A stretch of DNA of 63,315 bases, counting the filler, from Intoshia linei (taxonomy: Eukaryota; Animalia; Orthonectida), in assembly GCA_001642005.1 (NCBI GenBank). It is 6 parts of 6 records of this genome, joined end to end, with 100 filler letters (N's around TTAATTAATTAA, not from the genome) between each part and the next. Parts side by side here need not be neighbours in the genome. Positions count along the whole stretch, not along the records: positions 17,383 to 23,056 come from LWCA01001753.1; 5 more parts are not named here. One strand, given 5' to 3'. The number at the start of each line of letters is the position of its first letter. Positions within the stretch are counted from its first letter, which is position 1. The notes below the pieces were generated by a model. That model was not told the DNA's origin. It worked only from the letters and a program-made list of their open reading frames with translations, and did no database searches. A program made the translations under genes and the position numbers. Positions 1-63,315 of the stretch are shown piece by piece.

Positions 1-835
1 TTGTGTTATGTATTCTAACCAAATTTCTATCTTCGCGGCAGTCCGATAACCGTTTTCGACCCGTTCTTGTCACTTTCCCTTCCCTTCATCATTTAATTTT
101 TTGATTAAATTTAATTTACATTGATTCAATTCCTTAGATCCAATGGAGCCAGATGAAAACTATAAATTTAATGATTAATTAATCCAAATTAACTGGTAGT
201 GTTGACATACTTTTGAATCGTCCATTTGATAAATTTAAAAATAAACAAAAACATGACTTTTTATATTTATTATTTTAAGTATATCCATAGCTATTATGGA
301 CATCAAAATGAAATGAAAAAATGCAATTAGTTTTATTTATAAATTAATGAAAGTATAAAATACATAAGTATTTTCTAGGTGTTGACGTAATTATGAAACT
401 GACTGTAACTAATTAATATATTTGGTGCCGACGAAACTATTAAAATTATAAAATGTGTTCATCTGTCATAAAGGTTGAAGGTCCTCATCGAGGACCCTTT
501 TTGACCCTAGAAGTCACACGATTTTTTGAAATTATAATGAATGATTCAGCAGGAAACAGTTTTCCCTTTTATTAACGAATCGAAACTGTATTTCAATTTA
601 AATTTAATTAATTAGATGTTATCCATATGCATCCAATGCGTCAAAACACATATGAAGAATAAAAATATATCAAAAAGTAATTTATTTTTGTCAGGGTTTC
701 ACAAAACTGACTTGACTGTTTCGAACTGAAATTATGCATTGATGTATTTTTTAAGAGGTGAAGCGTAATACTTTGATAATGCATTGAAAAAACTGAATAT
801 CAGCAGAAATTTTAATATTTTGACATTGTGACGAG

Positions 836-1590
836 CAGGAATTGGAAATAATTGATTGCAATCAATTAATTTGTATAAACCAATTAATTGTTTGCTAAAT
901 ATTAATTTTTCAATTAATTAATTTTTTTGCAATTGAAAAATGAAAAGATAATTTTCAATTAATTTGTTTTTTCATATAACTAAAAAAATATAAATTGAAT
1001 CCTTTTATTGACGAATGATTGAATGAAAAAATTATTTAAATTTTTTGATGTAGTTCAAAAATTGCAATATTAAGGTGTCAAGTTGATACTGTCAACACTC
1101 GTTGTAGCGTATCACACTCCCACCACGTTTTATTTATATCCAGAAACAATTTTATTTCCAAATTAGAAGAAAGAAATAAAATAAATAATATGAAAATATT
1201 TTCTAAATACTATTTTGCAAATAAAATATAATGCAACTAAAATAGTCTGACACTGTATAATAAAATATTAACAACTTTTCATTTATTCTATGCAATTTTA
1301 AAAAAATAGAAACGTCTTTGTCACCAGAAAAATGATGTATTTAACCTACTACCTTGACTTTTATGTACTTCGAACAAATAGCATCGTAGTATTCGTTATA
1401 ACCACATAACAGTTTTTTAAAAATAATTATGATATTGTGAGCAATCTTCAATGGATTGAAATTTTTTATTTGTTATAAAACAATTAATTGAAAAATAATT
1501 TTTGAACAAACAATTTATTGATTATTTTTTAATAATTTTTACCAATTAATTGCAATTAAATTGGTTGCAATCAATCAATTCCAATCCCTG
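836..1590. mobile_element. Non-autonomous hAT-type MITE
   Basis: Imperfect TIRs CAGGAATTGGAAATAATTGATTGCAATCAATT / AATTGGTTGCAATCAATCAATTCCAATCCCTG, flanked by 8-bp TSD GTGACGAG (828-835) / GCGACGAG (1591-1598). Confidence 0.8.
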
Positions 1591-3482
1591 GCGACGAGAA
1601 CGTTTTCAGCAACGCTATCCATACATCAGGGTAAGTGGATAAATTCCATGGATTTCTATTTTAGGTTCTTTTCAGATCGTTAATCAGTTTTTATGGGTAA
1701 TATACATTTTATTTATTGGGTAGCCTTGGTCGCCGAACGTTTTTGCACCTTCGTGGGTCATGCGTTTGAGTGATATCGATAAGTTTAATTTGAAATGTAG
1801 TGCACTTATAAATTATTTTTATTTAGATTTTGAATTAAAGCAACATCGAGTGAATATTGTTTGCAAATCATTTTTTTTTATTACATACCTGACGAAATTT
1901 GAAAATTACAAAAATTTATTGTCTAAGCAAAATTTATTTGATTTTGTTATTATAACCAAGTTGGTTGCTGAAATGTGCCAAAAGGAACCGCAATTATATC
2001 AAATTAATCCATATTTGTGTAAGGTTTTATATAATTTGATATAAAGGTTTCTTTTAATTATTTTAATTAACCTTATCAATTTTATCATTATACCTATACT
2101 AGCTTGTCTGTAATGTACAATCCTTATGTAGGTAGTTCGAAATTAGTATGAAGTCGTAAAAATCCATAATGTATTCGAATCATGTATCTAATCTTTAGAA
2201 TGTTAGAAAACAATTACAATTATATAAAAGTTCCCAACATTTTTGTCTGAAGCATACACTTTTTCAATAAAAATTAAACAGATTAACATGCATCAGAGTT
2301 CCGTGTGTAACTGTTAGTCGTAACTGTAAGAGTTCTGGTATTAACACCATAACATGATTTTATTTTGCAATATTTTTTGGTTTTGATGCTATTCATTTTT
2401 AACAGGGGTTTGTAATATTTTGTAGATCCTATTTTATCCTTTAGATTTGGAAAATGTATGTGTATATTTTTATTTTAACCGGTTGATAATAATAGTTTTA
2501 TCTAGATTTTGAATTAAATGCATCTGATTGTAGCCGCATATAATAATTAATTATAATAATGACTAGTTTAGTTGTTTTGTACTTCGTATACACAACACCT
2601 AGATCTTCCGAGGGCGTAAAATTTTATATCGATTAATTATTTAGCGGGATTCGTAAAAGTTGAAAATATTTAAATGTCTATGAGTGTAACCATTTATTGA
2701 GAAAACGGACAGTCCCAGAAATTTCAAAAACAAAAATACTAAATCGTTATTTTTCTTTGCAGAAATTAAGATTTAATTCAAAAATTGATATAATCACACC
2801 CAAAACGCCAAATTACACATTATTTTGAAAAATAAAAAAATGAAGTCTTAGAATTTAAATTGTTTTCAACATTACAAAATTAGGATCTACGGTCAAAAAA
2901 CAATTCATCCATCAAAATTTATTTATTGAAAAGTTTTAACAACCGAACCTACCCGAGGCCTTTTTTATTTACATTTAAATAATGCATACATAATTTTCCC
3001 CTCTAAGCTAAGGCGGTTATTAATTGTTTTTCTTCAATACTCAGGTCTCTTATTGCTGTAAAATCAGAAGATAGCTATGTTTTAATTAATAAATAAATCT
3101 AAATATATACTTTGTTGACATACTTTTGACGTGGTCATTTGATAAAATTTAAAAAAAGTTTAATTTGCTTTTGATGTAATAGATTAAAAAAATTATAGAA
3201 ACGTGGTTTTTAATTTAAATTGAGATAAAAACATACATTGCTATAATATACATAAAAGTAAAATTAAAAATTTCAATTTTAAATATGAGTTATTATAAAA
3301 AGTAAAAATTTGTCAAAAAAAATAAGTTTGTTTGACATAATTTTGACGTTGACTGTATATATTTTTAAAACGGGATTTTCTCGTATTCTACATCGAAAAA
3401 ATTGATTTTATTGACTAAAATTCGCCCTAGTTATAACATGCACAATATAAGGTACATTACATTGAGGTATAATATAAAGTAA

Positions 3483-3830
3483 CTAGATTGACAGTTATGT
3501 ACTAGCACTGCCTAGGGCACATTTTTATTCTACAAAAAAAAAATTTATGTTGAAAATTTAACTTAAAAATGCTACTATTCACTATTATCAATTCTTTAAA
3601 GGAGTGACTCCCAAACTTGTTTTAGGTGAAACCATCATATCACATTACTTTTTACTTTAAAGTGAATTATTCCATGTTAATTTTGTTTTGTTAACATTTG
3701 CGTAAAGAATTTTAAAAACAATTTTTATCCCATTTTTTTAATTTATTAGACAGAATGTGTGTAGAATATTAAAAATAAAGTAAAAAGAGTCCAATCCTAA
3801 AAATTTTTATAACTAATCACAATATTTTCT
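3483..3830 (-). mobile_element. 3' portion of non-autonomous Helitron family
   Basis: Reverse-complement similarity to the 3' part of the 58959-60314 element, ending in CTAG|T at 3483. Inner boundary approximate. Confidence 0.6.
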
Positions 3831-5017
3831 AACCAAAGTAAAATGCATTATGTGGAAGTTACTTAAGTAATAGTTTAGGTTTGATTGTTATTTATCATTT
3901 AAAAGTAAATTTAAAAAAAAAGCATTTCATTTGTATTACAAAATTTTACAAATACACATGTACATTATTTTCTTAAAAATAATGGTTCAATTTGTTACAA
4001 TTTACCAGTTGACTTTAATATGAACAATTTTTCTTAAAGAATTTTTTCATACACATGCATGAAAAAATACTGATAATGAAAAACTAATATAAATTACATA
4101 TTTTTAGATCACATTAATTACATTTTGCTTTCACATTTAAAAAACGTCATTTTTGAATTTTAGTAGAATCGTTTCGTAACTTTTTTACTTAAAATTTGAT
4201 ATGATTTTAAAAACTTTTACAAAATGAAATCTGAGAATATTTTGATATTTCAATTTGTATCAATATTAAATGATTCTGTATTTACAAAATATGTGCGACG
4301 TGCAATGTACCTGTTTGGTTAAAATGCTCTGCCGTTATTTATTTTCCGTGACGGAAAAGACACTTGACACAAAATCATGGATTACCTTTTAGATTTGTAC
4401 CGGGATGTGAATTTGTCTTATTATTGAAGATAATTGTTTCCAAAAAAATTACGTATTATCTCTTTATATCACATGGACCCTGCAGATGGCACTTTGGATA
4501 CTGTCTCATAATACTTGCAAAATGATAAATTTGCATTTCTAAATTATACATATATTTTCTTATTATCTGTTTATAATTTATTTAGAATATTTAGATAGAG
4601 CTTTAGAAGATTATGCAATGGAATAGTTGTTTGTTTTATAATAAATATTTTATTTTTTAGTATATTTGTAAGTGACCTTCATCTATGACCACAATAATTG
4701 TAAATTCGGATTTTAGCGTGGAAAACAAACGAGAAGTCAAATATAAAAAGTATATTATGATACTATTGTGTGTTTTTACAACCCCAATAGGAGGTAATTA
4801 GAATTTTTTGTTTTTTGTAATGAAATTTTAGGTGGAATTTATTATTACATTCACCAAAAATCTAAAAAATAATTTGTATCAATTTATTGTAATAAATTTA
4901 TATATCCATATGTCAATATTCGAAAATGTGTAAAATAAATATACCATCATATGCGCCATGCACGGCTATGTATATTTACTGAAAATTCTATGCAAACACA
5001 GATTTTGTTTAATTTTC

Positions 5018-5027
5018 CCAAATAAGG
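5018..5027 (+). promoter_or_regulatory. CArG box (SRF site) in actin promoter
   Basis: CCAAATAAGG is a perfect CC(A/T)6GG about 135 bp upstream of the actin ATG; SRF/CArG control of actin genes is well established. Confidence 0.65.
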
Positions 5028-5147
5028 AATAGAACGAATAAATAGACAGATGAATAGTGTAACTAGCTGTCAAAAATATTTCATTTACGAGAAAATCTGC
5101 TAGCATTCGCAACTAAAATTTTTTAATTTTCTAAAACATTTATATAA

Positions 5148-6409
<1,262 letters not shown>

Positions 6410-6441
6410 ATTAACGGAGTTATAAACTTTTGAATTAAAAT

Positions 6442-9400
6442 TTAATTAAAGTCATCTACACTATTTGATTTGGATTCAGAGTTATTCTTTTTCGTCGATT
6501 CAGATGATTTCGATGAGCCAGAACTGCGATAAGACTGTATCGAAGAATCGCCACTTTTAATTGAGCTTGACATTGAAGTTATCGACAGTGTGTCTTTTTG
6601 TGTCTCCAGCTAAATAAAATTTGTTTACAAATTTAAAATTACAAAAATAAAAACCGTTCTGAATAGTTCATCAAAGTGTTGGGTAAGTTTAGGAAATTCA
6701 CTTGTCAAAGATTGTATCATTTTTACAATTTCTTTTAATTTTCTTTTATTGTATCTGTAATCTATTTCATTGTGATAAAAATTACTTTCGAATGTTAAAT
6801 TATTTTCCTTTAGAAAATTTTCACCCGTGATTTTGTTTATAATTTTTTTGCAAATGTCATTTGCTCGTTCAATCTTTTTGTCAGTTTCTAATACTTTTAA
6901 TACCAATTCTTCACTGTTAGCTTCTTTATCCTTTAGTTTATTTAATGTCGTGTTGAAATCTAGACTCAATTTTTCCAATGCTAGTTCCATTGATCTAATG
7001 TTATTTTTTCTGTCTTTTAATTGGTAGGTACGCACTTTATTCTTTTCCAATAATGTGTGATATTTTTGGTCCAATTTATTTTGCTCCAAAGTTTCAGAAT
7101 CTATTTATTATTACATCAATGCATAAGGGGTCTAATTTTTTAATTTTTACATTTTTAACTTTTTTTTGTGATAAAATCCCCTTTGTCAATTATCAAATGT
7201 TGGTGGCCTCTATAAACTTAAAATAAATTTGACATTAAAAAAATAAATGTATTCAAATTATATTTTTTAGGGTTTGCGACGGAAAAAAATACCTTTTAGG
7301 TATACAGTGACATACCTACTATACCGACACACCTTTTCGGTCTAGACTCTAGACGAATTTTTAATTTAATAATTTTATTTCTTCAGATCCCTGAAAAAAA
7401 ACGCCACTTTTTTATATAATTTTTATAAATATTACCATATTTATTAACAACATTAAAACATTTTCTGAAAATTTCATTTTTTCCATTAACTAAATTCAAC
7501 GTGTTTTGCAGTGCTGTTATTTCCAAAGTTGTTTTATTTATTTTTGATTCCAAATCATCTCCTAGTTTTTGAACTTCTTCTTTTTCTTGAGCTGCCTAAT
7601 TTGGTCATATAATTCAGCGTTTCCTATCACTGGTCCGAGGACCAATACCAATGCATCATAAGAATAAAAATAACTTTGAAAAATATTATTAAAAATTTTT
7701 TATTCTTATCATGATTAGTGACCGCAAAAGTTCTGAAATAAGGTTTAGCTCTCAAAGCATTTGCTGGATCACCATGATATACAATCTGTGTACTATAAAA
7801 AACTAACCTTTATAATATAATAAGCTTGCGAACATTCTTCTTTTCCTTCAGGTGGAGCCATCGATATTGTTAATATTTCATATCTACAAAGTTAAACATT
7901 TTAAATTTATATTTTACCTTCGTTTTAGTTTATCAATAGTATTGCGTCTATCATGTAATTCAGCAGTGACTTGTGATTTTTCAGCTTCAGCAGATTTTAT
8001 TAGTGAATTTAACATTTGTTTATGTAATTCAATTTCATTTCTACGTTCTTTTGATGCAGTGTCCAATTGAAGTTTAAGGCATTTTAAATTTGTCACCTTG
8101 CTGCTTTGACCATCCAAAATTTTTTCCAATTTTTTTAATTCTAGTCGCAGTAAATTGTCCTTTACAATATTATCCTAAAAATAAGACATTCAAATTAAAA
8201 TTGATGAAATAGCTCAGAAAATTTTATAAGTAGATAATATAGATTACAGGGTTAACAAATCTTGCACTAAAATATTTTAATTTGTCTATTAAAATTAAAA
8301 AAAAGGGATAAAAGGACCATCAAATTGTGTTCAGTACATTTGTTGTAGTTTTAGATTAAAATTTTGTATTTAAATTTAGTTATTTTAAATTTTTTGAAAA
8401 CAAATATTTGAGAATTTAAAATTGCGTAGCAATGAAAAAAAATCTGAAGGAATTAATCATATAGATTTTTTTACCCATATTTCTTTATTAGAAATGTATA
8501 GATATTCAATACACATTTTTTCTTGAAATTGTAGGATGATTATTTACTTTTGTCATTTTTAATTTTAAATTATAAAATTTAATCCAATATTTGAAAAATA
8601 TTAGTTGATAATACATTAAAAATTATTTTTCACCGGGAATGCGTCGATTTCTGGGGTTGAAATTTCGTATTTATATCAACTGGAATAAGCTCTATCAGAA
8701 TAATTTTTTTTTTCATTTTCGGACACTTAATTTAATTTCACATTTCTGTTTGCATATTATAAATATTTTGGAAAAAATATATATCAAAACTAAAATGCAA
8801 TTTTGACCATGAAAGCGTCACTTATTCAGATTGAAATTTTTGGTGTGTGTTAACAGGATATAACTGTACCGCCTGTAATTTTTTTAAATTCTAGGGCTAA
8901 ATGATATTTCATTCAAAAAAATGGTAATTTGTGGTTTTGACCCTGAAATTATATTTTTTTTAAAATTAAATTTATGATAATATTTATGATTTTAAAATCC
9001 GTATCAGAGTATATATTTTTTTAATTTTCCAACTCGTTTAATTTTCAAAAGAAAATGACAATTGGGGTTTTTACCCCATAAGATGTGAGTTTGGGAGGTT
9101 GAAATTCATTTTATTATATTCGCCATATTTATTATTATATCATATTATATCATATAATTGAAATGTGGACTTTATAAAATTCTAAGATTTAATAATTATT
9201 AAAATAAACAATAACACACAGACACACACACAAACAAATATTGTGTAGCATGTTATATAAGTAAGGATAATTATATAAGTTTGAGAGCCACTCCTTTAAA
9301 AGATTTATAATAGTGAATAGTAGCATTTTTAAGTAAAATTATTATAGAATTTATTTTTCGGTAGAATTAAAAAAGTCCGCCCTCCGTAGAGCTAGTAGCT

Positions 9401-12400
9401 ATTTGTACAAAGTACAAAACAGTCAAACTAGTATCTTATATTTTTGGTAAACCTTACTTCTGTTTCAGATTTGACTTTATCCAATTCATTCATTGCATTT
9501 TGATTATTTAAATCAAATCCATCAATTTTAGAATTAAAGTCATTGAGTTTATTGTCACAAATTTCTGTTTCTCGTTTAATTCGTCTTACATCATTCTGCC
9601 ATGTAAATGTAAAATTTATAAATATTAAATGATTTATACCCTCAATTTTTGAATGACTTTATTTAATTTTGATCGAGAATCCTTTTTTGATTTTAGTTCA
9701 TCTTTCAAATCTTTTATCTTTTCTTCTAAAACTACTTTTTCTTCATTTTTAGTTTCTCCTTGTAATCTAGCTATTCTCTGTTCCAAGTGTTGTATTGTGA
9801 AATCCTAATATTTAATAATTTTAGTAAATTCAATAATCCTCGTTTGTTATATGTGTTGGTTCAATGTAGGTATCATTAAAGTAGATATCAATAAAAAGTA
9901 GAAAATTCCAATAAATCGTTGTCAATATGGTAAATTAATGTGAATAATAATATTGAGGCATTAGGTTTTATATCATTGACTGTTACATGAAAATCTTAGT
10001 CTTCTCACTTACATCAGATTAGATTTTATTTATTCTATTCAGTGAATTCTGTAAACTTTCGCCCTCGGCGTATCAAACAGGTTAAACTGGTTAAACAGCT
10101 TTGAGGTAGGTTCAATATAAATTTATAATTTGTATATTTTATACCTGATTATAAATTATTTCTTGTTGTCGTATAATATTTTCTTCAGTCTTTTTAACTT
10201 GACTATTTAAAGATCGTAGTGCAGCTTGACTATTCTATCATTAATTAAAATTAAGTTACATGTAAATGTAATCAAACCTCTATATTAGCCACTAAATTAC
10301 TTTTATTTCGCTGTGCTTTATTTTTTTGATCAATTTTGATAAACCTACTACTATTTATCACTTTTAAAGTATTATTTGTCTTGTTATATTTGTTGATAGA
10401 ATCATCCAAAATTTTTTTGATACGTACCAATTCTGCTTCAGCAGATAAAGTGTCATTTTTGATGTTATCAAATTCAACATTTAAATAATTTTTTTGTTCT
10501 TTAATGTCTTCCAAATGTCCCGTTTTTTTGAGTATTTCTGCTTTTTTCAATTTGTTATTTTTTCTAGACATTTCCAAATCATTGGCTGCTCTATCAAAGG
10601 TTCTTTTCAAAGTTTGCAGCTATTAATTCAATTATTAATATTCATTAACTTCGTAAAAATTACCTCACTAGTGAATCGATCTCTTTTATCTTCTTCTTGG
10701 TGTAATTCAAATTTTAAATTAGTGACCAAACGATCCAGTGCATTAATCTTGTTTTGTTTCTCAGTGTTATTACATTTCTCGTTGGTGTTGAAAGCAGATT
10801 TATTAGACACTGATAAGCTCAGAATTTCAATCTTAGATTTTGAGGCATCAAGTAGTTTAACTACGTCTCTTATATGTTCATCTCTTTTGTGCATTTGCTT
10901 GATGGCCTCTTCCCAATGATCCAATAAACGTTGTCTTTCTGAATGCGATAATCTAAATTGCCGACTACATTTCTCTAGTTCAGATTCAATGTTTTGTAAT
11001 TTGTTGGTTTTATCTGTCAAAATTGATTTTTTTTCAATTTCTGATAATGTCAATTTTTCTACTTCCATGGTCAATTCTTTAATTTTTGTTTCATCCATTT
11101 TAATATACTTTTCTAGGATTGATACATCTTCGTCTTTTCTCATCGATTCTTCTAACCATGCTTCCAAAACATTTTTATCCCAATTTAGTTTTGCTCGTTT
11201 AGATTCAATTTTTTTGTGTTGTAGGAATAGTTTGTTCTATTTAAATTTTAGAATTTAAAAATATTAAAAATTTTAATAAACCTCTAAATCATTTTTCGTT
11301 TCTCTGGAAAGTTCAATATTCATTTCTAGTTTCACCATTTCTTGTTTTATTCTACCTTCTTGACGTTCCGTGTTCATTATCATGCTTTTAATTGATTCTA
11401 AATCTTTTCTTCTCCCATCAATTAAATTCTGATTCAAGTTTTAATGTATATAATATTTAATATACCATTGTATGGATCAATTCTTGACTCACGTGTTTTC
11501 TTTGTTCGTCCATATTTTCTAAACGTTCTGATTCTCTCACACATTCATCTCTTATTTTTTGAAGTGCGATTTGTTTTTCTTGTAACTGTCGGATTAGATT
11601 AAATATTATCCTTTATTTATATAAAATTGAATGTCTGTGTGTATATTACCGTTTATATAAAAAACATAAATTCACCATCAGAACCCCAGACTACCCTTTT
11701 TTAAAACATGAAAATATTCTTAGAATTTTAAACAAAATTATAAATACAACTATATATAGTTAACATATACGAAAAATTCAATCTGACAAATTGATACCTT
11801 CTTAGTCAAAAGAGCACTTTGTTATTCATTTTTTTTATTTGGTAAACATATATAATTATAACTATTGTATAAAACAAAAAATTTCTAATAATTATAATTA
11901 ATGATCCTAGAATTTAAAAAAAAATTATTTTTATAAATCTTATTTAATTTGATATACATTTGATATGTAGATATAACATTTAAATCCCAGAAATGGATGA
12001 ATTACCGGTCAAAACTAACTTGTAATTATATTATTAGCCAATATTTTTCAAATTTTTAAATTTAAATTCAAAATGAAAATATTTATCCTACAATTTCAAA
12101 AAAATGTTTATTGAAGGTCTTAAGTGATCACTGTTCACATTTCTAATAAAGAAATAGATAAACACTGTAAATTTCATAAAATTTATAATAAATCATTATA
12201 TAATTCATAAATCAATCATTACTTATATATACAATGTATATATAAGTATGTATATTATACATATATATGTAGTAAAATGGTTAAAAATGTATGTCTATTT
12301 ATTTATTCCAGTTTATTTAAGAAAGTAAAGGGAGTCGAGTTTTAAAAATTCCATATTCTTATAACAGTTTTTCCAGAATAATGTTTTATACAAATTTCAA

Positions 12401-13336
12401 TTTCAGAAATTGAGTCGTTTAAGGTTAAAAACCCCAATTATCCTTTGTTTTTAAATTCAAATTCGTCCTAGAATTATAACAGTTAGACATTTTAATGAAA
12501 AGTTTTAAATTCATCAATATTATGATAATTTTCAATTTCAAAATCTTATATCTTCACGGCCAAAACCACAAATTACCCTTTATTATAAAAATTAAAAAAA
12601 AGTCTTATAATTTTATACAACATAAATTCTGGAATGGTTTTTAAATTCATAACCATAATCATAAATGGTAACCTCAAAAAAAGTAATTTTCACGGTCAAA
12701 AACCCAGATTACTCTTTTTTTAAAAATGAAAACAGGCCTAAAATTTAAAAAAAATTACGGATTATACAGTTATATCCAGTTAACACACTCAAAAAATTCA
12801 TCACACATTATTAAAAAATAAAATACATATAGTGAAATAGGGATAATTATCTCAACGCAATTAACATACAAGAAAAGCAATGCTGCACAGGTTTATTTAC
12901 AATTTTATTTTTTCTGGAATTTAAATTATTTATGACAATATTGAGGAATGTAATGTTTTTACTTTATTTTTAAGATTATACACTCATTCTCTCCAATAAT
13001 TTATATAAATAGAATCATAAAATTGTTTTTAAAATTTCCGACACAAATGTTAACAAAAAAAATTAAGTGGGAATAATTCACTTTAAATTAAAAGGTAATG
13101 TGAAATGACAAGTTTATGGTGAAAAAAAAATAATTCATTCTTCAGTTAGGTGACTAGAATTTCTAATGCTTTGTGCCAACAATTTTATTACATACATTTT
13201 TTTGTACATAGAATAGGTATATGAAACATACCTTTAATTCTAATTGACGATTTTCTTTATTAGCTACAGGAATTTGGTATTGTTGATTCCAGTCCATATT
13301 TTCTAGGACAGCATCAATTTGAATGCTTTGCACCAT
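6442..13336 (-). CDS. CCDC39: Coiled-coil domain-containing protein 39 (motile cilia 96-nm ruler), about 13 exons
   Basis: Exon 1 (13232-13336) [35 protein letters not shown] resembles the CCDC39 N-terminus (W...IPVANEEN); internal [33 protein letters not shown]; Ser-rich last exon ends DDFN* with TAA at 6442-6444. Confidence 0.9.
8240..9267 (-). mobile_element. Helitron copy (5' part) in CCDC39 intron
   Basis: Starts A|TCCTTACTTATATAAC...GTTTGTGTGTGTC on the minus strand; colinear with 58959-59850. Left boundary approximate. Confidence 0.7.
9280..9431 (+). mobile_element. Helitron 3' terminus fragment
   Basis: Hairpin TTTGTAC-AAA-GTACAAA about 10 nt before terminal CTAG|T. Confidence 0.65.
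11609..13110 (+). mobile_element. Composite Helitron-family sequence in CCDC39 intron 1
   Basis: Begins A|TCCTTTATTTATATAAAATTGAATGTCTGTGTG; blocks match the other family copies. Right boundary approximate. Confidence 0.6.
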
Positions 13337-13979
13337 GATTTATAATGTTAATCAATTTAATATATGCAATTAACAGAATATTTTTTTATATTTATAAATA
13401 TGGCTGTTTTGGATATATCACGGTAACTATTTAAATTTTCAAAATAATCAAAAATTATATATTTCAATAAAGACTGTATGCCGGTTATATCGAAATTTTT
13501 ATGATTCCATCTGAATAAATTTATGAATTTAAAATTTTGCACATTATAGAATATCGAAATATTGGACGCAACCCATAATTTTATTATTGTACATTTTATA
13601 TATGTTTGTAATATATAGTCAAGGAGAGTTAAATTTATCTAAAATATACAATGTAGATTATATGTCAATTTCAAATTGGGAATCACTATTCTCAATTTGA
13701 TTTGTAAACAATTTCTAATAATGTATGTGTACTATGGAGTCCTGATTTTTCGAAAATATGAAAAACCGGTTATCGAATAATTCCAATTATTTAAACAACA
13801 ATTATCCGATTAATCGGAATTTAAAATTTTTAACATATTAAAATAATAATTTTAATATAAAATGTTAATCTTTACAAATCTAGAAAATTTAAATAATAAT
13901 TGATGCCGCAAATATATTCGATCAATTGAATATAAAAATATAACAAATTTTTTTTAAAAATTTAGATATTTGAATTTTA

Positions 13980-14400
13980 ATAATAGTTGTGTAAAAAAAC
14001 TAAAGCATTGACAGTTGTATCACTTATTTTTGATGTAAATTTTGTGAGAAATCAACCACCTGTACTAAATAATCTTTCATTGTCAACCGTTGTTGGTTTT
14101 ATTGATAAAATTGCATTGTACAATAATTGAATATGCCCAGTTCTTTTATTTATTAACTCAAAAATTAAAAATTCTTTATTCATTTTTTTTAAAGAAAATT
14201 GTTTTAAAGAGTTAGATTCATATTTTGTTATATTTGCTTGATTAATAGTATTTTGAACTTTATCTTGAATTGATACATCACATATATTTTCACTTTCTAA
14301 ATTATCGTTGGATTGAGATTGAATTGAATCTAATGACACGATTAATTTGGATAAAATTAATTATTCCCAATTTTTTTGAGTTGATTGATTTACACTGCTC
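13980..14400 (-). pseudogene. hAT transposase C-terminal dimerisation domain relic
   Basis: ORF 14052-14339 ends LYNAILSIKPTTVDNERLFSTGG, like the hATC motif (LSIxPTSVxxERxFS). Confidence 0.65.
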
Positions 14401-14545
14401 CCGAGATAATCAAATTTAATCAATTTAAAATAATTTGAAATTTTAAGGAATTCACAAAGATGTAACAGAGATAATTCTTTCTAAATTTGATTCTGTTTCG
14501 TATAGCATATTGTCTAGCTACTAGACTCTAGCACATCGTCTAGAC

Positions 14546-15168
14546 CAGGGGTTCCCAAAGTTAGCGATATCGCCCCTTAGGGGGCGATTAATTCAGTTAG
14601 GGGGGAGGCGATTATAAAAACATAAATAGAAATTTTTTTAATATATTTCAGTATAGTAAAATTGATGCAGTACCAAATTTAAAATATAGTTCCATGTCAA
14701 AGTTCATTGATTGTTTTATTACATTTTAATTATTAATTACACACATTTATAACACACGTTTTATTGAAAAATTATAAAATTTTATTATAAAATAAATTAT
14801 ATATTCTATTTACAAGTGGTTATATTTTTTTTTGTACTTCATTTATTTATAGACAATATAGTTTTGTTCAAACAATTTGTAAAATGCAAAAATACAGTAT
14901 ACCCAAAAAAACGATTTTAAATGAATATAGTGGAGCGTTGATGAATTTTTTGGTTGTAAGGGGATATTTTTATAGCAAGTTTGGGATCCACTCATATAAA
15001 AAGTGACAGAAATAAATGTTATTTTTTAGTTATTAAATATCGACTTTGCACATACAGGGTAAATTTTTAAATATATATACCACGTAGTCGAAAAATTTTT
15101 TAGGTGGGCGTTGAGAAAATATATTGCTAAAAAGGGGGCGGTAGGCAAAATGAGTTTGGGAACCCCTG
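14546..15168. mobile_element. hAT (Charlie-like) MITE, 623 bp
   Basis: Perfect TIR CAGGGGTTCCCAAA / TTTGGGAACCCCTG; perfect 8-bp TSD GTCTAGAC (14538-14545, 15169-15176), matching the NTCTAGAN target preference of Charlie elements. Confidence 0.92.
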
Positions 15169-15989
15169 GTCTAGACCGAAAAGGTGTGTCGGTATGGTAT
15201 GTCACTGTATACCTAAAAAGTATTTTTTTCCATTGCGAACCTTAAAAATAATAATTTGTATACATTTATTTTTTTAATGTCAAATTTATTTAAAGTCCAT
15301 AGAGGCCACCAACGTTTAAGAATCGACAAAAGGGATTTTTTTACACAGAAAAAATTAGACCCCGTACACATTGATGTAATAATAAATAGATACTGAAACT
15401 TTGGGCAAAATAAATTGGACCAAAAGTATCACACATTACTGGAAAACAATAAAGTGCGTACCTACCAATTAAAAGATAAAAACAGCAACATGAGATCAAT
15501 GGAACTAACTTTGGAAAAATGGAGTCTAGATTTCAACACGACGTCAAATAAACTAAATGATAAAGAAGCTAACAGTGAAGAATTGCTATTACAAGTATTA
15601 GAAACTGACAAAAAGATTGAACAAGCAAATGACATTTGCGAAAAAATTATAAACAAAATCACGGGTGAAAATTTTCTAAAGGAAAATAATTTAACATTCG
15701 AAAGTAATTTTTATCACAATGAAATAGATTACAGATACAATAAAAGAAAATTAAAAGAAATTGTAAAAATGATACAATCTTTGACAAGTGAATTTCCTAA
15801 ACTTACCCAACACTTTGATGAACTATTCAGAACGGTTTTTATTTTTGTAATTTTAAATTTGTAAACAAATTTTATTTAGCTGGAGACACAAAAAGACACA
15901 CTGTCGATAACTTCAATGTCAAGCTCAATTAAAAGTGGCGATTCTTCGATACAGTCTTATCGCAGTTCTGGCTCATCGAAATCATCTGA
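15169..15989 (+). pseudogene. Inverted partial duplicate of CCDC39 3' end (reverse complement of 6500-7347)
   Basis: ORF 15415-15864 nearly identical to 6625-7089; intron sequence is copied too; no 5' exons. Confidence 0.93.
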
Positions 15990-16285
15990 CCCGCAACACG
16001 AAGTTCATTGTAAAAAGTATGGTGCCAAATTTTTTCCATGTCATCCCGGTTTGTTATAATACCGTGTTCAATTGGATATTTGAAGATCAAAATACCTCTC
16101 TTGCTTTGAGCTTCATCACCAACATAAGAATCTATTTGTCCCATTCTAACCATAATTTCTTTATGCCTTGGTCGACCAACAATTGACGGGAAAACTGCTT
16201 TAGGGGCATCGTCTCCAGCAAACCCGGCCTTGCACATTCCTGATCCGTTATTTACTACCAAAGCTGCTACATTATCGTCACACAT
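15929..16285 (-). pseudogene. Truncated actin duplicate (first 98 codons) fused to antisense CCDC39 sequence
   Basis: [16 protein letters not shown]...FYNELRVA then an unrelated 20-aa tail; 10 aa changes vs the parent (D5N, D12N, R29K, G43E, G47R, K51I, T67I, L68F, V77I, W80R). Upstream sequence copied to about 16455. Confidence 0.92.
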
Positions 16286-17282
16286 TGTATATATTTTTTT
16301 ATAAATGTTTTAGAGAATTAAAGAATTTTAATTGCGAATTTTCTGGCTTTTCGAATCTTTTTGCTAGCAGATTTTCTCGTAAATGAAATGTTTCTAACAG
16401 CTAGCTAACTATTCATCTGTCCATTTATTCGTTCTAGTCCTTATTGTGGAAAATTTTTAAGTTAGATTTTGTTTTTGGATTAATTTTATTTTAGAATTAA
16501 AAAGTTCACCATCGGCAGAACTACCTAACGAAGTTCATTACAGTCAATCTAGTTTATTATATAATTATTCCATATTCCAATTTGGAATTAATTAATATTT
16601 TGTAACACTTCATTTAGCATGTATGAGAGCCATAATTTTCGGTGATATACTATTAAATGTCCGGTGTTCCATTAATGGAACACTAGATTTAATACAATAT
16701 ATCGACAAAGTTATATCATGCTTTATTATTATCAAGATAAAATTTCGTAAATTAAAATCTCCGCTTCTTTATGAAATTGACATATTTTTATTTTCACAAC
16801 TAATTATATATAAAATTAACGATTGAATATAGCTGAAAAAACATGTAAAAAAATTCATGTTTAGAAATAATATTAAAGTTATTTAATATTAAAAATCAAG
16901 TAAAAACAGTCCAATCCTAAAAATTGACATCAATAACATAAATTCCAAATAAAATAAAATTGTAAAAACCTATTTTGTCATTTTGAATGTGGTATATATT
17001 CAGTACCAATTTAATAAATACTTAAAAATACCAATTATTTATTAATAATTAACGAAATCAGCACTTTATAAACTTAATTCAAATGTATTTTCTAATATCG
17101 CAAAGGATTGTAATTTGTAATATATTATAATTAGGACGGTTTTTTTTAACCTATAAAATAAAAAATTTGTAACTTATAAAAAAAATTATATAATTTTATT
17201 AACCCATTGAGACATTTTGACGCATTAATGCGTCAAACGATTTGCCACGTATTATTCATTAAACATCAGTTCATATTAAAAT

Positions 17283-17382
17283 NNNNNNNNNNNNNNNNNN
17301 NNNNNNNNNNNNNNNNNNNNNNNNNNTTAATTAATTAANNNNNNNNNNNNNNNNNNNNNNNNNNNNNNNNNNNNNNNNNNNN
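17283..17382. other. Artificial contig spacer (44 N + TTAATTAATTAA + 44 N)
   Basis: The same 100-bp spacer occurs five times; the 12-mer has stops in all six frames. Confidence 0.95.
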
Positions 17383-18736
17383 TTATTTTATGATAATGAT
17401 GTTTCATCAACATCGTTATAATTCCACGTAGCTACGTAGACATTTCGATCACAAATAGTAATCAGATGGACTCTTTCTTTTCTGGTCAGATTATTTTGTG
17501 ATATAAGGTATTTTTGAGAATTACCTTTTATTATCAGGTTTTATTTTGATATTTTAAATCGATATCGTTTATAAGAATAAAAAATCTCATAAATACTAAT
17601 ATAAAACGTGCAAATCATGTAAAAGTAAATTCTTTGGTATTAAATTAAATTGAAAACCTCCATTGTTCTATTTTAGCAACAGCGCTTTTAATTATTTTAT
17701 TAAAATTTATGACCAAGCCAAGTTTCTAGTCATAAAAAAAGCTTTACATTTCAAATTGAAAATGGAACAAAATCAGTCAATATTCATGATTCTATGAAAC
17801 ATCAACCAAGGGATATAAAATATTAATTCTTCACAGGGAAGATATTACTTTTTATTGATCTGATAAAATATATAGTAAACAATTAATAAAGTACTGTAAA
17901 TAATACCTGAAAAACATGTTCTATTTTGGGAACATTGACGGGTTAAAGGTTAATATTAATGGTTCGTCAAGTTTATCATCTCGCAAAAATAGAGTACTCC
18001 ATGTCTTTTCACTATCATTCATTTCACCCAAATGTAATGATTCATTAAAAATTGTCATTATTATTAATTTTTTTGGGTCCACAGCGAAAAAGGGTTGAGA
18101 ATGCCTGCCCTATACCAATCATTCTCAACGAGCTCCACAGCAGTTTTTTGGGGTCCATGAAATATTTCATAGTTATTTACAAAAATAAAATAAAGGGAAA
18201 AATGATATTTCTGCAATGATATTAATTATTTCTAATTAACGCCATATAATTTAATATGGCGTGTATTTATCGCGTCAGTATTTTTATTATTGATTTTTCA
18301 GTATTTTAGGTGCCAGTTGACAAGGTGTCAGTATAAATAATTGATTGCCAGTATTTAAATGGAAGGGCAGTAAAAAAAATATTTTGTCAGTACTTTACAT
18401 ATACTGTCATTATTTAAATTAATGTTTTGTATAAAATGATTTTGTAAAAAGTATGGAAATAATAATTTGTTCATATAAAAAAATATTATCTGGTGTGAAC
18501 ACCTTAGAATATTTCTAATTTTTTTGTAATATGGTATCTTAATATTTCAGTTTTAACTTGAATCTCTAGTGGATGATATATTATTTCAAAAACTAGATTT
18601 TTAATTTTTATACTGACACTCCAAAATCATCAAACTTACAATTCAATTTTTTACTGAGAAAATATTATTTTATAAATTTGTTTATTTTTATATACTTTTT
18701 TGTTGAGTTACTTACAATTTTCGATGAATACTGATC

Positions 18737-19145
18737 TATACCTTTTATAATTCAATTTTGCAACTAAGATACCAACTTTTTGAGTTAATTCACAACTATT
18801 GATAACTTGACCAATCTTATAACGTGTTATACGTAAAGTCTAAATATGTACCTTATCTTTTTTAATAAAATCCAAAATTTTGTATGTGTTAATTGGTTAA
18901 GTTATTTACATATAAAAATATTTATTGTAATAGTTATACAATTTAATTTACAGTTTGAATGTTCCATCAAATGTTACCTCGGCTAATTGCTGAATAATAG
19001 CGTTCTATATGATTTGTAAATCCAAGTAATTTTATTGGAGTGATACAATAAATACAATTTTAATTAAAAAGATAAGATAATGTTAAAAAGTTTATTATTT
19101 ATAAAAAATGTATCTTAGTTGCAAAATAGAGTTATAAAAGGTATA
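18737..19145. mobile_element. TA-flanked MITE with about 35-bp TIRs
   Basis: TATACCTTTTATAATTCAATTTTGCAACTAAGATAC vs GTATCTTAGTTGCAAAATAGAGTTATAAAAGGTATA; embedded in degenerate TACTGACA-containing repeats (about 18270-19300). Confidence 0.65.
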
Positions 19146-19953
19146 ATTAATATATTTACTGACAAAAATGCAATTATGTATTGACAAAAAAGCAATTAAA
19201 AACTGACAAATATGTAATTGAATACTGACAATTTTATGTTGAAAATACAGAAAATTTTTTATTAAAAACTCAGTATTTTAATTAAATACTGACAAATTAA
19301 TTACTCCCCATTTAAGATCTATTTTCCATTAAGACTAAATTTAATTGAATATATTATATACTCAACATTAAAGTAAAAATGGTTATATAGTTTGTACAAA
19401 CAGCAGCCGATGTGGATTTTTTAATTTTAGGAACGATTAATCGATTTATTGAAGACAATGAGTGTATGATCATAAAAACAATCAAATTATAGTTACAAAC
19501 CTAAAAAAGTCATAAAAAGTGAAATTTTAAATAACTGTAGTATATAGTTTTTTTCATCATATACTCGGATGAAGGAGTAGTTTTCCAAACTTTTTTCATT
19601 TGGATCGAGTGTCAACAAGTGCAATTTTTAGGGATTGCGATTTATGATAATGATAATGATTATGATTTTCAAAACTATTCCAAAATGTATGTTTTATAAA
19701 ATTTTGCGACTTTGTTAATTTTAAAAAAAAGAAGGGTAATTTGGGTTTTGACTATGAAGAGGTACGTTTCTGAAGCTGAGATTTAAGACAATGTTAATGA
19801 CTTTCATTTTTTTGGGGTCGACAGGTATTTTTCAATGTCATCATAGGGGTCCAAGCGAAAAAGGGTTGATACTGCCTGCCCTACACGAGTAGCGTTGAAA
19901 AAAAATTTGACTACCTGTATGGGACTAAACCACTGTATAATATAAAATAATTA

Positions 19954-20468
<515 letters not shown>

Positions 20469-20575
20469 TTTTTTTAAATTATATTTTAACGTTGTAGTTC
20501 AATAAAGTTTTATACATTTTAATTTTACTATTTTACGTCCGTAGTTTTGGTTACACAACTTTATATATTTTTAAA

Positions 20576-22738
20576 ATGAATAAAGACGATTATTTTTGTT
20601 TTTTGGAGTCTGAAATTGAAAGAATTGGTAAAGTTGACATAAATTTACCAAATTTTGAAAATTTACACAATTACAACGATTACCAATTAAAAGATAATAT
20701 CGATGTCAACTATGATTTGAGCTATGTTGGCATATTGGATCAATTGGAAATGGACTTGGATAAGTTTAATTCAAAAATCTTGTTAAAAGTTTATCATGAA
20801 ATTTCAAATCAAATAAAATTAAACTTGAAGGAATTTGAACACAAAAACATTTCTACTACTAATTACGAGCAAATTTATTTACATGAAGCTGTTTGTCGTT
20901 TGAAGACTTTACCCATTAAGAAACAATTGCAATTATTTTGTAATGACTATTACCAGGAAGCAAAGTTTAATTCAGAGTCTTTTCAACGCAGTAAAATTGT
21001 TAGATTCAGCTTTGATACAAATTCACCGGATGATTTTAATGATAAAATTGTTGATGTTGAATACCAAAAGGATTTTTTTGTTGATGTAGATGTGGATGAT
21101 GAAGAATAAAATTTTTGTAAATTGTAAAAATTATATTTTAGTTTTTTGTTTAATTACAAAAATTCATTATTATTCTAGTGGTGTAATGGTTGAATTTGTT
21201 TATAGGTGATAATCATTTCAATCGAATGTTATCATAACATATTTCATATATCTGTGGTATATCATGTTCCGTGTGAAGTTTAAGAAATTTTTTTTGGTTC
21301 ATTCTTATATGTAATGTTTCTTTCTATATATAGTCTTTTTTATTTTATATCGTTTGTTTCATTCCTTTGTCTATGGATAATGCACTATTGCAAATTACAT
21401 CATATACAATGTATATTATACATGTATCTATATTTTTGGTAATTTACATTAGTGTTAGTTTGAAAAATTATTTCAATTACATGTACTACAAAGAACTACA
21501 ACCTGTACTCTATAGTGTCTGTGTAGTTATAAATTCGCGCAAATTTTAGGAATTGAAAAAAATTTAGAACCAAATTATATGTCACTAGACATCATTATAT
21601 TAATATTTAAAAAAATTATTGAATAAGTTATAATGATAAAAATTTGATTTCGTTCAATTTTTTATATTCCAATTTAGTTACAAAAAAGAAACCAAAATTT
21701 TAGCAAAAGATTATTATCTGTCGTCAAAATATTTACTTACGTTAAATGTAGTCATTTTTGGTAATTTCTATTGATATTGATATCAAATTTGAGTCTTTTG
21801 AATATCATAGATATTTTTATATTTAAAGTGTAGAATCATTAAACAGGATTCAAAATTTAAAATATTCTACATTTAATAAATTACAATTTTGTTTATTTTA
21901 TAATGTAAATTAAAAAGTGGAATTAAGGCAATTTTATTGTCCATTTAAGTAACATACAGGACCCAAAAATTTTGTATTTAATTTTATTTTTATATAGATT
22001 AAAAAGAACATATTGTACCAGATCACCATTCTAAGATCTCGACAAAATTTTTGCAAAAGGGTGGCCTAATTTTTTAAAAATTAAGAATTTAAGAAAATAT
22101 ATTGTCAATTTCATAATTATATTATTATTTCTTAATTTTCAAATTTAAACTGTCAAATGAAAAAAGAATAAACTGTTTTAGAATTTTTAGTATCGTAAAA
22201 ATTAGTCTTGTAGAATATATAATTTGATGGTTGAACATTATTATTGGTTTGATGAAGTGGATTTTTTTCATAAGATTTCGTAGAATCTGATTTTTGAAAA
22301 CAATATCGGTGTAACACAATTTTTCCATGAGGAATTGGAATCCTTGAAATGGTATTTTTGATTAAATTTTATTAGTGGTGGGATTTTTGAAATGGTAAAT
22401 TTTAAATATTATAATATCATCATATTTTTATAGTAATAACAAACATATATCAAATACAGGTATGTCTCATTTTTTTTCAGGAAATCGTGGGAAATTGTTA
22501 AAATCCCAGGAATTTTGTCCCGGTTTTTTTCCCTGACAGAATCACTACATGTAGTGTATTATACTTATAATTTCTTAGGACATGCAGATTGTGGGAAAAG
22601 TACAACCATAGGAAGGTTATTGAGTGATTTAAAAGTTCTCAAAAGCAATGAATTACATAAAAACATTAAAGAAACTGTTCGTCATGGGAAGTCATCGTTC
22701 GAATATGCTTATGTAATGGACACATGTGAATATGAACG
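20576..22738 (+). CDS. HBS1L: HBS1-like translational GTPase, 5' part (N-terminal ORF 20576-21109; exons 21678-21760 and 22579-22738), truncated by contig end
   Basis: Spliced LNVVIFG|HADCGKSTTIGRLL...HGKSSFEYAYVMDTCEYER matches the HBS1/eRF3/EF1A G1 region, with the KxSFxYAxV pattern typical of HBS1. The donor joining the N-terminal ORF to these exons is inferred. Confidence 0.75.
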
Positions 22739-22980
22739 GTAATGTGTATTATAACTAGAGTAGAAAAAAACGAGTAAAGTGATCGAAATACTCTTTTACA
22801 CTAAAATGATTGACGTATGCTCTTTTTAATACAAATGTTGCATGATTACTCGGAATGTAAAAATGTACTCGTTTTTCAATTTATAGTGCTCGATTTTTTC
22901 AAAATTTACTTGCTCTTTTGTGTTTACCATATAAGACTTATAATAAGTAAACATTTTGTATTATAATAATAGTATAATAA

Positions 22981-23056
22981 CACTGTCCGACAAAATTGAC
23001 GTTTTTTTTTGATCTGGATAAAATTATAATAGTATTATAGATAATTTCAGGGTGAA
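22981..23056 (+). repeat. Transposon terminus beginning CACTGTCCGACAAAATTGACG, inverted copy at about 55284-55358
   Basis: About 75 bp of near-identical inverted match; both copies lie at contig ends. Confidence 0.6.
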
Positions 23057-23156
23057 NNNNNNNNNNNNNNNNNNNNNNNNNNNNNNNNNNNNNNNNNNNN
23101 TTAATTAATTAANNNNNNNNNNNNNNNNNNNNNNNNNNNNNNNNNNNNNNNNNNNN
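23057..23156. other. Artificial contig spacer
   Basis: 44 N + TTAATTAATTAA + 44 N. Confidence 0.95.
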
Positions 23157-23590
23157 GGATATTGTATTCAGTTTTTTGACATGTTTAGCTCCAAGCATAA
23201 CTCGAACAATCTCTTTGGTTGCTAGGTGCAGCAACTCCTCGGCAATGGTGTGAGGTTTCTTGGCTTTGGCAATTCTGAGAGCCACCAAATATGAAGCTTC
23301 AATGGCTGCCATATTTTGCTGTTGATATTGACCGACAAAATCGAGCCTGCTTTTTTTAACACAATCAGCTTTATTTATAAAATATTGGACATCCTTGCCC
23401 GCTAAATTATGATGTTTAGTGTTAAAATGACGTTTCATTTTGTTGGGCTTATGGATTCAGCTCACATAATTTCACAGCAAATGATACATTGTGGCTTTTC
23501 AATTCCTGCCTCAACTATAAAAGTAAACCCATATTTTAAAAATTCTTCAGTGTACTTTCTTTTCTTAATATTTTTTTCTCGATTCATCAT
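23157..23590 (-). mobile_element. hAT Buster/Charlie (ZBED5-like) transposase N-terminal fragment, frameshifted
   Basis: KPQCIICCE BED finger, MKRHFNTKH, EASYLVALRIAKAKKPHTIAEELL. Confidence 0.85.
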
Positions 23591-23991
23591 GAGCAATTTA
23601 AAATTGTACAAAATAAATTTTATGTTGCTGCTATCAGTTTAAACTGACGTTTTGATTATTATGTATTACAAAAATTATGTTTCCATATCTACCAAACCAT
23701 GTCAAAAATCATAATTTTTTTACATTCTAGGGCTGTTTTCATTAAAAAAAGAAGGGTAATTTTGGGTTTTAGCCCTAGAAGATATAATTTTTTTAAATTT
23801 AAATTTATGATATTAAAATCCGTATCAGCGTATATATTTGTTAATATTCTACAACTAGTTTGATTTTCAAAAAAAATGACAATTGAAGTTTTTGATCTTT
23901 AATTTATTTAGTTATTTTTATTTTTTAATTAGACCTTGAATTTATATACACTGTATAAAAATATTTGCAAATCAGTTAAAAAAATATATAC

Positions 23992-24478
23992 CCAAAATAC
24001 GATCTAATTGTAGCACGAGCAGTGAAATCTTTAGCACGTCCACCAAATTTAATCAATTGTAATTTTTTGCAATCGAAATGAGTTAAATATTCCCACTATA
24101 TTATTTAACGCAATTTAAAAATTATCAACCTTTAGAATGTCATTCCATGCTTTTTCGTTATTTATATTGTGTATATTTACAATACTTGTCATATCTTGTG
24201 ATTTTATAAAATCTTTAGACCATTTCCACCCCTTTCGACGCATAGCATTCCAAAACATTTGTTCAGATGGGTAGATCCAACGGGATTTATCGTTTTTCAT
24301 TATTGTTGATATTTGTCGTTTCTTAGAAAGTTTGAATGGTTGGTCTGGTGAGGGTTGTTGGTTAGGTTCTTCCATCTTGTAAATATGCAAAAATTATAAA
24401 AAATATTACTTTATTTAAAGGGCACAATACATGCCTTTTTTCTTTATTCATCATAGGACATTGATCACGTTCGGACAT
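23992..24478 (-). CDS. HCCS: Holocytochrome c synthase, first 3 coding exons (24410-24478, 24130-24375, 23992-24095); 3' part missing
   Basis: N-terminal CP motifs (QCPMM, LCPLN), [71 protein letters not shown]. Confidence 0.92.
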
Positions 24479-24586
24479 GACACTATTCACAATCTGTTTA
24501 ATATAAACTTCAATTTAAAACCATGGAAAAAAATAAACAAATACATGTACTATATTTATTAAAACAATATTTATAACTACATTCTT

Positions 24587-25330
24587 CTAGCTACTGCGCC
24601 CATTATTGCCTAAAAATGGAATTAAATAACATTACAATATAGCCCTCATCAAAATCAGTGTATATATCATCTTTATCTATCTTTTCGGCAATATGACCTA
24701 TACCAAGAAAAGAATGATTGAAACAAAATAAATAAAATATACTAGGGGTTCCCAAAATTTTTTCACAGTGGACCAATAATAAATTATAAAATTTATCACA
24801 GACTATTAAAGCGAAATTACTAGACAACATTAAAAAAAATTTGATAAAAAACGTAATCAAATTTTTTCAATAACATTTCTCAGTCTTTATCATGTTCACC
24901 ACAATGTATGTTTCAGAAAACAACTATTCACTAAATTACCAGTGGTTCGCAAACCATGTGTCAAGATTTTTAAATTTTAAAAATACTCGATCCCTGTTGA
25001 AAATTAAAAACCTTTAAAAAAAATTAACTCATTTCCATAATCTCACAGCAATATTGCATTACAAATAAAAAAAATTTTTATATCAACTGTAATTATAATC
25101 ATTATAATCTCATTAAACCATAATATACAATTGTTGAAATGTAATGAAAAATGACATACCGATAATGAAATTTTAAGATAGTATAAAATTACCAAAAAAA
25201 CAAACACAGCAATGACAGTGTAGAATGAAGTAGCGAATAGATCGGCCTTTGTACAAGCATAGCACACACTTTGTGAAGCTATCGCAAATAAAGTCACTAA
25301 TGTAATTGTAAAAAATTCTAAATTTAGCAT
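24587..25330 (-). CDS. Possible small signal-peptide/single-pass membrane protein (orphan)
   Basis: MLNLEFFTITLVTLFAIASQSVCYA then a second hydrophobic stretch; downstream candidate exons GHIAEKIDKDDIYTDFDEGYI|AIMGAVARRM*. Splicing not resolved. Confidence 0.3.
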
Positions 25331-25544
25331 AATAAATTTATCCCACTGTATTCAAATAAATATTGACAAAAGTTGAAAATAACCAAGTAAGTAGCGATAG
25401 AAATATAATGCAATTTTAATTTCAGAAAAAATTTAAATTTATTAAATTTTGATATCATCAGAGTGTAAATGAGTAATTCAAATAATTTGAACCATAAAAC
25501 TGAAAAAAATTGCTGTCAAATAGCTATAAATAATACAAATAGAA

Positions 25545-31609
<6,065 letters not shown>

Positions 31610-31855
31610 AATTTAAAAAATATAGGACAAGTTTTTAATTTACAGTATAAATATATATTTTATATTTAATTGTCATTATGATTTTAACCAATTAAAGTAA
31701 TGTAGTGTAAATATCAATTATTTTTTTAAGAGCTAAATCACGATTTCGTTAATTAGTTATATTCTATCTATAGAATTGTATTCGCTTTACTTCCAATTAA
31801 TTTAAATGAAAAATAAAATTTATGTAATCATTAGAGCGTTTTATTTAAAGTATTA

Positions 31856-34800
31856 ATGATTAATTCAACATCCAATGATAGCGACTACGACACCGATTTA
31901 AATAATGGTTTATGTCTATTATTACTATTAATGACATGTAGAAATCAAACCGAAAATGGAATTATTACATTTGTATCACAAAATTAGCAAGCATTTAAAT
32001 GCACGTATTTGTTCAAAATTTTCAAAATGTGTTGATTTTAAAGGCAGAATGGAATTGAACTTTTCACATTTGGGCCTAAAAGAAAACGACGTAAAGTGTA
32101 TTTGCATCTTCTTGATTGTACCAATAATAGCAATATATAATGTATAAATCATTTAGAGTAAAAATGTGTCGTCTCTCGATTTTTCGAATAACAATTTAGG
32201 GAAAGGTTTATTGTACATATTACAGCTTTTTCATTATTGCAACATTACATTGTTGGTATATATTTTATTTTTTTCGTTTCATTTCTTAGAATTTATCCAG
32301 GATTGACATGGCCAATGTCAATGCTTTGGCATATGGGCTAAAATATACAAAAAGCCTTCGTACTTTAGATTTGTCTGATAATAAATTTGGAAACTCTCAT
32401 TGCTTTATTACATTGACAAAATCTTTAATTGATACTAAAATTGAAAATATCAATTTTTCAAACATCAATTTACGAAAAGATGATTGTGTTAAGCATTTAG
32501 GACGTTACCTTTGTTTGAGCAAATATTTAACGGATTTAAACGTTAGTTGGAATAGCATAAGAAAAAACAATGTTTCATTCATTTCCCGTGGGTTATTAAA
32601 ATCAAAAACTATTAAACACCTCAATATTTCATGGAATGGAATAGAATCTGGTGGTTTGATTCAATTGTGTCGATGTAATTATATTAATTAAAATTAGCTA
32701 TATATACTTCATTTTAGCTATAAAATTGAGCAAATGTTTACAAACGATAAATATTTCTGCTAATCGAATCAATAATAAAGGATTTTTTTCCATCATAAAA
32801 ATTTTAAATAAATGCCAAAGCACTAAGGAAATTTATGTAATTTCATATTACATGTGAGTGTATAATAGTCATCAAATTGTTTATTTTTTAGTTAGGTTGA
32901 CATTTTATTGTTTAAGGGGGACTATCATGAAATAATTTATACAAATGCTGATACACCTAATATTACTATGTACTTTAATCTAATTTTTATTTTTCCATTT
33001 AAAGATTGGCAATAATCCAATATGCGATCCCGTTTTACATATGGGGTTTACGTCTGCTTTAAAATGCGAAAAAATCAAAATAAACCTACTCAACCTCTCC
33101 GTAATTATGTATCATTTAAAATAATACTAATACTTAGAACATTTCCATACAATCTAAATCTACCTTAAATTTAATCAAATCTATACATGAAAAGTTTTCA
33201 AACTTTCATATTTCATACGGCTATTCAAACAACTATGGAACTTGCAAAATTTCTAATAGTTTAGTACTCCAAGCTTTACGTATTATGACAACTTATTGCT
33301 TTAAAAACAATATTAAAATATTGGACTTGTTCAGTCAATTTGATAATGATGGTAGCATGAGCATTACACCAATTGAATTTAGACGTGGCATTAGTGTAAT
33401 ATATTCATTACATGTATAATATACATTGTACATATCTAAGTGGAATTATTACTGAGAGTCCCAAATTGGGACTCCCAATAGGGCGAAGAAAAATTCATAA
33501 ACAGTTACAACCGGAATGGATATCAAAATTGTTGGGAAACACCGTTAAGTCTCAATTTTTTGATAATTATAATAAGTTATTAATAATAATAACTAACATT
33601 ATTTTGAATCTAAAATTTCATTTATTATAAAATAAATTTTATAAATAAATTTAGGATGCCAAAATATCACTATCCATGTTACAAATTGATGCTGTAATAA
33701 AATATTTAGATCAGGATGGAGATGGAGAGATTGACTTTAGGTTTATCATGTTTATATAAATTACTATAAAAGTGATGGATTTATTTTTTACATTTGCAAG
33801 TAAATATTAGTTTTAGAATGTAGATTTGATTTTGATCGTATCGTATTATGAGGTTAAAAGTCTAAATACATTAGCTATAACTAAATTTAAACAATTAAAA
33901 TACAATAAGAACATGGGATTCAATATAAAAACACTTTTAACCTTAGTAATGACTAGGTCTAGTCATAAAATAATTGCAAATTTTAAAAAAAATTAATTAA
34001 TGCAAATAAGTAAATTAAATTCGATTTAAAGTATGAACGATTTTTCAGTAAAGCCAAGCCCTTCTTCATTGACCGGAGACAAGGAATGACATCTTAAATC
34101 TTTAAGAATATTTTATATTTAAATGATGGTAATTTACATGTACAATGTATGTAATTTAGTTAATTAAATCATTTTTTCTACTTTTAATTGTAATTTTTAA
34201 CACCTGTCTTTTCTACATCGAAATGAATGATAATATAATAAAAAAATTTAGTAGAATTTAATAGAATCTTTCATCTTGTAGTAAAATATTATATATTAGA
34301 AATTTGGTTAATAGACAAATCGCGAAAACCGATTAATTATGCATATTACACTAGTCAGCAAAATGAAAAATTTTTTCGAAGATCTGTATGAAATGCACAC
34401 AATTAAATAGCTCAAATTTTTGTGGTCAACAAGATATTTTACTTTTATATTTTCCAAATCGCAATCAAAAGATTGATGATTATAATATCATAGTAACTAG
34501 CATATTATAATAAATAGCAATTCATTAATATATAATATTAATGTGGGTATTATTAATATAAATAATGTCAGCCATTCTCTCATAAATTTAAATTACACGC
34601 TACCATATTTCTTTTTACGTTGTTTGTTAGTTTGATTCGTATATTTTCAGGATATTACAAAATTATTATAGAAAATTTAATATTAAGGCTCTATTAAGAT
34701 ATTCTCACATAAAAAAATAAAATATACTATATTTTTAAATACACTCCCAAAAATGCATTATAACTACGCCAATGTTGACTAAAAAAGTAATAACAGTACA

Positions 34801-35833
34801 TGTTAATGTTCAAAAAATTAAACTCTATCGAATATGCATAAAAATAATGCAATTAGAATTTAAAAACATGACTTAATTATTACAATATATAATTATACTT
34901 ATATTATATTAATTTTAATTAAAGTGTTAATTAATCAGAACATAGAGGTGAAGCACCGTTTTGTGGTTATAATTTAAAATTTATATAAAATTTAACGTAA
35001 ATAATAAGTTCAATTCGTAACACCGTAATATTTTAGTATTTACTTATATGTAAAATAGTGCAAATAACCATAGGGCACGGGTCATACGCGCATTTTAAGT
35101 ATATCTATGAGTATGAGTTTTGGATAATATTTTCTGTAGGTCACTTAAATTGAAATATTTCTATTTTATTTACTAGAGATTGGCTCATGTATAGATTGAT
35201 ATTTTTCACGTAAAAGTACATTATGATCTTTAGATACACGATAAATGATTAGACATGTAAATGTTAAACTAGAAGCCATAGATTTTAAAATATTGGCAAA
35301 AATTTTTAGTCTATCGACACACCATGAATTCCTATCGTGGCCCAGACCCGTACGAAGGCTCATTACATGAAACTGGCCACAAATATTACGCGTTAAATCT
35401 GTAGTTCTCGACGGTGAACCAAGTAGCTCCCAGGGGAGGAATTATTTATGTAAACGAAGAAACTTGGAAGAAAAAATTATTTTATTTTAATTGTGTAGTG
35501 TGATGTCCATTATTATCGAAATATTGATTGATAAACAAAAAGTCAAATATTTAACTTTAAAATAGACTAAGTGACTGTAATATGTATAATTTACAAATAT
35601 CCACAAAATTATGACATATATGTAAAGGATAAGTTAAAATTTGGTCATAAATGAAGTAATGATTGGGGGAGGAATTATAAAAAAGGTTCAGAACCACTGC
35701 GTTAGATCAATAAGCATAATTAAATTTAGATTGTTTATTACATTCACTTTTAATTATATTTAAATTTAGCGAGCTTGTTTTAGGAACAAAAATTATTGAA
35801 GATGAGGATAATAGTTTCAAGTCAGAAAATTAA
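31856..35833 (+). CDS. LRRC74-like leucine-rich repeat protein with C-terminal EF-hand pair
   Basis: N-terminal DSDYDTDL, ELNFSHLGLKENDVKCI, RI-type LRRs (LDLSDNKFG, LNVSWNSI, LNISWNGI), EF hands FDNDGSMSITPIEF and LDQDGDGEIDFSEL; last exon 35770-35833. Confidence 0.75.
35399..35699. mobile_element. hAT MITE in last intron of LRRC74-like gene
   Basis: Degenerate TIRs CTGTAGTTCTCGAC / GTTCAGAACCACTG; TSD CGTTAAAT / CGTTAGAT. Confidence 0.65.
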
Positions 35834-36153
35834 ACTAATTGTATATTTAAAATAAAAAGTTTTTTCAACATTTGATTTTTTTATTGCAGAGGTTGGAAAC
35901 TTATGGAGAGCCAAAAAATACAACATTTTTATTATACTGAAAATCCGATTAACCACACCATCGGTGCATTATTATATTGGAAGTGAAGTCAACCTCCACT
36001 CAACAGGTAGTAGACATTTTTTCAGTATATCAATAGTAAAAAAATGTCTGACAATAATTTTTAAATTTTAAATAATATGGTAAAAACATTCTTTTGGGTT
36101 TGAAGATGCCAGATTCCGAAGTCGATGCATATTGCATTCGGGTCGTAGATAAA

Positions 36154-37615
36154 TCCTTACATATATAATATTCTTTGTTTGTCTGTGTGTGTTATCGTTT
36201 ATTTCAATAACTACCACTGTTAGAATTTTATAAAGTTCACATTTCAAATACAGTTTTTTCCGGGGGTGTTCGCAAACTTAATTTCAACCTCCCAATTTCA
36301 TATCTTACGGGTCAAAAACCCCAGTTGTCCCTCTTTTTGAAAATCAAATAAGTTGGAAAATTTAAAAAAATATATACGCTGATACGGATTTTAAAATCAT
36401 AAACATTATCATAATTTTAAATGCTGATGCGGATTTTAAAATCATAAACATTATCATAAATTTAAATTTAAAAAAATACACTGATGCGGATTTTAAAATC
36501 ATAAACATTATCATAAATTTAAATTTAAAAAAATTATATTTTCAACGCCAAAACCACAAATTACCCTTCTTTTTTTAATAAAAACAGCCCTATAATTTAA
36601 AAAAATTTACAGGTGGTACATTTTTATCCTGTTAATACACACAGAAAATTTCAATCCGAATGAGTGACGACTTCACGGTCAAAAAAGCATTTTAGTGTTC
36701 ATATATTTTTTTTCGAAATATTTTATTAAAACAAAAAATGTGAAATAATTAATGATCCGAAAATTAAAAAAAAAAGATTATTCTGATAGAGCTTATTCCA
36801 ATTGATATAAATACAAAATTTCAAATTCAGAAATCGACGCATTCCCGGTGAAAAATAATTTTTAATATATTATCAACCAATAGTTTTCAAATATTTTGAT
36901 TAAAATAAAAATTAAAAATGTAAATATTGATCTTACAATTTCAAAAAAAATGTGCATTGAACGTCTACACATTTACAATAAAGAATTATGGGTGAAAATC
37001 TGTATAATTAATTCCTTTGCAATTTTTTTCATTGCTATGCAATTTTTAAATTTCAAATTCTCATTTTCAAAACATTTTGTTTCAACTTAAAGTTTAAGTT
37101 GAACTACAACAATAAAACTAAAAGTAATACAACTTTGTTATTATCATTTTTATATTTATTACAATTTTTTGCATTATTGGTAAAATTCGCCTGAAATATA
37201 TGAAAAGGGTTGATAAAATTAGTTTTTTCTTTTGTGAGGAGATAAAGGAATTTTTTATTTAAAAGTTTGGTAAAAGGGGATTTTTTCCTTAGGGTTGGTA
37301 TAATTAGGTTTTTTATTTTGTATTCAGATCGAGGGATTTTTGATCTAAAACTTTGATAAAATTGGATTTTTCAAAAAAATATTGGTAAAAGGTTATTTAA
37401 GAATTTGGTAAAATTTTGATTTTTTCTCATAAGATTTTACTGAATGGGATGATTGAATAAAATGTTCTAAAAATGTATCATTCACCCCTTGGGTTAGCAG
37501 TCACCCGATGAGAAGCACTGAGTTAGATTTTGTGTAAAACATATATTTGGAAACATGCGACCTCGGCCGATTTATCTGTTTGTATAATGTATAAAGTACA
37601 TAGCAGACAAGCTAG
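36154..37615 (+). mobile_element. Non-autonomous Helitron copy with internal tandem triplication and nested hAT-MITE fragment
   Basis: A|TCCTTACATATATAATA start, CTAG|T end; unit CTGAT(A/G)CGGATTTTAAAATCATAAACATTATCATAA three times at about 36378-36530; hAT-like end GATGAGAAGCACTG at 37520. Confidence 0.75.
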
Positions 37616-37939
37616 TACTCCATAATATGATTATGTAGAATCTACATTGTATATCATTGCTGAATTAGATTCCTCAATATACCTCTTCGAATAACAAAGT
37701 AAAGACCACATGTAAATTAATAATTTTTTTCAAATTTTAAATAAATTTATCAAATTACGTTATGAATGTTACAACCTTATGAAATCAACTATTTCGTTTA
37801 TCATGAGGTTACGTTCAATGTCTTTTTACGAAAATTTAATTTTGATCTATTTCTAAGGAAAATTTTACAATTCATATTCAAAAACGCTGCAGAAAATTAT
37901 TATAATGTAAATTGAATGAATAAATAATGACTAGATTGC

Positions 37940-38239
37940 ATTTTTGACATTGAAATATTTTTAAAAAAATCACACCATAAAATTGCTTTTAAAATTATTT
38001 TTTAACAAGTCAAAAAAATAACATTGTGTGAATAATTGAGTTTAAATTTAATTTCCGTTAAATGATCCGTCCATAGTAAAACAAGTTTGTGAACCAGTAC
38101 TTTAATAGGTTGGTAATAGTGAATAGTAACATGTTTGTATAGTATTTTATTATTGAATGAAATTTTTTGGTATAATTAAAAATTCCGCCCTCTGCAGAGC
38201 TAATTACCCTTTGTACAAAGTAAATAACCGTCAAACTAG
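37940..38239 (+). mobile_element. Helitron 3' fragment
   Basis: CCGCCCTCTGCAGAGCTA...TTTGTACAAAGTA...GTCAAACTAG|T. Confidence 0.6.
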
Positions 38240-39350
38240 TATAATTTATATTACAAAAAATTTGTATAAATAGTAATGTAATAATTACTGTAACTAAATT
38301 ATAAATATAAATTTTTTTTCCATTTTTGCGAAATTTTACATAGACGTCAAATCTATTCCCCTCTCATTTATGTCAATTAAAATTTAACTTTAATTAAAAT
38401 GTTCACTTTAAATTACATCCATGTTCTCTAATCATTGTTCTTTACTAGAATAGAGAATGCTAACTTGTACAGTGTATACTTACTCCTTATCACTAATATA
38501 TGTCTAACTGAAATCTTATCTGATCAAACGTAACCTATATTGGTTTTTAAATGCACATGAATATATAGTAAATCCTTAAAGAAACTATTGCAACAGTGCC
38601 AATTAGAACAAAAGTAGTGTAAATTGGGTTTTGATATATAAAATGTTCCCTTTGCAACAATTTATGTACAATTCGAGGTTGAAGATATAGCAATAGTTGC
38701 AAAATAAAATAAGCTATATAGTTTCATCTAAACTAAACTTAAATTAGTAATGTACAAAATTTTAGAAATAAACATGCGCTCTACATAAACGATTTTTCTA
38801 GATTACGCGTTTTTGTTTCAAGATTTATTCAAAAGCAATTAGAGGTAAATAAGCATTGTTTCTAAACATTTTTTTCAGACTGTTGTATTCGATTGAACTT
38901 TTATACTATAAAATATGTGTACCTGAAAGATTTTTCAATCACGAGAAAGTGACATTTACCCATAATTTTAAGTACATGTAAGTTTATTTGTTTTGCAGTT
39001 GATTCAAACACTATGCAACATTGCTAACTGACAAGTTTTAATTCAAATAATGAACATTTATTTTAGTTGATTTTATTGTGATTCCTATTCCAATTTTACA
39101 GTTTCAATTTTAGGTCTACATCAAAAAATTTTGTATAAATTTATTAATACTAAATTACTGATTTTGATTATATTTTGATAGTGGAGTAATTTTGCAACCT
39201 TTGAATTTTAATAATTTTACTACGGGTTACTGTTTCTAATAATTGTCACCTGAGTTTACATCGGAAATACAAACAGTACATATTGATATTGAATTGAATT
39301 ATTTTACATCCTAGCATATTCAATACTACTTTAAAACCTCAACGCTACTG

Positions 39351-40439
39351 ATGACTTCTCCTAGCCCAGGTAAACGTAGAATTGATACGGATGTTATAAA
39401 ATTGTAATTTTTTGGTTTTATTTAATTTTAATTTTTTTTAGAATAGAATCTAAACATGAAGTGATACTGTTAAGTGGAATGAATGAATTTCTCGTCACGT
39501 TCCATGGTCCCAAAGACAGTATATATAAATTTATTTATTTACTACGTTTAGCTCCCTTCAATGGAGGAGTATGGCTCATACGAGTAGACTTACCTGAAAA
39601 ATACCCATTCAAATCTCCTTCAATAGGTTATTTTTTCTTGGCGTTTATTGAACTGACAATTGCATTGTCTGATCCATGTTTAAAAATTTTTCACACTTGA
39701 AATAATTATAGTTTACTTGTATTTTGCAATGAAATTGTTGATTGTAATCAAAATTCACAATATAAATATTATGCGTCTGCATTTTTATTTCATTACTACT
39801 GCAAATAACGGCTGAAAAGCTTATATTATATTCATGAATTTGATATATTAATAGTAATCGAGTATCTTGACATTTTTAAAGACTATAGTTAATTAAATTT
39901 TTATTGATATTTTATTTTAGGGTTTCTTAATCGGATATACCACCCAAATATAGACGAACTGTAATTGATTATTTATTTTTTTAATGTTATTATAGAAGCG
40001 GGACAGTTTGTTTGGATGTCATCAATCAAGCTTGGACTTCTTTATTTGGTAATTTTATTTTTATTTTAATTAAAATCATTATAGACCTTAAAAATATATT
40101 TGAATCTTTTCTCCCTCAATTATTGGCTTATCCAAATGCAACAGACCCGCTTAATGGTGAGGCTGCTGCCATGTTTCTTCATAAACGAGAAGAGTATACC
40201 CAAAAAGCTAGAGGTAACCTATTTTTCTTTTTTGTACAATCTTTTTAGCATACGTTACAAAGTTTGCACAGGAACAGCATTTAAAGAAATTAGATATACA
40301 ACAACGTGTAAATAAACTCAAGGGAGATCCATCGGACGCGTCCAATGAAAATGGCGATAACAGTGAAATCCAGAGTGACGTGGAAAGTAGCCTTAGCGGT
40401 ATCTCATGCGAAGATGACGCACAAACGATGGATTTATAA
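39351..40439 (+). CDS. UBE2H: Ubiquitin-conjugating enzyme E2 H (Ubc8-type), multi-exon
   Basis: [79 protein letters not shown], acidic tail [17 protein letters not shown]. Confidence 0.95.
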
Positions 40440-42850
40440 TTTTAATTTCTAACTTTTATGGCAACATCTTGAAGTCATCCACCTCATTCCTTATATAATG
40501 TTACAACGTATATTAATATTTAAAATCAAGATGTTATTATATAATGTTATTAAAATGTTTAATTTATGTAAAGAATTTTTAATAAAATAATGAAAGAAAT
40601 ACTTTGCAGCTATTGACAGATTCGCCATTCCAAGATTGTGTGATATAGATATATTAAGCCTTTAACGAAAAATACTTGGAATTAAATAAATAAATTCATT
40701 TACATTTTTTTTGTAAGACATTTTCAATTATCTGATTTGAGTCCTCACGTGGGTGTTAACGTGAATAAATCGATATATAAATTTACGTGTTAATGTATTT
40801 ATTATATTTTATATTTGTACTAGATTTTTCAATATGAACGTTAAATTACAAGTGCAATTCTATTTTAATTAATTTTTAAATGTATTTATCAGGAAAAATA
40901 TGTTAAATTATTTATTTTTCAGTAGATGTAAAATCATTATTAGCTATCACTATGATTTTTAAGGCTTTAATTGACTAGAAAATGTAAAATTTTTATTTAA
41001 GCCTGTTTTTATTATTATTGTCAAGTTGTTACCGTGCACTGCAGTGTAGCGAGTCACTACTAGATTCTCATATTTACTTTATATGGTGACTCCCTTGTTG
41101 ACTGGACTACTTCACTAAAGTAGACATTGATTATGAGATTTTTATTAATTTTTAATTTAATTGTTAGAGGACCCCTAAAAAAATTCAAAATCACTAATGC
41201 AGGATGGGTGTCAACCGTATTAAATAATTTAGTGAGCTTAGTGTACAATTGGTGTGTTTTTGGAATATCTAACTTAATGTAAATTTATATACATGAAAAG
41301 TCACTATTCGAGCGGGTACACCATTTTAATCCTTACTTGTACATAACGTAAAAAGTACATATATATAAAATAATTTAGTTAAAAATGCATATCGGTTTAT
41401 TTATTTGTTTTTTCCAGTTTATTTAAGAAAGTAAGACGAGTCAAGTTTTAAAATTCCATATTAATATTATTGTTTTTCGAGGGTGATATTTTATCGCAAA
41501 TTTCATTTCTAAAAATTGAGTCATTCAAGACAAAAACCGCAAATATTTTATTTTTTTAAAATTCAAACGATTCCTAATATTATAGAAATTATACAATCTG
41601 ATCAATACATTAAAACCATCAACAATATGATACATTTAAATTTCAAAATTTTATATCTTCACTGTCAAAACCACAAATTACTTTTTTTTAAAAAATGAAA
41701 ATTGTCATAAATTGTGGGATATTTTTTAAAATCATAAACATTATCATTTATAGAAAACCCAAAAAGTAAATTTTCACAATCAAAACCCCATGTGACCTTT
41801 TTGTTAAAAAATAATACTACTATCTTTTTTTGATTATAAGAAGTCTTCTTATATTCGAGAGTAGAAGCAAAAATGCTTATAATCAAAAACAAGCAGACTT
41901 TTAAGCAGACTTTGAAAAATATAAAAAATACACTAAAAGTTTTTTTCTAATTACTATAAACTTATAAATTAGATATGCAATATGATTAGATTAATATGAT
42001 GATTAGATATGTATGAAGGAAGTTATTTTTTATAAATAAATTGATATGTTGTCTATTTTTTGTTTAAAGTTTTTTATTTCGAATACAAGCAGAAACTGCT
42101 TATATTCAAATTATAATTAATTAAAAATTTCACTGAAAATTTGTATTTCAGGTGTCTGCTTATAATCCAGTAAAGACAGTAGTCTTATCATTTATTCAAA
42201 AAAATTACAATCTAACAAAATGACATATTCACGGTTAAAAAATCATTTTAGTAGTCGTTTTTTTTTATTTCGAAAATAATTTATTAAAACAAAAAAATTA
42301 GCAAACATGATTCTACTAAAAATTTTTTAAAAAAATTAATATAAACTGTATATTTTGTTAGTTTATCTCGTAAAAAATGCAATTTAATATTTTAACATGT
42401 TATTAATTAATATATTAGTAAATAAATTAATCATACACATATTCTGTCAATACATACGCTTAACAGTGCATATATTAAACTACTAGTTGAAATGTTTCCA
42501 AATATGAGTAACAATAGATAATGAAGAAAAAAGTATTTAATTTTTATTTAATTTTTAATATGAAAAAAAATGTTTTTACCTATGGAAGGTAAGAGACGAA
42601 ATGAATAATGCTATAACCATAAAACATAACGAAACATAAACATGCTAAATCCGACACGATTCTAAATATGTCATACATTAATCTGTACTTTGCTAAACAT
42701 CAAAGTTATTTACCTTTTAATATTTCGTTTTTGTGTGACCATATGGTGACATTGGGAGAAAATGGTTAAAAGAACTGCTATTATACTTTATTTAAAAGCA
42801 GAAAAGAAAAATATTAAAATATTTATTCATTAATCCGTTTGATGCATTCC

Positions 42851-45800
42851 TTAAAATCCAGGTATATAGCAATATATTTCAAGGGTTGATAATATAATGT
42901 ATATTCCCCATAGAGAAATAAGGAAGGCTCCAGTAATATATTTGATAACAGTTGGACCGCCGAGTTCTCCTCCAATTTTTTTGTGTCGACGAATTAATAA
43001 TATAACTACAGCAATAAAAGCCATCATGCAAAATATTGTAACAGAAAAGGCTAAAGATCCAGCTTCAACAATGAATGATTCGGAATTTGCTGAATGATAA
43101 ACTGACGCAATTAACCAGGAAATACCAATTCCAAGAAAAACGTTGACTGCATTTGAACCAGTGACATTTCCGATACTCATATCTGCATACGGGTCATTAA
43201 TTGCAGCAAATTTACTAGCATACATGTCTAAATTAATTGTATTATACAATGTATAATATACATACATAAATAGTATATCATATTGTATAAAATTTTCAAG
43301 TGGCTCAGTCACATTTTTATAAGTTTTAGATCATCACAGTTTCCTAACACTTTTATAATCAGTTTTAAGAGTTTATCAGTTCGTTGTTTTAATTTAACAT
43401 TAGAAAAATTATTTGGGGTCTTATTTTAATTCATATTATTATTTCATTTAATTGGTAGAGATAATTATTACGTGATCAAATCTATTTAACTTGAGATAGT
43501 TTACATAACAAAAAATCTGATTTCCATGATATTTTTAAAGCAACATTTAGAGAAATTTTATAATTTTTTTTTAAATATCTTTAAATGTTATAAAAAACCT
43601 AATATAACCATTTAAATCAGTGGTTACCGATTCACATAGTTTACGGACCTCCATTTCAAAATATTTATTTTTTGGACATCAATGAAAACATGAAATATAA
43701 AACATTTATGAAAAAATGTTTTTTTAAAGTTTTTTTTCTAGATTTAGTAAAATTTGATTTTTTATTTTGGGTTTTGGATTAGGAAGTTGTTGCTCATAAA
43801 CTTTAGTAAAATCGGATTTTTCAAAAAAATACTAGAAAAAGGGGATTTTTTCGTTAAGGGTTTAATGGTTGGATAAAAATGAGATTTTTTAAATGATAAT
43901 GTACCGGTCGTTTAGGTTTTGGTAAATCTGTAATAAATATTAAAAATAATAATTAAATGTCACGGATCCCAGGAATATAGTTTTGGACTTTAATCGGGAA
44001 CCACTTATTTAAAAGATTAAAGAAAGTGATTAAAAATTGACATCTCTATATAATAGTGTTAAATTTAATTCTATTAATAATATTAATTATTAATAGAAGA
44101 AACAAAATGAAGATACCTGGTAAACTTGTACCCAGAGCTACAAACGAAATTGCTACTACACCGTTATCAATTCCCACTGTACACCCAAAAGCTGTTGCTA
44201 AATCTCCAATAAAAGCTGTTAGAATTCCAATAACTATTATTGATACAACAAAACATGCCCATCCTTGAAAAATACCTAATAAAATGAATTAATAACATTC
44301 AAATGTATAATATGTATTTCATATGTGACTTCCGATTCTGTCAAATATGAACACGATAAATTAAATTAAATTAAAATTTTAAATATAAATGTAAATTAAA
44401 ATTTAATGTGAAAATGTATTTGAAAATATATCTAGAATTATAATTCTACTATAATATTGCACCTCAAATAACACTCAAAAAAGTTTTGAACTATAAACCC
44501 TATTTTAATAAAATTTAAGGTTATATCTCCACATAACAGAAAAAAATAAAAAAAATCGAGTAGTTAATGAGATAATTACTAGAGTCATTTTCTAGCAAAT
44601 AACATATAAATATTTCAATTTAAGTGACCTACAGGAAATAATATCCAAGACTAATACTCATAGATAGACTTAAATTGCGCTTACAATTTTTAGATAATTC
44701 TTATGTGTCTCTATTTCAGTAACCACACTTCAATTTTCTTTCTAATTTTTACAATATGATTTTCTCGATGTACTCTTTCACAAAATAATAAAAGTTAGCC
44801 AAAACTTTATACAAAGTCTCAAAATGTTGTGTCGTGTAAATTACACATGTATAATCAAATGAAAGTCCACAAACCGCTACATATATTAAAAAAAATTAAA
44901 GAATGAACCATATTCACAAACCAATGGTCAGTGACCATTAATCAATGACTATTTAAGAAATATTTTAAATTAATAATTAAATAAATTATTATTATTATGA
45001 ACGTATAAAAATAAATATTTACATGTTGGAGGAACAAAGGCAAAAAGGAATTTCCAGAAAAAGGATAATACATACAAAAGATAATCAATGAATTTTGGAG
45101 GTTGATCCTCTTCTGTTAAAATAAAAATATTACTGATATTTATAGACTAAAAATTACCTGTTGCAATTGCCATTGCTTCAACAAACTGTTCTTTCCATGT
45201 AGAAGTAGATAAAGCTGATGAAATGTTGGTGTTTTCTACAATGGTGTCAATTGTTTTCTAGATACATTGTATATTTAACATTTTGATATTATTATGATTA
45301 ATGCAAGTACCTTTAAATTTAAGTCTTCGGTAATGTGTATTTTGATTTTATCAACTTTCCCGATTGTAGGCTTCCCTAGTTCATGTATTCGCTTAGCTTC
45401 TTCATTCAAAATTTCAATATCTAATAATTATTAAATTAATTAATTAGCGTTGTATAGTAGTTGTAGTTGTGTAGCGTTGTAGGTATGTGAAATATGTATC
45501 AAAATTGCGAAATTGTATAATTATAATTATACTCTCAAAGACTAATATTGATGTAGTTATTTCGTATCATATATGGTTTATTGAGCCCTTTAAGGGCTCA
45601 AATAAAATAATGTCAAATAGTTTAAATTTTGACATTTTTTAGATACAGTCTAAGTTAGTGCTTCTCATGGGGGTAAATATTTTTTTATGAAGGGGGTGAA
45701 TACAAAAATTTTGGATGATTGGGGTGAATAGGGGGGAATGATAAATTTTTAACATATTTTATTCAATTTATTTAAATATTTGAAAAAACCAAAATTTTAC

Positions 45801-48282
45801 CAACCCTTAAGAAAAAAATCCCTATATCAGATCTTAAAAGAAAAAATCTAATTTTACCAAACTTTTAGATAAAAAATCCCTCTATCAGATCCAAAAATAA
45901 AAAACCCAATTTTACCAACCCTTAAGGAAATTTCATTTTAGCGGAAAAATTCCATTTTAACTGAATTTTGAATTATTTATTTTTTCTTAAAAAATTTGTA
46001 TGAACTAAAAATTCCGTTAATAAAAGTTGTATATAAAAATTGTATCTAAAGCTCTAGAATCTATTTTTTAAACTATCATAAATATAAACTAATTTTTTTA
46101 CTAATTAAAAGTCAATTTATCACATTTTTTTATCATATTTTTAAAAGACATTAAATTAGATAGCGTAAATTAGAAATATCATTTTTAACTTTATTTTATT
46201 TCTGTAAATAATTTAAAATTGATAAAATTTTTCATGGACCCCAAAAAGCTGCTGGGGACCCCAGGAGTCCAAATTGACCGTTGATAATGTTTGGTGTATA
46301 TTAATTAGTCATATATTATTCAAAAACTCATAATAACAAGAAATATGACCATTAAATGGTTTTTATTTAAAAAAATTAAATTCCGTTAACAAGGGTTATA
46401 CTATGGGTATATTCCATATTAACGGAATTACGGAATTTTCAATTCTTAACTGTTAATAAATACTTAGACTGTACTAAAATTTCATTAACTTAACGAATTA
46501 ATTAAATCTAAAGTTGAACATTTTTTAAAACCAATATTAATATATAACCTTCATTATAATTTTTTACATCATATAATTCAATAAAAAAATAATCATCTTT
46601 TTCATAAGTCTCGTTATCAATTATATTTATTTTGATGGTTTTTCTAAAATTTTTTGAATAATATTAAAATAAAAAAACGTAATTTCATTATCATCAAAAA
46701 TGATTTCGTCAGTCACATCGTCATAGTCTTTTCCTTGTCCTCTACTTGTGCCCTCAATAGTTTTATATTTCACTCCGACCTTTCCTCTGGCACCATGAAA
46801 ACGTTTTACGATAATTTTGACAATAGGTTTTGATTCAAAAATTTTCATTTCATCAGATTCAAATTCAAAAACACCACCATGATCATCATCCAAAATATCA
46901 ATTGTCGCAATATCTAATCCTTTTTGTATAATAAAATCATTATTTTGCTGCAATATGTTGTTACATTTAATACGGGGATTAAATAATTTTGTGTAAAAAT
47001 TTTCGTCGATTTCAAAAATATCGTCATCTACAATAGATATATTAATAGTCTTTATTTTTTCGCCTTTTTCAAAACTAAATGTTAATATATTAAAGGTATA
47101 AAGTAATAATATACATAATTTCACCCTCTGTATCAATGTAATCATCACCGCCTTTTGCTGTGCCATCTACAGTTTTAAATTCAACGTACACTTTTCTATC
47201 GAGGTCTCCTCCAGACCTACAAACATTTAGTGTAACGAACCCAGCATTTTCCAAAATGGAATATTGTGTAGGACAAAAAAAAATTTGTTGGATTTTTGAC
47301 AATAAAATACTCTCTTCATTTTTTAATGTTTGCCTTTTTTCCAATTCTAAAATTTTAGAATGTGAAGGCATTTTGTCCTTTTTTAAGATTTCTCCACCAG
47401 CAGTCAATTTTCTTGTAGCTTGAATTCTATAGAATGCACGCGATTTAGGTCCGCCTTTCATTACCACCAACTCTGCTTCGCTTTCCAATTCTTCATTTGA
47501 TATATTTGGGTTTTCAACTTTGATTTTTTTAATTATTTTAATATATTGTTGGTATATTGAACTATACTCACCTTGAGAACATTCCATACCACTTTGAGTG
47601 TTTTTTGAAACTTGACAAGATTTTCTTGATTCTATTCTCGGTACAGAAGAATTCGATTCATCTATAGATTTTAATTCATCTTCAACTGGATGCGATGATT
47701 TTTGTTCAGCTCCAATAACAATTAAATTGGTGTTGCGTCTGGCCGGAATATAGGTCCGTTTTATCATTTTGGTACAAATATTAACATCGACCATGTAAGC
47801 TGTAATAACAGTTATCGGAAAGAACATTAATGTTAGGAGAGCTTCCCAAATTTCAATTACTTTGGGAGATATCACTGATATTATTATATACATCCAAAGA
47901 TATGCAAATATGCTCCAGATGGCTGTAAGAATGAATACATTTACATGTTTTAATCTTTTTATTTTATTTTTTGGTATCACCATTACACAGTATCCAATAA
48001 TAAAAAACATGTTAAAAGCAGCTGACCCTACAATTGTGGCAGGACCTATATCACCTAGTTCAAAATTATTTCCAATCGTTTCGATAATTGATAAAAGTAT
48101 TTCAGGCGCAGAAGAACCTAATGCCATCAATGTCAAATTTGATACTGTTTCTAACAATTATATATCAAAATTTATAAAGTCATTAAAATTATATTATTAC
48201 CGTTCCATATTCTAACTTTTATGAATTTTTCTTGTCCTGTTTTAGATAAAACTTTAACCATTCTTTCTTTCGATGTTATAAC
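42851..48282 (-). CDS. SLC8A: Sodium/calcium exchanger (NCX/SLC8 family), 5' exons missing
   Basis: [25 protein letters not shown] (alpha-1), GPKSRAFYRIQATRKLT, two Calx-beta domains, VALGTSLPD and GNVTGSNAVNVFLGIG (alpha-2), ends YCYIPGF*. Confidence 0.95.
43618..44006. mobile_element. hAT MITE in NCX intron
   Basis: CAGTGGTTACCGATT / AATCGGGAACCACTT; TSD ATTTAAAT / ATTTAAAA; a related right end lies at 51972. Confidence 0.7.
45646..46471. mobile_element. TA-flanked element (CAGTCTAAGT TIR) containing a hAT-like MITE, in NCX intron
   Basis: TA|CAGTCTAAGT ... ACTTAGACTG|TA; internal TAGTGCTTCTCATGGGGG start and TTACCAAC-type minisatellite. Confidence 0.5.
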
Positions 48283-48673
48283 CTAAAAAATATTAAATTA
48301 TTAAATAATTATAATTATAATATTGATTTCAAAATTTTGTAATTTCCTCAGACTAAATTTTTTAATTTATGTTATAAAGAAAAAAAAAGGTTTTATATTT
48401 CATTTTTCATGTAAAAATTTAAGAAAACCAAAAATTTGCTACAAAAACCGTTAGAAAGTTTCAAAAAATTAGAAAAAGTATTAAAAAAGATGAAATTCTA
48501 TGGTTAAAAACAGTTGACAGAATGTGATAGTAAAAAAATAATGGTATGAACAAGCTTTTTATTACTTTTTTAATAAAGTTGAAATAATCATAAAAATTAA
48601 TTTTAATATATAAAAAATAACAAAAACAGCTTATTTATTATATACTTTATTTTGCGCACTGTATAATTATATA

Positions 48674-49690
48674 TCCTTTACTTATATAAAAGTGAATGTT
48701 TGTATGTGTTTGTGTCTGTGTGTACGTTAACGTTTATTTAAAAATTGACAGTTCTAGAATTTAAAAAACACAGTTTCTAATAAATTTTTTCCTAGGGAGT
48801 TTTTACATCTATTTTCCAGTTCAAAATTTGAGTTATTATGGGTCAAAACCCAAATTTTCCTTTTGTTTAAAAATAAAACATGTTCTAAAATGTTATAAAA
48901 CATAAATTCTAGGATAATTTTTAAAATCATAAGCATTATTATAAATTTCAACATTAAAAAAGATCATTTTCACGATCAAAACCTCAGATTACCTTTTTTT
49001 AAAAAAGAAAACAACCCTAGAATTTAAAACAAAACTACAGAGGTACAGTTATATCTTATTAACACACACAAAAAATTGCATTCTGACCAAGTGACATCTT
49101 CACGGTAAAAAAAGCACGTCAGTATTCATTTTTTTTATTTCAAAAATATTTTATTAAAACAATAAATTTTAAATAATTAACTATCCTACAATTAAAAAAA
49201 AAGAAAAGATAATTCTGATACAGCTTATTCCATTTGATATAAATATAAAATTTCAACTCACAAATCAACTAATTCCCACTGAAAAATAATTTTTAATATA
49301 TCTATCCTAACTTTGGCGATTTTTGTTTGTGTGTGTGTGTCATACTTTATTTAAATAACTACCCGTTTCAGAATTTTATAAAGTCCACATTTCAATTACA
49401 ATTTTTTCTGGGGTGTTCGCAAACTTAATTTCAATCTCCAAATTTCACCTCTTACGGGTCCAAAATCCCGTTGTCCTTTTTTAAAAATCAAACGAGTTGG
49501 AGAATTAAAAAAAATATATACGCTGATACGGATTTTAAAAACATAAACATTACCATAAATTCAAATTTAAAAAAATTATATCTTCAGGCCCAAAATCCCA
49601 AATTACCATTCTTTTTTTAATGAAAACAGCCCTATTATTTAAAAAAATTACAGATGGTACAGTTGTGGCCTGTTAACACACACAAAAAAT
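48674..49690 (+). mobile_element. Helitron-family sequence (two tandem 5' blocks) running into contig end
   Basis: A|TCCTTTACTTATATAAAAGTGAATG start; second block from about 49320 matches 36175 and 58980. Confidence 0.7.
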
Positions 49691-49790
49691 NNNNNNNNNN
49701 NNNNNNNNNNNNNNNNNNNNNNNNNNNNNNNNNNTTAATTAATTAANNNNNNNNNNNNNNNNNNNNNNNNNNNNNNNNNNNNNNNNNNNN
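49691..49790. other. Artificial contig spacer
   Basis: 44 N + TTAATTAATTAA + 44 N. Confidence 0.95.
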
Positions 49791-50579
49791 AAAGAAGATA
49801 ATTCCCTTAAGCGTTAGTAATTTGTGGTTGGAATAAGAGGTTTTTAAGAAAAGCATTAAAAAAGGATATTTTTCCATTAAGGGCTGGAAAATTAGATTTT
49901 TCATTTTTGGTTTGATGAAGTGGATTTTTGAAAAGAATATCGGTGTACGTCAATTTTTCCATGAGGACTTGAAATGGTATTTTTGATTAAATGTTATTAG
50001 TGGTGGGATTTTTAAAATGGTAAAGTTTAAATATTATAATTTATTATATAATCATATTTTCATAGTAATAACAAACATATATAAAATACAGGTATGTCTT
50101 AATTTTTTTCGGGAAATCACTAATACTAATACAATGTATTGTATGTATACTTATTATTATAATTAGTTATAACATTATAACGATACTTTTTCAATCTTTA
50201 ATAATTTCAATTGATTCTTCGACATCTAAATTATAAAATAAATTGAATAGTACAAAAATAACAAATTCTGTAACGAAGTGACCATAGTAAAAAATCTTCA
50301 GAATTCAAAATTCATAATCTGATTTTGAAATTATGGATACTCCACCATCTAATAATCTATCTAACAATGAAAAAAATATAGATTTGGCTTTAAAAAACGT
50401 TGAAACATTGTTTGTCTTGTCTAGTAAAATTGATATGGAGTCAGAGTTGGATTTTTTAGAAAAATACAAACAAGACAAAAAGTCTAAATATTTGTAGATT
50501 AAATTTACTTTTAAAAATTTCTCATCATAGTCGTTTAATTAAATTATATCACCATCATTTAATATATAATAGTAAACTA

Positions 50580-50751
50580 CAGGGGTGTCAGACTCAATTT
50601 GCTGGTCAGGCCTAATGTGACACAAAAAAATATCTTCTCTCAAATCATTATTACAGTTTTAATTAATTAATAATATGAATTAATAGAATATGTAAATAAA
50701 GACATGGGTTAAAAATTTTGTTATAATGCGGGCCGGATAATTGTAACCCTG
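50580..50751. mobile_element. Short hAT MITE (172 bp)
   Basis: CAGGGGTGTCA ... TTGTAACCCTG with TSD GTAAACTA / GTATACTA. Confidence 0.6.
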
Positions 50752-52557
50752 GTATACTACAGTATAATTATAAAATTATAGATTTTTAATTTTTTTAAAT
50801 AATGAATAAGTTAAAAACACGGCAATATTCTGTTTCGTAAACATTATTTTAATAAATTGCGGTCCTTTTCATATGTTATGTATAAACTGTGACCTTTTCG
50901 TATTTTTAAGAAATAAACAGTTTTTTGAAAAATAAAATTAATAAATCATAGATTACTTTATTTTATACACAATATTCTATATCAATTCAATGTGAAGTTT
51001 TTATATTATCTATAAATATAAAATTAAATTTAGTATTTGCTATATGTATTAACAAGTGTTTTCAAAGTCAAATTTCCACTGTATTTTGTTTTTCTATTAT
51101 TCTCCTGTTTTGTACCTCCCATGTTTTCGAAATACCAAGAATGGCGGTGACGGAGAGATTAATGTATGTACAATTTAATAATTTGTAAAAATATACACAT
51201 GGAAATGACCACCCTCGGTAGTGATAATTATTACTAAAATAAACAAAAATTACTTTTTATTTGAATCTGGATAAATGATTTATCATATATCAACAATTTT
51301 GTATTTATTTTGATGTTGCTATAACCTTTCCTAAATTATAAATACCAATAATTGTAAAAATATTACAACATACTTTTGAATTAATACATGACTTGTTGCA
51401 TGAATTAGGATGTCAACTTGACACCTATCAAAGAATCAAGAACGGTTAGCGCGCAGGTGATGTTCTTTAGTGAAAGATGTCTATTCGAGTTAAATTCAAC
51501 GAAAATTAATTAAAATTGAATACATATTATTTTTATTAGTATAATCGTGTTTTTCTAAAAAATTTTGGAAAAGAGGACATTTCTCTTAATCGTTGATAAT
51601 ATTGTAGTTTCATTTTGGGGTTGGAATAAAAGGTGATTTTCAAAATAATATTGGAAAAAGGGTATTTTTCCCTTAAGGGTTGGTAATTTGGATTTTTCAA
51701 AAAAATATCAGTAAAAGTTAATTTTTCTTTAAGCTTGAAATGGTATTTTTTATTAAATTTTATTAATGGTGGGATAAAAGTGGGATTTTTAAAATAATAA
51801 TGTGGCTGTCGTCTAGGATTTGAAATAATCAACATATAGAAACTCTGTAATATATATTAAATTTCTCTCATAAAAATAAACGAAAGTTGATTGAAATAAC
51901 AAAAATTTTTCTATATTTTATTTAAATATCAAGGGCCCAGGCATATAATTTTAGACCCAATCGGGAACCACTGTTTTAATGTATACTATACATAATTTAT
52001 AAAAAATTCCGTTTAACGAGAATGTTTTTCCAAAAAAAAATTTTTTTTCAGGACCAATTATTCCGTTAACGAGGAATTAGCCAGTACTATAAATTTTATC
52101 ATTTATAGATTTTATAATAATTACACTGTTGGTACTAACTGTCCATCAAATTCTAAAATTTTACAAATAAATGAGACCCTAATGCCCATGATTTTCAGTG
52201 ATTCATTGAGACCACATGCCTCACGTTGACAAAACATTGTATATAAATTGGGAATGTTCAAATTAAATGAGATTAATTTTCTAAATTTTTCATTAATTTC
52301 TCAAGTCAGACTCCAACGCGGAGAAGATTGAAATTTCAATTGTTTAGCTCAGATGTGAGTACTATTTTGGTTCTGTAGTCTCCAAAAAAATTTATTTATA
52401 ATTAATAATGCACCGACGTTGCTATTAACAACATAAAAAGTTACCATCCGAATACAATGATATATGCGGTTTAATTACTGAAAAAAATATACTCAAAGAA
52501 ATCCAAATCCGAATTATATTATCAACCAATTTGAGTTGATTCAAATAAAATCAATGA

Positions 52558-52760
52558 ATGCTGAAAAAGTTTATAGAAAAGACTAATTTCATTAAATTTA
52601 TAATTTACGACGTTACTATCAAAAAATTAAAGCAGTTTATGTCTTTGAAACGAAAAACAAGTTCAACAGTAGAAATAAAACCAATAATAGATAAAAGAAT
52701 TAAGCGTAAAGTGGCAATGCTATTAATGTACAATGGAGCCAACTATAAAGGAATGCAAAT
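52558..52760 (+). CDS. PUS1: tRNA pseudouridine synthase A (PUS1-like), first exon only
   Basis: KRIKRKVAMLLMYNGANYKGMQ resembles the PUS1/TruA motif (KRK..LL..Y.G..Y.GMQ), followed by a GT donor at 52761; remainder absent before the spacer. Confidence 0.7.
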
Positions 52761-53854
52761 GTATTTTATATTCTATATCACAAATTAATAATTAGCGAGA
52801 AGGTTTCATTACACCTTTGCTCTACGTGGCCTGTTTGGGTCTTTCACCACAATTAACATGTACACTAGGGTGTCACATCAAATATTTTTTTTAAGAAATT
52901 CAAAAATATACCAATTAGATTAGATGTAATTTGAAAAAAAATGACAATCCGATGACTAATTCTGAAAAAATACTCATTAATGACTCAGCATTGATCAATT
53001 AAATAATTAACAAAAAATAGCTAAATTTAAGTTTATTTTCATGTTTTTCTTAATTTTTTTTTACAAAAACTTAAATTCATGATTCGTTTGTGTTGATAAT
53101 TTAATAATGTTTGTATATTTTAATAAATAATATTAAGCTGCGTCATGCACCATTGACATATGAAAAAAAAAATTTTCAAATTATAGCTATATTTATCATT
53201 TTGTTTTGGTGTTTGTGGTGGGTTAAATGTAGAAATTTGTCTATCATTTCCAAAATTTTAGTCTACTTTTATAAGAGACTTAAGATTGTCATAATCCAAC
53301 CAAAATTTTATATATCCTCAATGCAATATATCAACAAAATAAAAAATTTTATAAATATTAACCCAAAATATATTATAAACGGGAATGTAACTAATCCAAG
53401 CATTTATATGATAATGTATTAAAAATCATCACTGTATTTTGAATTTCTTTTGTGTACAATTTAATACTTCATTGGTTAATTCTTTATTTTCGTAATATTG
53501 TGATATTCATGATAAAATTTATTCCCATAATATTTAGTTTATCAGAAGTGCCAAATGTATTTTTGAAAACATTTCCTATGATAATTTTCATAACATTATA
53601 TTATTTTTTGATTAAAATGACGTTTAATAAATTGTACAAATCCATAATGATAATGCTACATAATGGTGCAACGGTAAATAAAATCGAAAATGGTATATTG
53701 TCAAAACTAAACTTACATACAAATTTATAATTTATTTTGTATAATTTATTAATATGATGAAATTTATTATGGAGTAGGCTTAAATACGACAATTTATGCT
53801 GATTAATAAATAATATTAATACGCATTAACGTTTTGCACTAAGTTACACATAAT

Positions 53855-53954
53855 NNNNNNNNNNNNNNNNNNNNNNNNNNNNNNNNNNNNNNNNNNNNTT
53901 AATTAATTAANNNNNNNNNNNNNNNNNNNNNNNNNNNNNNNNNNNNNNNNNNNN
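53855..53954. other. Artificial contig spacer
   Basis: 44 N + TTAATTAATTAA + 44 N. Confidence 0.95.
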
Positions 53955-54474
53955 ATCATATAATATTACATTCTGAGGTGTTTCTAATGTTCCGATTATA
54001 GTATTAATGTACTTATATCCATTCAAATCAGTTTCGTCCATAATGATAAATATTAATTTATTAATATAAAAATTTTTGATTCTCTCCATTTCATTCAAAT
54101 AAAAATCATCAATTTTATAAAATTTTTATTTCTGCAATTGCTTTCAGATGGCAAAATTATTTCCTTTTTTTTAAATATTGTTCTTAACTCGACGTTATTT
54201 AACTTTTTAGAGGTATTCCGCAGATAGAATTGCTTCCGCCATTTCTGTTGCAAATTCATTCAATGTTTTAATTGAACTTCCAATACTGACAATATGCATA
54301 AAACTCTTGTTTTGCTAATTTGCGGTGTAATTAAACAAAATTTAATTCTGTTAAAGTAACATTGCAACAACATTTCATACAAAATAAATTGTCGTCATTC
54401 TTAGTAAATTCACTAAGATAAAGTTTTGTAATATTGTAAATTTTTTTATATTTAAATTTCGCATATTTTGGCAT
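53955..54474 (-). pseudogene. Degenerate CGGBP1-like hAT transposase, N-terminal half
   Basis: MPK start, EFTKNDDNLFCMKC BED-like finger, GIPLKKLNN, LPSES, IFIIMDETDLNG, spread over frameshifts and stops. Confidence 0.55.
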
Positions 54475-55154
54475 GCTTAAAAAAACATTAATCATATAAA
54501 AGTATTGCTAAATTACCTATATTGTGAATAGAAATAAGTTAAATATAAATAAAAACTGCTTTTAAGGAGTGATATAAAAATTAATAATAAGTTTATTTAA
54601 TACAATCATGCATAAAATAAAAGTACAAAACAAAACGAAATATATAAAACAAAATTCATGTTTGAAAATATTATTTTAACTTTATTAACGCTATTAACTT
54701 AATCAAATTTTAATTAGCCAATTAATACACGTAAAATTATTATCATTGTGATTGTAATTTGATGCGTATGAACATATCAAAATTTGCTCTAGTTAAAAAA
54801 TAATCGCACTAGTCATTATTAATATTTACATATTTTTTTATGTCTTCCACTCTAATGTATCAACAAATCGGTTTTTAATGGAACTTTTTTCTGTTGTCCA
54901 ATTATTATTAATTATTTACCGAAAAATTAATGATTAATGTTTTTTCAAAAAAATATTAGTAAAATAATATTTTTCAAATTTTTTTAAAATCAGAGTAATG
55001 ATTAAATCATAACAATAAACTTACTACAACATATAATAACCTTAGTAACAAATCAAGAGAATATCAATTATATTGTAACCTGTAATTAATATTAAACTTC
55101 AAACAAAGACCTTGGTCTACGACCTCACTACATATTAATTACTCTCAAATTACA

Positions 55155-55254
55155 NNNNNNNNNNNNNNNNNNNNNNNNNNNNNNNNNNNNNNNNNNNNTT
55201 AATTAATTAANNNNNNNNNNNNNNNNNNNNNNNNNNNNNNNNNNNNNNNNNNNN
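55155..55254. other. Artificial contig spacer
   Basis: 44 N + TTAATTAATTAA + 44 N. Confidence 0.95.
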
Positions 55255-55359
55255 ATTCATACCACAAGAGTTACATCATTTTGTTCACCCTGAAATTATC
55301 TATAATACGATTATAATTTTATCCAGATCAAAAAAAACGTCAATTTTGTCGGACAGTGA

Positions 55360-56246
55360 TATTGAAAACAAATTTTTTAATAAAGAAATTTATTTTTCCT
55401 TCTCAATGAGAAATTCGGGCCTGATATTTTTTACAGAGGTTTTTAATTCTTGGACGTATTTTTAAGGGACATACACGAAGTTCTTCTTCTACCGACAGCA
55501 GCTTTGCCCGTTTCTTATGCTTAATTGCTGTCAATGCAAAAAATCCCAATTCACAAAAGTAGGATGTTGAAAATTGCATTAGAATTTTTAAGGCTTTATC
55601 TGCAATTATGGGATATTCCTTTTCAACTAATAACCAAAATTCATAAAGATTTAAGTTACCATATTTCAATTTTAAATGTCTGTCACTTGAAATACTAGAA
55701 AGTTTTCATTTCAATTTTCTTACAACTTTCTAATTAAAAAAATCTTATATCTTAAATCTTATAAGTAACATTCTAAATTTTTTCAAGTCCTTTTTTTGAA
55801 GAGTTAATAACGCTCTTTGCCAAGATCCCCATCTCTCCACAGGGAGTAAGAAACACACGGAATTTAGCCGGTAAAACCAGTTGCCTCCCTCACACTACGA
55901 AGAAGAATCCAGGCCCGTGAGAGATAACGTTTTAGTTAAATATCATTATATAGAGGTAAGTAACTTATTTAAATCATTTCAAGAGAGTTGGGCCATTAAA
56001 ACCCACTTTTTCTACAATATTTCTCATAAAGATAATCTGAATTATTATTACTTTTTAACATCATTTTTCAGGTTCCCATACTCACAACGTATACTTTTAT
56101 TAAAACTTATTTGATTTAAATTTGAAAAATGATGTTGTTTTATTGCATACAACAGTAATTTAGAAAAACTTTAAATTAAAAAATATTACATTTATATTTC
56201 ACGAAACCCCAATTAAATTTCGCGGAACACGGGTTGAGAACCACTG
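55360..56246 (-). mobile_element. Deleted hAT Buster/Charlie element with transposase C-terminus
   Basis: 5' TIR CAGTGGTTCTCAACC at 56246 (minus); ORF 55403-55669 EFWLLVEKEYPIIADKALKILMQFSTSYFCELGF...RPRIKNLC..QARISH*. Confidence 0.85.
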
Positions 56247-56696
56247 GTATGAGCAGTAATTTGTTCAAAATTTATATTGGTACCGCCTTATTATGGTTTG
56301 TATACAAACCAATGTAATTTTATGACTGTAGTTTTTGGCATCTATACATACAATTGTCTCGTAAGAATTAAATCAAATTTTGAAATTGATTGTTTACATT
56401 GTAAATTTTACATGTCACATTCCATTTAGATAATTAACCGTCTATTTTTGCATATTAAATAAAACTTTTCTATCTGTATCTCTTTTAAATAAAATAAATG
56501 TATATTTATAATTAGATTAAACTAAATGCAAAGATATAAAAATTAAATTTTTTGGTTGGTTTTATCAATAATTGAACAAAAAAATTGAAATCCATGTTAC
56601 TCAGATCAGAATATCCATAATTTATCGAAATCCGTGTTACTCAGATCTAAGAAATAAATATTAAAATTAAATAAATTTAATTGAAAATAAATTAGT

Positions 56697-58309
56697 TTTA
56701 TTGGAGGAATATACGGACGAATAGTGGGACGTTTGTTGATTACAATTATCGGGAAAATTCCGGACCGCATTTGCGAAACACTGTGCTAGTGTAATAAAAA
56801 ATATGATTTTATTGTATGTAGTCGTCATTTGGATTTATACTGTATTCAAGATATTATGACAAAACCAGTAGGTAACAAATTTTTTAAATATTATTGTAGT
56901 TATGTTTTATCAAATTGAATCATTTTATGATATTGCTACTAAATTGTTAAATACATACCATTCGTCTTATTCACTCGTTGGTGATCATGATAAAATAAAA
57001 AATGTATGCCGTGAATTAGTTTACGGGTAAATATTGATATTATTTAATATAAATTGCAAGTATGCTATAAATGTGTCAATTTAAGTTAAAACTTAATATA
57101 GTACAGGTGGCAGCTCTGAAAAAATCTGGTCAAAACCTTTAACTTTGTTAATAATAAAAATAATCGACGGGGTGTGTTAAATTTTTTTTAAATGTTGTTT
57201 TGGGGAACTCGCCATATTTCTAACTAAACAGTTAATTAAATATTTTGGCACTCGTATCAATTTTTTTGGACTGGTCTAATATATTATTCATTTTAAAAAT
57301 TAATTTAATAAATTATTATGAATAGAAAGAAAAACATAAATATTAGTTAATTTATATTTAATTAAAAATGAAATTTTGTCTGTATTGACTCATGAATCAA
57401 TCATAAACCAAACTTTTATAAAAGATAAAGTGGTTAAACCCATCATTCTCCACGAAGAAGTAATTACGTTCATATTATTATATATATCCTTACTCATAAT
57501 ATGCGATGCATTATTTGTTTGTGTGTGTTCTACTTTATTTCATTAACTACGAGTCTTAGAATTTTATAAAGTCTACATTTCAATAGGAATTAACTTGTAA
57601 TATTAACTATAATATTTAGATATTTAATTATGACAACAACGAAGCCATAAATAAAGAAAAAATACGAAAATATTTGGATGAAAAATACAAACATTTTTAT
57701 TTAGATTTAGTTATATTAATTACATATTTAATTTTATTGTATATTTAAAAATCCGTGCCATTTTAAACAATTTTTTAGAGACATCATGTTTAACGGATTT
57801 TATTTATTTATCAAAACATAAAAGAAAATGTATTATCATGTACTAAGTACATTGTACTACCATTTCAAAACGTCTACATTTTTTTAAAAATATCGGGCTG
57901 AATTTCAAAAAATTAAAGAAACATTTAAAAAAATGAAATCCCATATTACGAAAATGATGTTGAAACGTCACATTTAATCTATTTAATGGAATCTATTTGT
58001 ACCATTGGGAGCCATTGTCATTTCTAGAAAAATATGAAATAAATTCAAATTTACATCGTATATCTCAAAAAATGGCTAAATTAATCATATTAATAAATAA
58101 TTAATTAATAATTTTAGCAACCAATAGTGTATAAAAGTAAATTGGTTCTCGATAAAGAGCATTCATTACGACGGTGCAATATGATAATTAACTCAATGGC
58201 ATTAAGTAGTGTTTGTATTGTTGATGAAATTGGTCGAATTGTAGGAATTATAACTCGTAAAGATGTTCTGTATAAAAACATGAAAGAAAAATTAAAAAAT
58301 ATAAATTAG
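56697..58309 (+). CDS. CLC-type chloride channel/antiporter (CLC-6/7-like) 3' part with CBS domains; atypical, possibly a pseudogene
   Basis: FIGGIYGRIVGRLL (helix N-like), IQDIMTKPVVMFYQIESFYDIATKLLNTYHSSYSLV (CBS1), HFYLDL|QPIV...VCIVDEIGRIVGIITRKDVL (CBS2). Confidence 0.65.
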
Positions 58310-58354
58310 TCATAAATTTTAATTTATTATACATAAATTATTACACTATATTCT

Positions 58355-61083
58355 CTATGATCTGGCTAATTTTTCGCATTCCATTAAACATTCTCTGACA
58401 AGCAACCTAGGTTTGAATATTGATTTTAATTATTAATTTGATTAATATACTTGAATGGTACATTTTTAAACCGTTATTGATGAGTTATTCATTAATCACT
58501 CCACGTCAATAGTAAAAATTTATTCATCTAGGTAAGTGTTTCTTAAACTGGGTCCGTATAATCTTCCAGGAGGTCCGCAAAATAAATTATAACCAATTTT
58601 ATGATTACAACGCATTAAAAACTCAATTTATAAATTGTTTCCAACACTTGATAATTTTTCAAACATATCTAAACAAGAAATTTCTAATGATTTACGAGTA
58701 ACTTTTATGGATCATTTAACTTCTCTATTAAATTAATTCAGAAATTATTTTCCTATGCAAGATTTATGTAATCATTAGATTCGAAATCACATCTGTTTAA
58801 ATATTACAAATGCTAAAAAATTATCTATACCCCAGCAGGATATCCTTGTCGATTATCTGTCGAAAATTTATTTAACATTTATTATCAATAAAAATATTTT
58901 ATTTGGCAAACTTTCTAGATTCTTTTACACTAATTCATGATATTTTAAATTCATTATATCCTTACATATATAATATGCTTTGTTTGTCAGTGTGTGTATT
59001 ATCGTTTATTTCAACTACTAACTATAATAACTACCAGTCTTAGAATTTTATAAAGTCCACATTTCTATTACAGTTTTTTGGCAGGTGAAAATAAAATAAA
59101 TTTCAACCTCTTAAACTCATATCTTACGGGTCAAAAAGCCCAATTATCCTTTTTTTTGAAAATCAAACTAGTTCGAAAATTTAAAAAAATATACACTCTG
59201 ATACGGATTTTAAACTTATAAATTTAAAGAAAAATATCCTCAGGGCCAAAACCACAAATTAATTTATTTGAATGAAAACAATCCTAGAATTTAAAAAAAT
59301 ACAGGTGGTACAGTTGTATCCTGTTAACACACACAAAAAATTTCAATCTGAATATGACGCGTTCACAGTTCTTTAGTATTCAGTATAAAATCGCACTTTC
59401 GTATTCATATATTTTATTAAAAAAAAAATGTGAAATAATTAATGGTCCGAAAATTAAAAAAAAAGATTATTCTGATAGAGCTTATTCCAATTAATATAAA
59501 TACAAAATTTGACCCCAGAAATCTACGCATTTCTGGTGAAAAATACTTTTTAATATATTTTCAACCATTATTTTTCAAATATTTCGATTAAAATAAAAAT
59601 GTAAATATTGATCCTACAATTTAAAAAAATGTGCATTGAACGTCTACACATTTCCAATAAAGAAATATGAGTGAAAATCTATATAATTCATTCCATCGCA
59701 ATTTTTCAATCTCATTTTAATTCTCAATTTCAAAACATTTTGTTTAAAATTTAAATTAAAACTACAAAAACAAATTACTAAAAGTAATACAACTTTGTTA
59801 TTATCATTTTTATATTTATTACAATCCTTTATAATATTGGTAAAATTCACCTGAAATATGTTTTAAAGTTCTGATTCCGTTACTTATTGATACATAATCG
59901 TTATTTTTAAGTATTTATTAAATTGGTACTAAATATACATATTATCTGTATATTATCACATTAAAAATGACAAAATAAGTTTTTATAATTTTATTTAATT
60001 TTTTTCTGGAATTTATGCTATTTATGACAATTTTTAGGATTGCACTGTTTTTACTTTATTTTTAAAATTTTTTACGCAAATTTTAACCAACAAAAAATTA
60101 CAATGGAATAATTCAGTTTAAAGTAAAAAGTAATATGATATGATAGTTCCACCTGAAACAAGTTTGGGAACCACTCTTTTAAAGGATTGATAATAGTGAA
60201 TAGTAGAATTTTTAAGTTAGATTTTCAAGGTGAATTTATTTTTTTGGTAAAATAAAAATGTGCCCTCGGCAGAGCTAGGTGCTGTTTGTGCGTAATACAT
60301 AATAGTCAACCTGGTTATAATATATTAAACTTAAACCCGATAGTGTTATAATTATGCCACTATTGGGGTTTTTTACTTAGGTTAAAAAATGTTATAGTGG
60401 TATAATAAAAAAACCTGGCTTGTATGATGTTTCTTTTTAATCGTTCAGAACAGGTTCTATTATTTGTATATGACGGATGAATGTCTTTACACATATCGTG
60501 AATACAATTCACTAAACTGTTGTATCTGTCAGTGGAGTCATCATCTCTATCTTTTAAATTTTCCGCTAAATCGTAAGTATCACTAGCAATAAATTTTAAA
60601 GGTTTAATCTGGCCAACCATGCTGGAACGGGAATTTATGTTGTCTGGTATATTGGAATGGGTGCTTTGTTTCATGGTTCTGTACATTTGATTAACCATAT
60701 CGGGGCCATTTATATTCATTAAAGAATTGATGTCTAAAATAAAAATAATGCAAATTTTCTCAATTCAAACAATTATAATTATAGTTCCACTGTTAAACTA
60801 AACTGCCAACCAAGTTTTGAACATTTTAACAAAGTCGTTTTATTTAAAAATAAATAAATACCAGTCAATTGATCATCATTTAAATTTTTTCTATTATTCA
60901 TATCGTTTTCGTATTCTCTTCTTTTACGGTTTATTGTGGATTTACATAATCTGAAATAAATTCATTAACATGGTTAAATTCACATTAATTTATTTTAAAT
61001 TACCCAGTAATTTCAATAATATCTCGCGTAGAAAGTTGTCTATCGTAGCAATTGTATAAAACATCATTTGTATCGTTCGCCAT
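58355..61083 (-). CDS. CDK2AP1: CDK2-associated protein 1/2 (DOC-1; NuRD subunit), probably 4 exons
   Basis: RYNSLVNCIHDMCKDIHPSYTNNRTCSERLKRNIIQAR|LLVRECLMECEKLARS* matches the CDK2AP C-terminus (ERLKRGIIHAR.LVRECL.E.ER.ARS); last exon 58355-58406; two upstream phase-compatible exons lead to an ATG at 61083. Confidence 0.85.
58959..60314 (+). mobile_element. Full-length non-autonomous Helitron (about 1.36 kb) in CDK2AP1 intron
   Basis: Inserted between A and T, 5' TC, 3' CTGG (CTRR), no TSD or TIR; many partial copies in the window. Confidence 0.8.
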
Positions 61084-61366
61084 CAATATTTTAATTTTGG
61101 AAAAAATTCATAAAATTATATATTTAAAATGAAACTACGACGACTACAAAATATAAATATCATGGTGATCACTTATTTGTAATAATTTGTAATTTATAGA
61201 AATCCTTGAAATATTACTGATATTTATACAATAAAGTTTACATTTTATTTACATTGACAATGTCACAAGTTTTTATTTAAAAGTACGGATGTGGTGAATT
61301 TTGGAAATATTACTGTGTTTTGATATTCTTCAAATCTTTATTACGCCAAGTACATTTAAAGTAGGG

Positions 61367-61630
61367 TAGTGATTCTTAACGTGGGGGTTAGAGCCCCAGA
61401 TGCGTTTTCAAAATTTAGGTGGCCCTGCAACTAATAATGTTATAAATGTCAAATACAAATTTATATTATTGTCAACATCTTACATGATTCAAAATGGATT
61501 CAGTACTATAAACAAAATAGTGAGTAAAGATCGAAACAAAATTAATATATATCAAAGAGGTGATATTGTTGTCAAACTAACCATCATAAAACCAAGAATT
61601 AAGGAGTAGGCACTTAATCACCAGGCGCAA
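61367..61630 (+). mobile_element. hAT relic with transposase C-terminal fragment
   Basis: TAGTGATTCTTAAC TIR-like start; LSTSYMIQNGFS...KDRNKINIYQRGDIVVKLT..KPRI*ALNHQAQ. Confidence 0.6.
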
Positions 61631-61789
61631 ATAAATAAAAATTATTTACTTTTTTTCTATTATATTTTTTTAGAAAGACCCTTTTTTCACGTGGATACCT
61701 TTTTAATTTTAAGAAGTATCCATAAAAATTGAAATCGGTTAATATTTAACATCTAAGCTTCCTGCATTTAATAAATTATTGTTAATTAT

Positions 61790-62225
61790 GGAAATTCATA
61801 CAAAATGTTAAGATGAATGTAACTTTATTTTACATATAATTTGAAATGTGTCAATTGATAATGATGTACAACCATAGCAACGTATACTTTACCATTTTTT
61901 TTAAATCAAGTTCTAGCTCATTTATTTTGGTTTTTACGCAATTCTTTTTGAGTTTTACTTTATATTTTTTGGGGTGAATTGTGAGGAATTCAAACCTCAT
62001 TAAAAACCAAAATAAATGAGTTAGAAGTTATAGTTTTAAATATAGTTCTAAGTTAGAACTAAATTAAAAAAAAAAAAGCTCACAAAACATAGTTAACCAA
62101 ACGTTGCTATGGTTGCACCTCCTTAGCAACCCACATAATTCAGATTATAAATAAAAAAGTGGACACCCAATCACATAGAATACTTGATTTACTATACAGG
62201 TTTCATCCCAATTTTATGAAATTTA
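61790..62225. repeat. Degenerate foldback (palindromic) element
   Basis: Nested inverted pairs GTACAACCATAGCAACGT / ACGTTGCTATGGTTGCAC and TTCTAGCTCATTTATTTTGGTTTTTA / TAAAAACCAAAATAAATGAGTTAGAA. Confidence 0.6.
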
Positions 62226-62391
62226 CAAATGAAATGGAAATAGATTGACGGTAAATATAAATGACTATAATTATTAATTATAGTACTAAAACCAAATAAA
62301 AGACATTTCATTAATTAATATTATAAATGATACTTCAATTAAACAAAAAAAATATTTATTTTACAATCAATATTTTAACGGTTCCTTACTT

Positions 62392-63260
62392 TTATCTACA
62401 CAATTTTGTTTTAACATACGATCTATACTTTTCAGAAAATAATATATACAATAGGATTGATACAAGAATATGTATATGAAGAAATGTGGGCATATAATCG
62501 AAAGTAATAAAATATTGTTCCGTGATTATTCAAATTAAGGAAAAAACATTGCCAGATCCAAACAATTGAAGTAGGGAGCCATGTAACGAAAAATAGTAAA
62601 AAGATAAAAATTAATAATTTGACTGTATTGTTTTTGAAATTTTTTTGCCATCTAATACGTTGACTACATTTCACGGCATTGTCGTAAGACATTTGAATGG
62701 GAGTAAATGTTTTGAAACGCTTGAAATTGAAAAATTTAACCTTGTGAGAATATATATTTACAATAGTATTATTTGTTGATTTTTTATTAAGTTTTGTTAA
62801 ATTTATAGTTATTATATTTTTTATTGATATTATGGATAATATAAAGTGTAGATAAGTGTATATGGAGGGAATAATGTATCCTGAAAAATTGATAAATAAG
62901 TAGTAATACCTACGCAAATAGTATTTGTCACCCCAATTTGCAAAGAAAATTGGGACATTTTTTGCAATTATTGTTTTTCTAAATATAAACAGCCAAGGAA
63001 AAGAAAATACGAAAGAAAGTATCCAATTGATCACTAGAGCCTTGTAGCACAATTTTGTTCGTACGTACATATTTCATTTAATAAAGTTTTTGACTACCAA
63101 TAATTTGTTCAATGTCATCAAACATATAGTAAAGATACTTACAAAAAAACATATAAGTGTGTGGAAAACATTTTCTGGTGTAAACATCATGGCATATTTT
63201 GTAATATTAACTATTTTAATTTGGTGCAGTAATGCTGTACAAACTTTAAAGCATAAAAAT
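62392..63260 (-). pseudogene. Rhodopsin-class GPCR (galanin/allatostatin-A receptor-like), disrupted; 5' part not resolved
   Basis: TM3 VSIFTICLMTLNKLLVV, TM4 W...FSFPW, TM5 GYIIP, TM6 FFVTWLP, TM7 FRLYAHISSYTYSCINPIVY; in-frame TGA at 63074-63076 and a frameshift before helix 8 (SEKYRSYVK). Confidence 0.7.
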
Positions 63261-63315
63261 AAAATCTAAGTTAATTTTTTTAATCTATCACTATTTACAG
63301 AAATTTTTGATCCAT

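Follow-up and report, generated by a model that had tools for sequence, protein, structure and literature searches.

Does the orthonectid Intoshia linei separate Ski7 from Hbs1 by alternative splicing of one gene, or by some other route? According to Brunkard and Baker (PMC6143672), nearly every eukaryote produces SKI7 by alternative splicing, and the original prediction for this locus was of the same kind: a 177-aa open reading frame (ORF) was taken to be the N-terminal part of HBS1, with an alternative 5′ splice site switching between a short Ski7-like product and a GTPase-containing Hbs1. We examined this in a window of 63,315 nt, that is, the whole stretch of DNA analysed, which is AT-rich (about 25% GC) and consists of six parts of assembly GCA_001642005.1 joined by 100-letter gaps. 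The ORF and the GTPase exons lie on the same 5,674-nt contig (17383-23056), flanked by two of these gaps.

The ORF is intronless, occupies positions 20576-21109 (+) and encodes a Ski7-like orphan protein of 177 aa (P0001); a stop-free run this long has a chance of about 1e-8 per position at the local composition. As predicted originally, it contains IVRFSFDTNSPDD at 20996-21034 (residues 141-153), an acidic C-terminal tail (net -10 over residues 152-177) and a TAA stop at 21107-21109, and the first HBS1 GTPase exon follows 568 nt further on. The stop codon overlaps an AATAAA at 21105-21110 (+), which is the sole A[A/T]TAAA in 21091-21700 and likely a poly(A) signal. Homologue searches recovered nothing but the ORF itself, both among 27 candidates and among 1.84 billion representatives. 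Relatives were likewise found in none of 48 pattern hits in metagenome contigs, and the Atlas searches returned nothing above 0.78 by features or TM 0.45. Pfam assigned no family at E values up to 10, hence no HBS1 N-terminal family and no UBA-like domain, and in a phmmer search against solved-structure chains the ORF never matched a SKI7 chain. A single-sequence structure model of the protein was unusable (pLDDT 33.5).

Transcript evidence came from three public runs of a single study (X1, X2 and X3), whose recorded kind is unstated and which hold 25-30% of the words of the stretch. We read them as cDNA because their contigs skip four GT..AG introns, three in DIMT1 and one of 818 nt in HBS1; such contigs reveal neither strand nor exact ends, and rare variants drop out of them. 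In a close survey of 20490-21960, which matched 11 records, each run held one free-standing contig over the ORF (20540-21096, 20581-21106 and 20594-21043; overall 20540-21106). In all three runs this contig matches the genome over its full length, without differences or loose ends, and crosses position 20991 unspliced with more than 31 letters on either side. No joint leaves the ORF in any of the three runs, and no joint or loose end leads into the ORF contigs. With its stop at the AATAAA and contigs ending at 21043-21106, the ORF displays the animal-SKI7 trait of having no GTPase domain. Given a Ski7 origin, the ORF is probably its own transcription unit as its main form.

Between 21110 and 21675, a region that includes a micro-exon proposed in the original prediction, contigs cover only a short low-depth piece at 21402-21433, and this hole alone proves nothing. 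Several candidates were set aside: an X3 contig piece at 21154-21267 with a long loose end, present in the first survey and not in the second, was dropped, and we discarded a CT..TC joint inside the 22255-22486 repeat as well as two contigs of 59-60 nt with four differences at 21020-21054. Depths were consulted for a single purpose, to check that the 21640-21689 bin is explained by the listed contigs, and not for expression ranking.

A DIMT1-type rRNA dimethylase gene lies head-to-head with the ORF. Its first four exons (19955-20468, -) are separated by introns of 49, 33 and 34 nt, which contigs skip in all three runs; the shortest introns in the window measure 33-49 nt. The ATG of the ORF and that of DIMT1 are 107 nt apart on opposite strands, and the interval 20487-20539, which separates the ends of the DIMT1 contigs (20475-20486) from the first ORF contig start (20540), is a likely shared two-way promoter. 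The last DIMT1 exon in the window corresponds to Pfam profile positions 74-125 of 263, and a search of the window for the rest of the gene gave one match, at chance level. After the fourth exon comes an intron of over 2.5 kb that extends into the left gap; it contains a 36-nt inverted pair (18737-18772 and 19110-19145, 94%) and a 41-nt direct pair (18075-18115 and 19847-19886, 90%).

Of the alternatives, the one that survives best is an ordinary vertebrate-type layout, in which an HBS1 5′ exon outside the window would be spliced either to 20544, making the ORF a Ski7 terminal exon with polyadenylation after 21110, or to 21678, yielding Hbs1. This is the human arrangement, and the genome offers an entry point for it, namely a latent pyrimidine-rich acceptor at 20515-20544 (+) that ends in TAG (20542-20544), is open in frame to the ATG and has the same phase 2 as the entry at 21678, although phase agreement has a one-in-three chance of arising anyway. 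However, use of the acceptor is seen in no contig of the three runs: the X1 ORF contig, which starts at 20540, carries nothing but genomic sequence through the AG at 20544, loose 5′ ends occur on none of the three ORF contigs, and the X2 HBS1 contig continues without interruption through the end of the upstream exon. We consider this layout unlikely as an account of the locus; the acceptor could be a relic of a vertebrate-type terminal exon, or it could still be rarely used.

The relationship of the ORF to Ski7 was assessed with the metazoan Patch-4-like (S3) consensus of Brunkard and Baker (PMC6143672), with P allowed beside aliphatic residues at the ninth position. The ORF matches 10 of 17 consensus positions over residues 141-157 of 177, i.e. 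near its C-terminus. No other of the 35,554 stop-free six-frame positions in the window scores as high (the runner-up reaches 8), and only 3 of 20,001 shuffles of the ORF protein reach at least 10 of 17; at the composition of the protein, the F.F...SPDD core is expected by chance in about 1e-5 per protein. Compared by eye, 9 of 13 core residues are identical to those of a zebrafish ski7 peptide (PMC7924785), and F146, P151, D152 and D153 are spaced like F207, P212, D213 and D214, the patch-4 contacts in yeast (PMC4942675). The yeast Ski7 patch-4 residues contact Csl4 (PMC4942675), and the zebrafish Patch-4 peptide pulled down seven of ten exosome subunits (PMC7924785). Judged from the sequence, the Patch-4-like motif of the ORF is in excess of chance.

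Other hallmarks of Ski7 are missing. A regular-expression search of the ORF for the SKI7-like motif, [RK]xxxFxxx[LIVM] (RxxxFxxxL), gave no match, and the metazoan SKI7-like consensus (A+PShFAahL) is matched at 4 of 10 positions at best, in a three-way tie. In human cells it is the RxxxFxxxL motif, not Patch 4, that was necessary and sufficient for exosome binding (PMC5389692), and this motif is reported to be weak in Drosophila and budding yeast (PMC7924785). The helix that follows SPDD (IVKxNQ), whose human counterpart contacts SKI2 (PMC11540850), is also absent from the ORF, which reads FNDKIVDV at this point, with 0 of 8 residues identical to the zebrafish peptide, and has the acidic tail instead of a helix. 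We file the protein as Ski7-like, not as a SKI7 member, because two hallmark elements, RxxxFxxxL and the post-SPDD helix, fail.

These absences would be expected if the ORF were an unrelated fast-evolving gene whose motif arose by convergence, as an exosome-binding patch, or by coincidence, a reading that also agrees with the lack of any homologue, family or fold match and with transcription of the ORF apart from HBS1. It is nevertheless an improbable reading, given the rarity of the motif by chance (3 of 20,001 shuffles, and about 1e-5 per protein for the core), its location near the C-terminus and the distance of just 568 nt between the ORF and an HBS1 exon. Motif statistics, C-terminal placement and position in the HBS1 locus instead support the originally proposed Ski7-like nature of the 177-aa product, and the ORF is very probably of Ski7 origin.

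The HBS1-type GTPase exons predicted at 21678 and 22579 proved to be real and are joined across the 818-nt GT..AG intron (21761-22578, +) in all three runs. The first (21678-21760, +; 83 nt) leads into the G1 motif and is open only for phase-2 or phase-0 entry; the second (22579-22738, +) carries the G domain from the G1 motif to switch I. Against solved structures the second exon matched Hbs1 chains first (E 8.5e-10 to 1e-8), followed by eEF1A (6e-6) and eRF3 (0.37), and this G domain is nearer to Hbs1 than to eEF1A, eRF3 or CysN. Pfam returned GTP_EFTU at E 2.4e-4, under the family cut-off on 54 aa. A search for longer proteins with the GTPase exon found none at E 0.001; at E 10 it found 13 of 29 candidates, with CysN names or domain sets where these were given, and no HBS1 was among the four of these 13 that were examined.

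No further HBS1 exon was found in the window after 22738. The HBS1 contigs contain about 970-1,320 further letters downstream of the window exons, and the loose letters past 22738 keep the frame, by hand translation, into an RGxT motif that we take to be the switch-I motif. Repeats occur in the HBS1 introns at 22255-22486 (copy at 49923-50118, 86%), within the 818-nt intron, and at 22976-23056 (copy at 55284-55363, 96%), and both are matched by many contigs of the three runs.

The 5′ partner of the first GTPase exon in the contigs is not the ORF. In X2, a 2,877-nt contig bridges exon 21678 to 1,548 other letters, and contigs of X1 (1,582 nt) and X3 (1,519 nt) have a 30-letter overlap with the exon and the same adjoining sequence as X2; by the 31-letter rule the outside join is bridged in X2 only, i.e. 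in one of the three runs. The upstream letters are stop-free in the frame of exon 21678 (hand translation; phase-2 entry). A search of the window allowing up to three mismatches did not find them, their parts matched only at chance level, and an upstream 30-mer had no exact match in metagenome contigs. A site at 19753 that resembles the end of the upstream exon was rejected; it is inside a repeat and has no acceptor. Because the GTPase exon joins about 1,500 nt of sequence that the window did not yield, the ORF is not the N-terminus of HBS1 in the assemblies, contrary to its proposed role. The related claim that the GTPase exons have no start of their own is true within the window, but the contigs reveal that the 5′ part of the mRNA exists outside it.

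Two features of the HBS1 contigs merit separate mention. About 1,490-1,550 nt precede the GTPase exon, which is long for an HBS1 N-terminus, as roughly half of this would meet the need of an animal HBS1 N-terminus; it may represent an extended N-terminal region, a gene fusion or the transcript of a neighbouring gene that overlaps. In addition, the HBS1 contigs of X1 and X3 break at 21676-21705, which suggests a second predecessor ending in AG (a retained intron or another exon), a second successor, or a variant at 21706.

Elsewhere the window contains genes for a rhodopsin-family receptor, a Na/Ca exchanger with Calx-beta, CCDC39 and actin. The segment 15196-16299 is an inverted partial duplicate relative to 5146-7316, comprising the actin 5′ part (94%) and the 3′ end of CCDC39 (96%), a neighbouring coiled-coil gene, and the two pieces do not keep their original order. 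Beyond the right-hand gap lie a cytochrome c heme lyase exon (24115-24393, -) and a TPR and metallophosphatase gene, PP5-like (26165-31415, +). Three frames, at 23157-23456 (-), 28795-29284 (+) and 55403-55705 (-), presumably resemble pieces of hAT-type transposases, as judged by eye; Pfam gave a weak zinc-finger match for 28795-29079 only and nothing for the frames at 23157-23456 (-) and 55403-55705 (-). Searches of the stretch found no tRNA and no credible Rfam family.

Because the next HBS1 exon and the remainder of DIMT1 are missing from the window, the gaps either hide real exons or join wrong contigs. In the first case, the left gap (17283-17382) may hide DIMT1 3′ exons together with HBS1 5′ exons, and the right gap (23057-23156) may hide HBS1 3′ exons. 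The second case would be part of a broken or misassembled locus, with the 5.7-kb contig misplaced or duplicated, or with an HBS1 mRNA made in trans or from a foreign 5′ partner. Consistent with such a locus, the window lacks the HBS1 5′ and 3′ exons and the DIMT1 3′ exons, the right end of the contig is a repeat, another partial duplication is found in the window, and the upstream sequence of about 1,500 nt has roughly twice the presumed length of an animal HBS1 N-terminus. However, the window exons of all three genes are matched by contigs free of other letters, the simpler explanation is that gaps of unknown size border the contig on both sides, and even a misplaced contig would leave the ORF beside the GTPase exon, so that we regard a broken locus as a doubtful explanation.

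Least probable is the originally predicted splice switch, in which the ORF is the HBS1 N-terminus and a donor at 20991 (with the micro-exon at 21550-21580) selects Ski7 or Hbs1: the GTAAAA donor-like site (20991-20996, phase 1), the frame-keeping 31-nt AG..GT micro-exon and short introns do exist in the genome, and the X1 and X3 contig breaks at 21676-21705 may mean a second upstream partner, but no joint uses either element, 20991 is read through in all three runs, the GTPase exon has another partner, no HBS1 N-terminal family in Pfam matches the ORF, and the junctions of this model end in ACGCA or TATAT rather than AG, so that breaks would be expected at 21678, not 21676. A rare isoform of this type is possible because contigs drop rare variants. 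The prediction had itself named, as evidence against it, a separate gene that is never spliced to the GTPase exons and lacks similarity to Ski7 motifs; the ORF does appear as a separate unit and was not seen spliced to the GTPase exons, but similarity to a Ski7 motif is present.

We favour, with some reserve, the explanation that the ORF goes back to an ancestral HBS1/SKI7 gene, whose Ski7-specific exon has turned into an intronless mini-gene that the HBS1 mRNA skips. Transcription of the mini-gene would start near 20540, from a two-way promoter of roughly 55-65 nt common to the ORF and DIMT1, and would end after the AATAAA at 21105, in which case the mini-gene and HBS1 mRNAs would have no exon in common. 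The HBS1 mRNA would join 21678 to different upstream sequence and thereby skip the ORF. In the simplest cis reading, the HBS1 5′ exons would be located on the far side of the left gap, over 4.3 kb away from 21678, and the HBS1 intron in between would contain the mini-gene together with DIMT1 or at least its front part. The protein is predicted to dock on the exosome cap subunit Csl4 via F146-P151-D152-D153, and its helical N-terminal two thirds may contain diverged Ski3 and Rrp43/Mtr3 contacts; with these predicted contacts it would act like a Ski7 adaptor that lacks both the GTPase and the UBA. If the ORF is of Ski7 origin and forms its own unit, we incline to the view that it still provides a working exosome-SKI bridge. 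A more radical version appears improbable: the gene would have been physically split without duplication, with the Ski7 exon captured by the DIMT1 promoter to give a 177-aa adaptor docking by Patch 4 alone, and with the GTPase exons taking their 5′ half of about 1,500 nt from a distant locus or a foreign gene, by trans-splicing or a new fusion.

Comparison with known Ski7/Hbs1 systems places the proposed mini-gene between several of them. In human HBS1L, Ski7 arises from exon 5, an alternative last exon that has a poly(A) site of its own and is spliced to the shared exons 1-4 (PMC4942675, PMC6143672, PMC3597508). Like the ORF product, human HBS1L isoform 3 (HBS1LV3, SKI7) and zebrafish ski7 are GTPase-less and carry a Patch-4-like motif near the C-terminus (PMC5389692, PMC4942675, PMC11540850, PMC7924785), and, as with the ORF and its likely signal, the specific part is one exon directly before the GTPase exons with its own poly(A) site. 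In these vertebrates, however, that exon is spliced to exons 1-4, which supply a UBA-like N-terminus, whereas no shared exon was seen for the ORF; the vertebrate proteins, moreover, have 576-632 aa and contain both RxxxFxxxL and the IVKxNQ helix, whereas the ORF has 177 aa and neither element. In the SKI7/HBS1 gene of Candida albicans, the Ski7 mRNA comes from an internal promoter in an HBS1 intron and has its own ATG, as we propose here, but it replaces the first exon only and continues into the shared GTPase region, whereas the ORF transcript ends earlier (PMC3597508). The SKI7 genes of Saccharomyces and Schizosaccharomyces resemble the ORF in being separate and unspliced, with the N-terminal exons lost and a new start codon, but they derive from gene duplication and keep a GTPase-like domain (PMC3597508), whereas the ORF sits in the HBS1 locus and the window contains no sign of a duplicated GTPase.

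An invertebrate Ski7 is not new in itself, because Brunkard and Baker list SKI7-like proteins in several invertebrate phyla (PMC6143672). Compared with Hbs1/HBS1L, the downstream exons described here are alike in the G1 and switch-I region, and the N-terminal part is unusually long (about 1,500 nt). In the literature covered, we found no description of a layout that has an internal start as well as an internal end. Marshall et al. 2018 (PNAS), the broadest survey, was outside that scope; it reportedly treats several kinds of Ski7-like protein and may include a similar case.

Set beside these systems, the layout would pair an internal start of the Candida type with an internal end of the vertebrate type. 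Known separations of Ski7 and Hbs1 proceed by alternative splicing, by an alternative first exon as in Candida, or by gene duplication; if our explanation is true, a nested unit that starts and ends on its own would add another route, which separates the two fully without duplication and without any shared exon. A natural Ski7 of 177 aa that lacks the UBA, the RxxxFxxxL helix and the helix in contact with SKI2 would, in addition, put to the test the minimal requirements of an exosome-SKI bridge, a question on which human (PMC5389692) and zebrafish (PMC7924785) data conflict with regard to the sufficiency of Patch 4. Lastly, the locus suggests where the "missing" Ski7 of fast-evolving animals may be found, namely among short orphan ORFs within HBS1 introns.
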